From the NCBI GenBank assembly GCA_965224085.1, contig CBDCYI010000005.1:384001-448000 (forward strand): a stretch of DNA of 64,000 nucleotides. The letters run 5' to 3'. A program made the translations under genes and the position numbers. The stretch is from Candidatus Marinacidobacterales bacterium. GTDB taxonomy: Bacteria; Acidobacteriota; Vicinamibacteria; Marinacidobacterales; SMYC01. The notes below the pieces were generated by a model that made no database searches, was not told the origin of the DNA, and saw nothing but the letters and a program-made list of their open reading frames with translations. Positions within the stretch are counted from its first letter, which is position 1, and each line of letters begins with the position of its first letter. Positions 1 through 64,000 of this stretch are shown piece by piece.

Positions 1-1
1 G

Positions 2-97
2 TCGTACGTTCTCGGCATCGTCCGAAGCACCCCGTTCCAGATGCGACGAATGGTAGAGCCCCGCGCCGCGACCGACGCTGCCGAGTTCCAGCAATAA
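2..97 (+). CDS. 3' end of DUF1592/DUF1588/DUF1585-type protein (partial, runs off window)
   Basis: Frame reads SYVLGIVRSTPFQMRR...QQ*, typical of the C-terminus of these proteins; lies directly upstream of a DUF1552 gene, the usual partner. Confidence 0.65.
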   Translation, partial: SYVLGIVRSTPFQMRRMVEPRAATDAAEFQQ

Positions 98-112
98 AGT
101 AGAGGCCAAACG

Positions 113-1486
113 ATGTTTATTACCAAGAAGCACATTTCGAGGCGCGCGGCCCTTCGCGGCCTCGGCGCTACGATGACGCTGCCTTTTCTCGACGCGATGG
201 TGCCCGCGCTCGCGGCCACGCGCAATAGCGCGGCCAATCCGCGCACGCGCTTCGTAGCACTCGAGATGGTGCACGGCTCTGCAGGCAGCACGGGGGATGG
301 GACGCGCAAGCACTACTGGTCGCCCGCCACAGTGGGCCGCCATTTCGAGACGACGCCCATCTTGCGCGCGCTCGCACCGCATCAGGACCACATTACGATC
401 GTGAGCCACACGGATATCGCGCCGGCCACTGCCCAGATCGAGGCCGAGGCCGGCGCCGACCATACACGCTCGTCCGCCGCGTGGCTGACCTGCGCCCACG
501 CCAAGATGACCGAAGGCGCCGACATCCACAACGGCATCTCGATGGACCAGCTCTATGCGCAGCAATTCGGCCAGGACACGCCGCTGCCGTCGATCCAGGT
601 CTGCGTCGAGGACGTCGGCTCGCTCACCGGCGCTTGCGGCTACGGCTATAGCTGCGTTTACGCGAACACGGTCTCTTGGGCGTCGCCGACGACGCCGCTC
701 CCGATGGAGCGCGATCCGCGCGTCGTCTTCGAGCGGCTTTTCGGCGACGGCGCTACGCCGGAAGAGCGGGTCAAGCGGCGCCAGACCAAAGCCAGCATCC
801 TCGATGGAATTCTCGACAAAGTGAACAAGCTCGAACGCGGCCTCGACGCCGCCGACCGTGCTCGGCTCGAGGACTACCTCGAAGACGTGCGCGAGATCGA
901 GCGCCGCATCGAGAGGGCCGAGACGCACAATGCCGTCAAGTCAACGACGGCGCTAGGGGCGAGCCCCATCGGCGTGCCGGATACGTGGGCGGAGCACGTC
1001 AAGCTGATGTTCGACCTCCAAATCCTTGCATTCCGAACCGACGCGACGCGGGTCTCCGCATTCAAGATGAGCCGCGACGTGAGCTCGCGTGTTTTCGCCG
1101 GAAGCGACGTGAAGACGCCGTTTCATTCTCTCTCGCACCACATGGACAAGCCGGACAAGCTCGCTGAATTCGCGCGGCTCAATGAGTTCCATGTGAATCA
1201 CGTCGCTGATTTCATCGACAAGATGAAGAACACACCGGACGGCGACGGCAGCTTGCTCGACCATTCGATGGTGCTCTATGGAAGCCCGATGGGCGATGGC
1301 AGCGTGCACAACCATTTGCGCGTCCCGCTCTTCATCGCGGGCCATGCCAATGACACGCTCGAGGGAAATCTTCACGTTCTCTGCGAGGACGGCACTCCCA
1401 TGGCGAATGTGCTCCTAACGCTTCTTCACAAGCTCGGAGTCGAGGTCGATCGCTTCGGCGACAGCAACGGCACGGTGGCGATTTGA
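113..1486 (+). CDS. DUF1552 domain protein with Tat-like signal
   Basis: MFITKKHISRRAALRGLGATMTLPFLDAMVPA leader; CGYGYSCVYANTVSW, PMERDPRVVFERLFG and GSLLDHSMVLYGS motifs. Confidence 0.85.
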   Translation: MFITKKHISRRAALRGLGATMTLPFLDAMVPALAATRNSAANPRTRFVALEMVHGSAGSTGDGTRKHYWSPATVGRHFETTPILRALAPHQDHITIVSHTDIAPATAQIEAEAGADHTRSSAAWLTCAHAKMTEGADIHNGISMDQLYAQQFGQDTPLPSIQVCVEDVGSLTGACGYGYSCVYANTVSWASPTTPLPMERDPRVVFERLFGDGATPEERVKRRQTKASILDGILDKVNKLERGLDAADRARLEDYLEDVREIERRIERAETHNAVKSTTALGASPIGVPDTWAEHVKLMFDLQILAFRTDATRVSAFKMSRDVSSRVFAGSDVKTPFHSLSHHMDKPDKLAEFARLNEFHVNHVADFIDKMKNTPDGDGSLLDHSMVLYGSPMGDGSVHNHLRVPLFIAGHANDTLEGNLHVLCEDGTPMANVLLTLLHKLGVEVDRFGDSNGTVAI

Positions 1487-3069
1487 TCGGAAAGGGACGA
1501 AAAATGCTGGGCGGGGAGCTCCTGAGCGTATCGATTCTGATGGCGATGGCGATGCTGGCATCCGCCGACGATACGGATACGTCCACGCGGCTCGCGGAGG
1601 AAGCCAAGAGCGGCCGTGTCGTGAACGTACATGCGCTCTTGCACGAATATGTCGACGTGAACGCCGCTCAGGGTGACGGGATGACCGCGCTCCACTGGGC
1701 CGCCTATAACGACGACGTCGAGATGGCGGAGCTTCTTCTCGGTGCGGATGCGAACTTCGAGGCACGCACGCGCGTGGGCGGCATTACGCCTCTCTTGCTC
1801 GCGAGTAAGAACGGAAGTGCTTCGATGCTCGAAGCGCTACTCGAAGCGGGCGCTAACGCCAACCACGCGAGCGAGACCGGCGCGTCGGCGCTGATGAGTG
1901 CCGCATTGACGGGGAACGTCGGGGCGGTCCAGGTGCTGCTCGATCACGAAGCGGACGTCAATGCCCGTGAGCGCGCCCATGGACAGACGCCGTTGATGTT
2001 TGCCGCGTGGGAGAACCGGCCGAAAATCATCCGAAGGCTCATCGCTCATGGCGCGCATCCAGAGCTCGCCTCGACGGTGCTGCCGCTCAACGAGCAGCAT
2101 TATGACGATAACGGCATGCCCCGCAAGCGCCGCGGCAGTCAGCAATCTGGCGGCAATTCTGCCATGGGCGGAATGACAGCGCTCTTGTTCGCCGCGCGCG
2201 ACGGCCACATGGAAGCCGTCGCGGCCCTTCTCGACGCCGGCGCCGACATCAACCGCGTGAGCGGCGGCGACGCGTCGAGTCCCATCGTTATCGCCATTGC
2301 GAATGGACACTACACGCTCGGGCAATATTTTCTCGACCGCGGCGCCGACCCGAACGTGGCGAATTTGGACGGGGTCGCGCCGCTCTACGCCACCGTCAAC
2401 ATGCGTTACGCCCCGGTCTCCTGGGCGCCCAATCCGCGGATCGACCAAGAGGTCGTCGATTCTCTCGAGTTGATGCAAGCGCTCCTCGAGGCGGGGGCGG
2501 ACCCGAACGCCCAGATCGCGCGCAAGCTCTGGTTCAGCCCAACCTCGCACGATCGCGGATGGATCGACCAAGCGGGCGCGACGCCGTTTTGGCGCGCGGC
2601 GATGTCGACCGACGTCGAAGCGATGAAAGTGCTCGTGGCCGCGGGCGCCGATCCGAGCTTGAAAACGGACGGAGGCGCGACGGCGCTCATGGTCGCGTCC
2701 GGCCTAGGCTGGATCGGCAATTTCAGCCAGAACCCGCCCGATTCGTGGGTGGAGGCTGTCGAATATTGTCTGAATCTCGAAAACGACATCAACGCCGTCG
2801 ACAAAGACGGCTTCACGGCCCTACACGGCGCCGCATCTCGCGGTGATAACGAGACCGTCCAGCTCCTCGTCGACCGGGGCGCACGGGTCGATATCGTCAA
2901 CGAGGACGGCAACTCGCCGGCGGATATGGCCTTCGGCCCGTCGCGCTTTTTCATCCCCAAGCCGGAGACGGTGGACCTGCTCATAGCACTCGGCGCGCCG
3001 TTTTTGGACAATTGCCGCTCGGACCAGTGCGTCGACGGGAAGTTCCTCGGGGGCGCGGTCGCCAAATAG
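1483..3069 (+). CDS. Secreted ankyrin-repeat protein
   Basis: Repeated G.TALH/TPL..AA..G motifs (DGMTALHWAA, GITPLLLAS, GQTPLMFAA, GFTALHGAA); hydrophobic N-terminus; start may be ATG 1504. Confidence 0.9.
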   Translation: MIGKGRKMLGGELLSVSILMAMAMLASADDTDTSTRLAEEAKSGRVVNVHALLHEYVDVNAAQGDGMTALHWAAYNDDVEMAELLLGADANFEARTRVGGITPLLLASKNGSASMLEALLEAGANANHASETGASALMSAALTGNVGAVQVLLDHEADVNARERAHGQTPLMFAAWENRPKIIRRLIAHGAHPELASTVLPLNEQHYDDNGMPRKRRGSQQSGGNSAMGGMTALLFAARDGHMEAVAALLDAGADINRVSGGDASSPIVIAIANGHYTLGQYFLDRGADPNVANLDGVAPLYATVNMRYAPVSWAPNPRIDQEVVDSLELMQALLEAGADPNAQIARKLWFSPTSHDRGWIDQAGATPFWRAAMSTDVEAMKVLVAAGADPSLKTDGGATALMVASGLGWIGNFSQNPPDSWVEAVEYCLNLENDINAVDKDGFTALHGAASRGDNETVQLLVDRGARVDIVNEDGNSPADMAFGPSRFFIPKPETVDLLIALGAPFLDNCRSDQCVDGKFLGGAVAK

Positions 3070-3265
3070 TCTCGAATCCCGCCCCAAACCCTTCCGAAGG
3101 CAATCGGAACCCTTTCCTAACCGCGGTCTAGCGTTAAGCTCGAGACTCCGTCCAGCGCACGACCGAAGTCACGCGCGTCTTGGCGCGCCTCGTTTGCTCA
3201 AGGGGGCTAATTTATCTATCCTTGCGACCCACATGATGAGCACGGCCAAGAAAAGGAGTAGGTCC

Positions 3266-4171
3266 ATGAAGCATTGGAGTATCGTTTTTCTCCTGGCGTC
3301 GTTGTGCTGTCAGCCTGCTGAAGAATCGGCGCCGACCCCGGCCGTCGAATTGGTGGGCTTTGCCAACCCGGACCTTCTCATCGAGACCGATTGGCTAGCA
3401 GAGCACACGGGTGATACGAGAGTCCGAATCGTGGACGCGCGGGCGGCCGAAGCCTACGAAGCGGGCCATATCCCGGGCGCCATCCACATCGCACGCGAAG
3501 ACACCTACGATCCCGACGCCGAGATCCGCGCCACCGTTGGTCCTCCCGAGCAGATCGCGTCTCTGTTCGGCGCCAAGGGCATCGACGAGTATGCACACGT
3601 CGTCGTGTACGACAAGGGCGTCGCAACCAGAGCAGCACGGATCTTCTGGACGCTCGAATATTACGGCCACCCCAACGTCTCGGTTCTGAACGGCGGCTTC
3701 GACAAGTGGCAGGCGGAAGCGCGCGACGTCACGACTGAAGTTCGAGAAGTCGCGCCCGTAACGCTCACGGTTCAGAGGAACGCGAGCGCGCTGACGACCA
3801 GGGATCGGATCCTCGGAGATCTCGACGCGACCGACGCCGTCATCTTGGACGTCCGAACGTCGGAGGAGTTCTCCGGCGAGGATGCGCGCGCCGAGAGGGG
3901 CGGCCACATTCCGGGTGCCGTTCACCTCGAGTGGACCGAGAACTACACGTCGGGCGAAGCGCCGATTCTCAAATCCGCGCTGGAGCTATCGAACATGTAC
4001 GAGCAGGCAGGCGTTACGAAGGACAAACGCGTCCATGCTTACTGACAGGGCGGAGGCCGGTCGTCGGTGACGTACCTCGTGCTTCGACTGTTGGGCTTTG
4101 AAGAGCCTTTGAACTATGACGCGTCCTGGCTGGAGTGGGGCAACGATCCGGATACACCGATAGAGAAGTAG
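3266..4171 (+). CDS. Tandem-domain rhodanese/sulfurtransferase, predicted selenoprotein (Sec at TGA 4043-4045), probable signal peptide/lipoprotein
   Basis: RBS aaggag before ATG 3266; GHIPGA twice; the frame continues past TGA as [22 protein letters not shown]...[19 protein letters not shown], which is the catalytic loop plus the rhodanese C-terminal signature. Confidence 0.88.
4046..4078 (+). promoter_or_regulatory. Putative bacterial SECIS element
   Basis: gag..gt-cgtc-GGT-gacg-t-ac-ctc hairpin; the G-starting apical loop begins 20 nt after the UGA. Confidence 0.65.
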
Positions 4172-4197
4172 GTCGCGTCAACAAGCCAAACGAGTGC

Positions 4198-4737
4198 TCA
4201 TCGCCCTAGGGCCATCCCCCCGAGCCCAAAGAAAGCGGCGAGCCAGAAAGCGACGAACAAATACGCGACGAAACCCACGAGGCAAACGACAACCGCTTTC
4301 CCCGTCGATTTGTAGTCGAGCGCTTGCCGAACGGCAACAACCGTCGCCACCAGCTGCCAGATCCATACGACGAAGCGCACCAGCCAGCCCAAGAGCGGGA
4401 CGATGCCAAGAATGTTCAAAATACCCGGTGAGGCGGCGAAGCCTATGGTTCGAAGAAGCTGCCCGAAGTCAGCTTTGGTCGATGGCTCCGGCAGGAGCTT
4501 CGTCCCGACGACGAAAATAATGCCTGCCCAAACGACCCAGCCGACGCCCGCAGCAATGAGCCCACCGACGAGACCCCTAGAGCCGCCGAAACCCGCGGAG
4601 CCAATCCCGGATGCGATGACCGACAGCGCGACGACGGCCATCGCTTGCGGTAGCGCGTTCTCATCGTGCTCAACTTCTTCATAAGTCTTGACGTTCAGCG
4701 TCGCGGCGCCGATCATCCTCTCTGTAAAGCTCGCCAT
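4198..4737 (-). CDS. Yip1-family membrane protein
   Basis: Five hydrophobic helices; YEEVEHD and LLRTIGFAASPG motifs; RBS ggag upstream. Confidence 0.8.
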   Translation of the reverse strand: MASFTERMIGAATLNVKTYEEVEHDENALPQAMAVVALSVIASGIGSAGFGGSRGLVGGLIAAGVGWVVWAGIIFVVGTKLLPEPSTKADFGQLLRTIGFAASPGILNILGIVPLLGWLVRFVVWIWQLVATVVAVRQALDYKSTGKAVVVCLVGFVAYLFVAFWLAAFFGLGGMALGR

Positions 4738-4867
4738 CGTACTCCCTCTCCTTCTCGACTAAAAGAGATATCCTCTTGAACTGGATTTGTGAGACGAGGG
4801 AGCGCGCCAGGGCCGTCTGACCCCACTAATAGGCAGGGATACCCGTGACATTTTGTCACGGACGCTG

Positions 4868-6790
4868 TCACGGACGCTGTCCCGTCACGTAAATCCGTTG
4901 GCGCGGTTTCACCTCTATGACTTGCTCGTGCCGCCCTCCATTGGGCCACTCGAAAACGAAGACGTGACGGCCGGCCGCAATAGCGAGACCGGCGATCGGA
5001 GGTGGCTCCGAAGAAATCCCGTTGATGCGCAAGGTGCATCGTTCGGGAAAGGCGCGGATCGAAGCGCTACCGAGCTCCGGTGCGTAGAGCCTCGTCGTCT
5101 GGCCTTGTTCGATCACGACCTCGAACTTCTAATTCAAGAAGACGTCCGGAGCCAAAAGCGTGACTTCGTGACGTCCAGGGCTGAAGGTCGCGACCGGATT
5201 GCGCGTCACTGCCGTAGGTGGCCCGTCGACGGAGCCGATCGAGACTGGGTACGGGCTTCGCGCCAAGAGCGTGCCCGAGATCGGGGCCTCCTCTTCTTCG
5301 GGTGCTGGCGGAGATGGTGGCGCTCCGCTCTCAGCGGGCGCTGCGACCGCGACCTCGCTTTCCGGTGCATCGCTCGCGATCTCTTCCTCCCCAATCTCAA
5401 TGGCCGCGTTGGCTTCCTCGGGCGGAGCCGATACCGGTTCCTCGGACGGGCTCGATGCGTCCTCCTCTTCGATGACGGCGACGGGTGCGCTTGTCTCGTC
5501 TTGTTTTGGCTCGGGCGGCGCCGATACTGATTCCTCGGGGGGGATCGGTGCTTTCAGCTCCTCGGCCACGGTGACGGCCGCATTGGGCTCCTCTTCATCT
5601 GGCTCGGGCGGCGCCGGCTGGCTCGGTATTCCCTCTTCGTCCGTTTCCGGCGGTGCCGAGCTCGCTTCGATCACCTGCTCTGGGATCTCCGGGACGGAAG
5701 CCGTCTCGGCAGAAGCGGCGCCCGGGGAGCCGGAGAGGACCTCTACCGTCGAAACGTCCGGACTGATTGCGCCAGCGGGCAGATAGGCCCGTCCGAGAAG
5801 TGCGGCCCCGATCAGTGCAAGCAAGACGATCGCCACCGCCGCGAGCCTTTTCGATCTCCCTCGTTTTGCAGGAGCGCTTTCGGCGTCGCCCCTGACGGTC
5901 GCGGTCATCGCCTCGCTCGACCCACCGGTCACCGCCACGGTACCTTGCGAGAGCGGAACGGAGCCGACCCTGTCCGAGCTCTCGGGCTCGGCTACGAGAA
6001 ACATTTTCAGCTCGTCCGCAATCTCGGCAGAGTGACGGGACTCTTCTTCCGGAGAGCGCCGGCGGTCTGTCTCCGCCCGGCCCAGCTCGCGGTGAGCCTC
6101 GCGTCGGATGCGCGCCGGAAGGACCAAATCGGGCCGGGCCGCCGACAATTTTTCGGCGAGCGGAAGGACTCGCATCCACTCTCCTTTTCGCTTCAGCTCC
6201 TCGAGACTCGCAAGCTCTCTTTGAAACGCGCGCTTCGGCCGCGGATAACTCTTGCGCACGACTTCGAGGACGGCGTCGAGCTCCCGACTCATCTCCCTGG
6301 CACTCACAAAGCGATCGGGTGTCTTTTTGGCGAGAGCGCGCGCCAGGATGTCCTGGACTTGCTCCGGAAGCTCGGGACGAGAGTCGAGAATCGGCGGCGG
6401 CTCCTCCCACACGATTTTGTAGAGCACGGCGCTCGCTTCGTCTCCGCTAAAGGGAACGCGGCGCGTCAGCATTTCGTACAAGATGCAGCCTGCGGAGAAG
6501 ACGTCCGTGCGGCCATCCAGGGGTTGTCCTTGCACCTGCTCCGGCGACATGTAATGCATCGTTCCCATCAGCACGCCGCTTTGAGTAATCTGAGGAGTGC
6601 CCGCCATTCGGGCAATGCCAAGGTCCATGATCTTCACGAGACCGTTGTCGAGGTAGCGTATGTTGGAAGGTTTCACGTCCCGATGGATGACGTCTCGTTG
6701 GTGCGCGAAGTCGAGTGCCCGGCAAATCTGAGAAACGACATCGAGCGCTTCGGCCAATGGAATCGCGGTGTCTTTTCGGATAACGGAAGT
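4868..6790 (-). pseudogene. Ser/Thr protein kinase, 3' part (subdomains V-XI, TM helix, Pro/Glu linker, PEGA-like tail), with in-frame TAG at 5129-5131
   Basis: IHRDVKPSN, KIMDLGIA, GTMHYMSPEQ, DVFSAG; reads PDVFLN*KFEVVIEQGQ in the same frame as ORF 4868..5116. Confidence 0.88.
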
Positions 6791-6870
6791 TGAACTAAGC
6801 CGCTCGCGCGGCGGCGGGACCTGCAAGCTCTCCCGAACTGGTGAGCCAAACTGGGGGCATTTTGCCTGCG

Positions 6871-7040
6871 CCTGAAGGAGGCTTTTCGCCGCAGCCCATC
6901 GCCCTTCCAGGGAATCACGGCGCGCAGGTCGTGTCAAGGGTTTCGCGCGCTTCGCGCGCCGGCTGCGCCGCCCTGGACACGACCTGCGCGCCGTGATGCG
7001 AGTCACTATGGGCGATGGGCGGACGGGTGCCTCCGGCAGG
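6871..7040. repeat. Long nested inverted repeat in the element leader
   Basis: Perfect 22-bp arms 6914-6935 / 6976-6997; outer arms gcccatcgccc 6894-6904 / 7010-7020 and imperfect arms 6871-6882 / 7029-7040. Confidence 0.9.
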
Positions 7041-7298
7041 GGCTCCGGACTCCGGGTTTTGCACGGCAAGCCAGCCGCGGTGAACTCACTCGCCTCTAAC
7101 CCGTTTCCCTTGTTTTTCCGGGCCACGGGAGCCAGAAGGGATTAAGGAGGACGGCTTCGCCGTCGTCTTCATTCGTTCGATCTTCGCTCCGGACAACGAG
7201 TCCTGCGTTTCTCGGAACCGCTCTCTCACACATGGCATCATCCCTGTCCCCCGCGGGCGGCGATGGTCGTCGTCTGCTAAATCACTGGAGGAATAATC

Positions 7299-8159
7299 AT
7301 GGGATGCCTTAGCGAAAAAATGCTTGCCGACATGAAACTGAAGGGGTTCGCACGCTCCACGCAGGAGGAGTATCTGCTGCGAGCGCGCCATTTCGCGGCA
7401 CATTACATGCGCTCACCCGCCGAGATGGGCGAGCCGGAGACCCGCGATTATCTGATTCATCTCGTTAACGAGAAGAAGGCCTCTCCGGCCAGCCACCACA
7501 TGTACGTCGCCTCTCTCAAGTTTCTCTACGCAACCACACTCAACCGCCCGGAGGAGGTGGCGAAGATTCCTTGGCCCAAGAAACCTCGCACGTTACCCGA
7601 TATCTTGAGCGGCGAGGAGGTCGATTGTTTGCTTCACTCCGTTAACTCCGTCAAACACCGCGCGATTCTCATGAGCGCCTACGGCGCCGGGCTGCGCGTT
7701 TCCGAGGTGTGCTGTCTGAAGCACTCCGACATCGACTCCAAACGCATGCTCTTGCACATTCGTCACGCCAAGAACTCCAAGGCCCGCTATGTCACGCTCA
7801 GCGAACGTTTGTTGAGCTTCCTGCGCTACTACTGGAAAACCACTCGCCCTCGCGGAGAGTACTTGTTTCCCGGCCGTAATCCTGGTGCCCACATCTCAGA
7901 CGATGGCGTTCGCTGGGCTCTTCGTAAGGCCGTGGCTGAGGCGGGGCTCACCAAACGTATCACTCCTCATTCGCTGCGCCACGGTTTTGCCACACATATG
8001 CTCGAACTGGGTGAAGACATTCGTACCGTGCAGCAACTGCTCGGTCATGCCTCCATCCAGACCACGGCCCGTTACACAAAGGTAACAGCAAAGCACTTGG
8101 GGCGCATCAAGAGCCCTCTCGATTTGCTGGGAACGAAGAAGGGCAAAAAGCTCGGCTAG
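7299..8159 (+). CDS. Tyrosine recombinase/integrase (N-terminal SAM-like domain)
   Basis: YGAGLRVSE (R), HSLRHGFATH (H-x-x-R), LLGHASIQTTARY (H/Y); RBS ggagga. Confidence 0.95.
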   Translation: MGCLSEKMLADMKLKGFARSTQEEYLLRARHFAAHYMRSPAEMGEPETRDYLIHLVNEKKASPASHHMYVASLKFLYATTLNRPEEVAKIPWPKKPRTLPDILSGEEVDCLLHSVNSVKHRAILMSAYGAGLRVSEVCCLKHSDIDSKRMLLHIRHAKNSKARYVTLSERLLSFLRYYWKTTRPRGEYLFPGRNPGAHISDDGVRWALRKAVAEAGLTKRITPHSLRHGFATHMLELGEDIRTVQQLLGHASIQTTARYTKVTAKHLGRIKSPLDLLGTKKGKKLG

Positions 8160-8165
8160 CTCATC

Positions 8166-9413
8166 ATGCAGCCCCATGGGCTGTGTCCTTCCCGCGTCGA
8201 GTCACCACCACGGCCACTGCTCGAGATCGCGGAAATCTTCCGCGAACATGGTCCACGCTTTCGCCAAACCCATGCGCTGACAGCCGAGCAGCGCAAGGTG
8301 ATGTGGGCTATAGAGAACTGTCGCACGGCGGTGCTAGGTGGCCATCTCGACGTGTGTAACGCTTGCGGATACGCGGCGCCTTCGTTTAACTCGTGCCGCA
8401 ATCGGCACTGTCCCAAGTGTCAGAGCCTAGCCCAGGCGAAGTGGATGGAGCAGCGAGCTCAGAGGATTCTTCCGACTCACTATTTCCACGTCGTTTTCAC
8501 CCTCCCGCAGCAACTCAAGCCTCTCGCCCGAGACAATCCCAAGTTCATGTTCAACCTCCTGTTTCGCGCCGCCTCGCGAACTCTATTGGAGTTCGGCCAA
8601 AGCCGGCTCGAAGCTCAACTTGCCTTCACCGCCGTACTGCACACCTGGACCCGGAAGCTCCTGTTCCATCCACACCTGCATTGCATCGTCTCCGGGGGCG
8701 GGCTCAACCACCCTCAGCAGCTGTGGAACGCCGCAAACCCTCGCTTTCTGTTTCCCGTCAAGGCCATGTCGCGGCTTTTTCGCAGCAAGTTTCTCGATGC
8801 CCTTAGGCTCGCTTACGACCAAGATGAGCTTGAGTTGAGCGCAAACGCTTCCCACCTCAGAAACCCACCTCGCTTCCGGGAGCTGAAAGACAAGCTCTAC
8901 CGCATCGATTGGGTCGTTTACAGCAAACGACCCTTCGGTGGCCCAGAGCAGGTTTTCAACTACCTCGGCCGATATACCCACCGGGTCGGCATCTCCAACC
9001 GCCGACTCATTCGCATCGACCACTACGGCGTCTGCTTCGCCACCAAGAATGGTAATACCGTTACCGTCCCCCCAGAGGAATTTATCCGCCGTTTCCTCCT
9101 GCACGTACTGCCGAAAGGTTTCGTCAAGATTCGCCATTTCGGCTTAATGGCCTCCTCCAATGCGACCACCAAGCTCGTAGTCGCGCGCCAGTTGCTCGAT
9201 GAGAAAACAAAACCCACGACCGACGCCGACGACGTGCAAGTCAGCTCGCGTGCCACCGAGGACAAGGACTGGCGCGAGCGGCTCAAGGAGCTCACCGGCA
9301 TCGACCTCACCATCTGTCCCCGCTGCAAGAAAGGTCGCATGCTCCGATGCCCTCTCTCCACGAAGCTTCGACGGATCAACCTCCAGATCCGCTCCCCTCC
9401 AGATGAGTCATGA
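8166..9413 (+). CDS. IS91-family (Y2, HUH) transposase with Zn-binding domain
   Basis: CRTAVLGGH, NSCRNRHCPKC, FHVVFTLP, LHTW...HPHLHCIV (HUH), YLGRYTHR (Y2), EFIRRFLLHVLPKGF. Confidence 0.95.
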   Translation: MQPHGLCPSRVESPPRPLLEIAEIFREHGPRFRQTHALTAEQRKVMWAIENCRTAVLGGHLDVCNACGYAAPSFNSCRNRHCPKCQSLAQAKWMEQRAQRILPTHYFHVVFTLPQQLKPLARDNPKFMFNLLFRAASRTLLEFGQSRLEAQLAFTAVLHTWTRKLLFHPHLHCIVSGGGLNHPQQLWNAANPRFLFPVKAMSRLFRSKFLDALRLAYDQDELELSANASHLRNPPRFRELKDKLYRIDWVVYSKRPFGGPEQVFNYLGRYTHRVGISNRRLIRIDHYGVCFATKNGNTVTVPPEEFIRRFLLHVLPKGFVKIRHFGLMASSNATTKLVVARQLLDEKTKPTTDADDVQVSSRATEDKDWRERLKELTGIDLTICPRCKKGRMLRCPLSTKLRRINLQIRSPPDES

Positions 9414-9654
9414 TCACGATGCTTTCGCTCCGCCTCTCACAACGCCGACCGGTCGTTGAAACGGACTCGTGTGTCTCGTCGCGAACTCATAACGCTACCG
9501 TGGTGGTTACCGCACCGGGTAGGCCCTTCTTCTATCTTCCCCGCCATATCTCTGTCGATTCGCAACTCCCTGACGTCCAACTCCGACTTCCTGTCCGACC
9601 GTCTTCTCACTCCAATTTATGCATAGTTGCCGCTAGCTGGGCGGCTTAGTTCAA

Positions 9655-9740
9655 TTACGGTTTGCACGAATGCTCGCTCTACAAGCATCGTGCCTCGCGT
9701 AACGCCGTGCTTCGCTCGATTCCTGCAAACCGCTATTAAA
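9655..9740. repeat. Terminal imperfect hairpin between the right IR and the kinase flank
   Basis: cggtttgcacgaat ... attcctgcaaaccg (13/14 complementary) with inner aagca/tgctt arms. Confidence 0.75.
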
Positions 9741-10037
9741 AAGGTCGAAGCCTTCGAGATATTCCATGACGATGTAGGGCTTTGCCACGCCGTCGAAATT
9801 GCCTAGCTCATGGATGGTGACGATGTTCTGATGTTGCAATCGTGCCGCGGCTCGGGCCTCGCGCTCGAAGCGTCGTCGAGAGTCCTCGCCGGCGAGCTCT
9901 TGCGCGAGGAGCGTTTTGATCGCGACGCGACGATGTAGCGACGTGTCGAAGGCTTCGTAGACCGCTCCCATGCCGCCTCGTCCAAGGCGGCGCACCACCT
10001 TGAATTTGCCGATTTTCAAGTCTTTGGTGAGATGCAT
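9741..10037 (-). pseudogene. Ser/Thr protein kinase, 5' part (subdomains I-V)
   Basis: [41 protein letters not shown]; homology stops at the element boundary. Confidence 0.92.
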
Positions 10038-10220
10038 AGGAAGCCGGCCCGCATCTCAGATTCTAACTCTCGGGAAGGGCTCGAATAAAGCTCGCGACGA
10101 TGGCTAGGTGTAAGGTAGTTCCTTGACACCGATAGCAACCTGTGTACTTATGTCCGCCGGGAGGCTTGTGTCTATGCTGGTGATCGAGGGATCGGGAGGT
10201 TTTTCTGAGGGGTCACGGCC

Positions 10221-11912
10221 ATGAGCGCGACTTTGCTGGCTGGGCTGGGCTTGAGCGCGCTCTTTCTTGGCTACCGCTTTTACTCCCGCTTCATTGCAGA
10301 AAAGATCTACCGGCTCGATCCTGATTTCACCACGCCGGCTCACTTCAAGCGCGACGATATCGATTACATCCCCACCAACCGATTCGTTCTTTGGGGACAT
10401 CACTTCACTGCTGTGGCGGGCGCCGCCCCCATCATCGGCCCCTCGATCGCCGTCGTGTGGGGATGGTTGCCGGCCTTCATCTGGGTGGTCGGAGGAACGA
10501 TCTTTTTCGCCGGCGTCCACGACTTCGGCGCGATTTGGGCGAGCGTGCGCCACGACGCTCGGTCCATCGGCGCCTTGACACGGGACGCGGTCGGCGCGCG
10601 GGCACAGCACCTTTTCATGATCGTTATTTTCTTTCTTCTCCTGATGGTGAATGCTGTTTTCGCTGTCGCGATCTCAGCCGCGTTGATGGCCTCGCCGAGC
10701 AGCGTGATCCCTGCATGGAGCGCCATCGCCGTGGCGCTCGTCATCGGTGTTCTGATCTACAAACTGCACACTTCGATAGTCTGGCCGACGATCGGAGGAA
10801 CGGTGATTCTCTACGCGATGATCTATGTCGGCGACCGCATTCCCGTGTCACTACCCGACACGTTCCTTGGCCTCGCGCCCGGCCCGACGTGGATTATCAT
10901 CCTGTTCCTCTACGCGATGATCGCTTCACTTCTACCGGTCTGGCTCCTGCTGCAGCCACGGGATTTCATCAACGGCATCCAATTGGCCGTAGGGCTCGTC
11001 CTCTTATATGGCGCGGTGCTCATAGCCAGCCCAACAATCGTGGCACCCGCCTTCAACACGGACGTACCCGGCGGAGCACCACCGCTGGTACCACTCCTCT
11101 TCGTGACGATCGCTTGTGGCGCCGTCTCAGGCTTCCACGGACTCGTTTCCTCGGGCACGACTTCGAAACAGCTCAACAAGGAGACCGATGCGCGTTTCGT
11201 CGGCTATCTGGGCTCGCTGGGAGAAGGCTCCGTAGCCCTCGTCGTCATCATCGCCACGACCGCCGGGTTTGCGACGCTTACGGAATGGCAGGGCCATTAT
11301 GGAGAGTTCGGCGCAGGTGGGATCCCGATGTTCGTGCTCGGTGGCTCGCGCATCGTGTCCGCCGGCCTGGGACTTCCCATCGAATTCTCCGCGACTCTCT
11401 TGACGGTCATGGCGGTTCTCTTCGCCGGCACGACGATGGATGCCGGCGTCCGGCTCCAGCGCTACATCATTCAGGAGTGGGGCGTCATCTACAAGATTCG
11501 GCCGCTTCAAAACGGCTATGTCGCCACCGTGGTGGCGGTCGGCGCTTGTCTTGCGCTCGCGTTCGGAGCCGGCGGCACGGGAGGTGCAGGTGGCATGCTG
11601 CTTTGGCCGCTCTTCGGAACGACCAATCAGCTGCTCGCTGGATTGACGCTTCTCGTCCTTAGCGTGCTCCTGGTCAAGCTCGGCCGACCGAGCCGCTACA
11701 CGCTCGTCCCGATGGTATTCGTTACCGGGATGTCCTTCATCGCCGCTCTTTTTCAGCTGGGAAGCTTGTATCAAGAAGGGAGCTACGTCCTTCTCGTCAT
11801 GGATTCGATGATCATCGTAGCGGCCATTTTCGTGATGCTCGAGGCCGCCTCGGCACTGATGGCAGCAAGAAGCGCACGTGCCAACCCGGCGGCCGCCGAC
11901 GCTAGAGGCTAG
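10221..11912 (+). CDS. cstA: Carbon starvation protein A family transporter
   Basis: GHHFTAVAGAAPIIGP, LFVTIACGAVSGFHGLVSSGTTSKQL, LWPLFGTTNQLLA. Confidence 0.93.
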   Translation: MSATLLAGLGLSALFLGYRFYSRFIAEKIYRLDPDFTTPAHFKRDDIDYIPTNRFVLWGHHFTAVAGAAPIIGPSIAVVWGWLPAFIWVVGGTIFFAGVHDFGAIWASVRHDARSIGALTRDAVGARAQHLFMIVIFFLLLMVNAVFAVAISAALMASPSSVIPAWSAIAVALVIGVLIYKLHTSIVWPTIGGTVILYAMIYVGDRIPVSLPDTFLGLAPGPTWIIILFLYAMIASLLPVWLLLQPRDFINGIQLAVGLVLLYGAVLIASPTIVAPAFNTDVPGGAPPLVPLLFVTIACGAVSGFHGLVSSGTTSKQLNKETDARFVGYLGSLGEGSVALVVIIATTAGFATLTEWQGHYGEFGAGGIPMFVLGGSRIVSAGLGLPIEFSATLLTVMAVLFAGTTMDAGVRLQRYIIQEWGVIYKIRPLQNGYVATVVAVGACLALAFGAGGTGGAGGMLLWPLFGTTNQLLAGLTLLVLSVLLVKLGRPSRYTLVPMVFVTGMSFIAALFQLGSLYQEGSYVLLVMDSMIIVAAIFVMLEAASALMAARSARANPAAADARG

Positions 11913-12274
11913 AGCATTCCTAGTTCAAGCTTCGCTGCTTCGGTCATCTTCTCGGGAGTCCAGACGGGCTCCCAGACGACCTCCACTTTCGCCGAGGTGA
12001 CCTCGTCGAGAGCGGCCACTTTGGACTCGACCTCGGGCGGCAAGGTGCCTGCGACCGGGCACGCCGGGGACGTGAGTGTCATGTTGATCGCGACGGCGCC
12101 TTCCTCGCTGATGTCGATGTCGTAAATGAGGCCGAGCGCGTAGATATCGACCGGGATCTCGGGGTCGTAGCACGTACGGAGCACGTCTTCCACTTTGTCT
12201 CGAAGTGTCGGCTCGCTCGCCGGCGGGTCGGTTGTTCCGGTTGCTTCTTTGTCGAGCTCTTCGTCTTTCATCAC
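11909..12274 (-). CDS. sufT: SUF system DUF59 Fe-S maturation protein
   Basis: YDPEIPVDIYALGLIY, MTLTSPACP, VWEPVW. Confidence 0.9.
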   Translation of the reverse strand: MMKDEELDKEATGTTDPPASEPTLRDKVEDVLRTCYDPEIPVDIYALGLIYDIDISEEGAVAINMTLTSPACPVAGTLPPEVESKVAALDEVTSAKVEVVWEPVWTPEKMTEAAKLELGML

Positions 12275-12275
12275 A

Positions 12276-12731
12276 TCACTCCGTCGAAACCGCTTCTTCG
12301 GCTTTTGCGAGCGCGGCTTTCAGCGTGTGCCATGCCAGCGTCGCGCACTTCACCCGCACGGGATAATCCCGCACGCCCCCGAAAACGGCGAGCTTGCCGA
12401 GAACGTCGCCATCAGCCTCGGCGCTTTGCCCGGTCACCAAATCGTGGAACGCGCCGAATATCGCTTCCACTTCGGCCTCGCTCTTGCCCTTGAGCGTCTC
12501 GGTCATCATCGATGCCGACGCCGTCGAGATCGCGCATCCGGCTCCTTTGAAACCGACATCCTGGATCACGCCGTCTTCGACCGCGAGGTAGAGCGTGAGC
12601 CGATCTCCGCACAAGGGGTTGTGACCTTGAGATTGATGAGACGCGTCGTCGAGCTCTTTGAAGTTTTTCGGATTCTTGCTGTGGTCGAGAATGACCTCTT
12701 GGTAGAGCTCGCGCAACTCGTCTGTCGCCAT
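12276..12731 (-). CDS. sufU: SUF system NifU-like sulfur acceptor
   Basis: LYQEVILDH, NPLCGD, GCAIS, RVKCATL; start MATDE overlaps the sufS stop. Confidence 0.93.
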   Translation of the reverse strand: MATDELRELYQEVILDHSKNPKNFKELDDASHQSQGHNPLCGDRLTLYLAVEDGVIQDVGFKGAGCAISTASASMMTETLKGKSEAEVEAIFGAFHDLVTGQSAEADGDVLGKLAVFGGVRDYPVRVKCATLAWHTLKAALAKAEEAVSTE

Positions 12732-13999
12732 CACCTGAAAACCTCCACCACGGTCTCGAGCCCCTGAACGAGGCGGTCGATATCGGCGCGCGTATTGTAG
12801 AGCGCGAGCGAAGCCCGCGCGGTCGCGGCAACGTTGAAGCGGTCCATCACGGGCTGGGCACAATGGTGTCCGGTGCGGACCGCTATCCCCTCTTGGTCGA
12901 GAATGGTGCCGATATCGTGAGGGTGGATGCCCTCGAGCACGAAGGAGAGGACACTCGCTTTGTGGCTCGCTTCTCCAATGATGCGAAGCCCTGGCACGGC
13001 TCGAAGCGCTTCGGTGCCATAGTCCAAAAGCTCTTCTTCGTAGGCCGCGATGGATTCCATCCCGAGCTTGTTCAGATACTCGATGGCTGCGCCGAGCCCA
13101 ACCGCCCCGGCGATGTTGGGAGTTCCCGCCTCGAAGCGGAATGGCAGCCGGTTATAGGTCGTCTTCTCGAAGCTCACGGAGCTGATCATGTCGCCGCCTC
13201 CCTGATAAGGCGGCATCTTCTCCAGGATCGACTCACGCACATAAAGAGCGCCGATCCCCGAAGGCCCGAACATTTTGTGACCCGAGATGGTGTAGAAATC
13301 GCAATCAAGATCGACGACATCCAAGCTGACATGAGGTGCGGCTTGGGCGCCATCCAACAAAACGGGGATGCCCCGCTCGTGGGCGATCTCGATAATCTCG
13401 TTTACTGGGTTGACCGTTCCTAGCGCATTAGACACGTGCCCGAGGGCGACGAGCTTCGTACTAGGGCCGATGAGCTCCTCGAAAGCATCCATGTCGAGCT
13501 CACCCTGGTCGTTGATCGGGCCCACCATGAGACGGGCGCCCTTCTCTTCACAGAGCATTTGCCACGGAACGATGTTCGAATGATGCTCCATCGTCGTGAT
13601 GAGCACCTCGTCGCCTTCGGAGACATTGGCGCGCCCATAGGTCTGCGCCACGAGGTTGATGCCCTCCGTGGTGCCACGAAGGAAGATGATCTCGCGCTCC
13701 GACGGCGCACCCAGGAATCGCTGAACCTTCAGCCGCGCGTTCTCGTAGGCTTTCGTCGCGCGCTGGCTGAGCTCGTGGACGCCGCGATGAATGTTCGCGT
13801 AGTCATGAGCGTAGAACTTCGAGAGCGCATCGATGACTTGCTGCGGCTTCTGGGAACTCGCGGCGCTATCGAGATAGACGAGCGGCTTGTCGTGGACCGT
13901 CTGATGCAAACCCGGAAAATCGCCGCGGACCCGATCGACGTCGAAATCGCGCTTCGAAGCGCTGCTCGTCGAGATTTCTGCATTACTGCTCACGGTCAT
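12731..13999 (-). CDS. sufS: Cysteine desulfurase (class II)
   Basis: LVYLDSAASSQKP, EHHSNIVPWQ, SGHKMFGP, RTGHHCAQP. Confidence 0.96.
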   Translation of the reverse strand: MTVSSNAEISTSSASKRDFDVDRVRGDFPGLHQTVHDKPLVYLDSAASSQKPQQVIDALSKFYAHDYANIHRGVHELSQRATKAYENARLKVQRFLGAPSEREIIFLRGTTEGINLVAQTYGRANVSEGDEVLITTMEHHSNIVPWQMLCEEKGARLMVGPINDQGELDMDAFEELIGPSTKLVALGHVSNALGTVNPVNEIIEIAHERGIPVLLDGAQAAPHVSLDVVDLDCDFYTISGHKMFGPSGIGALYVRESILEKMPPYQGGGDMISSVSFEKTTYNRLPFRFEAGTPNIAGAVGLGAAIEYLNKLGMESIAAYEEELLDYGTEALRAVPGLRIIGEASHKASVLSFVLEGIHPHDIGTILDQEGIAVRTGHHCAQPVMDRFNVAATARASLALYNTRADIDRLVQGLETVVEVFR

Positions 14000-14015
14000 G
14001 GCTGTACCTCGAAAA

Positions 14016-15392
14016 TTAGGCCGCGTCCTTGAACAAGAGCCCACGTAGCGCTTTTCGCACGGCGTCGACTCGAATCCGGTCGCTCACATCGGCCATGAAG
14101 CCTTCCGTGAGAATCTTGCGGGCTTCGTCGAGCCCAATCCCACGAGACCTCAGATAGAACAACGCCTCCGCATCGAGTTGGCCGATGGTGGCGCCATGTG
14201 CGCACTTCACGTCGTCGGCGTGGATCTCGAGCTGAGGATTGCTATTCACGAGCGCCTCCTTCGAGAGAAGAAGGTTCTTGTTCGATTGCTTCGCGTCAGT
14301 CTTCTGCGCATCCGCTCGGACGATCACGCGGCCGTTGAAGACACCGCTAGCCTCGTCGTCGAGAATACCTTTATAGAGCTCACGACTGGTGCAATGTGCG
14401 ACTTGATGGTCGATGACCGTGTGATGATCCACATGCTGGCTGCCCCTGACGACGTAGAGGCCGTTGAGCGTCACCTCAGCCCCATCCCCACCGAGCTCGG
14501 CACGGATGTCGTTTCTGGCGAGCGCGGCGCCGAGCGAGAGCGAATAGTTCGAGACCGAAGCACTCCGCTGCTGAGAGAGATCGAGGCTCGCCACGTGGAA
14601 CGCTTGCACGCTTTCGCGCTGCACTTTGTAGTGATCGACGACCGAGCCCGGCTGCGCGACGAGCTGCGTAACCGTATTCGTAAAGTAAATCGAGCCCTCT
14701 ACCCCGGCATAGGTCTCGATGATGCGGGCCTCGCTCTGCTCCCCGGCCACGATCACGTTTCGCGGGTGGTGGACGAAAGGCTCGCCAGTGGGCACGGTCA
14801 GGAACACGCAATGGATAGGCGCGTCGACGACGACGCCTTTACCGATGTGAACGAAGGCGCCATCGGCGACAAAAGCTTCATTGAGGTCGAAAAAGGCGGT
14901 CTCGTCCGCAGGGCTACGACAGAGCACAGGTTGGAGCTGTTCGGTCGAGTGCGACCAAGCGTTCTCGAGGTTCGAGACGACGACGCCGTCCGGAAGATCG
15001 GAGAGCGAGGACAGCTTTTGCGAGAACTTCCCGTTCACGAAAACGAGCTCGTGCCGAGAGAGTGCCTCGAGACCGAGGCTCGCAAGAAACGCGCGCGCTT
15101 CGTCTTCGACTTCAGCCCCACCGCTCGCGAGCTCGAAAGCCCGACTCGCGATAGCGCCCACATTCGTGAAACGCCAGTCTTCGTTCCGTGTCGTCGGAAA
15201 ACCCTTCTCGAGAAAACGCTCGAAGGCGTTTTTGCGCACGAGAGCGAGCCAGCCGGGCTCGCTCTCGCTGCTGCGCTCCGTTGAGCGCGCGAGAAACAAC
15301 GAGCGGAGCTCTGCTTCTAGAAACTCTGGTAGAAACTCTGGTAGAAACTCTGGAGAGGTTTTTGGCGAAGATTCTTGGTCGATCGTGGCCAC
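14016..15392 (-). CDS. sufD: Fe-S cluster assembly protein SufD
   Basis: EDWRFT, PQLEIHADDVKCAHGATIG, LFYLRSRGI. Confidence 0.95.
   Translation of the reverse strand: MATIDQESSPKTSPEFLPEFLPEFLEAELRSLFLARSTERSSESEPGWLALVRKNAFERFLEKGFPTTRNEDWRFTNVGAIASRAFELASGGAEVEDEARAFLASLGLEALSRHELVFVNGKFSQKLSSLSDLPDGVVVSNLENAWSHSTEQLQPVLCRSPADETAFFDLNEAFVADGAFVHIGKGVVVDAPIHCVFLTVPTGEPFVHHPRNVIVAGEQSEARIIETYAGVEGSIYFTNTVTQLVAQPGSVVDHYKVQRESVQAFHVASLDLSQQRSASVSNYSLSLGAALARNDIRAELGGDGAEVTLNGLYVVRGSQHVDHHTVIDHQVAHCTSRELYKGILDDEASGVFNGRVIVRADAQKTDAKQSNKNLLLSKEALVNSNPQLEIHADDVKCAHGATIGQLDAEALFYLRSRGIGLDEARKILTEGFMADVSDRIRVDAVRKALRGLLFKDAA
15318..15353. repeat. 12-bp tandem repeat x3 in the sufD 5' end (PEFL x3)
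   Basis: (tagaaactctgg)3. Confidence 0.9.
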
Positions 15393-15395
15393 GGC

Positions 15396-16154
<759 letters not shown>

Positions 16155-16160
16155 AGGTGT

Positions 16161-17615
16161 CTATCCAACGCTTCCTTCCAAACTGACTCCCAATAATTTC
16201 TGGGCTTCGACCGCGAACTCCATTGGGAGATTGCGCAAGACTTGCTTGGCGAAGCCGTTCACGATCATGGAAACGGCGTTCTCGGTGTCGATACCCCGCT
16301 GGTTGCAATAAAAAAGCTGGTCTTCCCCAATCTTTGCGGTCGTCGCTTCGTGCTCCATTTGCGCCGTGGGATTCTTGACTTCGATATAGGGGAAAGTGTG
16401 CGCACCGCACTTGTCACCGATGAGAAGCGAGTCGCATTGTGAGTAGTTGCGCGCGCCTTCGGCACCTTTGAGGATCTTCACCTGGCCGCGATAAGTGTTC
16501 TGGCCGTGGCCCGCGGAGATCCCTTTCGAGATGATGGTGCTTCTCGTATTCTTCCCGATGTGGATCATCTTCGTACCGGTATCCGCTTGCTGGTAATTGT
16601 TCGTCAGAGCGACCGAGTAGAACTCGCCGATCGAGTCATCACCGAGCAGCACGCAGCTTGGATATTTCCAAGTGATGGCCGAGCCGGTCTCGACTTGCGT
16701 CCACGAGATCTTCGACTTGACGCCCGCGCACTTTCCGCGCTTCGTTACGAAATTGTAAATGCCGCCTTTACCGTCTTTGTCGCCCGGGTACCAGTTCTGC
16801 ACGGTCGCATACTTGATTTCCGCGTGGTCGAGGGCGACGAGCTCGACGACGGCGGCGTGAAGCTGGTTCTCGTCCCGCATCGGCGCGGTGCAGCCTTCGA
16901 GATAGCTAACGTAGGCTCCCTCGTCGGCGATGATGAGCGTCCGCTCGAACTGCCCGGTCTCGGAGGCGTTGATCCGGAAGTAAGTCGAAAGCTCCATCGG
17001 ACAACGAACGCCTTTCGGTACGTAGACGAAAGACCCGTCGCTGAAGACCGCCGAGTTCAACGTGGCGAAGAAGTTGTCGCTATAGGGAACGACGGTGCCG
17101 AGATATTTCCGCACGAGCTCCGGATGGTCTTTGACCGCCTCGGAGAAGCTACAGAAAATGATGCCGAGCTCGGACAGCTTGTCCTTGAAGGTCGTGGCGA
17201 CGGAAACAGAGTCGAAAACGGCATCGACCGCGACCCCCGCGAGCCGCTCCTGCTCCTGGAGGGAAATACCGAGTTTTTCGTAAGTGCGCAGGAGCTCCGG
17301 GTCGACTTCATCGAGGCTCTTCGGCTTGGCTTCGTCACTTTCTTGCTTCGGCGCGGAATAGTAGCGCAGGTCTTGATAGTCGATCGGCGGATAGTGGACG
17401 TTCGGCCATGTCGGCTCCGTCATTGTGAGCCAATGCCGGAAAGCTTTAAGACGCCACTCGAGAAGCCATTCGGGCTCTTCCTTCTTCTCCGAAATGATGC
17501 GGACGGTCTTCTCGTCGAGCCCTTTCGGGATGGTGTCTTGCTCGATATCCGTGACGAAGCCATACGCATAGTCGTTGTTGACGAATTCTTTGAGCTTGTC
17601 GGTCGTGGTGCTCAT
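16161..17615 (-). CDS. sufB: Fe-S cluster assembly protein SufB
   Basis: [45 protein letters not shown]. Confidence 0.97.
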
Positions 17616-17744
17616 CCTATCCTTCTAGTGATTAATGCTCGCTCTCTATTGAACTCTGCGCCGAGCTCGCCCGGCGTGCTGTCGGCCCATTCGGGCCGGG
17701 GGAGCGTTGCGAGCGCAGGGCGCAGATGACTTTTTCAGCACCCT

Positions 17745-18221
17745 CTAGTCCTGGATCACAGGGAGCTTTATATCGTCCGCGATGGCGACATTCGTGCGTT
17801 CCCCGGCAAAAGAGGCGTGGTCGTCATCGCACATTCTGGCGATGGTCACGCGGGACAACATCAGGAGCACTTCGTCGTTGAGCCTTTGCAGCGGGCTCTT
17901 GATGGTGCAAGTATCGAACTGCTCGCATGCCCCCAGATCGGTGAGGCATTGGGTCAAAGACGGCTGCCCTTCGACGACCTCGATCACGCGCGCGACGGTT
18001 ATCGACTCCGCGGGCCGAGCCAAGCTGTAGCCGCCCTTCATCCCTTGGCGGGACACGACGAGCCCGGAACGCGTCAGTTTCTGAAGCACCTTGGCGAGGA
18101 GATCATGCGGCATCCCGTAAATGGTCGCCACCTCGCGGGCCGAAGAAGCACTTTCGTCCTGTTGCGCCAGATGCATCAGGGCAATCAGGGCATAGTCGAC
18201 TTTCTTGGAAAGTTTGAGCAC
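17745..18221 (-). CDS. Rrf2-family (IscR-like) Fe-S transcriptional regulator
   Basis: wHTH with G..GGYSLARP..I and three Cys (CLTDLGACEQFDTC); heads the suf operon. Confidence 0.9.
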   Translation of the reverse strand: MLKLSKKVDYALIALMHLAQQDESASSAREVATIYGMPHDLLAKVLQKLTRSGLVVSRQGMKGGYSLARPAESITVARVIEVVEGQPSLTQCLTDLGACEQFDTCTIKSPLQRLNDEVLLMLSRVTIARMCDDDHASFAGERTNVAIADDIKLPVIQD

Positions 18222-18235
18222 GTTGCAGCGCCTTT

Positions 18236-18350
18236 AATTAGGACTATTCTAGTCGGATATATAATAATACTCAGCGAACGCGTTGTCAAAGGCTAAGTGT
18301 CACCAGAATAGGGACATACAATATAGGACTCAACCGGTCCGATATATATT
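18236..18350 (-). promoter_or_regulatory. suf promoter with two IscR type-1-like operators
   Basis: taggactattctagtcggatat (18239-18260) and taggactcaaccggtccgatat (18324-18345); minus-strand TTGACA(18289-18284)-N17-TATTAT. Confidence 0.75.
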
Positions 18351-18386
18351 ATCCACGCCGGCGGGCCGCGTCAAGTCAATGAGGCG

Positions 18387-19985
18387 TCAGGAAAGGCGTT
18401 CAGCCAAACGCTCCAACTCGGAGGTGACGTCCGGGCCAAGATGGGCCCGCAGCACGCGTCGGCCGCGCTCGCGGAGCACTTCGAGATCGCCCTGGGCCTG
18501 AAATCGCGTCAGGAGGCCGAACGTGTAGCGCCGGCCCGGAATCTCGATATCTTGGTTATCGCCCGCAGTAATCTGGAGAAACACGCCCCGATTGGGGCCC
18601 CCTTTGTGGAACTGCCCCGTCGAATGCAAGAAACGCGGGCCGTATCCCAGGGTCGTCGCGACACGCCGCGTGTCCCGCACGCGCATCCGGATGGACTGAA
18701 GAATGGCATTGTTCTCCGGGCTCATATCGACATAGGCCTGGATCGCGAAATAGTCGTCGGGCTCGAGCTGGTCGAGGAAGGCGCGGAGCTCCTCCGCTAA
18801 CGGGAGGGCCCCGTTCTCGGCGGGAAGCTCGCCGGTCTCCTCGTATTGGTCCGACAACACGCGTGTCTTGACTTTGCTCGCTTCGACGTCGGGCTGATCG
18901 AAAGGATCGAGCTCGAGCACAGCGCCGAGCACGGCGGTCGCGAGCTCCCAGCGAAAGAATTCCTGGCCCAAGTCGTCGACCGAGTCGAGAACTATCTTTA
19001 CGCAAGGGTAGCCCGCGGAAAGCTTCAACGGATCGGAGGACAGTGCCAGGTGCACGAAGATTCGATCGTCCCCATAAACGGTCGGAGCCCCGAGCGATTC
19101 GAGAGCGACCGGGAGAACGCCCTTCCCGTGCTTGCCGGTCGACTCGGCGATGAGCTGCTCGAGCCACGCCCCAAAGGAACAGAGAGCCTCTGACGTCACG
19201 ATGGTGACTTTGTCACGCCCTTCGAGCGCGGCTACACCGAGAGCGAGCCCGAGCGCGAGCGCGGGGTTTTCTTCCGGCGCGACGCCGGGCCCACAAGCTT
19301 CGACCATGGCACGAGCACGCGTCAAAAAGGCTATAGGATCGAGCCCCATCACCGCCGCCGGCACCATCCCAAAATTCGAGAGGGCCGAGAATCGCCCGCC
19401 GATCTCGGGCTCTCCTGGAAAGATACCGCGATAGCCCTGAATGCGCGCGAGCTCTTCGAGCGCCGAGCCCGGATCGGTCACGGCGATGAAGCGTTTGCCT
19501 TCTCCCGATCCCGCAAAGAAATATCTCTCGAAAGCGTTGGGCTCCGACGTCGACCCGGACTTCGAGGCGACGATGAAGAGCGTTTCGTCGAGAGCGAGCC
19601 TGCGCTCGAGACTCAGAATCTGCGCCGGCACGGTCGAGTCCAAGATATGGAGCTCGGGAAATCCTGGCTGGGTCGGGAAGGTCCGGCTCAAAACGTCGGG
19701 ACAAAGGCTCGAGCCTCCCATACCGAGCACGACCGCATGACGAAAGCCAGCCTCCACGATGTCCTGTTGGAGCGCCGCGAAAGTCTCCGAGGCGGCGAGT
19801 TGACGATCGATGACATCGAGCCAGCCGAGCCAGCGACCCTCATTGCCTCCCGTCCAAAGGGTCGCATCCCGCTCCCAGAGTCTTTTGACTTTGTTCTTCG
19901 CCCGCCAGTCCTCGAACTGAAGCCGTAAGGCCGCATCGGAAGGACCGAGATCGATGGATTGCGAATTCGGTCGCGCTTCGGTCAT
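18387..19985 (-). CDS. pgi: Glucose-6-phosphate isomerase (PGI domain of the Tal/Pgi type)
   Basis: LGMGGSSL, ASKSGST, IGGRFSALS, EQLIAESTGK, PFDQPDVEASK. Confidence 0.85.
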   Translation of the reverse strand: MTEARPNSQSIDLGPSDAALRLQFEDWRAKNKVKRLWERDATLWTGGNEGRWLGWLDVIDRQLAASETFAALQQDIVEAGFRHAVVLGMGGSSLCPDVLSRTFPTQPGFPELHILDSTVPAQILSLERRLALDETLFIVASKSGSTSEPNAFERYFFAGSGEGKRFIAVTDPGSALEELARIQGYRGIFPGEPEIGGRFSALSNFGMVPAAVMGLDPIAFLTRARAMVEACGPGVAPEENPALALGLALGVAALEGRDKVTIVTSEALCSFGAWLEQLIAESTGKHGKGVLPVALESLGAPTVYGDDRIFVHLALSSDPLKLSAGYPCVKIVLDSVDDLGQEFFRWELATAVLGAVLELDPFDQPDVEASKVKTRVLSDQYEETGELPAENGALPLAEELRAFLDQLEPDDYFAIQAYVDMSPENNAILQSIRMRVRDTRRVATTLGYGPRFLHSTGQFHKGGPNRGVFLQITAGDNQDIEIPGRRYTFGLLTRFQAQGDLEVLRERGRRVLRAHLGPDVTSELERLAERLS

Positions 19986-20061
19986 CGCTCGGCTGCTAGT
20001 TTACTCCCGTTTCCCGAACCGGCACCGCTTTGTGTTAGCCTGGCGCCAGAAGGACTTCACG

Positions 20062-21216
20062 ATGCACAGAGCTCCCGCGCCGACCGGTCTTCTGTTGGGT
20101 GCTTTGACCATCATCGCTTCCACTCTTGTCGCACAGCCGACGTTCCAAGCAATCCCCGAAACGACGCTTCTCGCCGGCTCCCCAATCCACATCCCTCTCG
20201 ATGGACAGAATCCGAGCAGCCAAACCTTGAGCTTTACAGCGGTCTCGAGCGATCCGCTCGTCACGCCGACCGTGCTGACCGGCAATCGCAGCCTTCGTAT
20301 TCACGTCGCCAATTACGGTGTCATGGTCTTCGAGCTTTTTGACGGGCGCGCTCGCCGCGCAACGAATCGCATCGTGGCGCTCGGGACTAGCGGTTTCTAC
20401 AACGGGGTCATTTTCCATCGCGTCATCAACGATTTCGTCCTACAAGGCGGAGACCCGACGGGAACCGGAAGCGGCGGCTCGCCCCTCGGGAGCTTCGACG
20501 ACCAATTCCACATCGATCTGCAGCACAACCGAACGGGTCTACTCTCGATGGCTAAATCGAGCGACGATTCGAACGATTCGCAGTTCTTCATCACGGAAGG
20601 GCCGCAGCGTCATCTCGACTTCAACCATTCCATCTTCGGGATTCTGGTGGAAGGAGAGGCCGTCCGTCAGAGGATTAGTAATGTAGCGACCGGTCCAGAT
20701 GATCGCCCAGTTGTGGATGTCGTGATGGAGTCCGTCGAATCTTTCACCGATACCCAAAACGCCGTGCTCATGCTGAAAGCTCCCGAAGGAGCGACCGGGG
20801 CCGTTGACATTACCGTCACTGTTCAAAACGCATCCGGCGCGCAGACGCAGCAAGCCTTCCGCGTGAATGTCACGCCGGACCTCGTCAACAGCCCGCCTTT
20901 TCTCGAAGACATTGCAGACATCAAAACACCGGTGAATACCGCCGTAACCTATCAGCTCACGGCCCGGGATGTTGAAGGAGATCCCGCTCTGTTTCTAGAC
21001 CAGAACAGCATGGCGGCGAACGGGCTACAAGTTCCGGTGGTCGCCAACGAGAACCTGCAATATGTCGTCGACTTCGATACCGGGCTCATGACGGTAACAC
21101 CGACGGGCGGCCTGAGCGGAAGGCATTCGATCTCCGTCGCCACGGCAATGAGTGCAGATGCCGTCGACTATCAAGTGGTCCCAGTCATGATTGGCCCCCC
21201 GCTCGAGAATCCCTAG
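20062..21216 (+). CDS. Secreted cyclophilin-type peptidyl-prolyl isomerase with Ig-like domains
   Basis: FYNGVIFHRVINDFVLQGGDPTGTGSGG, LSMAKS, SQFFIT, HLDFNHSIFG; signal peptide. Confidence 0.9.
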   Translation: MHRAPAPTGLLLGALTIIASTLVAQPTFQAIPETTLLAGSPIHIPLDGQNPSSQTLSFTAVSSDPLVTPTVLTGNRSLRIHVANYGVMVFELFDGRARRATNRIVALGTSGFYNGVIFHRVINDFVLQGGDPTGTGSGGSPLGSFDDQFHIDLQHNRTGLLSMAKSSDDSNDSQFFITEGPQRHLDFNHSIFGILVEGEAVRQRISNVATGPDDRPVVDVVMESVESFTDTQNAVLMLKAPEGATGAVDITVTVQNASGAQTQQAFRVNVTPDLVNSPPFLEDIADIKTPVNTAVTYQLTARDVEGDPALFLDQNSMAANGLQVPVVANENLQYVVDFDTGLMTVTPTGGLSGRHSISVATAMSADAVDYQVVPVMIGPPLENP

Positions 21217-21229
21217 CCGGCGCCGAAAC

Positions 21230-21250
21230 AAAGGCTCTATCAGCCTTTTC
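21230..21250 (+). terminator. Possible intrinsic terminator between convergent genes
   Basis: aaaggct-ctatc-agccttttc. Confidence 0.45.
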
Positions 21251-21312
21251 TTGAGAAAAAACAAGTGCTAGCACGCACGTGATGCGAAACCAGTTAGATG
21301 GATCCGTACGGC

Positions 21313-22332
21313 TCAAGTCAACCTCACGTCGCGCCCCCAATTCCCGCGTAAATGACGTCCCCCGAGCAACGATAGTAGCGAATGATAAAGCCAAGTCACG
21401 CCGACAAGCAGGAAGGCGGGTGCGAAGGTCCAGGGTTCGGCGGCAAGGAGGCTCCCCCGTGGCAGATCGGCCAGCATATTGCCCCAACTCGGCAGGGGCT
21501 CGCCGACGCCGAGGCCCACGAAGGAAAGCGTGACTTCGGCGAGCATGTAGGCGGGCACGAGCAAGGTCGCTTGGATCGCTATCGAGCTATAAGCCTGTGG
21601 GAGCACGTGGCGCCGGAGTAGGTGGACGTGCCCGGCGCCGGCGCCCCGGGAGGCATCGACATATTCGCGCGCGCGCGCGCTCAACACGATGCCGCGCACG
21701 ATCCGCGTCGGCGCCGGCCATCCCAAAAGGCCGAGAAGCACGACGACTACAAAAAACGCCGTCCCAGGCGCCATGTCGAGGGGGAGAAAAGCGCGCGCGG
21801 CGAGAAGCATGTAAATCCAAGGCAAGCTCAGGAACACGTCCACGAGTCTCATGATCGCAGAGTCGATGAAGCCGCCGAAATAGCCGGCGAGCGATCCAAG
21901 ACTCAGGGCTGTCGTGAGAGCGAGCGCCGCAGCGACGAAGCCCGCTGACAGCGACACTTGTGCGCCGACGACGAGCCGCGAAAAATAATCGCGCCCGAGA
22001 GCATCGGTACCAAGAAGAAAGACGCGATGAGGCTCATCGACGCCGTAGAGATGTAAGTCCGATCCGAACAGACCCAAAACGGAATATGAGCTACCGCGAA
22101 CGAAGAAGCGAAGCGGCACCAAAGCGCCGCCCGCGAGCGGGCTCTCGACCGAAGGCCGCAGATGCCACGCGCCGCTCCCATCAACCCATCGCAGCTTGGT
22201 CGGCGACGCGAGAGGCACCTCACGATTCTGCTCACGGTAGGAGTAAGGCGAGAAGAACCCTGCGAGGATCGCGACTCCATGAATCGACAGCAAGAGCAAC
22301 AGGAGTGCTGTGAGCTTGGTGTCGTGCCTCAT
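21313..22332 (-). CDS. Peptide ABC transporter permease (OppC/DppC-like)
   Basis: LLGTDALGRDYFSRL, EYVDASRGAGA loop, PLPSWGNML. Confidence 0.9.
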   Translation of the reverse strand: MRHDTKLTALLLLLLSIHGVAILAGFFSPYSYREQNREVPLASPTKLRWVDGSGAWHLRPSVESPLAGGALVPLRFFVRGSSYSVLGLFGSDLHLYGVDEPHRVFLLGTDALGRDYFSRLVVGAQVSLSAGFVAAALALTTALSLGSLAGYFGGFIDSAIMRLVDVFLSLPWIYMLLAARAFLPLDMAPGTAFFVVVVLLGLLGWPAPTRIVRGIVLSARAREYVDASRGAGAGHVHLLRRHVLPQAYSSIAIQATLLVPAYMLAEVTLSFVGLGVGEPLPSWGNMLADLPRGSLLAAEPWTFAPAFLLVGVTWLYHSLLSLLGGRHLRGNWGRDVRLT

Positions 22333-23294
22333 CGCGCCGCCATCCTGGGATCGTTGAGGTAGAGAACGATGTCTGTCAGAAGACCACCGGCGATGACGAG
22401 CACCGCCGAGCACATCACGCCGCCGATAACGACATGGACGTCGCGCGCGCGGATCGCCTCGAGAAGAAACGGCCCTAGCCCCGGCCAGCCCATCACGACC
22501 TCGACGATGAAGGAACCGCTGAGAAGTGACGCGACGGACAGGCCCGCAATCGAGATCAGAGGATTCGCGGCGGGACGTAAGACGTGGTGGAGCACGAGCC
22601 TTCGTTCGGTGACGCCGAGAGCGCGCGCGTTCCAGACGAACGTCTCTTCCATCACGTCTTCGACCGCCGCTTTAACGTGGCGCACAAGCACCGCAAAGGC
22701 GGGGAGTGCTAAGGTCGTAACCGGAAGCACGAGATGCCACAAAAGGTCGCGCGTACGTCCCAAAGTCGAAAGATCGTCGGCGCCGATCGAGCGCATCCCT
22801 CCAATGGGAAAGGCCCCCGACCGCTCTGCGAGCACGAGCAGAGTAAGCCCCAAGATGAGCTCGGGAAAGCCGAGGATGACGGAAGTAAGAAACCCCATGG
22901 AATGAACGGCCGTGCTCCGGCGCGTGGCCCACCACACGCCAACGGGCAAAGCGAGTGCCCAGGCCACGGCGGCCGCGCTCGCGCCGAGCACGAGCGTATT
23001 GATGGCGCGTCCCCACACGAGCGGTGCCACCGCGATGCCGTAAGCGAACGAAAAACCCCACGTGCCCGTGACGACCGCACCAAGCCACGTCCAATAGCGC
23101 TCCACGAAAGGGCGGTCGAGGCCGTATTGAACGCGCATCGCCTCGAGTGTTTCCTGGGAAATCTGCGGGCTGAGCCGCATACGATCCAGATAATCTCCCG
23201 GCGCAAGCTCGAGAAACAGAAACGCCAGGATCGACACCGCGAAAAGCGCGAAAAGCGCTTGGGCTATGCGACCGATCCAGAAATTCACGGTCAC
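22329..23294 (-). CDS. Peptide ABC transporter permease (OppB/DppB-like)
   Basis: LAPGDY, YGLDRPFVERY, ARALGV, GSFIVEVVMGWPGLG; GTG start overlaps the thiolase stop. Confidence 0.9.
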   Translation of the reverse strand: MTVNFWIGRIAQALFALFAVSILAFLFLELAPGDYLDRMRLSPQISQETLEAMRVQYGLDRPFVERYWTWLGAVVTGTWGFSFAYGIAVAPLVWGRAINTLVLGASAAAVAWALALPVGVWWATRRSTAVHSMGFLTSVILGFPELILGLTLLVLAERSGAFPIGGMRSIGADDLSTLGRTRDLLWHLVLPVTTLALPAFAVLVRHVKAAVEDVMEETFVWNARALGVTERRLVLHHVLRPAANPLISIAGLSVASLLSGSFIVEVVMGWPGLGPFLLEAIRARDVHVVIGGVMCSAVLVIAGGLLTDIVLYLNDPRMAAR

Positions 23295-24408
23295 TAGCGT
23301 TCGAGAATCATGGCGCCGGCCATGCCGCCGGCAGCACAAATACTCACAAGTCCCAGGTTCTTGTCGCGGCGTGCCATTTCGTTCGCAAGCGTCGTCACGA
23401 TCCGCCCACCGGTCGCGGCCCACGGATGCCCGATCGCAATCGAGCTTCCGTTCACGTTCACGCGATCCCAATCGACGGGCCCGGTCGGCTCCCCTTTCCA
23501 CCCCTTCTCCCACGCCGCCGCGTTCGCGAGAACTTGAGCGCCGAACGCTTCGTGCATCTCGATCAAGTCGATCTCCGACAGTTTTAGTTCGCTCTGTGAC
23601 AGTGCGCGCGGCACGGCGATGGCGGGCGCCATGAGCAGTCCTTCGGATGGATCGAGTGCCGCGAAGGCCATCGTACGGATGAAAGCAAGCGGCTCCAGGT
23701 TGTCGCTGCGCGCCCTCTCCTCGCTCATCAGCAGAACCGCGGACGCGCCGTCCGTCACCGGCGAGGAGTTGCCCGCGGTGAGCATGCCTTCGGGATCGAA
23801 GACGGGCCGGAGCCCGGCAAGCGCTTCGATCGAAGTATCGGCTCGCGGGCCGGAATCGGCGTCGATGCCGAGCACCGGGCAAATTTCTGCAGCGAGCTTG
23901 CCCCGCGCAGCGACCGCGTGGCGATGGCTCGCGAGAGCAATCTCGTCTTGACGGTCTCGAGAAATGTCCCACGCCTTGCGCGTCAGCTCGGTGTGCTCTC
24001 CCATGCTGAGCCCCGTCGAGGGCTCTTTGAACGTGCTCGGATCCGAGTGATACTGCATCACCGGTCTCCGCACGATTGCGAGCGTGGCCGAAGCCATCGC
24101 AACCGGCCGGATCGCATGCGGTATTGCGGGAGGCGTGGACTCTCTATCTAGGATGAGATCGTTTGCGCTTCGATATGGCTCGGAAGCCCTTCCTCGAAGA
24201 CGATCTCGCGTGCGAGATTGGGCTTGCCTCGTTCGGGAACAACAACGCCGAATGCGAGAGACTCGACGGCTTCCGCGTCGAGGCCTTGCTTGTTTAGGAG
24301 AGCGCGTACCGACTCCCGCGCCAGGCGCAAGGGGCCGAGATCCTTGAACGCTTTTCCCGATTTGACGAACGGGGTTCTCATACCGGAAACGACAGCGACT
24401 CGGTTCAT
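23294..24408 (-). pseudogene. Acetyl-CoA C-acyltransferase (thiolase) disrupted by an internal ~100-bp inversion (24051-24150)
   Basis: N-terminus MNRVAVVSGMRTPFVK...QTISS; YCITGL...IAGGVDSLS lies on the opposite strand; C-terminal MHEAF, GHPWAATG, SICAAGG. Confidence 0.88.
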
Positions 24409-25755
24409 ACTTGTCTGCTCTCTATTCACACGTTGCTCGGGTCTTTGACCGGCCTTTATATAGGTAAGATAGCGCTCCAGAGAACGGATGCCCTCGGGAA
24501 TCAAAGGACACGTCCTGCGCACGAAGTCTTCTCGTTCGGCTGTCGTCGAAGGCGGGCATCGACGCCACTCGGCAAGAGCGGCGTCCCCATCATAGTCGAT
24601 GTAACTACAGCGGAAGGCAAGCTCGCCGTCATCGAGGAGCAAAGCGCTCCCGGGGAGCATGGCCGTATGCTCCACGTGCAACACATGCTCGGCGACCGCG
24701 GCGCTCGTGTCCAGACCCATCTTCGTGAAAGCGTCGCGGTCACGCCCGAGATCGACGAACAGATAGAAAGCACCTTCGGGCGCGCGTGTTTCGAAGCCGC
24801 CAGTAGAGAAGAGCGCGGACGCGACGCCCGCGACCGCGCGGTTCACCGCTCGGCAATCGCGGATGGTGCTCTCGACGTCGTCGTCGAGCGCGTAGGCATG
24901 GATGGCGGCATGTTGGATGGGTGCAGCAACCGAAGAATAGGTCGCGCCGGCGATCTTCAAGACGTCGCTCAACAACTGCTTCTCACGTGCCGGAAAAAGG
25001 CCGATACCAACGCGATAGCCTCCCGCGCCGCGATCTTTCGAGAGGCCACCCGTGACGATCGTACCCTCGGGATAAACTTCGCCCATGCTCGTGAAAGCTT
25101 CGGGGTCGAACGCTGTCAGCGCATAGATTTCATCAGAAATCACGACAACGCCATGCGTTCGACAGACCTCCGCGAGCGTCTCGAGCTCGCCGCGGGCATA
25201 GACAGCACCCGTCGGATTGTGCGGGTGGTTCAAAATGAGGATCGATGGCGAGCCCGCCGCTTTCTCGATCCCGTGGCCTAGGCGCTCAGGCGTCAGCTTG
25301 AAGCCTTCCGAAGCGTGCAATCGCAACGGAACGATTTCCTTTCGCAATATTGCCGCTTGCGGCATGTAGCTCACCCACGACGGGATGGGCACGAGGACAG
25401 AGCCCTCGAGAGCGGCCAAAAGCATCGCGATCATTTCCTTACTGCCCGGGCTCACGACAATCTGCTCCGGTGCTACCGTCATTCGAAAATGGTGCTCGTA
25501 GTAGCGAGCTATTGTTTCGCGGAGGGCGGGAAGACCTGCGGTCGGTAGATAGCCATGCTCGCCGGCATGTGCCCGCAGTGCTTCAACCACGGAAGGTGGC
25601 GGCGAGAAAGGCGACTGCCCGAAAGCGAAGTGGTGATAGGGCCGTTTGCAGCCCATGCGGCGGCACGCTTCTCGAAATCGCTGAATCTGATCGTTGATGC
25701 GCAGATTAGCTGGAATTTCGACGGCAGCGAGGTGGGCTTCGGTACGCACGGTCAT
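24409..25755 (-). CDS. PLP-dependent class I/II aminotransferase, in frame with the thiolase (no stop between)
   Basis: GLPALRETIA, SPGSK, NHPHNPTG, VISDEIY, GLSKDRGAGGYRVG. Confidence 0.85.
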
Positions 25756-25816
25756 CTCGATCCTGCCTGTATCATACGACGTCTCGTTGGCCACAATGAT
25801 AAAGTAGTTCACCACC

Positions 25817-27208
25817 ATGCCGGATTCAGAAGCCTACGACGCCATCATCATCGGAACGGGGCAAGCCGGCAAACCGCTCGCCAAATCCCTCGCTAAATCC
25901 GGAAAGAAGACAGCCATCATCGAGCGCGACGACAGGGTTGGCGGCTCCTGCGTCGTCTACGGCTGCACTCCGACCAAGACGATGGTCGCGAGCGCGCGGG
26001 TGGCTCACTTGGCCCGGCGTGCGAGTGATTACGGCGTGCGCACCGGCGCTAGCACCATCAGTGTCGAGCTCGACCGCGTGCGTGAGCGCAAGCGCGCCAT
26101 CGTAGATCTCTTCAGCGACGGTAGCCGCAAAGGTCTCGAGCGAGAAGAGAACATCAAGTTGATCTTCGGCGAAGCGCGTTTTACGGACGCGCACCGCATC
26201 GCGATCGGAGACGAGCTCGAGCTCACCGCTCCTTGGATCTTCATCAATACGGGTACGAAGCCCACGGTCCCGGACATAGAAGGTCTGGCCGATATCCGGT
26301 TTCTGACGTCGGGGACCGTGATGGAGCTAGACACCGTTCCCGAGCACCTCGTCATTCTTGGTGGCGGGTATATCGGGGTCGAGTTCGGCCAGATGTTTCG
26401 CCGCTTCGGAAGTGCCGTGACGATCGTGCAACGCGGCCGTCAGCTCCTCCCGCGGGAAGACGAAGACGTCGCGGATGCGATACTCGAGATCTTTCGCGAG
26501 GACGGCATCGACGTTTTGCTCGAGGCGACCGTCACAGGAGTGGCGCGCGACGGCGAAGGCGCCACTTCGATTACGGTGGAGACCGAAAACGGAACACGGG
26601 TCCTCGAAGCGCCAGAGCTGCTCGTCGCCGCCGGCAGAACGCCCAACACCGGTGCTCTGTCCCCTCGAGCGGCGGGGATCGAGCTCGACGCGCGCGGCTT
26701 CATCCCCGTGAACGACAATCTCGAAACGAGTGTCGACGGGATCTATGCGCTCGGTGACGTGACCGGAGGCCCTGCCTTCACCCATATTTCCTACGATGAC
26801 TACCGCATCGTCGAAGCCAACCTTCTCCATGACGGCGATGCGAGCACAGCGGGACGGCTCGTCCCTTATGCCGTGTTCATGGATCCTGAGCTCGGTCGCG
26901 TGGGCCTGAGCGAGCGCGAAGCCGAGAAGCTCGGCATCTCCTACGAGGTCGTCAAAATGCCAATGAGCCATATCGCCCGCGCGATCGAGATGGACGAGAC
27001 CCGCGGCTTCATGAAAGCGCTCGTCGACCCGAAGACGAAGCAGATTCTCGGCTGTGCCATTCTCGGCATCGGCGGCGGCGAGATCATGTCGGTCCTGCAA
27101 GTCGCCATGATGGGTCAGGTTCCTTACACCTCGATCCAAAACGGTGTGTTTGCCCACCCCACGCTCGCGGAATCCCTCAATAATCTCTTTATGCGGCTCG
27201 GCGGATGA
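25817..27208 (+). CDS. Flavoprotein disulfide reductase (MerA/RclA-like, no C-terminal Cys pair)
   Basis: [39 protein letters not shown]. Confidence 0.88.
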
Positions 27209-27302
27209 ATGAACAACGTGTGAAGGCCGCCATAGACGACACACCCCAACTTTTCCGATCATCGATAGGCAGAGGTGATGATGAGGATTGGCTTGGGCGA
27301 TA

Positions 27303-27896
27303 ATGACGGCCGTAGTGAGCGAGAGCGCACCCGTCGATTCAGAGATCAGCGAGCTCATGGTGCACTATCAGGCCGGGCAGCTCAAAGCGTTCGATGCGCT
27401 CTACGCGAAGCTTGCGCCCAAGCTGCGCGGATTTCTGTCGTCTCTCACCTACAACGCTTCCCTGACAGAGGATCTGCTACAAGAAACGTTCTTGCAAATC
27501 CATCGTTCGCGCCATACCTATACGCCCCCACGACCGGTCGGGCCCTGGGCCTTAGCCATCGCGCGTCACGTGTTCCTGATGCATCGACGCGCTTCCGCGC
27601 GCCGGTACAGGGTGGAAACGGGCGCACTCGAGCAGCTCCCCGAAGTGCCGGTGCCGCCCGCCATGGAGCAGCTCGGCTCGCACCGCGACGTGTGGAGAGC
27701 ACTCGCGGAGCTTTCGGACGACCGGCGCGAGGCGGTGTTGCTGCACCACGTCTGGGGATTCACCTTCGGAGAGATCGGCGCCATGCTCGGCATCCGGGCG
27801 GGCACGGCGAAGCTAAGAGCGCATCGCGCGCTCGGCGCGCTGCGGACACTCTTGGCATCTCCGGACGAACGAGGGGCGGCAAGTGATCCAAGATAG
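27303..27896 (+). CDS. ECF RNA polymerase sigma factor
   Basis: EDLLQETFL, region 4 (REAVLL...FGEIGAMLGI..GTAKLRAHRA); start uncertain (27288/27303). Confidence 0.9.
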   Translation: MTAVVSESAPVDSEISELMVHYQAGQLKAFDALYAKLAPKLRGFLSSLTYNASLTEDLLQETFLQIHRSRHTYTPPRPVGPWALAIARHVFLMHRRASARRYRVETGALEQLPEVPVPPAMEQLGSHRDVWRALAELSDDRREAVLLHHVWGFTFGEIGAMLGIRAGTAKLRAHRALGALRTLLASPDERGAASDPR

Positions 27897-28554
27897 CTCT
27901 TTCGAGAGGATCCGTCGTGAAGTGGCGCAGGACCTGAAGCCGGTGCGCCCACTCCGCCCCGCTTGGGCGAGTGCTTTGATTGCGTTTCCGGTGGCGCTTT
28001 TCTTGTTAAGCCTCGTGCTTATGGTCTACGGGCTTCGCGGCGACGCGGCCGCAATCCGGGCCGTCCCTCTCTGGGTCCCGGCGAGCCTGGCGGTGGCCGC
28101 GGCTTACGCCGTGCTCGTGCTCGCACTCATTCAGCGCGCGCCCGAGTCGACCGTCAGTTGGACTTGGTGGGTCGCGCTCCCGCTCGCCGCCATCGTGTTC
28201 CAGGTCGGAAGCGCTTACTGGACGCTCGCGCATAGCGGCTTCCCAACCTCCGTGCGCTGGCAGGCGGAAGCGATGTGCTTCTGGCGCATCTCGATTCTCG
28301 GTTTGCCGCCGGTGATCCTCGTGCTCGCGCTTTTGTCGCGTGGGTTGCCGCTTCGGCCCAAAGTCGCGGGGCTCCTCGGTGGTCTCGGCGGCGGGTTCAT
28401 CTCCGAGGGTGTCTATCGCCTTCACTGCGGCATGTCTCATCCGGGCCATATCGTGCCGTGGCATACAGGCGCGGTTCTCGTGATGGGACTTCTCGGCCTT
28501 CTCGCTGGCATGTGGTGGGAGCGCCAGCGCCTCCGGAGCGGAGCGGAGAGGTAA
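27883..28554 (+). CDS. NrsF/DUF1109-type membrane anti-sigma factor
   Basis: DLKPVRPL N-terminus, six TM segments, conserved Cys pair (MCF...YRLHC) and WH. Confidence 0.8.
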   Translation: MIQDSSFERIRREVAQDLKPVRPLRPAWASALIAFPVALFLLSLVLMVYGLRGDAAAIRAVPLWVPASLAVAAAYAVLVLALIQRAPESTVSWTWWVALPLAAIVFQVGSAYWTLAHSGFPTSVRWQAEAMCFWRISILGLPPVILVLALLSRGLPLRPKVAGLLGGLGGGFISEGVYRLHCGMSHPGHIVPWHTGAVLVMGLLGLLAGMWWERQRLRSGAER

Positions 28555-28598
28555 AACCTCTCCCAGCTTGTTAGAATCCCCTGTACTGGAGGTCCGCT

Positions 28599-29615
28599 GT
28601 GTCGAAACGCTTCACCCCAAGAATCCCGTCTCATGCGGTCACGCCCGAATCGGTCTTTCTTAGTCGGTTCGATCGGCGCCGCTTCATGACGGCCCTCGGA
28701 ATCGGACTCGCAACGGGCCCAAGTCTTTTCGCGGGCGAAAGCGAAGCCGAACTGCTCACACCGCCTTACGAGAACACGGATGTCTTCCCGGCGCCTCGTG
28801 ACGCTTCGTTCAAAGTACCCGAGGCGATCGAGCGCAAGGCGCTCACGGCCCGCGAAGTCGCCGCGTCGCACAACAATTTCTACGAGTTTCTACCCGGACG
28901 CGGCGGCCCCGTATGGCAGCACACGGCGGATTACGAAGTCGTGCCATGGAAGATCGAAGTGAAGGGTGAGTGCGCGAAGCCAGCGACCTTCGACCTCGAC
29001 GACCTTCTCGCTTTCGATCAGGAGGAGCGGATTTACCACTTCCGCTGCGTCGAGCGCTGGGCGATGAACGTTCCCTGGACGGGGTTTCCTCTCTCGAAGC
29101 TCCTGGCCAAAGTAGAGCCCAAAGACTCCGCCAAATATGTGAGCTTCGAGAGCGCGCTCAAACGGAACCAGATGCCCGGCGTCCGCGAAGCGGACTACTA
29201 TCCTTGGCCCTATCACGAGGGGCTCCAGATGGAAGAAGCGATGAACGCGCTCGCCATGGTGGTCACCGGCGTCTACGGGAAGCCTTTGCTCAAGCAGCAC
29301 GGCGCTCCTATCCGCATCACCGTCCCGTGGAAATACGGCTACAAGAACCCGAAAGCCATCGTAAAGATCGAACTCACGTCGAAGGAACCGCGCACGTTCT
29401 GGCAAATCCAGAAGCACGAATACGGCTTTATCTCGAACGTGAATCCCTATATCCCGCATCCGCGCTGGAGCCAGGCCACCTCACACTGGCTCGACAACCG
29501 GGAGCCCTTCCCGACGCCGATTTTCAACGGCTACGAGAGCTACGTCGCCGAGCTCTACCCGGATGAGCCGCGAACGCTTCATGAGCCGTTGAAACCGGGG
29601 CAGACCGCGAGATAA
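28599..29615 (+). CDS. msrP: Protein-methionine-sulfoxide reductase catalytic molybdopterin subunit
   Basis: VTPESVF, Tat RRRFM, NNFYEF, FRCVERWAMNVPWTG, GAPIRITVPWKYGYK, HPRWSQA. Confidence 0.93.
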   Translation: MSKRFTPRIPSHAVTPESVFLSRFDRRRFMTALGIGLATGPSLFAGESEAELLTPPYENTDVFPAPRDASFKVPEAIERKALTAREVAASHNNFYEFLPGRGGPVWQHTADYEVVPWKIEVKGECAKPATFDLDDLLAFDQEERIYHFRCVERWAMNVPWTGFPLSKLLAKVEPKDSAKYVSFESALKRNQMPGVREADYYPWPYHEGLQMEEAMNALAMVVTGVYGKPLLKQHGAPIRITVPWKYGYKNPKAIVKIELTSKEPRTFWQIQKHEYGFISNVNPYIPHPRWSQATSHWLDNREPFPTPIFNGYESYVAELYPDEPRTLHEPLKPGQTAR

Positions 29616-29692
29616 AAACGTCCTAGGCTGTAACCAAAGGCCTCCTCCCGGCAAACTACTCGACGAAAGCCGGATGCCGGCGTTCGGAGGAG

Positions 29693-30382
29693 ATGATGAA
29701 GCTACGACGAATGTTGGGCCTGCGCGATTTCACGTTGTTCGAGGATCTCGAGTCAGAAGAGATCACGGAGCTCGAATCACGCGGCCAGACGCGCATCGCC
29801 GAAAAAGGGCGTCTTTTGTATCTGCCGGGCGACCGTTCCGAGGCCGTCTTCTTTCTCGCCTCCGGACGCGTCAAGATCTCGAGGCTGTCCGACAACGGCA
29901 AGGAGCTCATCCTCGAGATCGTCGAGCCGGGTTCTTTTTTCGGGGAGACCGGCGTCCTCGACGAGGAGCCGCGCGAGACTGTGGCGGAAGTCCTCGAGCC
30001 GTCCACGTTTCACGCCGTGCCGGAAGCGACGTTCCGCTCGATGCTGCGACGCCGTACCAAGCTCTTGATGAAGCTCGCACAGCTGATGGGTCGACGTCAA
30101 AAGAAGCTCGAAAAACGCCTGATGGACGTCGTTTACAAAAATGCGCCGCAACGGCTCGCCGACTTACTGCTCGAGCTCAGCCAAGACTACGGCGTGCGAG
30201 ACAGCCGCGGCATTCTTCTCCGCATCAAGCTGAGCCAATCCGCACTTGGAAACCTCCTCGGCGTGAGCCGCGAGATCGTGAACCACACGTTCTCGGGCCT
30301 GAGGCGCCGGGGCGTCATCATCGTGGCGGAAGGCCGCGTCATCATTCAAGACCCGGATGCCCTCGCCGCACTGGCCGCTTGA
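29693..30382 (+). CDS. Crp/Fnr-family transcriptional regulator
   Basis: SGRVKIS, PGSFFGE, C-terminal HTH LGVSREIV. Confidence 0.92.
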   Translation: MMKLRRMLGLRDFTLFEDLESEEITELESRGQTRIAEKGRLLYLPGDRSEAVFFLASGRVKISRLSDNGKELILEIVEPGSFFGETGVLDEEPRETVAEVLEPSTFHAVPEATFRSMLRRRTKLLMKLAQLMGRRQKKLEKRLMDVVYKNAPQRLADLLLELSQDYGVRDSRGILLRIKLSQSALGNLLGVSREIVNHTFSGLRRRGVIIVAEGRVIIQDPDALAALAA

Positions 30383-30396
30383 GTTAGAATCCACCC

Positions 30397-30756
30397 GTGT
30401 TTTGGATACGGGTAGGAAGTGCACTCATGTTCTTGGCCGTAGCGCTCGGCGCCTTCGGGGCGCACGGCTTGCAAAAGCGGCTCTCCCCTGACATGCTCGC
30501 CATCTTCGAGACGGGCGTCCGCTACCACGTCTATCACGCACTCGCGCTGCTGGCGGTGGCGTGGGTTGCCGACAAGAACCCGGAAAGCTTCGCGAACGCC
30601 GCCGGCTGGGCCTTCACCCTCGGGATCGCCGTCTTTTCCGGAAGTCTCTACATTCTCAGTATCAGCGGCATACGCTGGCTCGGCGCGGTGACGCCTTTCG
30701 GCGGCGTCGCCTTGCTCGTCGGCTGGGTTTTGCTCTTTCTCGCCGCGGCTCGCTGA
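30397..30756 (+). CDS. DUF423 membrane protein (YgdD-like)
   Basis: ALGAFGAHGL, FSGSLY, LGAVTPFGG. Confidence 0.92.
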   Translation: MFWIRVGSALMFLAVALGAFGAHGLQKRLSPDMLAIFETGVRYHVYHALALLAVAWVADKNPESFANAAGWAFTLGIAVFSGSLYILSISGIRWLGAVTPFGGVALLVGWVLLFLAAAR

Positions 30757-30826
30757 GCCCAGCTACGTCCCTGGCTATCGGAGCTCGATGGGCTGGCAGC
30801 TGTAGACCGCGTCCTCTTGTTGCCTT

Positions 30827-30864
30827 ATGCCCAAAATGGGCATTATAATGCCCATAATGGGCAT
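30827..30864 (+). promoter_or_regulatory. Tandem palindromic operators flanking a TATAAT box
   Basis: atgcccaaaatgggcat (30827-30843) and atgcccataatgggcat (30848-30864); tataat at 30844-30849. Confidence 0.7.
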
Positions 30865-31516
30865 ACGAACACGCGGCCAACAGCCGCCACGCCCGCCGGC
30901 CACTCGAGAGGCTGAGCGCGGGCCCGTCGGCCTCGCGGACGCGCTTTTCACGAGCACGCAGCAACGCGTGCTCGGGCTGCTGTTCGGCCAGCCGGAGCGC
31001 AGCTTCTTCGCGACAGAGCTGATCGGGCTGACCGGCTCCGGGTCCGGCGCGGTGCAGAGAGAACTCAAGCGGCTTGCCGCAAGCGGCCTCGTGACGGTCA
31101 CGCGCGTCGGCAATCAGAAGCACTTTCAGGCCAACCACACATCTCCGGTATTCGACGAGCTTCAAAGCCTTGTCACCAAGACTGTCGGCCTCGCCGACCC
31201 AATACGCCATGCCCTTGAACCGCTGGCGGAGAAGATCGAGCTCGCACTGCTCTACGGCTCCGTTCCCAAGGGATCCGATACGGCTAACAGTGACATCGAT
31301 CTGTTGGTCGTTGCCGACGAGCTCGCGCTCGAGACGCTCTATGCGGCGCTCGCCCAGGTAGAAACGCTACTAGACCGCAAGATCAACCCAACGTTGTACA
31401 CTTCGAGGGAATTCAAGAGGCGCCGAAACGCGCGCCATCCGTTTCTGACCCAGGTTCTGAAGGGCAAACACACGGTTCTTCTCGGCGACGACCATGGCAC
31501 ATCCGCAACTCGATAG
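30848..31516 (+). CDS. HTH + minimal nucleotidyltransferase (MNT antitoxin-like)
   Basis: N-terminal wHTH; LYGSVPKG..SDIDLLVV motif; start uncertain (30827/30848/30857). Confidence 0.85.
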   Translation: MPIMGIRTRGQQPPRPPATREAERGPVGLADALFTSTQQRVLGLLFGQPERSFFATELIGLTGSGSGAVQRELKRLAASGLVTVTRVGNQKHFQANHTSPVFDELQSLVTKTVGLADPIRHALEPLAEKIELALLYGSVPKGSDTANSDIDLLVVADELALETLYAALAQVETLLDRKINPTLYTSREFKRRRNARHPFLTQVLKGKHTVLLGDDHGTSATR

Positions 31517-31922
31517 CCTCGTCCAAATCGGACAGCTCAAGGCCGAGCCCCCAGCCGAGAGCGAGAGCGCCGGACTGATACGGTCCGGCCTCGTGCGCCT
31601 GAACGACGCCGAGCGCGAAGACCTCAGCTTGGAAAGCCGTTTCGACCTCGCCTATAACGCCGCCCACGCGCTTGCCCTCGCAGCTCTGCGGAACTTGGGT
31701 TATCGGTCCGAGTCGCGGTACCTCGTTTTCCAGTGTCTCCCGCACACACTCGATCTGCCCAAAGAGCAATGGCGGGTACTCGACGAGGCGCATCGCAAAC
31801 GCAACCTGGCCGAGTACGAAGGCGATGTGGACTTAGACGAGCAGTTGGTGGCTGCCCTTGTGCGGGTTGCGCGCGAAGTCGCTAAGCGCCTTCAGACCAG
31901 TGGAGAGATTGGCACCGAATAG
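31494..31922 (+). CDS. HEPN-like protein (toxin partner)
   Basis: Helical protein with AYNAAHALA and RKRNLAEY; overlaps the MNT gene. Confidence 0.7.
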   Translation: MAHPQLDSLVQIGQLKAEPPAESESAGLIRSGLVRLNDAEREDLSLESRFDLAYNAAHALALAALRNLGYRSESRYLVFQCLPHTLDLPKEQWRVLDEAHRKRNLAEYEGDVDLDEQLVAALVRVAREVAKRLQTSGEIGTE

Positions 31923-31969
31923 CGTTAGGTTCGGGCTCCGCTGTCAAACTATTTTCGAGGAGGTCGCGC

Positions 31970-32461
31970 ATGACGGAAAAGAGCTTTCAAGAGCTCTACC
32001 CCGAGGAAACACAGCATTGCTATGGATGCGGCGTGCTCAACGAGCACGGGCACCGGATCAAGAGCTTCTGGGACGGAGACGTGTCGATCTGCCGTTTCGA
32101 TCCCGAGCCGCACCACAAAGCACTTCCCGGTTACGTCTATGGTGGGCTCATCGCATCGCTCATCGATTGTCACGGCACCGGGACGGCGGCGGCCGCGGCG
32201 CATCGAGCGGAAGGCCGCGACATGGGGACGGAGCCGCCGCTTCGATTCGTGACCGGCTCGCTGCACGTCGATTACTTGAAGCCCACGCCTCTCGGCGTCA
32301 CGCTCACGCTCCGAGGGAGCACGAAAGAAATCCGACGGCGCGTTGTCACCGTGGAGGTCACGCTGTCGGCGGAGGCGATCCAAACGGCGAAAGGTGAAGT
32401 CGTCGCCGTGCGCATGCCCGAGGAGTGGCTGCGCACTCTGATGGAGCCCAAGACGCGATGA
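31970..32461 (+). CDS. PaaI-family hotdog thioesterase
   Basis: HCYGCG, YGGLIASLIDCHG, VTGSLHVDYLKPTP. Confidence 0.88.
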   Translation: MTEKSFQELYPEETQHCYGCGVLNEHGHRIKSFWDGDVSICRFDPEPHHKALPGYVYGGLIASLIDCHGTGTAAAAAHRAEGRDMGTEPPLRFVTGSLHVDYLKPTPLGVTLTLRGSTKEIRRRVVTVEVTLSAEAIQTAKGEVVAVRMPEEWLRTLMEPKTR

Positions 32462-35061
32462 ACTCTCTGCTGGAGCTCCTTCCGGACATGGAGGCGCTCC
32501 GCGACCGCGAGGCCATCGTCCTCGCAAGCAGCTACCGCACACGAAAATGGAGCTATCGCGAGCTCTACCGCCACATCAAGGGGGTCGCCCGCGAGCTCGA
32601 CGCGCGCGGTCTCGCGCCAGGCGATCGCCTTCTCCTTTGGGGTGAGAACCGGCCGGAGTGGGTCGCGGTTTTCTGGGCGGCGCTCGCCCGCGGTGTCACG
32701 GTGGTCCCGCTCGATTCTCGCTCCTCGAAGACGTTCGTCACGCGCGTCCAGTGCGACGTCGGGGCGAAACTTCTCGTCCGCGGCGCCGAAGTCGACGCGG
32801 AAGCGATAGCGCCGTCGCAACTTTCCCTCGAGGAAGTCGGCGGGCTCGATTCGGAAGTGCCTTTGAAGCCGGTCGCTGCGAAAGCCGGCGACATCGTGCA
32901 AATCATCTATACCTCGGGAACGACGGGAGAGCCCCGAGGCGTGGTGCATCGCCACAAGAATCTCGTCGCGAATCTCGCGCCCATCCAAAATGAGATTCAG
33001 AAATATGCCGTCTATGCACGCCCGTTCCAGCCGATCCGCTTTCTCGACCTCTTGCCGTTGAGTCACGTATTCGGACAGTTCACCGGGCTCTACGTCCCCG
33101 CTGTGATGGGAGGCTCTGTCGCCTTCATGCAGGCGATCCACCCCTCGGCAATCATCGAGACGATCCGACGCGAGCGGATCTCGGTGCTCACCACGGTTCC
33201 GCGGTTCCTGTCCGGCTTGCGCGGCGAGCTCGAGCGCCGGTTCGATCTCGAGCCGGAGGAAGAAACGGGCGCCCAAGGCGTGCTCGGCGGGCTCGCGCGC
33301 TGGTGGCGCCACCGCGAGGTGCACGCCGCTTTTGGATGGAAGTTCTGGGCCATACTTTCCGGCGGCGCGCGGCTTGCGCCCGAAGACGAAGCGTTCTGGT
33401 GGCGGCTCGGATTCGTGCTCGTCCAAGGCTACGGGCTGACCGAGACCAGCTCGCTCGTCGCGACGAATCATCCCTTAAACCCGAAACGTGGAGCGATTGG
33501 CAAAGCGGTCGGAAGCCAGCAGATAGAGCTCGCCGAGGACGGAGAGATTCTCGTTCGCGGCGACAACGTCTCGCTCGAATATTTCGGCGCAGACGTGCCT
33601 TCCGAGCCTTCCGAGCCTTCCGAGCCTTCCGAGCCTTCCGAGCCTTCCGAGCCTTCCGAGCCTTCCGAGCCTTCCGAGCCTTCCGAGAAAGAGTGGCTCC
33701 ACACGGGGGACCTCGGCGAGATGGGCGATGACGGCACGCTCTACTACAAAGGACGTAAGAAGGACGTCATCGTCGGCGCGGACGGCATGAACGTTTACCC
33801 GGCTGACGTCGAAGCCGTTCTCGACGCGCAGCCGGAGATTAAAGAAGCCGTCGTTGTCGGCCAGCCGACCGACAAGGGCGACGTCGTTCATGCGGCGCTC
33901 CTCGGCCAACCCGGAGCCCAGGTTCTCGACGAACGTCACGCCGAGGCCGCGGTCCAGCGCGCCAATGCCGAGCTCGAAGCACACCAGCGGGTACGCGCAT
34001 GGACCGTCTGGCCCGAAGACGACTTCCCGCGCACGCCATCGACGTTTAAGATACGGCGCGGCGAAGTGCTCGCGCGTCTGAAAACGCCCGAGTCAGCCAC
34101 ACCAGCTGAACCATCTCGTCGCGTGCGGGCGCTTGTCGGGGAGCAGCTCGGACGATCCGGCGAGACGATGGGTGACGCCGACCAGCTGAGCGAAGAGCTT
34201 GGCCTGAGCTCGCTCGATCGCATAGAGCTTTTGACGCGCCTCGAAGAGCAAACAGGACGGGAGCTCTCCGAGGAGGAGATGGCCCGGGTCACGACGCTCG
34301 GAGAGCTCGAGCGCTTTGTCGAGAGAGCCGTTCCGGCACGTGCGCGCGAGCCCGGTTCCACACCACTTCGTGGCCTGGTGCGCTATGGGCGCATCGCACC
34401 GCTTCGCTTCGCTCGAGCGGCTTTTCGGGAACTCGTCATCCGACCTCTCTTTCGGCACTATCTTCCGCTCACGATCGAGGGGAAGCTCGAGAATCTGAGC
34501 GGCCCCGTTATCTTCGCCGCGAACCATCAAAGCAACCTCGACACGCTCGCCATTCTCACCGCGCTACCTTTTGCGTGGCGTGGGCGCGTCGCACCGGCCG
34601 TGCAACAAGAATATTTCGACACCTATCTGAAGAAAACGGGGAGCGCCTCGGAGAGGCTTTCCGCCGCGATCCAATATTGGCTCGCCATCGTGCTCGTCAA
34701 CGCCTTCCCCCTCGCGCGCACGAGCGCGGGAACGCGCGACGGGCTCCGCTTCGCCGGTGCCTTGGCCGATGGGGGCTACTCCATCTTGATCTATCCCGAA
34801 GGCCGGCTGACGCGGGACGGCTCCATCGAGCCCTTCAAAGCGGGCGTCGGGCTTTTAGCGGCGCGTCTTGAGATCCCCGTTATCCCAATCCACTTGAGCG
34901 GGCTCTACGACGTCCTGTCTTTCGACGACCGCTGGCCGAAGCGGGGACCCGTACGCATCCGTTTCGGCAGGCCGCTATCGTTTCGCGAGAGTCAGGACTA
35001 CCGAGAGGTGACGCAGACGATCGAGGGGGCGGTTACGACTCTGGCTCAACGACCGGATTAG
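32458..35061 (+). CDS. AMP-dependent acyl ligase + carrier domain + PlsC acyltransferase fusion
   Basis: IYTSGTTG, QGYGLTE, HTGDLG, GRKKD; LGLSSL (Ppant Ser); ANHQSNLD, IYPEGR. Confidence 0.9.
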   Translation: MNSLLELLPDMEALRDREAIVLASSYRTRKWSYRELYRHIKGVARELDARGLAPGDRLLLWGENRPEWVAVFWAALARGVTVVPLDSRSSKTFVTRVQCDVGAKLLVRGAEVDAEAIAPSQLSLEEVGGLDSEVPLKPVAAKAGDIVQIIYTSGTTGEPRGVVHRHKNLVANLAPIQNEIQKYAVYARPFQPIRFLDLLPLSHVFGQFTGLYVPAVMGGSVAFMQAIHPSAIIETIRRERISVLTTVPRFLSGLRGELERRFDLEPEEETGAQGVLGGLARWWRHREVHAAFGWKFWAILSGGARLAPEDEAFWWRLGFVLVQGYGLTETSSLVATNHPLNPKRGAIGKAVGSQQIELAEDGEILVRGDNVSLEYFGADVPSEPSEPSEPSEPSEPSEPSEPSEPSEPSEKEWLHTGDLGEMGDDGTLYYKGRKKDVIVGADGMNVYPADVEAVLDAQPEIKEAVVVGQPTDKGDVVHAALLGQPGAQVLDERHAEAAVQRANAELEAHQRVRAWTVWPEDDFPRTPSTFKIRRGEVLARLKTPESATPAEPSRRVRALVGEQLGRSGETMGDADQLSEELGLSSLDRIELLTRLEEQTGRELSEEEMARVTTLGELERFVERAVPARAREPGSTPLRGLVRYGRIAPLRFARAAFRELVIRPLFRHYLPLTIEGKLENLSGPVIFAANHQSNLDTLAILTALPFAWRGRVAPAVQQEYFDTYLKKTGSASERLSAAIQYWLAIVLVNAFPLARTSAGTRDGLRFAGALADGGYSILIYPEGRLTRDGSIEPFKAGVGLLAARLEIPVIPIHLSGLYDVLSFDDRWPKRGPVRIRFGRPLSFRESQDYREVTQTIEGAVTTLAQRPD
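33598..33687 (+). repeat. Perfect 9-bp tandem repeat, ~10 copies (PSE)n
   Basis: (ccttccgag)n in frame, just before WLHTGD. Confidence 0.95.
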
Positions 35062-35467
35062 TCGCCATCGACTCCAGGTGGAAATGCGTGAGCCGCCAGC
35101 GGTCGTGCTCGCGCACGAGGACGTAGGTTGTTCGACCCGTATCCCGATACATCTGACCTCGAACTTCGTAGAGGGACGTCCCGCGCTCGAGCACGATCGC
35201 AACGTCGCCGTGAAGCTTGATGGTCTCGATCTCGCCGTCGAGCGTTCGAAACTTCGCTTGCTGCACGAGAGATCGAAGATATTCGATGGAGTTTTCTTTG
35301 CCGACGAAGATGCGCGGATCGTCGAAGGCTAAAACGACGGCGTCGTCCGTGAAATGCTCGCGAAAGAGCCTGACGCTACCTTCCATGAGGTCGTGTCGAA
35401 GCGCATCGAGCAACTGCTGGATCTCCCGGCGTTCGCTTTCGAAATCCACACTCACTACATCCCCCAC
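35033..35467 (-). CDS. SnoaL/NTF2-like (DUF4440) protein
   Basis: FTDDAVV, HGDVAIV, RTTYVLVREHDRWRLTHFH. Confidence 0.8.
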   Translation of the reverse strand: MGDVVSVDFESERREIQQLLDALRHDLMEGSVRLFREHFTDDAVVLAFDDPRIFVGKENSIEYLRSLVQQAKFRTLDGEIETIKLHGDVAIVLERGTSLYEVRGQMYRDTGRTTYVLVREHDRWRLTHFHLESMATNPVVEPES

Positions 35468-35527
35468 ACCGAAGCGATGGTATTGCAGTCACGAAGCGGG
35501 TACAAACGATGAGCGGCGATGGTACGT

Positions 35528-36553
35528 TCACACGGGCGCTTCGGCGCCGGGCAGACGGCCGGCGAGCACGTCGGCGAAAGGTCGGGTCGTCTCGAACCGG
35601 TCGAGCACAATCCGCAGCACCGCGGTGATCGGCGCGGCGAGCAGCATGCCGACCACCCCCCAAAGCAAACCCCAAAATACGAGAGCGAGCAGGATCGAGA
35701 CCGGGTGGAGCTGCAGCCCTTCCCCCATGAGCTTCGGCTCGATGACGTTTCCGATCGTCAGCTGGACCGAGCCGGGAAGAGCCAGGATCAGGCCTATATG
35801 CACCCAGCTGTCGAACTGTACTACCGCAAGCGGCAGCGGGAGCAAGACCGCGATGAGCGAGCCGACATTGGGGATGAAGTTCAAAAAGAAAGCCAGAACG
35901 CCGAAGACAAAAGCAAGGTCGAGCCCGAGGATGCCGAGGAGGATGCCGACGAGAATACCAGTCGCTGCCGAGGTCGTGACTTTGGTTACGAGGTAGCGCC
36001 GGATCTTGTTGTCGATCTCACGATAGATACCGACGCGCACTTCACCCGGCGCCCTGCCGGCGAGCAGGAAAATCGTAAACACCAAAACGAGAAAGCCGTT
36101 CGTGATGAAGCTGACGACCCCCCCAGCCGTGGACCGGACAAAGCTGAATACGGGAAGATCTTTCAGAGCGTCGAGGATAGCGGCCTGGCCGAGGTCGATC
36201 TCGAACCGGTCGAGGATCGAGAAGATGCTCTCCGCCATGCTCGCGAGGCGCTCGCGATAAATAGGAGCGCTGTCGGCAATTCCGCGCGCCGAGACCGTGA
36301 TGAGCATGATGAGGAGTGTAATGAGTCCGAGCACGACGAGAAGCGCGAAAAGAATGGAAACGCCGCGCGGCATCTTCGCCCTCATCTGCATCCAATCCAC
36401 GATGGGACCGACGAGATAGGAGAACAGCAACGCGAGAACGAAAGGGACCATGACCGCGCGCGTATAGATGAGTGCTACCGCGAGAGCGACTCCGGCGACG
36501 GTTAATAATGATACTGTGCTGAGCCAGGTGAGCTCGTCCGATCTCTCCGTCAT
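35528..36553 (-). CDS. AI-2E family transporter
   Basis: AFFLNFIPNVGS, GNVIEPKLMGEGLQLHP, WGVVGMLLAAP. Confidence 0.92.
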   Translation of the reverse strand: MTERSDELTWLSTVSLLTVAGVALAVALIYTRAVMVPFVLALLFSYLVGPIVDWMQMRAKMPRGVSILFALLVVLGLITLLIMLITVSARGIADSAPIYRERLASMAESIFSILDRFEIDLGQAAILDALKDLPVFSFVRSTAGGVVSFITNGFLVLVFTIFLLAGRAPGEVRVGIYREIDNKIRRYLVTKVTTSAATGILVGILLGILGLDLAFVFGVLAFFLNFIPNVGSLIAVLLPLPLAVVQFDSWVHIGLILALPGSVQLTIGNVIEPKLMGEGLQLHPVSILLALVFWGLLWGVVGMLLAAPITAVLRIVLDRFETTRPFADVLAGRLPGAEAPV

Positions 36554-36642
36554 GGGGCAAGCCGACGATAGGACCTCTTCGGCCCGATGTCAATGACTGT
36601 GACCGAGTTAAGGGTCCTAAGCTCGGGCCTGCTGTAAGACTC

Positions 36643-36691
36643 ACCGCAGAAGCGCAGAGCACGCGGAGAAGAAACATCTCCTCTCTGCGGT
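36643..36691. repeat. REP-like intergenic palindrome
   Basis: accgcaga...tctgcggt arms with internal cgcagag/cgcggag repeats. Confidence 0.5.
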
Positions 36692-36710
36692 TCGAACGCT
36701 TTCAGGTTTT

Positions 36711-38466
36711 CTAGAACAGCCACTGGAACGTGATGCCCTTCCAGATCGCTTTACCGAACGCCTTGAAGCCGCGTCCGATCTTCTGGAACTGCACGTCTTT
36801 GACATCCTCGTTGGACATCATGCTCGGATAGTCGTGCGAGTTCCACTTCGGAAAATAGACCGTGCGCAGAAGCCGCTTCCCCAACTCGTGCGAGACCTGG
36901 CTCGAGATGCGCCCCATCACATATTCATCCTGTTCGAATTCCGGATCGAGCTCCGTGAGGATCCCGGCGATCGTCAGCTGCGCCTTGATGAACATCGTCG
37001 CGTCGAAGCGCAAGGAGTAGCCTTCCCGCGCGAGACGCGCGACGAGCTTGTCGAGAAGCGCGAAAATCCCCTCGCCGCTCTCCTCCTCTAAAAGCTCTTT
37101 AACCCGCGCTTTCATCGCGGCGATATCCTCCCGACCTTCGGGCGCCCACTCGATGAGAACCTCGACGTTGTTCGTGAGGCGCTTCGCATGTCGCAGAGTG
37201 AGACCGAGCATCAGCTGCACCATCTTTTACCGATCCCGACGATTGAACTCAGCTGCGAGGCCCCAATCGATAAGGGCAATGCGATACGGGTCCTCACCCC
37301 CTTGCTCGACGTGGAACACATTGCCTGCGTGCGGGTCTCCGTGAAAGAGCGCGCTCTCGTGGGGTGAGAACAAGACATCGTACATCAGGGCGTCGCTCAG
37401 CCGGCGGGCGAGCATGGCACGTTTCTCGGCCTCGCCGAGATAAGCGTCGGTGATCTTGACGCCACGAACGAGCTCCATGCACGTTACGTTCTCGCTCGAG
37501 AACGGGTAGAGCGCGGGCACTAGGATCTTCGGCTGGTCGGCGTAATAGGCGCGCGCCCGCGAGAGATTCTGCTGCTCATCCTCGACCCGCACTTCCCGCG
37601 ACAGCGCTTGACGTATCTCGACGAAGATCTCGACGAGCGGCGTCGCGCCGAGATCGTAGAACTCCGCGTTCTCCTCTAGATAGAGAAGGATATGATCGAT
37701 GATCGCCAGATCTTCGGTGAGCGCCGCTACCGCGTAGGGTTTCAAAACCTTGCACGCGGCGCGCTCCTTCTCTCCCGTATCGGGATCCTTGAAGGTTGCG
37801 GCGACGACGGCGCCGACGCTCGCCTCCGCCAGCAGCGTATCGTCGAGCTCGAGCTCGTAGCTGTCCCACACGTCCTCGCTCAGCTCGCTCCGGATCTGCG
37901 CAAAGACGGCATCATATTGCGCAGTCTCGAGCCCATTCTCCACCGTCTGCAGCGCCAAGCGGAAATCCTCGTCGATACCCTGGTTTCTCGCGAGGATTTG
38001 CGCGAGTTTCTGGAGACTCGGCGTATTAACGATGAACGCGAGAGCGCGCGCGCCCCGGTTCGCATTCCGCGGCAAGTTCGCTTGAGCGACAACACGTTCG
38101 ATGAGCCGCTCTTCGCTTAGCCGGTCGAGGAACAACAAAAGCGCGTCATGAACGAGTGGCGTCCAGTGCGCATAGTCTGTCGGCACGACGCCGAGAACGT
38201 TCGAGCCGTGCAGCAAGAGTCGCAACAGGTCGTGGCGGAAATCGGTCCAATCCGCAGATTCCAGCAGCTCGCGTGCCTCGGCGACCGTGAGCACGTGCCG
38301 GTCTCCGGCCTTCGCGCGCTCGAATAGCTCCATCGCCCGTGCGCGGAGGGCTTCGGGAACCCGCACCGCGAGTTGGAGCATAACTCTCTTCGTAGAGCAC
38401 CAACACTTCGATCGATCGACCCGCGCCAAAGCCCGCATCATCACGAGGTGGAGGCATGTTCTCCAC
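36711..38466 (-). pseudogene. ABC1/AarF/UbiB-family kinase with in-frame TAA at 37227-37229; 5' end uncertain
   Basis: LQKLAQIL, AEASVGAV, CKVLKP, FHGDPHAGN, LIDWG; RRDR*KMVQLM continues in frame into ORF 36711..37223. Confidence 0.8.
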
Positions 38467-38583
38467 CGTTTTCGGACAAGAGGCGTCTTTCGACTTCTCA
38501 CCACCGAGCGACTAGAATGCTTTCTGTCAACTCGTCGGCCAGGGGCGTGTGTAATCACGAAAGGCATGGAGGAGTCACGGATC

Positions 38584-39756
38584 ATGGAAACGAACAAAAC
38601 GCTTTCCCGTCGCGGTTTCGTAGGCAGCTTGGCTGCGGCTATCGGCTATCTCGGCCTCGGTCCGAAAAGCGCGCTCTGGGCGCAGACTGGGCGGCGGCGG
38701 CGCCCGCGTCCCACCGAGGCCGAGTACGACGCTTTCGCCAAGCTCTCGAGCAACGAGAATCCCTATGGACCGTCGGACGCGGTGATGGAGGCGATGAACC
38801 ACGCCTTCAAATACGCCAACCGATACGGCTATCCCGACGGCAACATCCTCCAGGCGATCGCAGAGCATCACGGTGTCGAGCGTGAGAACGTTCTGCTCGG
38901 CGCCGGCTCGGGCGAGATTCTGAAAGTCGTAGGCAGCACTTTCCTGCGGGTTCGCAAGAAGGTCGTCGGCGTCGAGCCTTCTTACGGCTCGGTGTACCGG
39001 CAGGCGAGCGGTATCAAGGCCGATGCCATCAAACTGCCGCTTCTCCCTGACTACCGCCAGGACATCCCCGCAATCATCGACGGCACGAGGAAAAACTACC
39101 GAGATGTCGGCTTCGTCTATATGTGCAACCCGAACAACCCGACGGGCGTCATCGTCACGAAGCAGGAGATCGACTCGCTTCTCGAATCCATCCCTGAGGA
39201 CATGCCGGTCCTGGTGGACGAGGCCTACCATCACTTCGTCGAAGACCCCGACTACGCGACCGCGGTTCCTCACGTCCTCGAAGGGCGCCAGGTCATCGTC
39301 GCGCGGACGTTCTCGAAGATCTCGGGCATGGCAGCCATCCGGCTCGGATACGCCATCGCACCTAAGAACCTCATTGCTCAGATGCGCGCGAATGGCACGG
39401 GGAGCATCAGCGCTATAGCGAAGTGGGGTGGCGCCACCGCCATCAAAGACACGGCGGAGCAAGAGCGGGTTCGGGCCATTACCCTCGAGCTGCGCAAGAA
39501 GACGACCACCGCGCTCGAAAAGCTCGGCTTCGACTGCATCCCGTCGGAGACCAACTTCTTCATGGTCCATCTCGGCAGGCAGGTACGGCCGGTCATCGAG
39601 GAGTTCAGGAAGCGCACCGTTCTCGTGGGGCGTCCCTTCCCACCGATGCTCGAGCATTTGAGGGTCTCGGTCGGTACCGCGGAAGAGATGGAGCGGTTCA
39701 TGGTCGCGTTCAAGGAAATCTTCCCGAACGGCAAGCCCGCTCCCACTGGGTCATAG
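38584..39756 (+). CDS. HisC-like class II aminotransferase with Tat signal
   Basis: LSRRGFVG, LSSNENPYGP, CNPNNPTG, VDEAY, RTFSKISGMAAIRLGY. Confidence 0.9.
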   Translation: METNKTLSRRGFVGSLAAAIGYLGLGPKSALWAQTGRRRRPRPTEAEYDAFAKLSSNENPYGPSDAVMEAMNHAFKYANRYGYPDGNILQAIAEHHGVERENVLLGAGSGEILKVVGSTFLRVRKKVVGVEPSYGSVYRQASGIKADAIKLPLLPDYRQDIPAIIDGTRKNYRDVGFVYMCNPNNPTGVIVTKQEIDSLLESIPEDMPVLVDEAYHHFVEDPDYATAVPHVLEGRQVIVARTFSKISGMAAIRLGYAIAPKNLIAQMRANGTGSISAIAKWGGATAIKDTAEQERVRAITLELRKKTTTALEKLGFDCIPSETNFFMVHLGRQVRPVIEEFRKRTVLVGRPFPPMLEHLRVSVGTAEEMERFMVAFKEIFPNGKPAPTGS

Positions 39757-39950
39757 CGCGAACGCTTTAATACCGCACAGGATGTAGGAAACTACCTACG
39801 CGTTTTGGAGCGAACGTAGGCGCAAAGCCCCTGCCCGCGTTCGCACCGACGTATCCAGTCGTTTCCTGAGTTACAGTTAGCGTCCCTCGCGTGGCTGCGC
39901 CCATGGCATCGTTATTCTATTTTTACTGAGGTTCAATTTAGAGAGCGCGA

Positions 39951-40917
39951 ATGGCCGAAAAAGTCTTGATCGTCGATGACGAGGTGGATTGCCTGGAGCT
40001 CACGCGCGCTCTGTTGCTGGATTGGGATTACAGCGTGATCGCCGCGTCGAGCGGTCCGGAGGCATTCGAGAAAGCCAAACGCGAGCTTCCCGATCTGATC
40101 CTCATGGATGTGCACCTGGGAGACATGAATGGAGCGGACGTCTGCGAGAAGCTCCATGAATATTTCGCCACGCGCTTTATCCCCATCATCATGTTGACGG
40201 TGGATGACCAGGTGGGCTGGAAGGTTGAAGGCCTCGCCAAGGGCGCGTATGACTACGTGTTGAAGACCATCGATCGCGAGGAGCTCAAGGCCCGGGTCGA
40301 GACGCTCATTCGGCGGACGTGGGATCAAGCAAATGTGAATCCTCTCACGAAGCTCCCGGGCAATCTCGTGATCGAAGACGTCGTGCGCGAGCGGTTTCAG
40401 AGAGGCGACACTTTCTCCGTGTGTTACTGCGACCTGGACAACTTCAAGGCCTTTAACGATCGCTACGGCTACACGGCCGGTGATCGCGTGCTCCTGCACA
40501 CGTCACGATTGATCGTGCAAACCGTGAACAAAATGGGCGGAGCTCAGGATTTCGTAGGACATCTCGGAGGCGACGTTTTCGTCTTCGTGACCACTCCGAA
40601 CAAAGAATCCGTGCTCAGCGATGCCATCCATGTTGAGCTTCGACGCGAGCATTGCCCAGTTCTACGACGAGGAAGACCGCCAGAACCAAGGCACTACACT
40701 CGACTCCCGTGATGGCGAAGCCCAGCACTACCCGCTCATAACGATCACCATCGCTGCGGTCAATAACGACAAGAAGAAGTTCGAGAGCCACCGCATCATC
40801 GGCGAGCGAGCAGCCGAGATCAAGCTCCACTTGAAGCGCTTCGAAGGCAGCAATTTCCTGTCCGATCGGAGGGGCGTGGAAAAGAGGCCAGACAACCAAG
40901 CTCCGATGGTCAGCTAG
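39951..40917 (+). pseudogene. Response regulator + GGDEF domain protein, +1 frameshift near 40629
   Basis: LIVDD/PDLILMD receiver; DLDNFKAFNDRYG, GHLGGDVF; deleting one C from gccatccatg gives DAIMLSFDASIAQFY, joining both ORFs. Confidence 0.82.
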
Positions 40918-40994
40918 TTTCGGACCAGCCCCGCGCACCCGTAATCGCGCAGATATAACAGCCGCCATGCCGACTGCGCTATGATCACGGCTCT

Positions 40995-43493
40995 GTGAGC
41001 CCAATCGCTGCAACTCTGGCCACGCTAGTCATTTTCTTTGCTCCGGGCCTACTCCTGGTGTCGGGCCTCGGCGGCACGCGAAGCGTTTTTCTGACCTTCG
41101 CAGAGCAGCTCTACTTGTCGGTGGCAGGAAGCCTCGTCATCTCCGGCTGGGTGGGGCTGGGCCTCGCTGGGCTCGGCCGTTTCACGCCCGTTCATGTCGC
41201 CGCGCTCGTTGCTGGGCTCGTGGCGCTCTTGGCGTTTGTCGCAAGAAAACGGCTATCCCTTCGTCCGGGGACGTTCGACGGACGGGAGCTGGCCGTGGCC
41301 GGCGGATTGCTCGCCTTTGCCGTCGTGATCTATTTCCCGCCCTTCGAGCACATCCTTGGCGGACGGGATCCGGGCATCTACGTCAATACTGGATTCCACT
41401 TGGCGCGCGAGGGGAATCTCACGTTCACGGATCCGCTGATCGCAAGCGTTCCACAAGAGGACTGGGCCTTGTTCTTCCGCGTCGACAAAGAGATTCCGGA
41501 CTGGAGCCATTTGCGCTTTCAGGGTTATGCGCTCGAGTCGCCGGCCACGGCGCGCGTGACGCCGCACGGCCTTCACCTCTACTCGACTTGGGTCGGCACC
41601 GCCGCCGCGATCTTCCAAATGAAGTCGGGCCTCTACGCAACGCCTTTTTTCTCCATGATGGGCGCACTCGGCTTTTTCTTCGCGATCAAGCGCTTATTCG
41701 GGTTCGAAGCCGCCGCCTGGGCGGGTGCTTTCCTCACGGTCTTTCAGATCCAGATCTGGTTCGCCCGTTTTCCGAACTCCGAGGTCGTCGTGCAGTTCCT
41801 CTATGCCACGGCACTTCTGCTGTTCTATTTCATGGAGGAGAAGCGCTCAGCGCTCGCGGGTGCTTTGGCGGGCGTGGCTCTCGGCTCGACGCTTCTCGCA
41901 CGCATCGAGAACGTTCTCTTTCTCGTACCCGTTGCTCTCTTTTTCGGGTGGAAGAGACTGCGCCGCGAGCTCGGCGCTCCGGAGCTCACCTTTCTCGGCG
42001 GCTTCGGCCTCGTGGCCCTTCATGCAGTCCTTCACGATCGATTCATCGCCTGGCCTTACGTGTCGAGCGTACTCGGCCGGCACTATTGGCGCTTTCTCGG
42101 AGAGAACCTCTTTCTCGTTGCTCTCATAGCGGCAGGCGCCGCTGTCGCCATCGACCGCCTCGCCACAGCACTTCCGGCTTCGATTTACGATCGCTTGCGA
42201 TCGGAAAAGCTCCGCATCTTCGTGGCAATAGCGCTCGCGGGCTTGGCGCTTTTCACTTATTTCGTGCGCCCTTTCTGGCACGGCCCGCGCACGGCGCCCC
42301 ATGACGCCGAAGCGTTTGTGCGCATGAGCTGGTATCTCTATCCGATCGGGGTCGGCTTCGCGGTGGCGGGGGCCATGTGGCTCATTGTGCGGGCCCGGAA
42401 AAGCCAAGTCTTCTTCCTCCTCGTCGGGCTCACGTTCTCGCTCTTCTTCTTCTACAAAGTCCGCGTATGGCACGACCACTATTTCGCGATGCGTCGGTTC
42501 ATCCCCGTCATCTTGCCGAGCTTCATCGCTTGCATGAGCCTCTTTCTCGCGAGCCTCCACGCGCCGACTCGTCGATTCATGAGCGCGGGCTCGCGCGTCA
42601 TCGCTGTGCTCCTCCTCGTGCTCTACCTCTCCGAAGGCCGGCGCCTCTGGGCGGTGTCTGGACACGAGGAGTTTCGCGGGAGCCTCGACTTCGTGGAAGA
42701 CCTCGCGCGCCACATCGGGGATAACGACGTCGTCATCTTCCCTCGTCGAGAAGGCCTGCACCTGCTCGAGCTCCCCTTGGCCGAGCTCGAAGGCAAAAAG
42801 GTCCTCGAGTTCTACTCGTTGAAACCTCCTCGCGATCAGCTGGAAGATTTGCTCGTGCAATGGCGCGGCGTCTACGGCGACGTCTACTTCGTCACCAACT
42901 ACAAAATCTCGCTTTCCGGGCTCTTCACCCGGCACGTCAAGGATTTCTGGTTCGCGACCGAGAAGTTCCAATATGCCTATACGAGCCCGCCGGCGGGGGC
43001 GGAGCCGTTCCACCTTCGCTTTACCTTGTCGAAGGCGGTAGACCTCGACGATTTGGCCGAGCGCGTCCCCGAGCTTCCCTTCCTGGACGTGGGTGGGAGT
43101 GATGATCTACAAGTATCCTGGTTTCACGAGAAGGAGCTCGATGAAGAAGGGACGAGCTACCGATGGAGTCAAAGGATATCGCCCATCTTTCTCCCCGCCA
43201 TCGGCGGCGGCTCGAAACACCTCGCGATCCGCCTAGCCGGGCCAAAGGAAGAAGACGCGCCCAATCACTCCGTCGAAATTAGCCTCGGCGAAGAGGTTCT
43301 GGAAACGATCACGCCGAGCCGAAGCTTCGAGAATTACCTTCTCGACATCCCAGAGGCCCTCGCCATGCGCGAGGACGTCACCTATTCGATCCTCACGCTT
43401 CGAAGCAAAACGTGGCGCCCTTCGAACTGGATAGCGGGCTCCACGGATGTGCGCGATCTCGGTGTTCGGATCGAATCGATTGAAGTGCGGTAA
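40995..43493 (+). CDS. Polytopic membrane protein, probable GT-C glycosyltransferase
   Basis: More than 12 TM segments; GGRDPGIY loop; WFARFPNSE; RRFIP; soluble C-terminal domain. Confidence 0.7.
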   Translation: MSPIAATLATLVIFFAPGLLLVSGLGGTRSVFLTFAEQLYLSVAGSLVISGWVGLGLAGLGRFTPVHVAALVAGLVALLAFVARKRLSLRPGTFDGRELAVAGGLLAFAVVIYFPPFEHILGGRDPGIYVNTGFHLAREGNLTFTDPLIASVPQEDWALFFRVDKEIPDWSHLRFQGYALESPATARVTPHGLHLYSTWVGTAAAIFQMKSGLYATPFFSMMGALGFFFAIKRLFGFEAAAWAGAFLTVFQIQIWFARFPNSEVVVQFLYATALLLFYFMEEKRSALAGALAGVALGSTLLARIENVLFLVPVALFFGWKRLRRELGAPELTFLGGFGLVALHAVLHDRFIAWPYVSSVLGRHYWRFLGENLFLVALIAAGAAVAIDRLATALPASIYDRLRSEKLRIFVAIALAGLALFTYFVRPFWHGPRTAPHDAEAFVRMSWYLYPIGVGFAVAGAMWLIVRARKSQVFFLLVGLTFSLFFFYKVRVWHDHYFAMRRFIPVILPSFIACMSLFLASLHAPTRRFMSAGSRVIAVLLLVLYLSEGRRLWAVSGHEEFRGSLDFVEDLARHIGDNDVVIFPRREGLHLLELPLAELEGKKVLEFYSLKPPRDQLEDLLVQWRGVYGDVYFVTNYKISLSGLFTRHVKDFWFATEKFQYAYTSPPAGAEPFHLRFTLSKAVDLDDLAERVPELPFLDVGGSDDLQVSWFHEKELDEEGTSYRWSQRISPIFLPAIGGGSKHLAIRLAGPKEEDAPNHSVEISLGEEVLETITPSRSFENYLLDIPEALAMREDVTYSILTLRSKTWRPSNWIAGSTDVRDLGVRIESIEVR

Positions 43494-43512
43494 TCGACCA
43501 AAGGAGGACGCC

Positions 43513-44409
43513 ATGCGGTTAGCGATGCTACTGCTCACTTTTGCAAGCGCGTCGGAAGCGGCACGAATCAACAAAGCCATCGAGCTTCTCGCCCAAGGAC
43601 AGCCCGTCTATTACACGACGAGCCGCGGCGGCTACGAAGAAGGCAAAGCGCTCGCACAAACCTGGGCGGATTACATCAACTACGAGCTCGAGCACGGCGC
43701 ATTCGACGTCACCAAGCTACGAGAGTTCATGCAAGGCCTCGTGGATGGCGGGCCGACCCCGAGCGGGCATCGCACGCCCGCCGTCGTCGCTACCATCCCC
43801 GCGCTCGGTCTCGATGAAGCGATGATGCGCGCCAACGGATGGGTCGTGCAACAAGTGCTGGCGGCCGGAGTGCACGGCGTCATCCTCTGCCACGCCCGCA
43901 CGGCCGGCGCCGTGGGCGCGTTCGTACAAGCGGCGCGCTACCCGTTTCACGAGCAGGAGGTCGGCGGCGGCTTGGAAGAAGGCCTGCGCGGCAGCGGAAG
44001 TCAACATTTCGCGGCGCAGATCTGGGGGATTTCATCGGGCGACTATCTGAAAGTCGCCGATACGTGGCCGCTGAACCCGGAAGGCGAGATCTTGCTCGGG
44101 TTGAAGATCGAGGATCGCCACGCGCTCGAGAACACGGAAGCCACAACCAAAGTGCCGGGCGTCGGATTCGCGGAGTGGGGTCCGGGCGACATGAGCTTCT
44201 CGTACGGTTTTCTCTCGAGGCCGCGGCCCGACCCGCAAGTGCTCGTTGACGCGCGGGCGCGGGTTTTGGCGGCGACCAAAGCCGCGAGAATTTTCTTTCT
44301 GAACTCCGTCACGTCGGACAACGTTGAAGCCCAGATCGACGACGGGATGATGATCGGCGCCGCCAATGAAGAAGCGGCCCGTAAAGGGCGCGTTTACTCG
44401 CGCCGCTAG
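43513..44409 (+). CDS. HpcH/HpaI aldolase/citrate-lyase-family protein with signal peptide
   Basis: RBS aaggagg; ELEHGAFD, LLGLKIED, EWGPGDM. Confidence 0.78.
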   Translation: MRLAMLLLTFASASEAARINKAIELLAQGQPVYYTTSRGGYEEGKALAQTWADYINYELEHGAFDVTKLREFMQGLVDGGPTPSGHRTPAVVATIPALGLDEAMMRANGWVVQQVLAAGVHGVILCHARTAGAVGAFVQAARYPFHEQEVGGGLEEGLRGSGSQHFAAQIWGISSGDYLKVADTWPLNPEGEILLGLKIEDRHALENTEATTKVPGVGFAEWGPGDMSFSYGFLSRPRPDPQVLVDARARVLAATKAARIFFLNSVTSDNVEAQIDDGMMIGAANEEAARKGRVYSRR

Positions 44410-44416
44410 CCCTCGA

Positions 44417-45487
44417 CTAGTGGACTGTAACAGCTGAACGTTTAGTAGTTTTGATGCGCCGTGACGGATCGTTGTAGGTCCACTTCACGGGCTTAGGGTC
44501 TTTGTTGTACTTGCGAATGTAGCGCATGATCTTGCGGGTTAGGTCTTTGGTGGAGGTGAACACTCCTCGATGGATCAGGTCGCGCTCGATCTTGGAGAAC
44601 CAGAGCTCGACTTTGTTCAGCCAGGAGGAGTAGGTGGGTGTGAAGTGCAATTGGAGTTTCGGATTGGCCTGGAGGAACTCGGTGACCTTGGCAGTTTTGT
44701 GGGCCGAGAGATTGTCGAGGATGACGTGAATTTCACGCTTTCGCTTGTGGCTCGCAACCAGCTGCTCCAAGAAGGCGACAAACTCCTGGCTGGTATGTCG
44801 GCGGACGGTCTTGCCAAAAACTTCCCCCGTCTTCGTGTCAAAGGCGGCGTAGAGAGAAAGCGTTCCATTCCGGACGTACTCGAAACCGTGTCTTTCGGCC
44901 CGCCCGGGAGACAACGGCAAGATCGGGTCCCGTCGATCCAGGGCTTGGATCGCCGTTTTCTCGTCAATACAAAACACCGCAGCGTGCTGAGGCGGATTCA
45001 TATAGAGACCGATGACATCCGCTGCCTTCTTCTCGAAATCCGGGTCGTTGGACGCTTTGTAATATTCAATTCGGTGTGGCTGTAGACCGTGTTTTTTCCA
45101 AGTACGAGCCACCATCATGTGATGGATTCCCAGTTTCTTCGCAAGTCGGCGCGTGCTCCAGTGAGTCGAGCCGTCGGTCGGGCTCTTTTGAGTCCACGAA
45201 AGAATCCGTGCTTCCATCCGAGGCGTGAGCACCTGAACCGGACGTCCCTCGTGACGCGAGTACAGACCTGCCAGCCGCTCCTCCAAGAATCGGCGCTTCC
45301 ACTTGCTGACAAAAGGCGCCGTGCAGCCTACCCACTGCTGCACCTGCGTGTAGCTCGCACCTTCGTCCAACAAGAGCAACACGCGAGCAATCCGCGCGTC
45401 GTCAGCACGACCGCTACGGCTCGAAACTCGTTTGCCAAGTTCCCTACGTTCCGCTCGAGTCAAAACAACGCTGGTCCTCTCTTGCAT
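44417..45487 (-). CDS. IS630 transposase
   Basis: THWSTRRLA, CIDEKT, ILDNLSAHK, FTPTYSSWLNKVELWF. Confidence 0.96.
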   Translation of the reverse strand: MQERTSVVLTRAERRELGKRVSSRSGRADDARIARVLLLLDEGASYTQVQQWVGCTAPFVSKWKRRFLEERLAGLYSRHEGRPVQVLTPRMEARILSWTQKSPTDGSTHWSTRRLAKKLGIHHMMVARTWKKHGLQPHRIEYYKASNDPDFEKKAADVIGLYMNPPQHAAVFCIDEKTAIQALDRRDPILPLSPGRAERHGFEYVRNGTLSLYAAFDTKTGEVFGKTVRRHTSQEFVAFLEQLVASHKRKREIHVILDNLSAHKTAKVTEFLQANPKLQLHFTPTYSSWLNKVELWFSKIERDLIHRGVFTSTKDLTRKIMRYIRKYNKDPKPVKWTYNDPSRRIKTTKRSAVTVH

Positions 45488-45530
45488 GAGAGAAGTATAT
45501 CACTAAATGCTTATTTGTTACAGTCCACTA
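44418..45530 (-). mobile_element. IS630-family insertion sequence
   Basis: IRs tagtggactgtaaca / tgttacagtccacta; inserted in CTAG with TA duplication. Confidence 0.95.
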
Positions 45531-46482
45531 GGGTGCTGACGTGCGCGGTGGCGGCTTTGGCCAGGCCATCGATGTTGTAGCCCCCTTCGAGTAGAGATAC
45601 TAGGCGGCCGTCACAATATTGGTCGGCGACGTCCATCGCCGTCCGCGTCATGCGGCGAAACGCGTCGTCGGTGACGTCGAAGCAGCCAAGTGTATCTTCT
45701 TTGCGACTGTCGAAGCCGGCCGAAACGATGACGAAGTCAGGCTCGAACCTGGCGGCGGCCGGGAGCAGCTTTTTGTCCCAGGCGCGCAGCATGTCCACGT
45801 CTTTGGAGCCGCATTCGAGATGGACGTTGATATTCAACCCGCTTCCCTCCCCTTTACCCCCGAGAGAGGGATCGCCCGTCCCCGGATAAGCGTGCCAGTC
45901 ATGGCTTGAATAGAAGAGCACGGTGGGATCGTCATAGAACGTGTTCTGAGTGCCGTTGCCGTGGTGATAGTCCCAATCGATGATCAGGATCTTCTCGTAG
46001 CCGAATACGGACTGTGCATATTTCGCCGCGATCGCGGCATTGCTGTAGAAGCAGAACCCTTCTTCCCTGCCGGTATTGTTGGCGTGGTGGCCCGGGGGCC
46101 GGATCGCGCAGAACGCGTTGCGCACCTCTCCATGCGACACGGCGGAGACCGCAGCTAAAGCCCCTCCCACCGCGGCTTTCGCCACCCGACCCGTCGTTTC
46201 GATTTGTTGAATGGAGGCGACGTGCTCGGCGGTGTGATGGGCCCCGATGTGTGGAAGCGGCTCGTCGAGCCTCGAGATTGGCGTAACCTCCTCGTCGAGG
46301 CACTCGCGTTTCATTTCGAGGAGGATGCGCCGGAGCCGTTCCGGAGATTCCGGATGATCGGGTCGAAGCACATGGTCCAAATAGATCGCGTCATAGACAA
46401 ATCCTGTGGACGGTCTCGATTCTCGAGACAAGGCCAGAGGCGCGAGACTCAGCGCTCGGACGAATTCGCGGCGAGTGGTCAT
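45511..46482 (-). CDS. Histone deacetylase-family amidohydrolase with Tat-like signal
   Basis: HPESPERL, RPPGHHA, GFC, IDWDYHHGNGTQ, SAGFD, LEGGY; MTTRREFV leader. Confidence 0.93.
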   Translation of the reverse strand: MTTRREFVRALSLAPLALSRESRPSTGFVYDAIYLDHVLRPDHPESPERLRRILLEMKRECLDEEVTPISRLDEPLPHIGAHHTAEHVASIQQIETTGRVAKAAVGGALAAVSAVSHGEVRNAFCAIRPPGHHANNTGREEGFCFYSNAAIAAKYAQSVFGYEKILIIDWDYHHGNGTQNTFYDDPTVLFYSSHDWHAYPGTGDPSLGGKGEGSGLNINVHLECGSKDVDMLRAWDKKLLPAAARFEPDFVIVSAGFDSRKEDTLGCFDVTDDAFRRMTRTAMDVADQYCDGRLVSLLEGGYNIDGLAKAATAHVSTLVDCNK

Positions 46483-46580
46483 GAGAACCTCCCGGCCAAG
46501 TCTATCGAAGCTTTTGGACTTGCGCAGCTCTCAGGGTCGGGTGACACCGTGAAACGGCACTGGCTCAGCCAACGTGCGAC

Positions 46581-49139
46581 CTAGCCGGCGCGCAAGATTG
46601 AAAGCGGCTTGTGGCGGAGGACGTCGAGCGTCACGATAACGCCGATGAGGCTGACCGAGGTGGCGGCGACGAGCACGGCGACCGTGTTCGTCAGAAACGC
46701 GACCCGAAACGGGATCTCGAGCACTTGGCTGCTCAAAAGAAACGTCAGCACTTGCGCACCGAGGGCGCCGATTAAGCCCGCGACAGCGCCTAGGGTCCCG
46801 TATTCGAACAACATCATCGTCGCTACCCGGCCGCGGCTCGCGCCGAGCGTTCGGAATATCGCGGTCTCGTAGCGGCGTTGATATTTCGTCATCGCCACCG
46901 AGCCGAGCAGAATGAGCGCGCCGCTCACAAGCGCCACGCTCCCGACGACGGAGATCGCGAGCGAAATTTTCTCTACGACTTGCGCGAGCGCATCGAGGAT
47001 GTCGCGAAGGTCGACGACGGAGACGTTGTGGAAAGAAGCGAGAACGCGGCGTTGAAACTCCGCGCGCTCGAGAGCGTCGTTGGGTGCCTTGATGAAGCCG
47101 GCATAGGTGTTCGGAACTTTCTCGAGCCCGCCCGGCCGAAAGACGAACATGAAGCCGCCATTGCGCGCGTCGCTCCACTCCACATCTCGGATGCTCGTGA
47201 CCGTGGCTTCCATCGGTCGTCCCATGATGTCGAACGTGATCTTGTCGCCTACGTCCATCTCGTAGCGCCGGCGCAAGCTCGATTCAATCGAGACTTCGAG
47301 GTGCGGAGAGTGGCTTTCGTCCCAGAACCGTCCGGCGGCGATGCGCTCGTTGTCGTCCAAATGATTGCGGTAGGTAACCGTGTACTCGCGGCCGAGCCCG
47401 CCGTACTCGCGCACTTTCTCGTAGGATTCGAGCTGGGCCTTCGTGCCGTCGACGCGCACGACACGCGCGCGCAGCACCGGCACGAGGTTCACGTGACTCG
47501 CGCCTGAATCCCATGCCCGGGCTTCGAGAGTCTCGACCTGATCTCTTTGTATGTCGATGAAGAACATGTCGGGTGCACCGTCCCGCAGCTCGACGGCGAA
47601 CTCCGCGAGAAGATTCTCTTGGATGCTGCGAACGGTCAGGACGAAGCAGGCGCCCACCCCGACGGCGAGCAAGATCACCCGCGTCTGATTGCCCGGGCGG
47701 CTGACGTTCAAGACGGCGTGCCGCAGCGGGAAGTACGCTTTCTTGGCGATGGGCGCTACCGCTCTGACGAGACCGACGCCCGCAAAATGAAGGCAGAGGC
47801 TGACGACGGCAAACGTGCCGCAGACATACGCACCGACGAGAAGCGAGTCCGCTTGCCACGACGCGAGCCCCACCAATGCTGTGAGCAGGAAAAATCCCGC
47901 GCCGACTTGAAGCCGGTCGAGCTTTTGGAGCCGCCCGCGAAGACCGCCGCCTCGCACCTGGGGCTCCAACTGCCCTTCGGGGCGCAAAAGCCAAAGTGGC
48001 CGGACGAGACGGACATGCAGGAGCGGAATGAGCGAGAAGAGCGTCGAGACCAAAAGACCAATACCCACGCCTTGCACGATGGCCGACCCCGTGAGGCTGA
48101 GCTCGACATCCTGGAGATCAAGCCCTAGCCCGGGCGGGATGGCTGCTATCGCCCCCGCCGCGAAGACGACGCCGGCGACGCTTCCCAAAGCGCTTAGTGC
48201 CATCACTTGAAAGAAATAGATCGCGAGCACTTGGCGCGTGCTCGCGCCGAGACACTTGAGAACCGCGATGCTCTTGAGCTTTTGCGCGACGAAAACGCGC
48301 ACGACGCTCCAAACGCCTACGCCGCCAAGGATGAGAATGACGAAGCCCGCGAGGCTCAAATAACTCTCGCCGCGATTCAGGCGGCGAGCGAGCCGGTCTC
48401 CCGCTTCGCGATAGGACCGAACCCGGACGAACTCGTTCGCAAGCGCGCCTTGTAGATCCCAAACGAGATCTTGGATCCCCTCTTCTTCCATGCGCACGAG
48501 AATTTGCCGCCAGACGCGGCCGCCGAAGTCGACAAGCCCTGTCTCCGCAATATCTGCGTAGTCGACGAAGACCCTCGGCCCCATCGTAAACATCCTGAGG
48601 CTACGCCCCGCTTCGCGCACGACGATGCCTCGGATCTCGAACCTGTGCTCGCCAATCCGGATGTTGTCGCCGACTTCTAACTCGAGACGGGTGAGAAGCT
48701 CGGGCCGCACGACAGCCCCGCCATTGTCGAGGAGCGCGTGCTCGTAAGTCGCACCCGCGAGCTCGATCTTCCCGTAATACGGGAAGCCCTCCTCGATGGC
48801 GCGAAGCTCCACCAGTGTCGAGGCCTCGCTCTCGTCATCATCGCGCCGCGCCATCGTCGTCGACTCGATCGCGCGAGACGTCCCGAGCACACCGTGCTTC
48901 TCGAGCTTTTCCTCGATGATGGAAGCCGCATTATCGGTGTAAGCGCGGTTGCTATATATGAGGATGTCCGCGGCGGTGAGACTCTTCGACTCTTTCATTA
49001 GCGCCGTGCGGACGCTCTGAATGACCGAGCGGAGTGCCACCATCGATGCAACACCCACGGCGATACAGAGAAAGAAGAAAACGAGCCGGCTCCACGAAGC
49101 GCGCATCTCCCGCCCAGCCATGCGTAGGACGAATCTCAC
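46581..49139 (-). CDS. FtsX-like ABC permease (YbbP-like)
   Basis: CIAVGVA, IAVLKCLGA, PDMFFIDIQ, AIFRTLGA; two FtsX halves. Confidence 0.9.
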   Translation of the reverse strand: MRFVLRMAGREMRASWSRLVFFFLCIAVGVASMVALRSVIQSVRTALMKESKSLTAADILIYSNRAYTDNAASIIEEKLEKHGVLGTSRAIESTTMARRDDDESEASTLVELRAIEEGFPYYGKIELAGATYEHALLDNGGAVVRPELLTRLELEVGDNIRIGEHRFEIRGIVVREAGRSLRMFTMGPRVFVDYADIAETGLVDFGGRVWRQILVRMEEEGIQDLVWDLQGALANEFVRVRSYREAGDRLARRLNRGESYLSLAGFVILILGGVGVWSVVRVFVAQKLKSIAVLKCLGASTRQVLAIYFFQVMALSALGSVAGVVFAAGAIAAIPPGLGLDLQDVELSLTGSAIVQGVGIGLLVSTLFSLIPLLHVRLVRPLWLLRPEGQLEPQVRGGGLRGRLQKLDRLQVGAGFFLLTALVGLASWQADSLLVGAYVCGTFAVVSLCLHFAGVGLVRAVAPIAKKAYFPLRHAVLNVSRPGNQTRVILLAVGVGACFVLTVRSIQENLLAEFAVELRDGAPDMFFIDIQRDQVETLEARAWDSGASHVNLVPVLRARVVRVDGTKAQLESYEKVREYGGLGREYTVTYRNHLDDNERIAAGRFWDESHSPHLEVSIESSLRRRYEMDVGDKITFDIMGRPMEATVTSIRDVEWSDARNGGFMFVFRPGGLEKVPNTYAGFIKAPNDALERAEFQRRVLASFHNVSVVDLRDILDALAQVVEKISLAISVVGSVALVSGALILLGSVAMTKYQRRYETAIFRTLGASRGRVATMMLFEYGTLGAVAGLIGALGAQVLTFLLSSQVLEIPFRVAFLTNTVAVLVAATSVSLIGVIVTLDVLRHKPLSILRAG

Positions 49140-49145
49140 TTGGGC

Positions 49146-49853
49146 TCAGCTCCCGGCCGCGGCCGTTTGAACGTCCGTGGCGTCGTGGGTCTCGATGAGG
49201 TCGATGCGCCCGTCTTTGAGGACGAGAGTAACGTCCGACATGCGCGCGATCTCGGTATTGTGGGTCGCGAGCACGATCGTCGTCTTGCGCCGCTCATGGA
49301 CGGCGAGGATGATGTCAATGATGTGCTTGCCGTTCGAGCTGTCGAGGTTCCCCGTCGGCTCATCCGCGAGCAGAATAGGCGGGTCGTTCGCCAAAGCGCG
49401 TGCGATGGCCACTCTCTGCTGCTCGCCGCCTGATAGTTGCGACGGGTAGTGATGCGTTCTTTCCGAAAGCCCGACTTCGTCGAGAAGCGCGCGCGATTTC
49501 TTCTCCGCATCCGCAATGCCGAAGAGCTCCATCGGCACGAGCACGTTCTCGAGCGCCGTCAGCGACGGCAGCAAGTGAAAGAACTGAAACACGAAGCCGA
49601 TGCGCTCGCCCCGGAGGCGCGCGAGCTCGTCTTCGCTCAACTCGACGAGATTGACTCCGTCGACAAGGACGCTGCCATCCGTTGGCGCGTCGAGCCCGGC
49701 AATCAAACCGAGGAGCGTCGACTTACCGCTTCCCGACGGGCCCACGATGGCGAGGAACTGCCCTTCCGGCACTTCGAGATCGAGCGGGTGAAGAATCGTT
49801 AGATCCTCGGACCCGCTGGCGACGACTTTCTTGACTTGTTCGAGGCGAATCAT
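49146..49853 (-). CDS. ABC transporter ATP-binding protein (YbbA/LolD-like)
   Basis: [32 protein letters not shown]. Confidence 0.95.
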
Positions 49854-50542
49854 TGAAGCATCGGCTTCAAGTACTTCCAGACGTTGTCGGCAACGATACG
49901 AGCGCCGGCGGCGTTGGGATGTTTGCCGTCCGACTGGTTGAGCGACGCCACGCCCGCAACGTCTTCGAGCAGATTGGGCATGAATGTCACATCCCGCTCC
50001 TCGGCGAGCTGAGCATAGACAGCGAGCAGATTTCGAATGTAGCGGTCGTCCGGCACCTCCTCCGAGCCGAGCCCGGCGAGGAGGACCGGGATGCCTCGTG
50101 CCTCGACACCATCGATAATCGTCCCGAGATTCTTTTTCATTTCGCTCGGCGGCAAACCGCGCAAGCCGTCATTGCCTCCGAGCGCGAGGACGAACGCCGC
50201 CACGTCACGGTCTTCGAGAACCCAGTCGAGCCGGCGGACCCCACCGGCGGAAGTGTCCCCCGAAACGCCGGCATTGATCACTTCATAAGGATAGCCGGCG
50301 GCATCAACGAGCTCCTGAAGGTCCGCGGGATAAGCTTCGTTCTGACCGATGCCGAAGCCGGCAGTCAGGCTGTCGCCGAAAGCAACGATCTTTCGCTGGT
50401 GGTGACGATCTAGGTGGGCCGGGTCGGCTAGGGCTTCTGCGGCCGTGGTAGGCTCCGGCCGCTCGGGAGGCGCCTGCTCGACTGGGCGCTCGTCACAGCC
50501 CAGGAGGCAGAAAAGCGCGATCCACCCGCCAACAAGCCGCAT
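49850..50542 (-). CDS. tesA: GDSL/SGNH arylesterase lipoprotein (TesA-like)
   Basis: FGDSLTAG, NAGVSGDTS, LGGNDGLRG, DGKHP; lipobox LLGC. Confidence 0.88.
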   Translation of the reverse strand: MRLVGGWIALFCLLGCDERPVEQAPPERPEPTTAAEALADPAHLDRHHQRKIVAFGDSLTAGFGIGQNEAYPADLQELVDAAGYPYEVINAGVSGDTSAGGVRRLDWVLEDRDVAAFVLALGGNDGLRGLPPSEMKKNLGTIIDGVEARGIPVLLAGLGSEEVPDDRYIRNLLAVYAQLAEERDVTFMPNLLEDVAGVASLNQSDGKHPNAAGARIVADNVWKYLKPMLQ

Positions 50543-50648
50543 GGACCTAGACTAACCATCCCTTCCGCTGGACGCCAGCGGAATCGCTTGAAAAGACCAG
50601 GCACTCTGTCTAGAATCCGCCCGCACAGAGATAAGAAAAGGAAGAAAA

Positions 50649-51077
50649 ATGGCGAAACTCACCAATCCTGAATCCTTGGCCACGGACGTCCAACAAGCCT
50701 TCGAGGCGCTGCGCTCCGAGCACAAGCTTCGCTCGGTCACGGACGAAGAGAGCGGCACCGGCGTCGACCGGCTGGCCCAGGGCGTGTACGGCTTCACCTA
50801 TTCCCCTGCGGTCGAGAACTTTCCGCTCTTCAAGGAACGCGATCTGCGCAGCTACGAAGGCCACAAGCTCGCGGACGGAAGCGTCCTCGTTCTCGGTTTT
50901 CTCACGGCGGCCGAAAAACAGACCACCGACGAGGCGTCCGGCACCGGCACGATCCACCTTTTCGCCGAGCCCAAAGACGACGCCACCGAGCTCGTTCGCA
51001 TTCCCATGAAGCGCGTGAAGCGCTCCGTGGAACATTCTCAGCGTGGCGACAAAGGGCTCGAAATCGAGCTCGGCTAG
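50649..51077 (+). CDS. Hypothetical protein
   Basis: Purine-rich RBS, host-like codon usage, natural composition. Confidence 0.7.
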   Translation: MAKLTNPESLATDVQQAFEALRSEHKLRSVTDEESGTGVDRLAQGVYGFTYSPAVENFPLFKERDLRSYEGHKLADGSVLVLGFLTAAEKQTTDEASGTGTIHLFAEPKDDATELVRIPMKRVKRSVEHSQRGDKGLEIELG

Positions 51078-51081
51078 TGCA

Positions 51082-51405
51082 CTAGCGCATGGTTGCGAGC
51101 ATGCGCTGCGCCACGTCCTGATTGATATCCGCGGGGACAGGCTGGGGCCCGTTCACCAAACCAATCGTTTGCCCGACGCCGTGCTGGTTCTCTACGATCG
51201 ATTTCAGAGGCTGTCATTGATGACGATGACCGGGAATTTCACCTGGCTGCTGAGCTCTTCGCGAAGGCGGTTCGCGCCCGTCGTCGTCTCCTCCGTGCCG
51301 CCGACAATCATCGTGCGTTTCAAGAGCGCGAGGGCCGCCAGATCAGCACCGTTGTCGAGGAGCAAGCTGGGCGTGTGCTCGACAACGCGCTCGAGGTTTT
51401 GCAGC
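51082..51405 (-). pseudogene. Adenosylhomocysteinase remnant (internal piece plus C-terminus)
   Basis: LLLDNGADL, GGTEETTTG, FPVIVINDS[fs]LKSIVENQHGVGQT, then jumps to PQPVPADINQDVAQRMLATMR*. Confidence 0.75.
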
Positions 51406-51569
51406 TCGAGCAGGTTCATGCTGTCTGCGGACGGCCGGAAAGCGCAATCCTCCGAACGAAGCCCGTCCGTGGCCCAGTGATAGCGAAAGGCTAGCCCGTC
51501 GATAAAGCGGGCAAAAACCGTCGTTCCTGAGAGCACTTCGGGATGGCCGGAGATCTCGTTCCCAAACAT
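51406..51569 (-). pseudogene. N-terminal fragment of a DinB-like protein fused to the AhcY remnant
   Basis: FIDGLAFRYHWATDGLRSEDCAFRPSADSMNLLEL, then an abrupt switch; junction approximate. Confidence 0.5.
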
Positions 51570-51610
51570 GGTTTTCAGCGCTTACCACCAACCCGTGCTA
51601 ACCTGCGTGT

Positions 51611-52039
51611 ATGACAGCCAACCGTGCATGCAGCATCGCCATGGGAGCTCTTTTGCTCGCGGGGGCTTGCAGCGACGGTAACTCGCCGAGCTCCCCGACG
51701 ACGGCCCCGCCACCACCGAGTTCGACGGTGAATTTGGCGGTCTTCGCGGACCCGAGCTCCACCTTCCAGACCATCGACGTCTTCGACTCGAACGGCGAAG
51801 TGGTTCGCTTCGATACCGTGGAGAACACCTTGATCTGGGTCGCGGGCGACTTGCTTTTCGACGGCTGGGTGGTCGACGGCAACATCCTCGACGAAGGTCG
51901 TTTGTACCAGGCACGCTTCGGGACTGCCGACGGCCAAAGGCGAGCGTACTTCACGGAGCGACTTCGTGGCACGATTTGCGACCTGTCCGTGGAGGACGGT
52001 TTCCTACGAATCCGCCCAACGGATCTGCTCCCCCCGTGA
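51611..52039 (+). CDS. Hypothetical lipoprotein
   Basis: LLLAGAC lipobox followed by a Ser/Pro linker. Confidence 0.7.
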   Translation: MTANRACSIAMGALLLAGACSDGNSPSSPTTAPPPPSSTVNLAVFADPSSTFQTIDVFDSNGEVVRFDTVENTLIWVAGDLLFDGWVVDGNILDEGRLYQARFGTADGQRRAYFTERLRGTICDLSVEDGFLRIRPTDLLPP

Positions 52040-52103
52040 CGCTTGCAGGCTTCTCACAGGCGGTGTAGTCTAGGGGAACTCTCGCCGCCCGAGAGGAGAT
52101 TCG

Positions 52104-52856
52104 ATGGATCGCTTCAAGAGCACCAATAGCATACCTTTCGTCGTTGCGGTTCAAGCTCTGGCCCTATTCGTGGTCGCGTTCTTCCAAACGCCGCAGCTCG
52201 AGTCCGACGCACAGTCGGTAGGAGCATTTGGCCAGTATGAGCCAGCCCCCGAAACGCTGACGTCGTTGTCGGAGCTCCCCCGCGACTTGCAGCGCGAAAA
52301 GCTCCCGATCCCTCGATTTCCGGAGCGCGAAAAGCGCAACGAGCCACCGGTTGCCACGCCTACGGAAGACTCTTCCGAGACCACACCTGGCGGCGAAGGC
52401 AGTAAGCTCGCGGCTCTCCGTGTCGCGAACGTCGCGATGACGGGACCCGTCGCCATTGCGATTGCCGCACCGATGTTGGGCGTTCCCGACAGCCTCGACG
52501 GATTATCGCTCGACGGCGGCAACTGGCTCGGTGGACGCCCCAGGGGCAGTCGCGGCACGGGCCGCGCTGGGGGTCCAAGCGACGTCGGCGGCGGCGGCTT
52601 GGGCGGCCGAGGAATCGGCGGCTACGGCGGTGGTAGCGGCGGCTACTGCCCAACGCCTGGACGCACCGGCGGCGGCGGGGGCGGCCGACCGGCTGGTGGC
52701 GGTGGTGTCAGCGGCGGTCGCGGCCGACCGGCCGGTGGCGGTGGCGGCGCGACGACAGGCGCTCCGAGCGGCGGCTCACGTGGACGGCCCGCAGGCACGA
52801 GCGGCGGCTCCCGTGGGGGCAGCGGCACCAAGGGCAAAACCGGCCGCAGATCGTAG
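52104..52856 (+). CDS. Membrane-anchored protein with Gly/Arg-rich disordered tail
   Basis: RBS gaggag; N-terminal hydrophobic helix; repeated GRPAGGGG. Confidence 0.65.
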   Translation: MDRFKSTNSIPFVVAVQALALFVVAFFQTPQLESDAQSVGAFGQYEPAPETLTSLSELPRDLQREKLPIPRFPEREKRNEPPVATPTEDSSETTPGGEGSKLAALRVANVAMTGPVAIAIAAPMLGVPDSLDGLSLDGGNWLGGRPRGSRGTGRAGGPSDVGGGGLGGRGIGGYGGGSGGYCPTPGRTGGGGGGRPAGGGGVSGGRGRPAGGGGGATTGAPSGGSRGRPAGTSGGSRGGSGTKGKTGRRS

Positions 52857-53021
52857 CCCGCCCAGCTTCGTCACCGTTGCGCATCCCATCACGAGTCGAA
52901 TAACGGCTCGATGTGTCACCCCTTGATTTTGATACGTACCGTGCCCAACATCGGGTGCTGCGGGTGGTCGATGGTACGCGTGACGGCGATCGGTGACGAT
53001 CTATTTCCGCATTCAAGACTC

Positions 53022-53050
53022 TTGACAATTTTCCGAATTGTCCGTACGAT
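53022..53050 (+). promoter_or_regulatory. Sigma70 promoter with overlapping palindrome
   Basis: TTGACA-N17-TACGAT; gacaatt-ttccg-aattgtc at 53024-53042. Confidence 0.6.
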
Positions 53051-53186
53051 GAATTACACTCAATAAACATCGAAACAAGCCAAGGGTTGAGGCAAATCTT
53101 TACTAGGCGGCCCTGTCATTTCTGACGGCGCTTCCGGAAAGATCTCGATCTCACGCGAATCAAATCCAATCAAGGATGAGCTCAAC

Positions 53187-53731
53187 ATGACAAACGAGGA
53201 AAAGTTAGCGAAGCTTTGGACGAGAGAATCGATACTCGACGTCGAGAACAAGATCCTCCAGCAAGCGATGTCGGTCCGGACCCAGGAAGGGTCTCAGGCC
53301 TCCATCGCCTTCGCCCGATTTCTGAAGATCTCGGGCATGACCGCGGAGAACTATCCGCTGTTTCTGAAAATGCTCGAAATCGAGAACCATTGGGTGCCCG
53401 ACGCACTCATTGGCGAAGGCGACCCCTTCCTGCTCCTTTCGACGATTCCTCCGAACCAGTACCTGACTTCCAAATGCTTTACGTTTCTGACGCGCTGGAA
53501 GAGGTCGCGATTCACGCTGCAGCCATCCGGAATGCCTTCTTCGATGACCGGAAGCGTATGGAAGATGTCATCCCGCCCGTGCTTCTCGTGACCGTTGAAG
53601 AACGCAAGGAGATCGCGCCGCGCCGTGCGCACCGCGTAACGCCTGTTAAACCGAGCGCCTCTAAAGCCAAACCCGGCGAGGCCAGCAGGAAATCCGGTGG
53701 CAAAACCGGTCACGCCACGAAAAATGGTTGA
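53187..53731 (+). pseudogene. Hypothetical protein with frame switch/internal deletion near 53500
   Basis: Protein-like frame to FTFLTRW, then protein-like sequence resumes in another frame (EEVAIHAAAIRNAFFDDRKR...). Confidence 0.5.
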
Positions 53732-53758
53732 AAGCCGGCGACGTCAGCGAGAACACCG

Positions 53759-54022
53759 GTGACAACAAGAGTCAGGCGGACAAAAAAGGCGCCGAAGCGG
53801 AGCGTCGCAAACGGCAATAGAGGATCCGGCCGGACGGCCAAGAACGGGTCTGCCCGGCCGAAAAACGGCGTTCACCGGGTAGATCTAAAGGCTGAAGAGC
53901 TCGAGGTTATTGTCCAAGCGTGCAGGAAGTACCGCGCCTTGCTACCGGGTTATCTCGCCTCCGCGCAGGACGATATCGCGCGCGCTCAAGCGCTCATCGA
54001 CAAGCTAGAAAACATCATCTAA
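53759..54022 (+). CDS. Small hypothetical protein
   Basis: Basic N-terminus and helical C-terminus; follows the previous gene. Confidence 0.55.
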   Translation: MTTRVRRTKKAPKRSVANGNRGSGRTAKNGSARPKNGVHRVDLKAEELEVIVQACRKYRALLPGYLASAQDDIARAQALIDKLENII

Positions 54023-54137
54023 AAGCGAGCGGTCTGACCTCCTCCCTCTCACGCTGATTTAGGGAGCGATGGACGTTGTTTCAGGGCGGGCGGGCGTCGG
54101 TTGCCTCGAGCCCGACTGAAGCGATACGCTCGGCTCC

Positions 54138-54446
54138 TTGAGCCTCGATCGACGGACCTTTATCGAACATTCCCGCACCGCCGCGAGCGGTCTTCCGCGC
54201 GGCGCTTGCTTCGCCGCGCGCACGTCGGTGGACGGGCTCACCGTCCTCGACATGCAGCTCGGATGGCTTGCCGGCGGGAACCAACTCGGTGAAGTCGTCG
54301 CGAAGCGGCTCGGTTATCTCGAAGAAGTCTCGGCCGCGCAAGCGATGCGGCTCCCCGCGGTGATGAAAGCGCTCGGCTCGGAAGACGCTGAAGAAGGCGT
54401 CCGCGCCTTCCGCGAAAAGCGTCCGCCGAATTGGTCCGGCAAGTGA
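54138..54446 (+). pseudogene. Chimera: NMT1/THI5-like binding-protein N-terminus + enoyl-CoA hydratase C-terminus
   Basis: LDRRTF...MQLGWLAGGNQLGEVVAKRLGYLEE joined to SEDAEEGVRAFREKRPPNWSGK. Confidence 0.7.
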
Positions 54447-55852
54447 AACGCCTCCGCTTCGCGTTCGCGGCCCTGTTACTTTTGCTACTGGCGGCTTCGT
54501 CGGCGGCCGCGCAGAGTTTTTCCGAGCGGTTCGATACCATCAAGCGCGAAGCCACACCCGAGGAGCTTTACCGCATTCTTTACCGCGTCCCCAAAGGCGG
54601 CGATCTCCACAACCACCTCGGCGGCGCCGCTTACGACGAGATGCTGTGGGAGCTTGCGACTGATACATCCGTCAACGGTAATCAAACGTTCCGCACACGC
54701 GTGCGGATCAACGCATGCGATCGCACGTGCCCGCAGCCGCTCATCTACTTTCACACCATCGGCGAGACGAGCTTCAAAGCGCTTCCTGAATGCTGCCGCG
54801 CCGAATACGAGCCTCTGACCGAGCTCTCCGCGGCGAAGCGCGAAGCATGGCTGTCGTCGACACGCATCGACCAGAGCGGCGAAGGCCGAAACGAGTTCTT
54901 CGAGACGATCTGGCCGCGTCTCGGCGAAGTCCTCGATCAAGCCCATCTCATCGCGGAGATCGCCGTTTTGAACATGAAGCTCTTCGCCGACGAGGGCGTC
55001 CGCTATATCGAGTTTCAAATCAGCCCGTGGGACCGGCGCGACGGAAATCGCGCGCTCACCGACGATGAGTTCCACGACATTATGGCGGCGAGACTCGAGC
55101 GTGAGGACGCCAAATCTACTGGTGTCACCGTTCGATTGCAGCCGAACGTCGTGCGCTTTACCCAAAATGCCGAAGCGCTGGTCGAGCAAGGCTTTGCTTT
55201 TGTGGACCGCCATCGCGAGCTGTGGTCGAGCGTCAACCTCGTCGGCCGCGAAGACAACGACAAAGGCTACCCGCTGCGCTTTCTCCCCACTTTTCGCAAG
55301 ATGCGCCGGCGCTATCCGCGCATTGCCCTCGCCATCCACGGCGGCGAAGTCGACGAGCCCAACCACCACGTGCGCGACACCTTGCTTCTCGGCGCCGATC
55401 GCATCGGCCACGGGACGAACTTGATCACCGATCCGGAGACACTTCTTCTCATGCGGACAGGAAAATTCGCGGTCGAAGTCAGTCTCGTGAGCAACCTGCT
55501 TCTCGGCTATGTCGAGCGCGTCGAAGAGCATCCGTTTCCCGAATATCTTCGGCTCGGGATCCCCGTCGCACTGGCGACTGACGATCGCGGCATGTGGAAC
55601 TCCAACATGACGGATGAATATTTCAACGCGGTCACCGCCTTCAACTTGAGCTGGGAAGAGCTCGTGACCATCGGCCACTATAGTCTCGCGTTCGCTTTCG
55701 TTCCCGAAGCGGTGAAAGCCGAGCTACTCGTCGACTACGAGCGGGCCATACGCGCCTTCGTCGAGGAATATTCAGAGGGCGATTTCAGGGAGCACGCACG
55801 CCGCGTGCCCGTGAATATCTCCGGCTTCGCGCGCACTCACTTGCTCCGCTGA
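54443..55852 (+). CDS. Secreted adenosine deaminase-family protein
   Basis: Signal peptide (AAA|Q); PKGGDLHNHLGG, IHGGE, RIGHG, LATDD. Confidence 0.88.
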   Translation: MKRLRFAFAALLLLLLAASSAAAQSFSERFDTIKREATPEELYRILYRVPKGGDLHNHLGGAAYDEMLWELATDTSVNGNQTFRTRVRINACDRTCPQPLIYFHTIGETSFKALPECCRAEYEPLTELSAAKREAWLSSTRIDQSGEGRNEFFETIWPRLGEVLDQAHLIAEIAVLNMKLFADEGVRYIEFQISPWDRRDGNRALTDDEFHDIMAARLEREDAKSTGVTVRLQPNVVRFTQNAEALVEQGFAFVDRHRELWSSVNLVGREDNDKGYPLRFLPTFRKMRRRYPRIALAIHGGEVDEPNHHVRDTLLLGADRIGHGTNLITDPETLLLMRTGKFAVEVSLVSNLLLGYVERVEEHPFPEYLRLGIPVALATDDRGMWNSNMTDEYFNAVTAFNLSWEELVTIGHYSLAFAFVPEAVKAELLVDYERAIRAFVEEYSEGDFREHARRVPVNISGFARTHLLR

Positions 55853-55888
55853 ATTCGCACAGAAACGATTTTTCCTCTGGGTCCGTCC

Positions 55889-55951
55889 GACCTTATTGTG
55901 AGGGCCGTCAGAAAGAAACCGCGGGCGAAGCGAACCGAGGGAATTCGATGA
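55889..55951 (+). pseudogene. C-terminal remnant of a RelE/ParE-like toxin
   Basis: DLIVRAVRKKPRAKRTEGIR* overlapping the antitoxin start (ATGA). Confidence 0.5.
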
Positions 55952-56193
55952 AGACTGTCAGCGTGCGTGACTTGCAGAAGAACGTCAAAGAGTGTGTCGA
56001 CGAGTAGCAGGAAGGTCGAGTCGTCGTCACGCGGCACGGTCGGCCGGCGGCGGTGCTCGTGGGCGTTGAAGGCCACGACTGGGAGGACGTCGTCCTCCAG
56101 ACCGACCCGTCGTTCTGGAAACTGATTCGGAAACGCCGGAAAGAAAAGACGATATCTCTGGACGAGCTCAAGGCAGAATTGGAGAACGGCTAG
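55948..56193 (+). pseudogene. Phd/YefM-family antitoxin with in-frame TAG at 56005-56007
   Basis: MKTVSVRDLQKNVKECVDE*QEGRVVVTRHGRPAAVLVGV...ISLDELKAELENG*; absent from the ORF track. Confidence 0.85.
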
Positions 56194-56525
56194 AAGCATA
56201 AGGGTGTCGCTCTGCGGAAGCCAGCACGCGCTTCCACGCCGGGTGGCGCCGGATCCGGGCCAGCGCTTTGGCGAGCAACGTTTTGCCAGGCTCGGTGCGA
56301 TGCCAGGTCGACGCCCCCGAGGGATGAGGGAGCGGGATAACGTCCGCCTCCACACCGTGGACGTCGAGCCGAAATTTCGCGCCGACGACGTCGACGAGCT
56401 TGTCGAAGGACATCAGCTGCGCGATGGCGAGCTTCCCCACCGGCAGGACAAGCTCCGGCTGTAGGAGCTTTGCTTCCGTCTGGAGCCACGGAGACATCAC
56501 CCTGTACTCTCGCCGACAAGGATCC
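56168..56525 (-). pseudogene. Uracil-DNA glycosylase-family C-terminal fragment
   Basis: LQPELVLPVGKLA, IPLPHPSGASTW; N-terminal motif not found. Confidence 0.7.
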
Positions 56526-56664
56526 TTCAGTTCACGAACTGGGAGACGAGCGAACTGGGCTGGATTGGCGTAGGGTGACAAGTCGGGGGGGGAAGCAAAA
56601 ACCTCGATCAGCGAACTCCCTTGCGGGCTCGACCGGCGTCCTTTGTTTTTTGCGGACCACAGGG

Positions 56665-57042
56665 CTATTTCGAAGCTCTCCGCATCCGAAGAGCGATACC
56701 CCAGATCGCCGCCGCAAGGACGAAGTTCGCCATCTTTGCCATCGTGATCGGCGGCTCGGTCGGCATTTCGCCGCCGGTGTCGTCGTAGATGAACCGATAG
56801 AGCGGTACGAAGAGCCCGATGACGAGGAGCGCGATGTTGATCCGTGCTTCTAGGAGCCCGAGCCGTGCCATCCAGTCGGGAAAAACCGAAGCGGCGAAAG
56901 CAATCCCGATGCAGAAGACGTAATAGGCCGCTTTCCAGAACGTGTGGCCTTCGAGCGCCGCCGTCCTGAAGTTCGCGCCGAGAAACTCATCGACGAGCCA
57001 AAAGGCCGGTGTCAGCCAGTAGTAGACGAGGATAGGCTGCAT
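56665..57042 (-). CDS. Small membrane protein
   Basis: Four hydrophobic segments from MQPILVYYW. Confidence 0.65.
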   Translation of the reverse strand: MQPILVYYWLTPAFWLVDEFLGANFRTAALEGHTFWKAAYYVFCIGIAFAASVFPDWMARLGLLEARINIALLVIGLFVPLYRFIYDDTGGEMPTEPPITMAKMANFVLAAAIWGIALRMRRASK

Positions 57043-57126
57043 GGGATGGTTCCAGAATGCACCATCTCGAGCGAGCGGTCGAATTCGGAGCAGCTTCGCG
57101 TTAGAATTTCTTATCGACCGCATCCT

Positions 57127-58203
57127 ATGAAGGTTTTGGCTTTGACGCCGGGGCCGAGATTCGTCTCGCCCGGACAGCGCTACCGTATCGAGCAGTGGGA
57201 GCCCCTGCTGCAGGCGGAAGGGATCGCACTCACCCACGCGCCTTTCATGGAGAACGGTCTTTCATCGGTTCTCTATCAGCCGGGGAGCCTGTTCGAAAAA
57301 GCCGCCGGGGTAACAGCGGCGTTTTGGCGACAGCTGAGCACGATTTCAGAATCACACCATTTCGATCTCGTCTACATCTTTCGTGAGGCCGCGATCATCG
57401 GACCAGCGTTCATCGAGCGGCGCATTGCTTCGGGCGGCACGCCCATCGTCTTCGATTTCGACGACGCAGTGTTCCTTCGCTATCGAAGTGCGTCCAACGG
57501 TTATTTGAGCTATCTCAAATTCCCCGGCAAGACGGCGACGATCTGCCGCCGGGCCCAGCACGTCATGGCCGGTAACCGGTACCTGGCTGATTACGCCGCA
57601 CGACTAAACGACGCGGTCACCGTGATCCCAACGACGATCGATACGGAGATCTATCGGCCGGAGCTTCACCGCCCGCGCGCCGGCGCTCCGGTCACAATCG
57701 GATGGACCGGAAGCCATAGCACGCGGCGACATCTCGTGCGCCTCGTCCCCGCGCTCGCAGAGCTTGCCCGCACCCACCCGTTTCGTTTGGTCGTCATCGG
57801 CGCGCAAGCCCCCGACGTGCCCGGCGCCGAAGTGGTGTCGCGCCACTGGACCGCGAAGACGGAAGTCGAGGACTTGAGCGATATCGATATCGGGCTCATG
57901 CCGCTTCCCGACGAGCCGTGGACGCGCGGCAAGTGCGGGCTCAAAGCTCTTCAATATATGGGTCTCGGCATCCCCGCCGTCGTATCTCCGGTAGGGGTGA
58001 ACACCGAGATCGTCGCCCACGGCGAGAACGGTCTCGTCGCGAACAGCGACGCGGCGTGGATCGACCACTTGAAAACCCTCATGCACGACTCGGAGCTGCG
58101 GCGTCGGCTCGGCGCCGAAGCGCGCACGACCGTCGAGACGCACTACTCGGCGCGTGTTGTCGCCCCGAAGGTGGCGGAGATTTTTCGCCGAGCGAAAGCC
58201 TAG
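57127..58203 (+). CDS. Glycosyltransferase family 4
   Basis: RYRIEQW, VFDFDDA, IGWTGS, GKCGLKALQYM, SPVGVN. Confidence 0.92.
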   Translation: MKVLALTPGPRFVSPGQRYRIEQWEPLLQAEGIALTHAPFMENGLSSVLYQPGSLFEKAAGVTAAFWRQLSTISESHHFDLVYIFREAAIIGPAFIERRIASGGTPIVFDFDDAVFLRYRSASNGYLSYLKFPGKTATICRRAQHVMAGNRYLADYAARLNDAVTVIPTTIDTEIYRPELHRPRAGAPVTIGWTGSHSTRRHLVRLVPALAELARTHPFRLVVIGAQAPDVPGAEVVSRHWTAKTEVEDLSDIDIGLMPLPDEPWTRGKCGLKALQYMGLGIPAVVSPVGVNTEIVAHGENGLVANSDAAWIDHLKTLMHDSELRRRLGAEARTTVETHYSARVVAPKVAEIFRRAKA

Positions 58204-58505
58204 CGACATCATCGAAGTGACGGAAGCTCCCGTCATCGCCTCGCATTCGTCGGTGGACGGCGTCAAAGAGCACGCTCGCAAGATGTCGGACGTGATGCTC
58301 CGCGCCCTTGCGGAAAACGGCGGCGTCATCCGAATCAATGCCGTCATCAAATACATCGATCCAATCGAGCGCGAGCACAGGCCGATCTCGGTATTCATGG
58401 ATCACATCGATCACGCCATCGAGGTCGCAGGAGCGGATCACGTCGGCATTGGGCTCGACTACGGCTATACGGCGCCGGCCCCGGTCGATCTCGAAGACAT
58501 CTCGG
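58204..58505 (+). pseudogene. Membrane dipeptidase (M19) internal fragment
   Basis: PVIASHS, LAENGGVI, DHIDHAIEVAGADHVGIGLDY; both ends missing. Confidence 0.8.
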
Positions 58506-58750
58506 TCGACGAAACTGAAGTCGATGCTCGCCGGAAAGTTCGGTATGTCGAAGTTGTTGTAGGTCCACATTTCGCTCGGCCGCTCGCCGGGATTCCTGCC
58601 AAAGGGATTCCGCTGAAGCGCGTGCGGCGGGCCCAGGATCAGATAGAGCCGGCCGCGATCGGTGGACCACCCAGGACGGCCGGCGCTCATGTAGTTCGCG
58701 ACGAAGGCATAGCGCTCCAGATATTCCGTTCCCTCGCGCTCGGATCAAAG
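58503..58750 (-). pseudogene. GWxTD-domain protein internal fragment
   Basis: EYLERYAFVANYMSAGRPGWSTDRGRLYLILGPP...EMWTY...FSFVD. Confidence 0.8.
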
Positions 58751-58790
58751 CCGGCTTGCGCGAGCCATCGGGGGCGCATAGGATAGATTT

Positions 58791-59765
58791 GTGGGCACTG
58801 CTGGGAGTATTAGTGGACTACCTTCATCGAAGCGCTCCTTCGTCTCGCGTCAGCCACCTCATGTCTCGTTCGAGTTCTTCCCTCCGAAGACCCCGGCGGG
58901 CTGGGACAAGCTCAAAGAGACCGCCGCGCAGCTGGCCGAGTTCGAACCGGATTTCACGTCCGTAACGTTCGGGGCCGGTGGCAGCGGTAACGTTCGAACG
59001 TTGGAAGCATGCCTCGCCGTCCAGAGCGTGCTCGCGGCGGACGTCGTGCCCCATCTCTCCTGTATCGGCCAGACGCGCGACTCGATCGAAGCTCATCTGG
59101 CAGAGTTCCGCGACGCAGGTTTCACGCGGATTCTCGCGCTCCGAGGCGACGTCCCTATCGACGCCGAAAGCGCCGAAGTTTCGTTCCCACCCGGCGGTTT
59201 CCAATACGCCAGCGAGCTCGTCTCCTTCATCAAGAGCCGTGATGACTTCCACGTCCTCGTCGGCTGCTACCCAGAAGGGCATCCCGAAGCTTCCAGCTTG
59301 CAGACCGATATCGACCACTTCATCCGGAAAGTCGAAGCCGGGGCCGACGCTGCCGTCACACAATATTTCTTCAACAATGCCGGCTATTTCCATTTCGTGG
59401 ACGAAGTGCGCCGGCGCGGCCTCGACATCCCAATCGTCGTCGGTTTGATGCCCATCTGGCCTTACGAGCAAGTCGTGCGCTTCTCTGGGAAGTGCGGCGC
59501 CGATGTGCCGCTTTGGATCCGAAAGCGCATGGAAGGCTATGAAGACGATCCTTCGTCCCAGTTCGATTTCGCCGTCGAAGTCGCCGTGACCCAGTCGGAG
59601 GAGCTTCTCAGAAACGGCGCCCCCGGTATCCACTTTTACACGTTGAATCGCCCCGAGGCGACGGTCCGGATCTGCAAGAACCTCCGCGGCAAGAAGATCG
59701 AGGGCGGCCCCGCGTCCGATGACGTCGCCTATGGTGATGTCGAAGTCCCTGCGAGTCTTTCTTGA
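58791..59765 (+). CDS. metF: Methylenetetrahydrofolate reductase (start uncertain)
   Basis: SFEFFPPKT, SVTFGAGGS, LALRGD, YPEGHP, TQYFF, IHFYTLNR. Confidence 0.93.
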   Translation: MGTAGSISGLPSSKRSFVSRQPPHVSFEFFPPKTPAGWDKLKETAAQLAEFEPDFTSVTFGAGGSGNVRTLEACLAVQSVLAADVVPHLSCIGQTRDSIEAHLAEFRDAGFTRILALRGDVPIDAESAEVSFPPGGFQYASELVSFIKSRDDFHVLVGCYPEGHPEASSLQTDIDHFIRKVEAGADAAVTQYFFNNAGYFHFVDEVRRRGLDIPIVVGLMPIWPYEQVVRFSGKCGADVPLWIRKRMEGYEDDPSSQFDFAVEVAVTQSEELLRNGAPGIHFYTLNRPEATVRICKNLRGKKIEGGPASDDVAYGDVEVPASLS

Positions 59766-59766
59766 A

Positions 59767-61312
59767 TCAGTTGTCAGGCACGCCTTCGATCACCACGTGG
59801 TAGCGATCGGCCGCCAAGTTCGTGAGCACCGTTTTTTCTCCGCTCGGCCAGCGGACCCGGATCGCGTCGACGACCGTCGAAGCGCCTAGTCTGAAATGGA
59901 GGCGGGGATCGCTCGACGAGAAGATACTTCCGGAGGCGTGGACTTCCTTCACCTGGGTTCGCCCTCCGCTCTCGAGCCACACGCGGGCGCCGGCAGCGTC
60001 GCGATTGCTCTCACGCCCCACGAGCGCAAAACGCACCCAATGCCGGCCGACGACGTCGTTGCGCAAGAGCGACGGTACCTCGTCGATATTTTGACGACCA
60101 CGACATCGACGTCTCCATCGTCGTCCACGTCGCCGAAGGCTGCGCCCCGGCTCGGAGCCGTTTCTGCCAAGGCCGTTTCTTCCTCGAACGTGCCATCTCC
60201 GCGGTTCAAGAAAATCTGGTTCGCCTGTCGATAGGTCGTCGCCGTCATTGTCCAGATCGACAAAATGTATCCCCCAGCCGAGCTTCCCCAGGCTCGGTGT
60301 TCCGAGACCCAGCACATCGGTGGCATCGGTGAAGAGCCCGTCCCCCGAGCTCTCATATGAGGGTGTTGGTCTCGTGAGAAAAGTTGCTGACGATGATATC
60401 GAGACGGCCGTCGCCATCAGGATCGCCGAAATCGACGCCCATCCCGGCCTCGGCGTCTCCGGTCGCGTTGTAAGCAGCTCCCGAGAGCAGACCGACATCG
60501 CGAAAGTGTCCGCGGCCGTCATTCTGGTAGAGGAAGTTCGGCAAGATGTCGTTGGCGACATAGAGATCGATGTCACCGTCGTGGTCGTAGTCGGCCGCGA
60601 TGACGCCCAGCCCGTAAGCTCGCGTGGGATCGTGAAGACCGGCAGATTTCGTCCCCTCGACGAAGCGGCCGGCCTCGTTCCGATAGAAGACATCGCTTTG
60701 CCCGTTCAAACCGCGAGGCCCGCACATCACCGGCAGCCCTAGCCATACGCAGGTCGGATCCGAGCCGGGCGCCGGGATCTTCGCCAGATCGGGATCAACG
60801 TAGTTTGCAACGTACAAGTCGAGATCGCCGTCACCGTCCGCGTCGAAAAACGCTGCGCTCGTGCCGAATCGCCCATCAACGGCCTCGGAGACTTCGAAGA
60901 ACGTGCCATCGCCGCGATTCCGATAAAGAACGTTCGGTCCGATGTTCGTAACGTAGAGATCGGGCAGGCCGTCGTTGTCATGGTCGGCGATCGTGCAGCC
61001 GACACTCCACCCGTTGTTCCCGACTGAAGCGCTCTCTGTCACGTCGAGGAACCGCCAGGAGCCCTCGTTGCGATAAAGGCGGTTGCCTCCCTCCGTAACA
61101 CGGACACCGTCGGCGAGCCTCATCCCGTTGACGAAGTAGATATCGAGGTCGCCATCGCCGTCGTAATCGAACAGAGCGGCGCCGCCACCGAGGGAGCTCA
61201 CGATGTAATGCTTTTTGATATCTCCGCTGACGTTCACGAAGCCGATGCCGCTTGGCGTGCGCATCTCGCTGAACCCGAGAAAAACAGTGACGATCAGCAC
61301 AGCCCGCGCCAT
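59767..61312 (-). pseudogene. CRTAC1/ASPIC-UnbV family FG-GAP protein with several frameshifts/deletion
   Basis: Repeated DxDGDGDLD motifs; C-terminal NRDAAGARV...RLHF...VRWPSG; coding jumps frames near 60355, 60238 and 60090. Confidence 0.85.
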
Positions 61313-61697
61313 AGTCTCACATGTTACCACTGGGCTAAGTGCGCGCGAGAAATGCGTTAATAGGGTACTTTCGAGTGAACGAACGATTTCGGTCACTCCC
61401 CGCTGACCTCCGCCCACGCGGGCGGTGCCATTGCTGTCAAGTTGAGGCATTCAGGGCCGATCCGACCCCGAGATGTTGGCAACGGTGGCTCGAGCCCCAT
61501 TATCTAGCGGCCCAATCCGAGCTCGAGACCTCAACTTCACAATACCGCTCGCTGTATTTCGTCGTGACCAGCAACGAGTTGGACATCTGGCTCATCTCTT
61601 TCGACGAGACACCGGAGACTCCCTGACGGGCTGTCGCCGCATAAACCATCCTCCCACATTGCCTCGCGGGCGGCGCTTGTGCTAGTTTCCGAGCTTC

Positions 61698-62585
61698 GTG
61701 AGAAGACATTCCACGCTCCGCGTGGGGCTCAACGCCGCGATTCTCGCGGTGACCGGGGACAGCCCGCGGGTGCTCACCGTGGCGCAGGAGCCGAGCGGGA
61801 TTTCCGCCCTTCCCTTCGGACCTCTCGATCCCATCGAGGACCGGACGCTCGAGCTCGGTCTTCGAGGCTGGGTCCGCGAACAGACGGGCCTCGAGCTCGG
61901 CTACGTCGAGCAGCTCTACACGTTCGGCGATCTCGACCGCGATCCGTTCGCCAGCGGAGAGATGCGCGTGATCTCCGTGGCGTATCTCGCCCTCGTCCGC
62001 GAGGAGGCGCTCGTGAAGGGCACGGCCCGGTGGCTCGACGTCTACTCGTTCTTCCCGTGGGAAGACCGTCGGGAGGGACCGACTTCCCAATTCCAGAAGG
62101 AGCTTCTGCCTAGGCTCAGGCGCTGGGTCGACAAAGCCCTGAAACAACGGAAAGAGCGAGTCCATATCGCTTTCGGTCAAGGAAAAGCACCGTGGGATCC
62201 CGAGCGCGTGCTGGAACGTTACGAGATTCTCTGGGAGGCGCGCCTGGCAACGCACTCCGGCCGCGACATGGCCCTTGACCATCGGCGCATCCTCGCCACC
62301 GCGCTCGGCCGCCTGCGGAGCAAGATCCGCTACCGGCCCATCGTCTTCGAGCTTATGCCGGAGACGTTCACGCTGCTCCAGCTTCAGAAGGTGGTCGAGG
62401 CTCTGGCCGGGGTGCGCCTGCACAAGCAGAACTTCCGGCGACTTCTCGAGACGGGCCGTCTCGTGGAAGGCACCGGCGCCAGCTTTGCCGAAACGGGCGG
62501 ACGTCCGGCGGAGCTCTTTCGGTTTCGACGCGATGTCGTGCGCGAGCGGCCGAGTGCCGGAGTGAGATTCCCCCGGCTTGGTTGA
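61698..62585 (+). CDS. nadQ: NadQ/NrtR-type NAD-biosynthesis regulator (Nudix-like + wHTH)
   Basis: LPFGP, LGYVEQLYTFGD, ERVLERYE, DHRRILATALGRLR, LHKQNFRR, GGRPAELF; upstream of nadA. Confidence 0.85.
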   Translation: MRRHSTLRVGLNAAILAVTGDSPRVLTVAQEPSGISALPFGPLDPIEDRTLELGLRGWVREQTGLELGYVEQLYTFGDLDRDPFASGEMRVISVAYLALVREEALVKGTARWLDVYSFFPWEDRREGPTSQFQKELLPRLRRWVDKALKQRKERVHIAFGQGKAPWDPERVLERYEILWEARLATHSGRDMALDHRRILATALGRLRSKIRYRPIVFELMPETFTLLQLQKVVEALAGVRLHKQNFRRLLETGRLVEGTGASFAETGGRPAELFRFRRDVVRERPSAGVRFPRLG

Positions 62586-62680
62586 CAGCTTCTCCAGGCT
62601 ACCTTATGCTCTTCCAGAGCATAGTCGGGCGCGTTGGCCCGCTTTTTATTTGGCGCCAGTTGTTCTCCATATGAGCATAA
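62582..62680 (+). promoter_or_regulatory. nadA promoter with two NadQ boxes
   Basis: TTGACA(62582)-N17-TATGCT; ttatgctcttccagagcatag (62604-62624) and ttgttctccatatgagcataa (62660-62680) resemble ttATGCTC-N5-GAGCATaa. Confidence 0.8.
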
Positions 62681-62696
62681 GGAAGGGACGAGAACC

Positions 62697-63710
62697 ATGA
62701 CACACGGCCATACCGAGCCCGGGCCGCCCCCGTGGACGCCCGAGATTGCGAGAGAGACCGAGCCGCTCTACGAGAGACTGCGAGCCGTCGTGCCGGCGCT
62801 CGAGTGGCGCGTGCACGCCCCCTACATCCACGCTATCGAGCAGTGGAAGCGCAGGCGAAACGCCATCGTGCTCGCCCACAACTACCAGACGCCGGAGATC
62901 TTTCACGGCGTGGCCGATCGCTCGGGGGACTCGCTTGCTCTCGCCCGACTCGCGGCGGAGACGGACGCCGAGGTCATCGTCGTCGCCGGCGTGCACTTCA
63001 TGGCGGAAACTGCCAGCCTCTTGAACCCGGAGAAAACGGTTCTCATTCCCGACACGGAAGCCGGTTGCTCTCTTGCCGCCTCCATCACGGGTGCGGACGT
63101 GCGGCTTCTCAGGGAGCGCTACCCCGGCGTTCCGGTCGTGACGTACGTCAACACTTCGGCCGAAGTGAAGGCGGAAAGTGACGTTTGCTGCACCTCGTCG
63201 AACGCCGTTGAGATGGTCGAGTCGCTCGGCGCCGAACGGGTCATTTTCCTCCCCGACGAGTACCTCGGGCGCTGGGTGAGCCAGCAGACGAAGGTCGACG
63301 TCATTCTCTGGAAAGGCCACTGCGAGGTGCACGAGCGTTTCACGGCAGAGGATCTCCTGAGCGCGCGTGAGCAGTACGGCGACATCACGATTCTGGCGCA
63401 CCCGGAATGCCCACCCGGTGTGCTCGCGGAAGCGGACTTCGTCGGCTCCACTTCCGCGATGAGCGGCTTCGTCTCGGACCACAAGCCCGGCCGGGTACTC
63501 ATGGTGACGGAGTGCTCGATGAGCGACAACGTCCAGATCGACAACCCGGATACCGAGTTCATCCGTCCCTGCAATCTCTGCCCCCATATGAAGCGCATCA
63601 CGCTCGCCAACATTCTCCACGCGCTCCAGACGATGACGCATCGGGTCCAGATCGCCCCGGAGGTCGCGCCGCGGGCGCGACGAGCCGTGGAGCGGATGCT
63701 CGAGCTGTGA
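62697..63710 (+). CDS. nadA: Quinolinate synthase
   Basis: [44 protein letters not shown]. Confidence 0.97.
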
Positions 63711-63720
63711 GACGTCGCCG

Positions 63721-64000
63721 ATGAACAGGCCGAACAAGCTGCACCCGCAGCCGCCCGATGCGACCGTCACCGACACTCTCGTCAAGGAAGCCTTGAGAGA
63801 GGATTTGGCGGCCGCAGGTGACATCACCACGAACGCGATCGTGCCGCTGGAAAGGCAGGCGATCGCGCACCTCGTTGCGAGACAGCCCGGGCGCCTCGCC
63901 GGCCTGTTCATGGCGGAGCGCGTCTTCGCCCGGCTCGATCATGAGCTCGTCTTCGAATCGCTCGCGGCCGACGGCAGCGACGTGCAGTACGGTGAGCCTC
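63721..64000 (+). CDS. nadC: Nicotinate-nucleotide pyrophosphorylase (partial, runs off window)
   Basis: ALREDLAAAGDITT, LVARQPGRLAG, DGSDV. Confidence 0.85.
   Translation, partial: MNRPNKLHPQPPDATVTDTLVKEALREDLAAAGDITTNAIVPLERQAIAHLVARQPGRLAGLFMAERVFARLDHELVFESLAADGSDVQYGEP

Follow-up and report, generated by a model that had tools for sequence, protein, structure and literature searches.

Selenocysteine (Sec)-containing rhodaneses of the COG2897 (SseA) type were predicted from the Sargasso Sea metagenome in 2005 as a "rhodanese-related sulfurtransferase" (PMC1088965) and have since been listed in reviews of 2022 (PMC9312934) and 2026, the latter describing them as "form 4" with the motif UxxG (PMC13188914). 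The bacterial SECIS (bSECIS) consensus model, as given in the 2026 review, comprises a loop of 3–9 nt, an upper stem of 4–16 bp and a G in loop position 1 or 2, located 16–37 nt from the UGA, with a minimum free energy (MFE) of at most −7.5 kcal/mol (PMC13188914). No bench study of any Sec-rhodanese was found in the literature searched. Rhodaneses that carry Cys are also known to be exported, as is the case for Sud of Wolinella. ExtH of Geobacter has been presented as a putative rhodanese-like protein belonging to an extracytoplasmic electron-transfer cluster (PMC5877670).

Here we describe a gene at positions 3266–4171 of the forward strand of a 64,000-nucleotide stretch of DNA, which was analysed as a whole and is referred to as the window. 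An earlier reading of this DNA from its letters alone (the sequence-only reading) had proposed a hidden selenoprotein and had pointed out that Sec-containing rhodaneses were predicted before. The kind has indeed been catalogued since 2005, and the gene in the window is a further member of it, set against the catalogued forms by description. It is very probable, judging from sequence comparison, that 3266–4171 is an intact selenoprotein gene encoding a two-domain (RhdA/TST-type) rhodanese in which the catalytic Cys is replaced by Sec at the UGA at 4043–4045.

Gene structure and the catalytic codon

The gene starts with ATG at 3266–3268, and a Shine-Dalgarno-like AAGGAG, read directly from the sequence, lies 7 nt before it (3253–3258). 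From this start the frame runs through 259 open codons to V-H-A-Y, followed by TGA at 4043–4045 as codon 260, which is the single in-frame TGA across 3266–4171, and by 41 more codons before a TAG at 4169–4171. Translated with UGA as Sec, the complete coding sequence spans 301 codons. An open frame that continues for 41 codons past a TGA is what the sequence-only reading had laid out, and it is present as described. The N-terminal MKHWS is kept in the orthologues, and the orthologue of congener G003 starts with GTG.

Contigs covering the catalytic codon were available from four sequencing runs in three studies. The best-matching run may be the source sample of the window itself. No RNA run was among those listed as containing the sequence. 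All contigs read TGA at 4043–4045, and neither TGC nor TGT, the letters that would have spoken for an ordinary Cys codon, was seen. Because no other letter appears in them, the TGA is not an assembly error.

The TAG at 4169–4171 is regarded as the true stop, as it is common to three congeners and sequence identity drops beyond it: ungapped identity to the congeners is 0.94–0.95 in the tail and 0.22–0.32 past the TAG. Codon differences between the tail and those of the three congeners amount to 4–6 synonymous against 1 non-synonymous. By these comparisons, the 41-codon tail evolves like coding sequence.

The Pfam model Rhodanese (PF00581) matched the predicted protein in two stretches (1.2e-40; 138.5 bits against a cut-off of 22.2). 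HMMER alignment with solved rhodaneses gave E values of 8.5e-47 for Azotobacter vinelandii RhdA (PDB 1e0c) and 4.3e-45 for the Thermus thermophilus rhodanese (PDB 1uar), and the two-domain PDB chains aligned over residues 32–300. The predicted two-domain rhodanese fold is fixed by these full-length matches. The N-terminal, non-catalytic domain corresponds to the best PF00581 stretch (residues 41–151; 3386–3718), and in the PDB alignment its equivalent of the catalytic Cys position is Asp116, as in RhdA. The C-terminal, catalytic domain, with approximate borders at residues ~174–300 (3785–4165), is placed by the second Pfam stretch and by the alignment with 1e0c and 1uar through residue 300. 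Its predicted active-site loop, U-Q-G-G-G-R-S (4043–4063), aligns ungapped with C-Q-T-H-H-R-S of RhdA, and the TGA column coincides with the catalytic Cys of both 1e0c ("thCQTHHRS") and 1uar ("vyCRIAERS"). Thus, the Pfam and PDB alignments agree with the earlier suggestion that the TGA sits at the active-site Cys of a two-domain rhodanese. As is typical of two-domain rhodaneses, the catalytic residue opens a six-residue loop in the C-terminal domain only, here with Sec in place of Cys.

Among the NCBIfam models, the best match was NF008557 (SseA 3-mercaptopyruvate sulfurtransferase equivalog), with 143 bits against a cut-off of 250. Scores below the cut-off were also obtained with NF041203 (rhodanese-related (seleno)protein; 33.8 against 115 bits), NF045694 (TsoB; 19.5 against 805 bits) and NF040901 (ExtH; 64.6 against 200 bits).

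Among homologues, TGA occupies the catalytic column in 16 distinct loci spread over at least three phyla, alongside 290 rows with TGC or TGT (214 and 76 in two scans, with some loci fetched twice). Counted by scan, with duplicates included, 18 of 232 loci and 4 of 80 carried TGA, and all others carried TGC or TGT. The TGA was found in the congeners G002, G004 and G003 (with the 1-nt upstream deletion discussed below), in G439 and, as part of a relic, in G012. Further loci came from Chloroflexi, Planctomycetota and Dehalococcoidales MAGs, four metagenome contigs and two genomes belonging to another acidobacterial family. Aligned TGA/Cys pairs of this type, accompanied by a conserved hairpin, were what the sequence-only reading had suggested searching for. 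Two further candidates, G197 and G157, had one TGA in the match, but in both of them the catalytic position is encoded as Cys and the TGA falls at another point; they were left out of the count. The homologue in G011 (56% identical) ends at the contig end at residue 248, short of the TGA column.

Public records list the close relatives as truncated "sulfurtransferase" proteins, which is the fate that had been foreseen for this gene under standard annotation. Among the best 120 database matches, 39 end at ...HAY and lose the active-site loop together with the last 41 residues.

SECIS-like hairpin and decoding of the UGA

A putative SECIS hairpin (GGUCGUC, GGU loop, GACG-U-ACC) was located at 4058–4077 on the basis of MFE folds, RNAalifold and frozen synonymous sites. 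The CGUC-GGU-GACG element noted earlier is present at 4062–4072, within GGUCGUC/GACG-U-ACC at 4059–4076, and its GGU loop (4066–4068) begins 20 nt after the UGA. The window hairpin has 7 pairs (4+3) and a bulged U; an eighth, basal pair is broken (C.U), with C4058 at a position where the relatives have A. The folding energy is −17.8 kcal/mol over 52 nt and −7.1 kcal/mol for the 22-nt core alone. With its 3-nt loop, G at loop positions 1 and 2, 7 paired positions, 20-nt spacing and the energy over 52 nt, the hairpin lies within all four published bSECIS constraints. Energies for the hairpin region of the window were no better than those of shuffled sequences (z −0.66, +0.07 and −1.08), and hairpins of other clades gave z values of +0.70 and −0.84. 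Folding energy is uninformative in GC-rich coding sequence, and the support for the hairpin comes from comparison. An Rfam scan of 3900–4300 with E values up to 10 returned a chance lncRNA match only and no SECIS family.

The codons of the hairpin were compared among 12 Sec-forms sharing 39–93% protein identity with the protein of the window. They were AGG in 11/12, TCG in 10/11, TCG in 12/12, GTG in 12/12, ACG in 10/10 and TAC in 12/12, and equally conserved flanking residues showed 1.4–2.2 bits of synonymous entropy. The six hairpin codons are almost frozen at synonymous sites, whereas the conserved flanking codons vary freely. RNAalifold analysis of 13 sequences kept 8 pairs, with one compensatory change (G-C to A-U), one wobble and two breaks. 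The longer stem that the sequence-only reading had drawn beneath the hairpin holds for the genus of the window, where a lower extension is seen, but RNAalifold retains nothing beyond the 8-pair upper hairpin for the clade as a whole. Of 15 Sec loci, 13 passed a strict hairpin rule, as did 6 of 214 Cys loci, although the rule was framed post hoc and the loci are kin, so that the significance of this difference is overstated. Two unrelated Sec clades have hairpins of their own, with a GGUCU loop at +18 and a GGC loop at +17.

The hairpin also encodes R-S-S-V-T-Y, and this peptide is kept at the protein level in the nearest Cys-forms (P0008, P0009 and P0026–P0029); therefore, part of the hairpin conservation reflects protein constraint. 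The comparison of codons with Cys-forms covered four loci, two nested (L264 and L265) and two distant (L189 and L054), and in all four the codons have drifted. Overall, the predicted hairpin fits the published bacterial SECIS model and is conserved.

The machinery for Sec insertion, of which the sequence-only reading had named selA, selB, selC and selD as the genes to look for, was sought in the genome of the window (G000; 95% complete). Matches above the curated cut-offs were found for selA (550 bits), selB (365 bits) and selD (280 bits), together with a tRNA-Sec that also scored above its cut-off (74 bits) and has the anticodon tca (ARAGORN). The SelB of this genome carries the winged-helix domains SelB-wing_2 and SelB-wing_3. 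As selA is also found in relatives with Cys-forms only (G001 and G197), its co-occurrence does not discriminate between the two forms.

Two other accounts of the UGA were considered alongside Sec insertion. The gene could be dead or dying; a nonsense mutation would then have turned the catalytic codon into TGA, and the 41 codons beyond it would be an untranslated remnant. Such an account has to accommodate the same TGA in all those loci of at least three phyla, a tail with mostly synonymous differences, a shared TAG and a collapse of identity beyond it, hairpin codons frozen at synonymous sites and complete Sec machinery in the genome. It is very improbable for these reasons, even though gene callers as well as public records end the protein at ...HAY and one nucleotide is deleted in congener G003, 24 nt upstream of the TGA. 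G012 holds a frameshifted relic of the 3′ end only, and the gene therefore does decay in some lineages. Alternatively, the UGA could be decoded as a residue other than Sec. Genome-wide reassignment of TGA is contradicted by its use as an ordinary stop in 3/7 neighbouring genes and by the selA, selB and selD frames, which are open under table 11. Near-cognate read-through by Cys- or Trp-tRNA is known to occur when selenium is scarce, and the homologues do carry Cys at the aligned residue, but the conserved SelB-type hairpin at a canonical distance, the tRNA-Sec and the winged-helix SelB point to dedicated Sec insertion. Decoding of either non-Sec type is thus extremely improbable. The alignment with the catalytic Cys, the recurrence among loci and the agreement of the contigs suggest that the TGA at 4043–4045 (codon 260) is almost certainly read as Sec and that this Sec is the catalytic residue.

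Bacterial Sec insertion is known from E. coli fdhF and Moorella SelB. By analogy, SelB loaded with GTP and Sec-tRNA(Sec) would be bound at its winged-helix end by the hairpin at 4058–4077 as the ribosome approaches the UGA; Sec would be inserted there, and translation would continue to the TAG ending at 4171.

Export and possible substrates

Positions 3266–3310 encode a predicted signal peptide with a lipobox-like end, in which Cys15 aligns with the conserved lipobox Cys of the family; this Cys is nearly invariant (at least 90%) in the homologue alignment A1. It is followed by a Pro/Ala/Glu-rich linker (3311–3355), which in relatives differs in length and has a high content of P, A and T. A lipobox has the pattern [LVI][ASTVI][GAS]C after a short hydrophobic signal (PROSITE PS51257/DOLOP). 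The lipobox of the window reads A-S-L-C-C, with an atypical Cys at −1, and does not match the strict pattern. The strict pattern was matched by 29 of the 39 truncated Sec-form database proteins and by 43 of 82 other proteins (81 matches and the query), and Tat-like RR motifs were present in 11 proteins. The proposal of a Sec-pathway or lipoprotein signal in the sequence-only reading is therefore upheld insofar as the N-terminus agrees with the lipobox region that the family conserves, with the reservation that the −1 residue is atypical. The protein is predicted to be exported and is probably lipid-anchored.

A genuine selenoenzyme might instead be soluble in the periplasm or secreted after cleavage by signal peptidase I, or might stay in the cytoplasm. 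The failure of the strict pattern at −1 is in keeping with this, as are those relatives with signal peptidase I-like or Tat-like signals or with no signal. However, the alignment of Cys15 with a nearly invariant Cys, the lipobox ends of the congeners (LSLSC, LSFAC or LLGC), the occurrence of Cys at −1 in P0088 as well, and the Pro/Ala-rich tether typical of the family after the Cys all favour anchoring, so that an unanchored enzyme seems unlikely. For the lipid-anchored form, the conserved lipobox region suggests that the 301-residue precursor would be exported, lipid-modified at Cys15 and freed of its signal peptide, leaving the enzyme tethered by its Pro/Ala-rich linker to the outer face of the cytoplasmic membrane or in the periplasm. 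Following rhodanese chemistry, the selenolate would accept sulfane sulfur from thiosulfate, polysulfide or another donor to form an enzyme Se-S(H) intermediate, which would pass the sulfur to a thiophilic acceptor.

The neighbouring genes in the window encode DUF1552, ankyrin repeats, Yip1, a Ser/Thr kinase, an integrase and an IS91-type transposase. No neighbour is conserved across the Sec-form loci, except that two loci have VTT-domain genes downstream and one has a second rhodanese there. The surrounding genes offer no clue to function. A promoter and terminator scan of 2900–4500 returned nothing above the shuffled expectation.

The real substrate could be selenium rather than sulfur, for example in extracytoplasmic capture or detoxification of selenite or selenotrisulfide, with the enzyme acting as a perselenide carrier. 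A Cys-rhodanese was reportedly able to carry selenium in work by Ogasawara et al. in 2001, and the two Sec-form loci noted above (L181 and L100) have the VTT/DedA-type membrane genes directly downstream. The low-scoring match to ExtH, which belongs to the selenite/tellurite reduction operon, points in the same direction, but that score is far under its cut-off, neither the window nor the congeners have a selenium-related neighbour, and the closest solved relatives are thiosulfate sulfurtransferases. A selenium substrate is accordingly considered quite improbable.

Comparison with known rhodaneses

A broader proposal can be put forward only tentatively, as something possible but somewhat doubtful. 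The Sec-forms may constitute a cross-phylum clade (Acidobacteriota, Chloroflexota and Planctomycetota) of lipid-anchored, extracytoplasmic Sec-rhodaneses that falls outside current selenoprotein models and is hence systematically called truncated sulfurtransferase. Its 20-nt SECIS would dictate R-S-S-V-T-Y by the active site; its members would act on sulfane sulfur or selenium species beyond the cytoplasm, a role without a characterised selenoprotein; and at least four exchanges between Sec and Cys would have taken place on the wider tree of two-domain rhodaneses.

The truncated annotations of the window protein and of dozens of relatives could be mended by a model built for this family that includes a Sec exception. 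Sec/Cys pairs occur naturally in the clade, the enzyme is easily assayed by thiosulfate:cyanide sulfur transfer, and the pairs make the benefit of Sec over Cys in persulfide chemistry directly testable. The gene also extends the marine acidobacterial selenoproteome by an exported, probably lipid-anchored member and provides a clear instance in which an RNA element constrains the protein sequence it lies within.

Compared by description, the window protein shares with the catalogued Sec COG2897 rhodaneses a two-domain architecture, Sec at the catalytic Cys, the U-x-x-G motif (here U-Q-G-G), a predicted downstream SECIS and a marine origin. No mention of a signal peptide, lipoprotein or periplasm was found in the accounts of these rhodaneses drawn from PMC1088965, PMC9312934 and PMC13188914, and the catalogued exemplars MCY3690685.1, MQG53192.1 and AACY01016424 were absent among the members of the 10 protein clusters examined.

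Other rhodaneses are related in part. The single-domain Sec rhodaneses of NF041203 (CxU) and TsoB (NF045694) also have a rhodanese domain carrying Sec but differ in architecture and Sec motif, the window protein having no Cys two residues before U. E. coli SseA (PDB 1urh; the NF008557 type) is likewise a two-domain rhodanese (PDB match 5e-33), but it is cytoplasmic and carries Cys, and the window protein scores under the equivalog cut-off. E. coli YnjE (PDB 3ipo and 2wlr; match ~9e-17) resembles it in having rhodanese domains that act outside the cytoplasm, whereas YnjE, ExtH and Sud all have Cys rather than Sec and other domain counts. RhdA and the T. thermophilus rhodanese share the two-domain fold over the full length, the loop length, and Arg at +5 and Ser at +6; in contrast to the window protein, they have a catalytic Cys, no N-terminal signal or lipobox aligning in their chains, and QTHH or RIAE where the window protein has QGGG.

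Reading frame, active site and coding tail

A frame on the forward strand starts at ATG 3266, 7 nt after a Shine-Dalgarno-like AAGGAG (3253-3258, +), and is closed by the ORF lister at 4045. This end is an in-frame TGA (4043-4045, codon 260) standing directly after ...K-R-V-H-A-Y and preceded by 259 codons; as the sequence-only reading had stated, the same frame goes on for 41 more, here up to TAG at 4169-4171. The read-through product of 301 residues contains two rhodanese domains (PF00581, 1.2e-40, two stretches) and aligned end to end with the solved two-domain rhodaneses A. vinelandii RhdA (1e0c, 8.5e-47), T. thermophilus 1uar (4.3e-45) and E. coli SseA (1urh, 5e-33). The TGA column is their catalytic Cys and the six-residue loop is gap-free in all three alignments, which confirms the proposed active-site position. 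The best NCBIfam match was 3-MST at 143 bits, below its cut-off of 250, and no NCBIfam model covers the clade of this protein. The genome (G000) also holds a Cys-type two-domain rhodanese paralogue (G000:C11:338681-339433; 281-residue frame, 31% identity).

We regard window 3266-4171 (+) as very probably a genuine selenoprotein gene. The case for more than chance is made by four independent lines, namely the selenocysteine (Sec) machinery, Sec/Cys pairs among homologues, a hairpin conserved as RNA and a coding tail. Over the 41 codons that follow the TGA, 4-6 synonymous and 1 non-synonymous codon differences were counted against three congeners, mostly at third positions. The TAG stop is common to all four genes, and ungapped identity to the congeners, at 0.94-0.95 within the tail, drops to 0.22-0.32 over the 120 nt past the stop. 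Judged by this substitution pattern, the tail is coding.

Positions 4043-4045 were covered by contigs of four sequencing runs from three studies (word depths 19-52), one of which, the best match, may come from the window's own source sample. All read TGA, with no other letter and hence no TGC or TGT at codon 260; an error of assembly is thereby ruled out, whereas minor alleles are not, because contigs lose rare variants. In run X8, a 594-nt contig (depth 11) passes directly from 3579 to 4154, leaving out 574 nt of the gene with the active site, and differs from the window at 10 letters past the joint. Either an assembly artefact or a related strain with a deletion may account for it.

Selenocysteine machinery and TGA/Cys pairs

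The G000 assembly (12 contigs, 95% complete) encodes selA (550 bits), selB (365 bits) and selD (280 bits), all above curated cut-offs, together with a tRNA-Sec (74 bits; anticodon tca by ARAGORN), so that the machinery sought in this genome is present. Its SelB has the winged-helix domains SelB-wing_2 and SelB-wing_3. The code is standard, since TGA terminates three of the seven neighbouring genes. SelA was above cut-off in 10/10 genomes tested, which took in every TGA carrier with an accessible genome; this co-occurrence agrees with the Sec reading but does not discriminate, because G001 and G197, with Cys-forms only, have selA too. The selD gene of G000 is a 742-residue frame with a pyridine-nucleotide-disulphide oxidoreductase domain fused at the N-terminus (L010:1399-3627 (-), G000:C5, about 1545060-1547288). 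Genome G109 gave two selA matches of equal score (516.6 bits) on one contig (G109:C6:10376-11734 and 191379-192737), either a duplication or an assembly repeat.

Among 41 related genomes, TGA was found at the same codon in the orthologues of the congeners G002 (94% identity), G004 (91%) and G003 (89%). In the G003 copy (L027/L045, G003:C1:2371335-2372242), an AA pair 24 nt before the TGA is reduced to a single A and the frame is shifted, with hairpin and tail intact apart from this 1-nt loss; either the gene has recently become a pseudogene or the single-contig assembly contains a homopolymer error. G012, of another genus in the family, keeps a relic of the last ~55 codons (L044, G012:C3, about 1975300-1975470) with the TGA, an identical hairpin and a frameshift in the tail. 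A 401-genome phylum sample added G439 (56%) and, from a different family, G109 and G170 (38%). Further carriers came from metagenome and genome collections, namely four metagenome contigs and MAGs of Chloroflexi (two), Dehalococcoidales (one) and Planctomycetota (one). G197 and G157 were dropped as Sec-forms: their rows list '1 TGA', but the catalytic codon is Cys.

Residue 260 was covered in 232 of 234 loci of the first set (TGC 188, TGT 26, TGA 18) and in 80/80 of the second (TGC 60, TGT 16, TGA 4). With duplicates removed, the catalytic codon is TGA in 16 distinct loci against TGC or TGT in the other covered loci, and the anticipated TGA/Cys pairs thus exist. Early termination in standard annotation was likewise borne out: 39 of the 120 best protein-database matches stop exactly at ...H-x-Y, one residue short of the catalytic position, and NCBI names relatives of 268-279 residues 'sulfurtransferase' (NIO00128.1, MFQ6058365.1, HIC89472.1).

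A quick maximum-likelihood tree was built from 181 non-identical proteins (at least 36% identity to the query, single match spanning residues 60-290); loci L027, L044 and L105 are absent because their matches were split or partial. The Sec label changes at least four times on it. The window's clade (SH-aLRT 96) comprises nine Sec and two Cys rows from Acidobacteriota, Chloroflexota, Planctomycetota and metagenome contigs. Two further clades with TGA at the catalytic codon, L082/L087 (G109, G170) and L194, are unrelated to it. The tree was midpoint-rooted for drawing only, and therefore no direction of Sec/Cys change is claimed.

The hairpin as a probable SECIS element

The hairpin GGUCGUC/GGU/GACG-U-ACC lies at 4059-4076 with its loop (4066-4068) 20 nt after the UGA, where the sequence-only reading had placed it. 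It fits the published model of bacterial SECIS elements on each of the four constraints given under 'Prokaryotic SECIS elements' in a 2026 review (PMC13188914): the loop is 3 nt long, the stem has 4+3 pairs, loop positions 1-2 are G and the spacing is 20 nt. Its MFE is -17.8 kcal/mol over 52 nt. The region is not more stable than dinucleotide shuffles (z between -1.08 and +0.07) and matched no Rfam family.

The codon comparison covered 12 Sec-forms with 39-93% protein identity to the window's gene product, including three congeners (89-93%), but neither the G012 relic nor the three loci from the other two Sec clades. The first hairpin codon is AGG in 11/12 and CGG in the window alone, and those following are near-invariant as well (TCG 10/11, TCG 12/12, GTG 12/12, ACG 10/10, TAC 12/12). 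Several codons occur at each of the fully conserved flanking residues (Gly+3 1.86 bits, Leu+11 1.46, Arg+14 1.87, Leu+16 2.19, Ser+27 1.42, Val-4 1.69). RNAalifold on 13 sequences kept an 8-pair stem, the bulged U and the GGU loop, with one compensatory G-C to A-U change (L100: TCA with ATG), one U-A to U-G and two single breaks, one of them the window's own basal C.U.

The same nucleotides code for R-S-S-V-T-Y, and the nearest Cys-forms keep this peptide in their protein sequences, which counts against reading the conservation as one of RNA. In the two Cys loci that branch within the Sec clade (L264, L265) the hairpin codons have drifted to CGA TCG GCG GTC GGG TAT. The second Sec clade (L082, L087) has its own hairpin at +18 (GCG/GGUCU/CGC on a GCGC stem), as does the third (L194) at +17 (8-pair stem, GGC loop). 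A strict rule asked for a loop of 3-7 nt opening with GG, closed by no fewer than 4 contiguous pairs and lying 14-24 nt past the codon, and 13/15 Sec loci agreed with it versus 6/214 Cys loci; the Fisher P-value overstates this difference because the rule was written after the hairpin was seen and the loci are related. On these codon and stem comparisons, the hairpin is conserved as RNA, as had been expected of homologues.

Probable export, proposed function and known selenoprotein rhodaneses

The 15-residue N-terminus is short and hydrophobic with a positive n-region, and Cys15 falls in a near-invariant column (at least 90%, 17-sequence alignment). At this place relatives read LSLSC, LSFAC, LLGC, FGAC, LGGC, VSGC or LAGC, and the stretch that comes next is rich in Pro, Ala and Thr. 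A strict lipobox pattern of the PROSITE kind matched 29/39 truncated Sec-form proteins (those ending before the TGA) and 43/82 others (81 matches and the query itself); several proteins failing it are fragments. Tat-like RR motifs occur in 11 proteins, and a minority lack a signal. The conserved lipobox column agrees with the Sec-pathway or lipoprotein signal suggested earlier, but the strict pattern fails in the window, where the -1 residue is Cys, as in database protein P0088. Given the alignment, the pattern counts and this -1 Cys, lipid anchoring appears reasonably likely, and export of some kind more so.

The gene neighbourhood gave no hint of a substrate. Upstream, a DUF1552 (HXXSHH) protein gene and an ankyrin-repeat gene (113-3069; 528-residue ankyrin product, almost all repeats) overlap by 4 nt, and the pair recurs in G002 and G004 by ORF size and position only. 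A tyrosine-integrase gene (7299-8159) followed by an IS91-type Y2 transposase gene (8166-9413) lies 3 kb from the rhodanese gene. In three other Sec loci (L181:4722-5885, L100:2279-3100, L179:4911-5966), the gene directly downstream encodes a VTT (DedA-like) membrane protein in two and a second rhodanese in one; neither follows the gene in the window. No substrate is assigned, because the 3-MST match is below its cut-off and the neighbourhood is uninformative.

Following established mechanisms, SelB carrying GTP and Sec-tRNA(Sec) would bind the apical GGU loop by its C-terminal winged helix and deliver Sec at UGA 260. The precursor would be exported, Cys15 acylated and the signal cleaved. In the tethered enzyme, the U260 selenolate in the cradle loop U-Q-G-G-G-R-S could take sulfane sulfur from thiosulfate or polysulfide, forming an Se-S(H) intermediate that would hand the sulfur to an acceptor.

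A bench-characterised or lipoprotein Sec-rhodanese was not found in the literature searched, most subscription journals and supplements lying outside it. In their available text, neither the Sargasso Sea selenoproteome (PMC1088965; signal peptide, periplasm) nor the 2026 review (PMC13188914; the same terms, lipoprotein and secreted) uses these words. Among its new selenoprotein families the former includes 'Rhodanese-related sulfurtransferase' COG2897, with three sequences and a drawn SECIS. The accessible parts of the GOS paper place Sec sulfurtransferases under cd01449, COG0607 and COG2897 (PMC2398784), and those of a 2022 review include COG2897 (SseA) among predicted selenoprotein families (PMC9312934). 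The 2026 review, in the same available text, distinguishes five rhodanese forms, and the window's U-Q-G-G fits the UxxG motif of form 4, 'rhodanese-related sulfurtransferase' (PMC13188914); the kind is therefore already known. The window's Sec-rhodanese is a further example of a kind catalogued since 2005, to which it modestly adds a conserved lipobox, a spread across phyla, systematic mis-annotation and a very tightly constrained SECIS overlapping the active-site flank.

Follow-up and report, generated by a model that had tools for sequence, protein, structure and literature searches.

The 2,950-bp stretch at positions 6790-9739 (+ strand) of the window, the 64,000-nt segment of DNA analysed here, is almost certainly an IS91-family insertion sequence, present in multiple copies and active in the recent past, from a subgroup in which a tyrosine recombinase gene lies directly upstream of the HUH-Y2 transposase gene. 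This subgroup is already catalogued, with its mechanism uncharacterised, and the element is a new member of it. On the basis of sequence comparison, we propose with about even confidence that the two enzymes act in a chain, in which the transposase (Y2) would make a bottom-strand circle and the recombinase (Int) would integrate it via a folded junction.

The element extends from TTGAAC... to ...CTATTAA and carries both genes on the + strand. Int (286 aa, 7299-8159) matched the Pfam profiles Phage_integrase (9.2e-42) and Phage_int_SAM_4 (1.9e-14). The gene of the IS91-family Y2 protein (415 aa, 8166-9413) starts 6 nt past the int stop codon, and its product matched Y2_Tnp (6.3e-55), Zn_Tnp_IS91 (3.4e-31) and the NCBIfam IS91 family transposase profile NF033538 (407.8 bits vs. 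a cut-off of 125). The Pfam and NCBIfam matches thus confirmed an IS91-family element with an upstream recombinase, as claimed in a preliminary description of the window. The sequences HPHLH and YLGRY, which we take to be the HUH and Y2 motifs, are visible in the Y2 translation. The Y-x3-Y spacing of the protein agrees with Y249/Y253 of IS91 as given in PMC5714925. The left non-coding region contains an inverted repeat at 6914-6997, with 27-nt arms that are 96% complementary and a 30-nt spacer, and about 160 nt around it matched short multi-copy repeats of related genomes.

The insertion splits a Ser/Thr kinase gene on the - strand. The N-terminal part (9740-10037) ends with ...MEYLEGFDL, the C-terminal part (5129-6789) starts with SSVIRKD... 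after removal of the element, and the two parts covered positions 1-90 and 88-253 of the Pfam Pkinase profile, respectively. Removing either 6790-9739 or 6791-9740 (2,950 nt each) restored the kinase frame, giving Ser or Thr. Since the other genomic copies terminate in ...CTATTAA, the element was assigned to 6790-9739; the size of about 2,950 bp given in the preliminary description was retained, and its right end at 9740 was moved to 9739. Unitig breaks occurred at 6790 and 9739/9740 in the assemblies of three runs. A same-genus ortholog (locus L023 of genome G001) represents the empty site and reads ...EGSDL-S-SVIQED, with the codons CTC TCT TCC. By comparison with this ortholog, the restored residue, previously left as Thr or Ser, is Ser.

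At the nucleotide level, the ortholog empty site reads GGAAG|AAAGG, with no target duplication. A paralog empty site has a single TT where the occupied counterpart has TT on both sides, and an empty site of a related family in another genome (G309) has a single GT, compared with two in its occupied counterpart. All three agree with the lack of a target duplication noted earlier for the split kinase.

The source genome contains five full-length copies, two near-full copies and many fragments with identical ends; a BLAST search of the element against its own genome returned 30 matching pieces on four contigs. The termini defined by the split kinase were the same at all junctions (13/13 left and 13/13 right), and none of the other copies found by BLAST had different ends or a target duplication. 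The six Int matches listed for the source genome were all 100% identical, which points to recent activity. The Y2 gene is likewise intact, and its copies are identical. The assembled contigs of four runs yielded no circle, empty-site allele or back-joined read.

The best PDB match of Int was the XerA-like structure 4a8e (1.4e-40). Against IntI4 (2a3v), it aligned in two stretches (residues 12-176 and 198-275 vs. 13-178 and 241-318), and the IntI-specific insertion is absent, with about 40 residues missing relative to IntI4. The NCBIfam XerA and integron-integrase profiles scored highest for Int, yet remained under their cut-offs (TIGR02249, 193.6 vs. 265). All catalytic residues are in place in the sequence comparison, by which Int is a simple Xer/integron-like recombinase. 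An "integron-like subgroup" of tyrosine recombinases is described as including those found in IS91 (10.1101/542381). A transposon of the Tn916/CTnDOT type was rejected, as Int comprises SAM-like and catalytic domains only within its 286 aa and the junctions share 2-3 letters at most.

The two ends of the element are related by a long-range inverted repeat. One arm is the left terminal 14 nt, TTGAACTAAGCCGC (6790-6803, +); the other is an internal inverted copy of it, GCGGCTTAGTTCAA (9641-9654, +), which stops 85 nt short of the right end. The 14-bp repeat reported previously is therefore real, with an offset of 85 rather than 86 nt. Overlapping the left arm is a subterminal palindrome, read directly as GCCGC-TCGC-GCGGC (6799-6812, +), which could form a terIS-like hairpin and has an equivalent in all relatives. 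On the bottom strand, the left terminus finishes with ...GTTCAA and resembles a classical IS91-family terIS. The right terminal module (9655-9739, +) is oriIS-like and consists of TTA, a stem 2 formed by 9658-9666 pairing with 9724-9732, a variable loop, CTAT (9733-9736) and TAA (9737-9739). This module is the best conserved non-coding part of the element, with 82-83% identity and the same end base in the genomes G012 and G029. The motif GTTGAAC noted earlier at the left junction is present, but its G (6789) is kinase DNA and not element sequence: the base preceding TTGAAC in the source genome was G at 4, A at 5 and C at 3 of 12 sites, so that the core there is NTTGAAC.

Seven further families with Int identities of 36-48% and a common layout were found in other genomes (G309, G423, G288, G280b, G169a, G169b and G341), and these were compared with the source-genome element as eight families. 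In the seven other families, the left terminus takes the form (G)TTGRAC plus NAANCCGC, and the inverted copy of the left terminus has the same arrangement in 7/7. In all eight families, a left (G)TTGRAC is accompanied by a palindrome, an inverted copy of this end is found inside the right end, and a second stem-loop is present. At 24 of 29 Int-homolog loci in other genomes of the phylum, a Y2 gene lies directly downstream on the same strand. Among the four plasmid relatives of Y2 listed (37-47% identity), an annotated integrase stands beside two, H1 and H4; none is listed alongside H2 and H3 in the PLSDB gene tables, which are incomplete.

Given the left palindrome, the inverted copy located 85 nt from the right end and the second stem-loop, a circle junction would fold as one long hairpin. 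In the modelled junction hairpins of all eight families, a stem of 14-17 bp has the ter-ori joint at its inner edge, and the folding was far below that of shuffled controls (z -2.7 to -9.3). When structures were predicted for each strand separately, the hairpins of the eight families contained 24 G.T pairs on the bottom strand versus 6 on the top strand. Predicted folding favoured the bottom strand by 6.5-7.1 kcal/mol in five of the eight families, but internal control windows of the elements also favoured it, with means of -1.5 to -4.7 kcal/mol; the junction was in the extreme ≤8% of control windows in only 4/8 families, and in the source genome the difference was just -0.4.

The insertion sites of the source genome are not random. 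Of 12 independent left flanks, 7 have ATAA at positions -10 to -7; with its genome frequency of 0.00091, P is 4e-19 for a single offset and 9e-18 when 22 offsets are considered. From -10 to -6, the prevailing bases in these 12 flanks were A (11), T (9), A (11), A (11) and C (8). The right flanks start with T (12/13), T (10/13) and A (8/13), and 10 of the 13 copies have TT directly past the right end. The target consensus is palindromic and is most informative at 7-10 nt from the cut, on the far side, with a 6-bp spacing. ATAA-N6-TTAT is the inner core of Xer sites. Judged by their letters, the insertion sites resemble the core of a Xer site, and they have a second half-site 6 bp away, which is tyrosine-recombinase geometry. 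The arms of the element's own site are dissimilar to the ATAA arms of its targets.

In the other families, an xxAA-N6 spacing was seen in G280b (3/3) and RTAR-N6 in G288 (2/2). ATAA at N6 spacing was found at none of six G423 sites, one of which has ATAA at N5, and G309 (six sites), G169a (four), G169b (two) and G341 (three) had no consistent target motif. GTT occurs at both junctions in G423 (6/6), G280b (3/3), G169b (2/2) and G341 (3/3); GTTGAAC is constant in these four families (14/14 copies), and the right flank in G423 is GTTAG in 5/6. Because empty sites were available only for the source genome and one G309 copy, the GTT pair of these four families is not divisible between element and target. 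The crossover lies 5' of TT in the source genome; at the one G309 empty site only GT is shared, and the side is not given.

In the proposed chain, Y2 would nick the bottom strand, which is complementary to the coding strand, at the oriIS-like right end, and rolling-circle synthesis would displace this strand up to the left, terIS-like end (...GTTCAA), where its ends would be joined into a single-stranded circle, like that of classical IS91. For IS91 itself, only the bottom-strand single-stranded circle is described as a functional intermediate (PMC13181058). Within the circle, the left terminus would pair with the inverted copy inside the right end to give an attC-like hairpin, in which stem 1 (14-17 bp) would be followed by a 4-8 nt asymmetric bulge and then by stem 2 with a variable loop; the ter-ori joint would lie at the inner edge of stem 1. 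Int would then bind this folded site and a double-stranded, Xer-core-like target, whose top strand would read ATAAC, 5 nt, the crossover and TTA. It would cut both bottom strands just after AA and exchange one strand pair, and the product would be resolved by replication. The outcome would be a copy-out/paste-in movement with exact ends and no target duplication, in which 2-3 nt are common to both partners at the crossover. Both inferred cuts would be on one strand, each where an arm meets the central region, and this region would measure 6 nt in the target and 7 nt in the element; this is the geometry of a tyrosine recombinase.

A two-enzyme mechanism of this kind, with an HUH-made single-stranded circle integrated through a folded end, had already been suggested in the preliminary description. 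It gains indirect support from the integron/Xer-like Int, the hairpin in 8/8 families, the crossover 5' of TT and the half-site 6 bp away, whereas every junction is equally compatible with HUH cleavage after AA alone. Somewhat more tentatively, the integrase-bearing IS91 elements may form a hybrid class, in which an HUH single-stranded circle would be combined with an integron-like recombinase performing one exchange at (G)^TT into Xer-like cores.

Within the known systems, the element is not separable in kind from the integrase-bearing IS91 subgroup, which has the same int-Y2 gene order on one strand with both genes inside the element ends. ISShvi3 and ISWz1 are presumably such entries, listed with an upstream "phage integrase" ORF in ISfinder/TnPedia. 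Among open-access papers and bioRxiv, no published account of the ends, targets or recombinase role of such elements was found. With classical IS91, IS801 and IS1294, the element shares the HUH-Y2 transposase, the lack of target duplication, a proposed transfer of the bottom strand, a terIS-like end upstream of tnpA with palindrome and GTTC, and an oriIS-like end downstream with a palindrome. In its classical form, terIS has a subterminal palindrome adjoining a terminal cleavage tetranucleotide (PMC13181058), which is GTTC or CTCG on the bottom strand. It differs from them in a target that is not GTTC/CTTG and an end 2 nt beyond GTTC (...GTTCAA), in the inverted terminus copy inside the other end with the joint in duplex, and in an extra recombinase with catalytic residues, and Y2 has an identity of only 26-29% to IS91/IS1294.

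Integron IntI is a close relative of Int. The predicted folded site resembles attC in its two stems, unpaired spacer, variable loop and excess of bottom-strand G.T pairs, the last of which attC sites are reported to show (PMC5027507). According to the same source, IntI cuts the folded attC bottom strand between A and C of RYYYAAC. Furthermore, (G)TTGAAC fits GTTRRRY, the inserted unit starts with TTRRRY, and the crossover lies 5' of TT (G^TT). In contrast to integrons, Int lacks the IntI-specific insertion, i.e., the segment that reads unpaired bases, and the unpaired bases of the folded junction are on the cut arm; the unit encodes its own enzymes plus a rolling-circle nuclease, and no attI, Pc promoter or cassette array is apparent within the 2,950-bp element. 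As in CTX-phi-type elements, recombination would take place between a folded single-stranded site and a Xer-type core in duplex form, and replication would resolve a single strand exchange (PMC9345347), but the element has its own recombinase, uses many dispersed targets other than dif, and is an insertion sequence rather than a phage. A Xer-exploiting element (IMEX) was rejected in view of its own Int and at least 12 insertion sites in one genome.

The same junctions could also arise by classical IS91 rolling-circle transposition through Y2 alone, with bottom-strand cuts that follow ...TCAA in the left end and xxAA in the target. Int would then be an accessory without strand transfer of the element, serving as a regulator or termination helper like IS91 Orf121, as a target selector tethering Y2 to ATAA, or as a multimer resolvase. 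We consider this reading less likely than the two-enzyme chain, but it is a strong competitor with substantial points in its favour. The left palindrome with GTTC, the right subterminal palindrome and the missing target duplication are as in classical members, and the bottom-strand ...AA of the left end equals the letters before the right end in 10/13 copies, which parallels the resemblance of ter and target tetranucleotides in IS801/IS1294. As reported in PMC13181058, IS91 TnpA is sufficient both to make the bottom-strand circle and to insert it, and terIS recognition in IS91 is modulated by an ORF upstream. However, none of the 13 right flanks in the source genome starts with GAAC or CAAG, so the classical GTTC/CTTG target tetranucleotide, which abuts oriIS and has the insertion on its 3' side, is missing; three IS1294 copies used as a control for this target rule had the flanks gtac, cgag and caag. 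A 5' tetranucleotide rule also does not predict a palindromic target 7-10 nt away, which the tethering version accommodates. An end-bridging inverted repeat is present in IS1294 as well, but there (n = 1; from three plasmids) the surroundings of the joint are mostly unpaired and no long stem encloses it, whereas a joint within a long duplex or at its margin, as modelled here, is a poor HUH substrate. The retained catalytic residues of Int and the Int-Y2 linkage at 24/29 loci also argue against a purely accessory Int.

Conversely, the element might be a small tyrosine-recombinase transposon moved by Int alone through a double-stranded circle, with Y2 a relic or only replicating the circle in rolling-circle mode. 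The Xer-like target core and the 2-3 letters common to both junctions fit this reading, and simple tyrosine recombinases are able to excise and integrate elements (10.1101/542381, section 17). It is nonetheless improbable: the double-stranded site has no second arm at the proper spacing, the repeats being about 70 nt apart, and 4 extra nt shift their register. The 6-nt regions adjacent to the crossover differ between element and target (CGGAAG vs. TATTAA in the window), which argues against two ordered, homology-needing exchanges. Y2 is intact, identical among the copies and conserved together with Int, and the G.T asymmetry hints at single-strand folding. Integration by host XerC/D-type recombinases at dif-like sequences, as for CTX-phi and with another purpose for Int, would explain the target shape ATAA-N6-TTAT. 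We regard it as very improbable, since the element encodes its own Xer-like recombinase and uses at least 12 different sites, most with one good half-site only.

IS91-family elements and the related ISCRs move genes by a poorly understood rolling-circle route. The value of the source genome lies in its many identical copies, its empty sites at base resolution and its markedly non-random target, in which 6 bp separate ATAA from the crossover. Together with the attC-like junction of the seven other families, these copies, empty sites and targets provide a specific, bench-testable model of the recombinase role. The two-enzyme model joins two mechanisms acting on single-stranded DNA, namely HUH rolling-circle transposition and integron/Xer recombination of folded DNA. 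Should the model prove wrong, the element would simply be a further relative of IS91 that carries an accessory gene. If the model is true, no mobile elements would be closer to the integron recombination system than the integrase-bearing IS91 elements, which would also be a plausible evolutionary source or descendant of attC-type recombination, which would bear on the origin of integron recombination and offer a compact system for single-stranded DNA insertion.

Two co-oriented genes, 6 nt apart, lie within the element. The upstream gene (7299–8159, plus strand) encodes Int, a tyrosine recombinase of 286 aa with matches to Phage_integrase (9.2e-42) and Phage_int_SAM_4 (1.9e-14). The downstream gene (8166–9413, plus strand) encodes Y2, an HUH-Y2 transposase of 415 aa with matches to Y2_Tnp (6.3e-55) and Zn_Tnp_IS91 (3.4e-31), which scored 407.8 bits against the NCBIfam model 'IS91 family transposase' (cut-off 125). 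The two flanks represent a single Ser/Thr kinase gene on the minus strand, as profile matches covered Pkinase positions 1–90 at 9740–10037 and positions 88–253 at 5129–6789. The kinase frame was regained by excising 6790–9739 or, equally, 6791–9740. The ortholog in a genome of the same genus (G001, locus L023) reads ...EGSDL-S-SVIQED with the codons CTC TCT TCC, corresponding to GGAAG|AAAGG on the plus strand of the window, and the terminus ...CTATTAA is common to all other copies of the element, which have the same termini as the window copy. Based on this ortholog and on the termini of the other copies, the element was assigned to 6790–9739, from TTGAAC... to ...CTATTAA, with nothing duplicated. 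The preliminary description had placed it at 6790..9740 (~2950 bp) with T or S as the interrupted residue; its left end was retained, the right end was moved to 9739, and the residue is Ser according to the ortholog.

A target duplication was rejected because duplicating 3 nt (AAG) would disrupt the reading frame of the kinase, and because neither the orthologous nor the paralogous empty site shows one, which upholds the earlier claim of none. For a second copy, the paralogous uninterrupted sequence contains one TT in the empty site, and TT is found at both junctions of the occupied site; one TT comes from the element and the other from the target, and therefore the crossover adjoins the shared TT. 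In assemblies of three public sequencing runs, unitigs break at 6790 and at 9739/9740.

A BLAST search of the element against its own genome returned 30 pieces on four contigs. Three copies are full-length and uninterrupted (the window copy, C5:571694–574634, and C9:172354–175292), two further full-length copies have a small IS200-like insertion behind base 5, and two are near full-length, one with ~140 nt inserted near position 175 and the other with ~80 nt deleted. A separate left end, GACAC, in three copies was rejected, since a ~540-bp IS200-like insert follows base 5 and TTGAA lies beyond it. The remaining pieces are fragments, and many of their breakpoints adjoin other repeats with 10–69 copies. 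As the breakpoints often adjoin repeats and truncation occurred from both sides, the fragments are uninformative on mechanism; an origin by one-ended or abortive rolling-circle transposition gave no signal either way, with intact-right-end and intact-left-end fragments both present. Int is 100% identical in the six matches listed for this genome, and the element is recently active. Among the assembled contigs of four of the 23 listed public runs (X1, X3, X6, X10), none skips 6790–9739 and none joins the right end to the left; such contigs are unable to show rare forms and hence are uninformative on circles. Relative to the window copy, contigs of the four runs lack 9 nt at 6874 and show two G-to-A changes (6981/6986), all within the left non-coding region; the window copy is therefore a minor variant among the copies.

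This genome contains 34 full-length copies of the ~540-bp IS200-like element (Y1_Tnp, 3e-40), and of the 34 listed, 33 have CTAA (TTAG on the opposite strand) after the right end. The IS200-like element lies at sites including C5:266798–267335 of this genome, G000 (L002:960–1500), positions beside C5:1596412 and C5:1631251, and, within a fragment of the IS91-type element, C11:1388870–1389402. Four of its insertions are in one heptamer of the IS91-type element, three at left termini (after TTGAA) and one at an internal inverted copy. Because at least two variants of the IS200-like element are involved, these insertions were independent, and they may reflect frequent single-strandedness of the heptamer site.

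The left terminus, TTGAACTAAGCCGC (6790–6803), has an inverted copy at 9641–9654. The inverted repeat noted earlier was thus confirmed, with its right arm 85 nt inside the right end rather than 86. A small palindrome (6799–6812) lies within the left end, and beyond the internal repeat the right end comprises TTA, stem 2 (9658–9666 with 9724–9732), a variable loop, CTAT, and TAA at the extreme end. With the ends connected to each other, as they would be in a circle, the left terminus is predicted to pair with the internal repeat, giving one long hairpin in the order stem 1, 4-nt bulge, stem 2, and loop. The modelled junction had a folding energy of about −40 kcal/mol on either strand, versus −18.0 (SD 3.1) in shuffles. 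An Rfam search of 6600–9900 at E values up to 1 returned no match. The left non-coding region also contains an inverted repeat with 27-nt arms (6914–6940 and 6971–6997; 96% complementary). About 60–160 nt around it (window 6894–7060) match short multi-copy sequences in the related genomes G001, G002, G003, G010, and G012, at 71–88% identity and outside recognizable element copies.

Searching 401 genomes of the phylum with Int gave 39 with a match at E ≤ 1e-40, this genome included. At 24 of the 29 Int-homolog loci kept from the other genomes, a Y2 gene lies directly downstream on the same strand; three distant loci (29–38% identity in the Int search of genome contigs) were left out of the analysis. 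The five loci without a Y2 gene in the 1.5 kb downstream are among L110 and L111 of G280, L076, L081, L085, L086, and L093; in some contexts, therefore, Int is found unaccompanied by the transposase. Two G280 copies have only 1274 nt in common. The right-end module was the best conserved non-coding part, with 82–83% identity and the same final base in G012 and G029. G029 contains this hairpin module twice (L035:1500–1640 and L051); the 1.5 kb upstream, the place of Y2, lacks any ORF of at least 100 aa, and a palindrome of the pattern TTATG...CATAA follows the module. The related palindrome TGTAGAGCTCTACA follows the G012 copy (L032:2690–2760) and precedes one copy in this genome (C5:277627–277642). 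Present beside three insertion sites, this palindrome is not a common repeat in this genome, where it has four occurrences at up to two mismatches.

Ends were readable in seven multi-copy families with 36–48% Int identity to the element, named here by genome: G309 (six copies), G423 (six), G288 (two), G280b (three), G169a (four), G169b (two), and G341 (three). All seven share one plan, in which a left end of (G)TTGAAC or TTGGAC is followed by a palindrome, and an inverted copy of the left end inside the right end is followed by a second stem-loop and a 7–9-nt tail. No duplication was visible at their copies. In G309, a single GT in the paralogous empty site corresponds to GT at each junction of the occupied site. 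Read from occupied sites alone, GTT is present at both junctions in G423 (6/6), G280b (3/3), G169b (2/2), and G341 (3/3), where target and element GTT are not separable, and TT in G288 (2/2) and G169a (4/4). For G423, no empty site was found, the sole ortholog stretch (in G348) diverging 45 nt before the junction. The G341 element (L125–L127) is ~4.6 kb long, ~2 kb above the others, with the same kind of ends, and may carry extra genes. An inverted-repeat search of a single examined copy of a Paraburkholderia plasmid relative of Y2 (H1) gave no clear ends.

A predicted duplex of 14–17 bp would contain the circle joint or have it at its edge. The joint is 0–3 bp from the inner end of this duplex in the five families with a usable walk (G309, G423, G288, G280b, and G169a), and the predicted fold gives 3 bp for this genome. 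Across the predicted hairpins of eight families, 24 G·T pairs fall on the bottom strand and six on the top strand, an excess paralleling integron attC sites, for which the available text of PMC5027507 describes more G:T pairs on the recombined bottom strand. The bottom strand was calculated to be more stable by 6.5–7.1 kcal/mol in five families and by 1.8 in one; in the other two, one being this genome, the strands differed by <1 kcal/mol either way. Internal windows of the same elements also favored the bottom strand (means −1.5 to −4.7), and the junction fell within the extreme 8% or less of these control windows in only four of the eight families. The modelled bottom-strand preference of the junction is weakened by this control and is suggestive only.

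To define the target, 12 independent left flanks and 13 right flanks in this genome were cut out by coordinate. ATAA is found at −10 to −7 in seven of the 12 left flanks and at none of the other offsets; given its genome frequency of 0.00091, the probability of this placement is 4e-19 for a single offset, or 9e-18 when 22 offsets are considered. From −10 to −6, the counts were A 11, T 9, A 11, A 11, and C 8 of 12, and the right flank begins with T (12/13), T (10/13), and A (8/13). The consensus ATAAC-N5-^-TTA(T) is palindromic around a 6-bp center, insertion occurring at one edge of the center, and we take it to be the inner core of Xer-type sites. The same spacing was found in G280b (3/3; ATAA, GTAA, and TGAA) and G288 (2/2; ATAG and GTAA). 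The G423 flanks had no ATAA-type half-site at that spacing (0/6), with one ATAA at N5; GTTAG formed the right flank in five of six copies. No consistent target motif was seen in G309, G169a, G169b, or G341.

According to the available text of PMC13181058, IS91-family members make no duplication and insert beside a CTTG/GTTC tetranucleotide abutting the right end, oriIS; the left end, terIS, is a subterminal palindrome beside the cleavage tetranucleotide, GTTC in IS801 and IS1294; and the only functional intermediate is a bottom-strand single-stranded circle. IS1294, the sole classical element examined, was 1688 bp in 3/3 plasmids, with GAAC and then the palindrome at its left end and the right flanks gtac, cgag, and caag, the expected bottom-strand targets. 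The present element resembles classical members in its right end, which is oriIS-like, and in a terIS-like left end that combines a palindrome with bottom-strand GTTC. Unlike them, it ends 2 nt beyond GTTC, and the classical target was found in 0/13 right flanks. In IS1294 (n = 1), a 10–12-bp repeat closes a largely unpaired region that contains the joint, whereas the joint of the present element would be inside the duplex or at its edge.

The best solved relative of Int was the XerA-type protein 4a8e (1.4e-40). Against the integron integrase IntI4 (2a3v), Int aligned in two stretches with ~40 residues of the IntI-specific segment missing, and the catalytic Arg, His-x-x-Arg, His, and Tyr positions aligned. 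XerA and integron-integrase profiles were the best NCBIfam matches, both below cut-off. These alignments agree with Smyshlyaev, Barabas and Bateman (10.1101/542381), who, in the portion of that text available, placed recombinases "found in IS91 and IS3 transposons" in an integron-like subgroup without the IntI insertion.

The cuts implied by the junctions are all on the bottom strand, just after AA: the element would be cut after ...GTTCAA and the target after the complement of its TTA(T) flank. In both, the cut would fall where a protein-sized arm meets a short central stretch (target, 6 nt; element, 7 nt). On the far side of that stretch, ATAA would form the second arm of the target and stem 2 that of the element. 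The two central stretches are unrelated (e.g., CGGAAG vs. TATTAA in the window), and each keeps its own side of the insertion. A tyrosine recombinase making one strand exchange, later resolved through replication, would be expected to leave such a pattern, as for integron cassettes and CTX-phi. Because the outcome fits such an exchange, we favor the two-enzyme scheme of the preliminary description, in which Y2 would make a bottom-strand circle, the junction would fold, and Int would then integrate it. The data show the anatomy, the absence of duplication, the target pattern, the family of Int, and the conservation of both gene pair and fold; the circle, its strand, the enzyme assigned to each step, and the single exchange are all inferred.

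A serious alternative, possible rather than probable, is transposition by Y2 only, with Int as an accessory that regulates, assists termination, or tethers the target, since an HUH nuclease cutting after AA would leave identical junctions and that of IS91 needs no helper. A modulating role has a precedent in Orf121, which lies upstream in IS91 and, in the available text of PMC13181058, modulates transposition and terIS recognition. That Int acts alone appears doubtful, and use of the host Xer enzymes for the reaction highly improbable.

ISfinder catalogues integrase-bearing IS91 entries, and the element belongs to this already known subgroup. ISShvi3 and ISWz1 are named as IS91-family elements in the available portions of PMC9229058 and PMC11322121, the former also placing one ISShvi3 copy next to an attC site. 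No account of the ends, targets, or recombinase role of integrase-bearing IS91 elements was found in the open-access papers and bioRxiv preprints covered. As far as could be checked, the pattern of ends, targets, and fold is undescribed, and it makes the question of the role of the recombinase testable.
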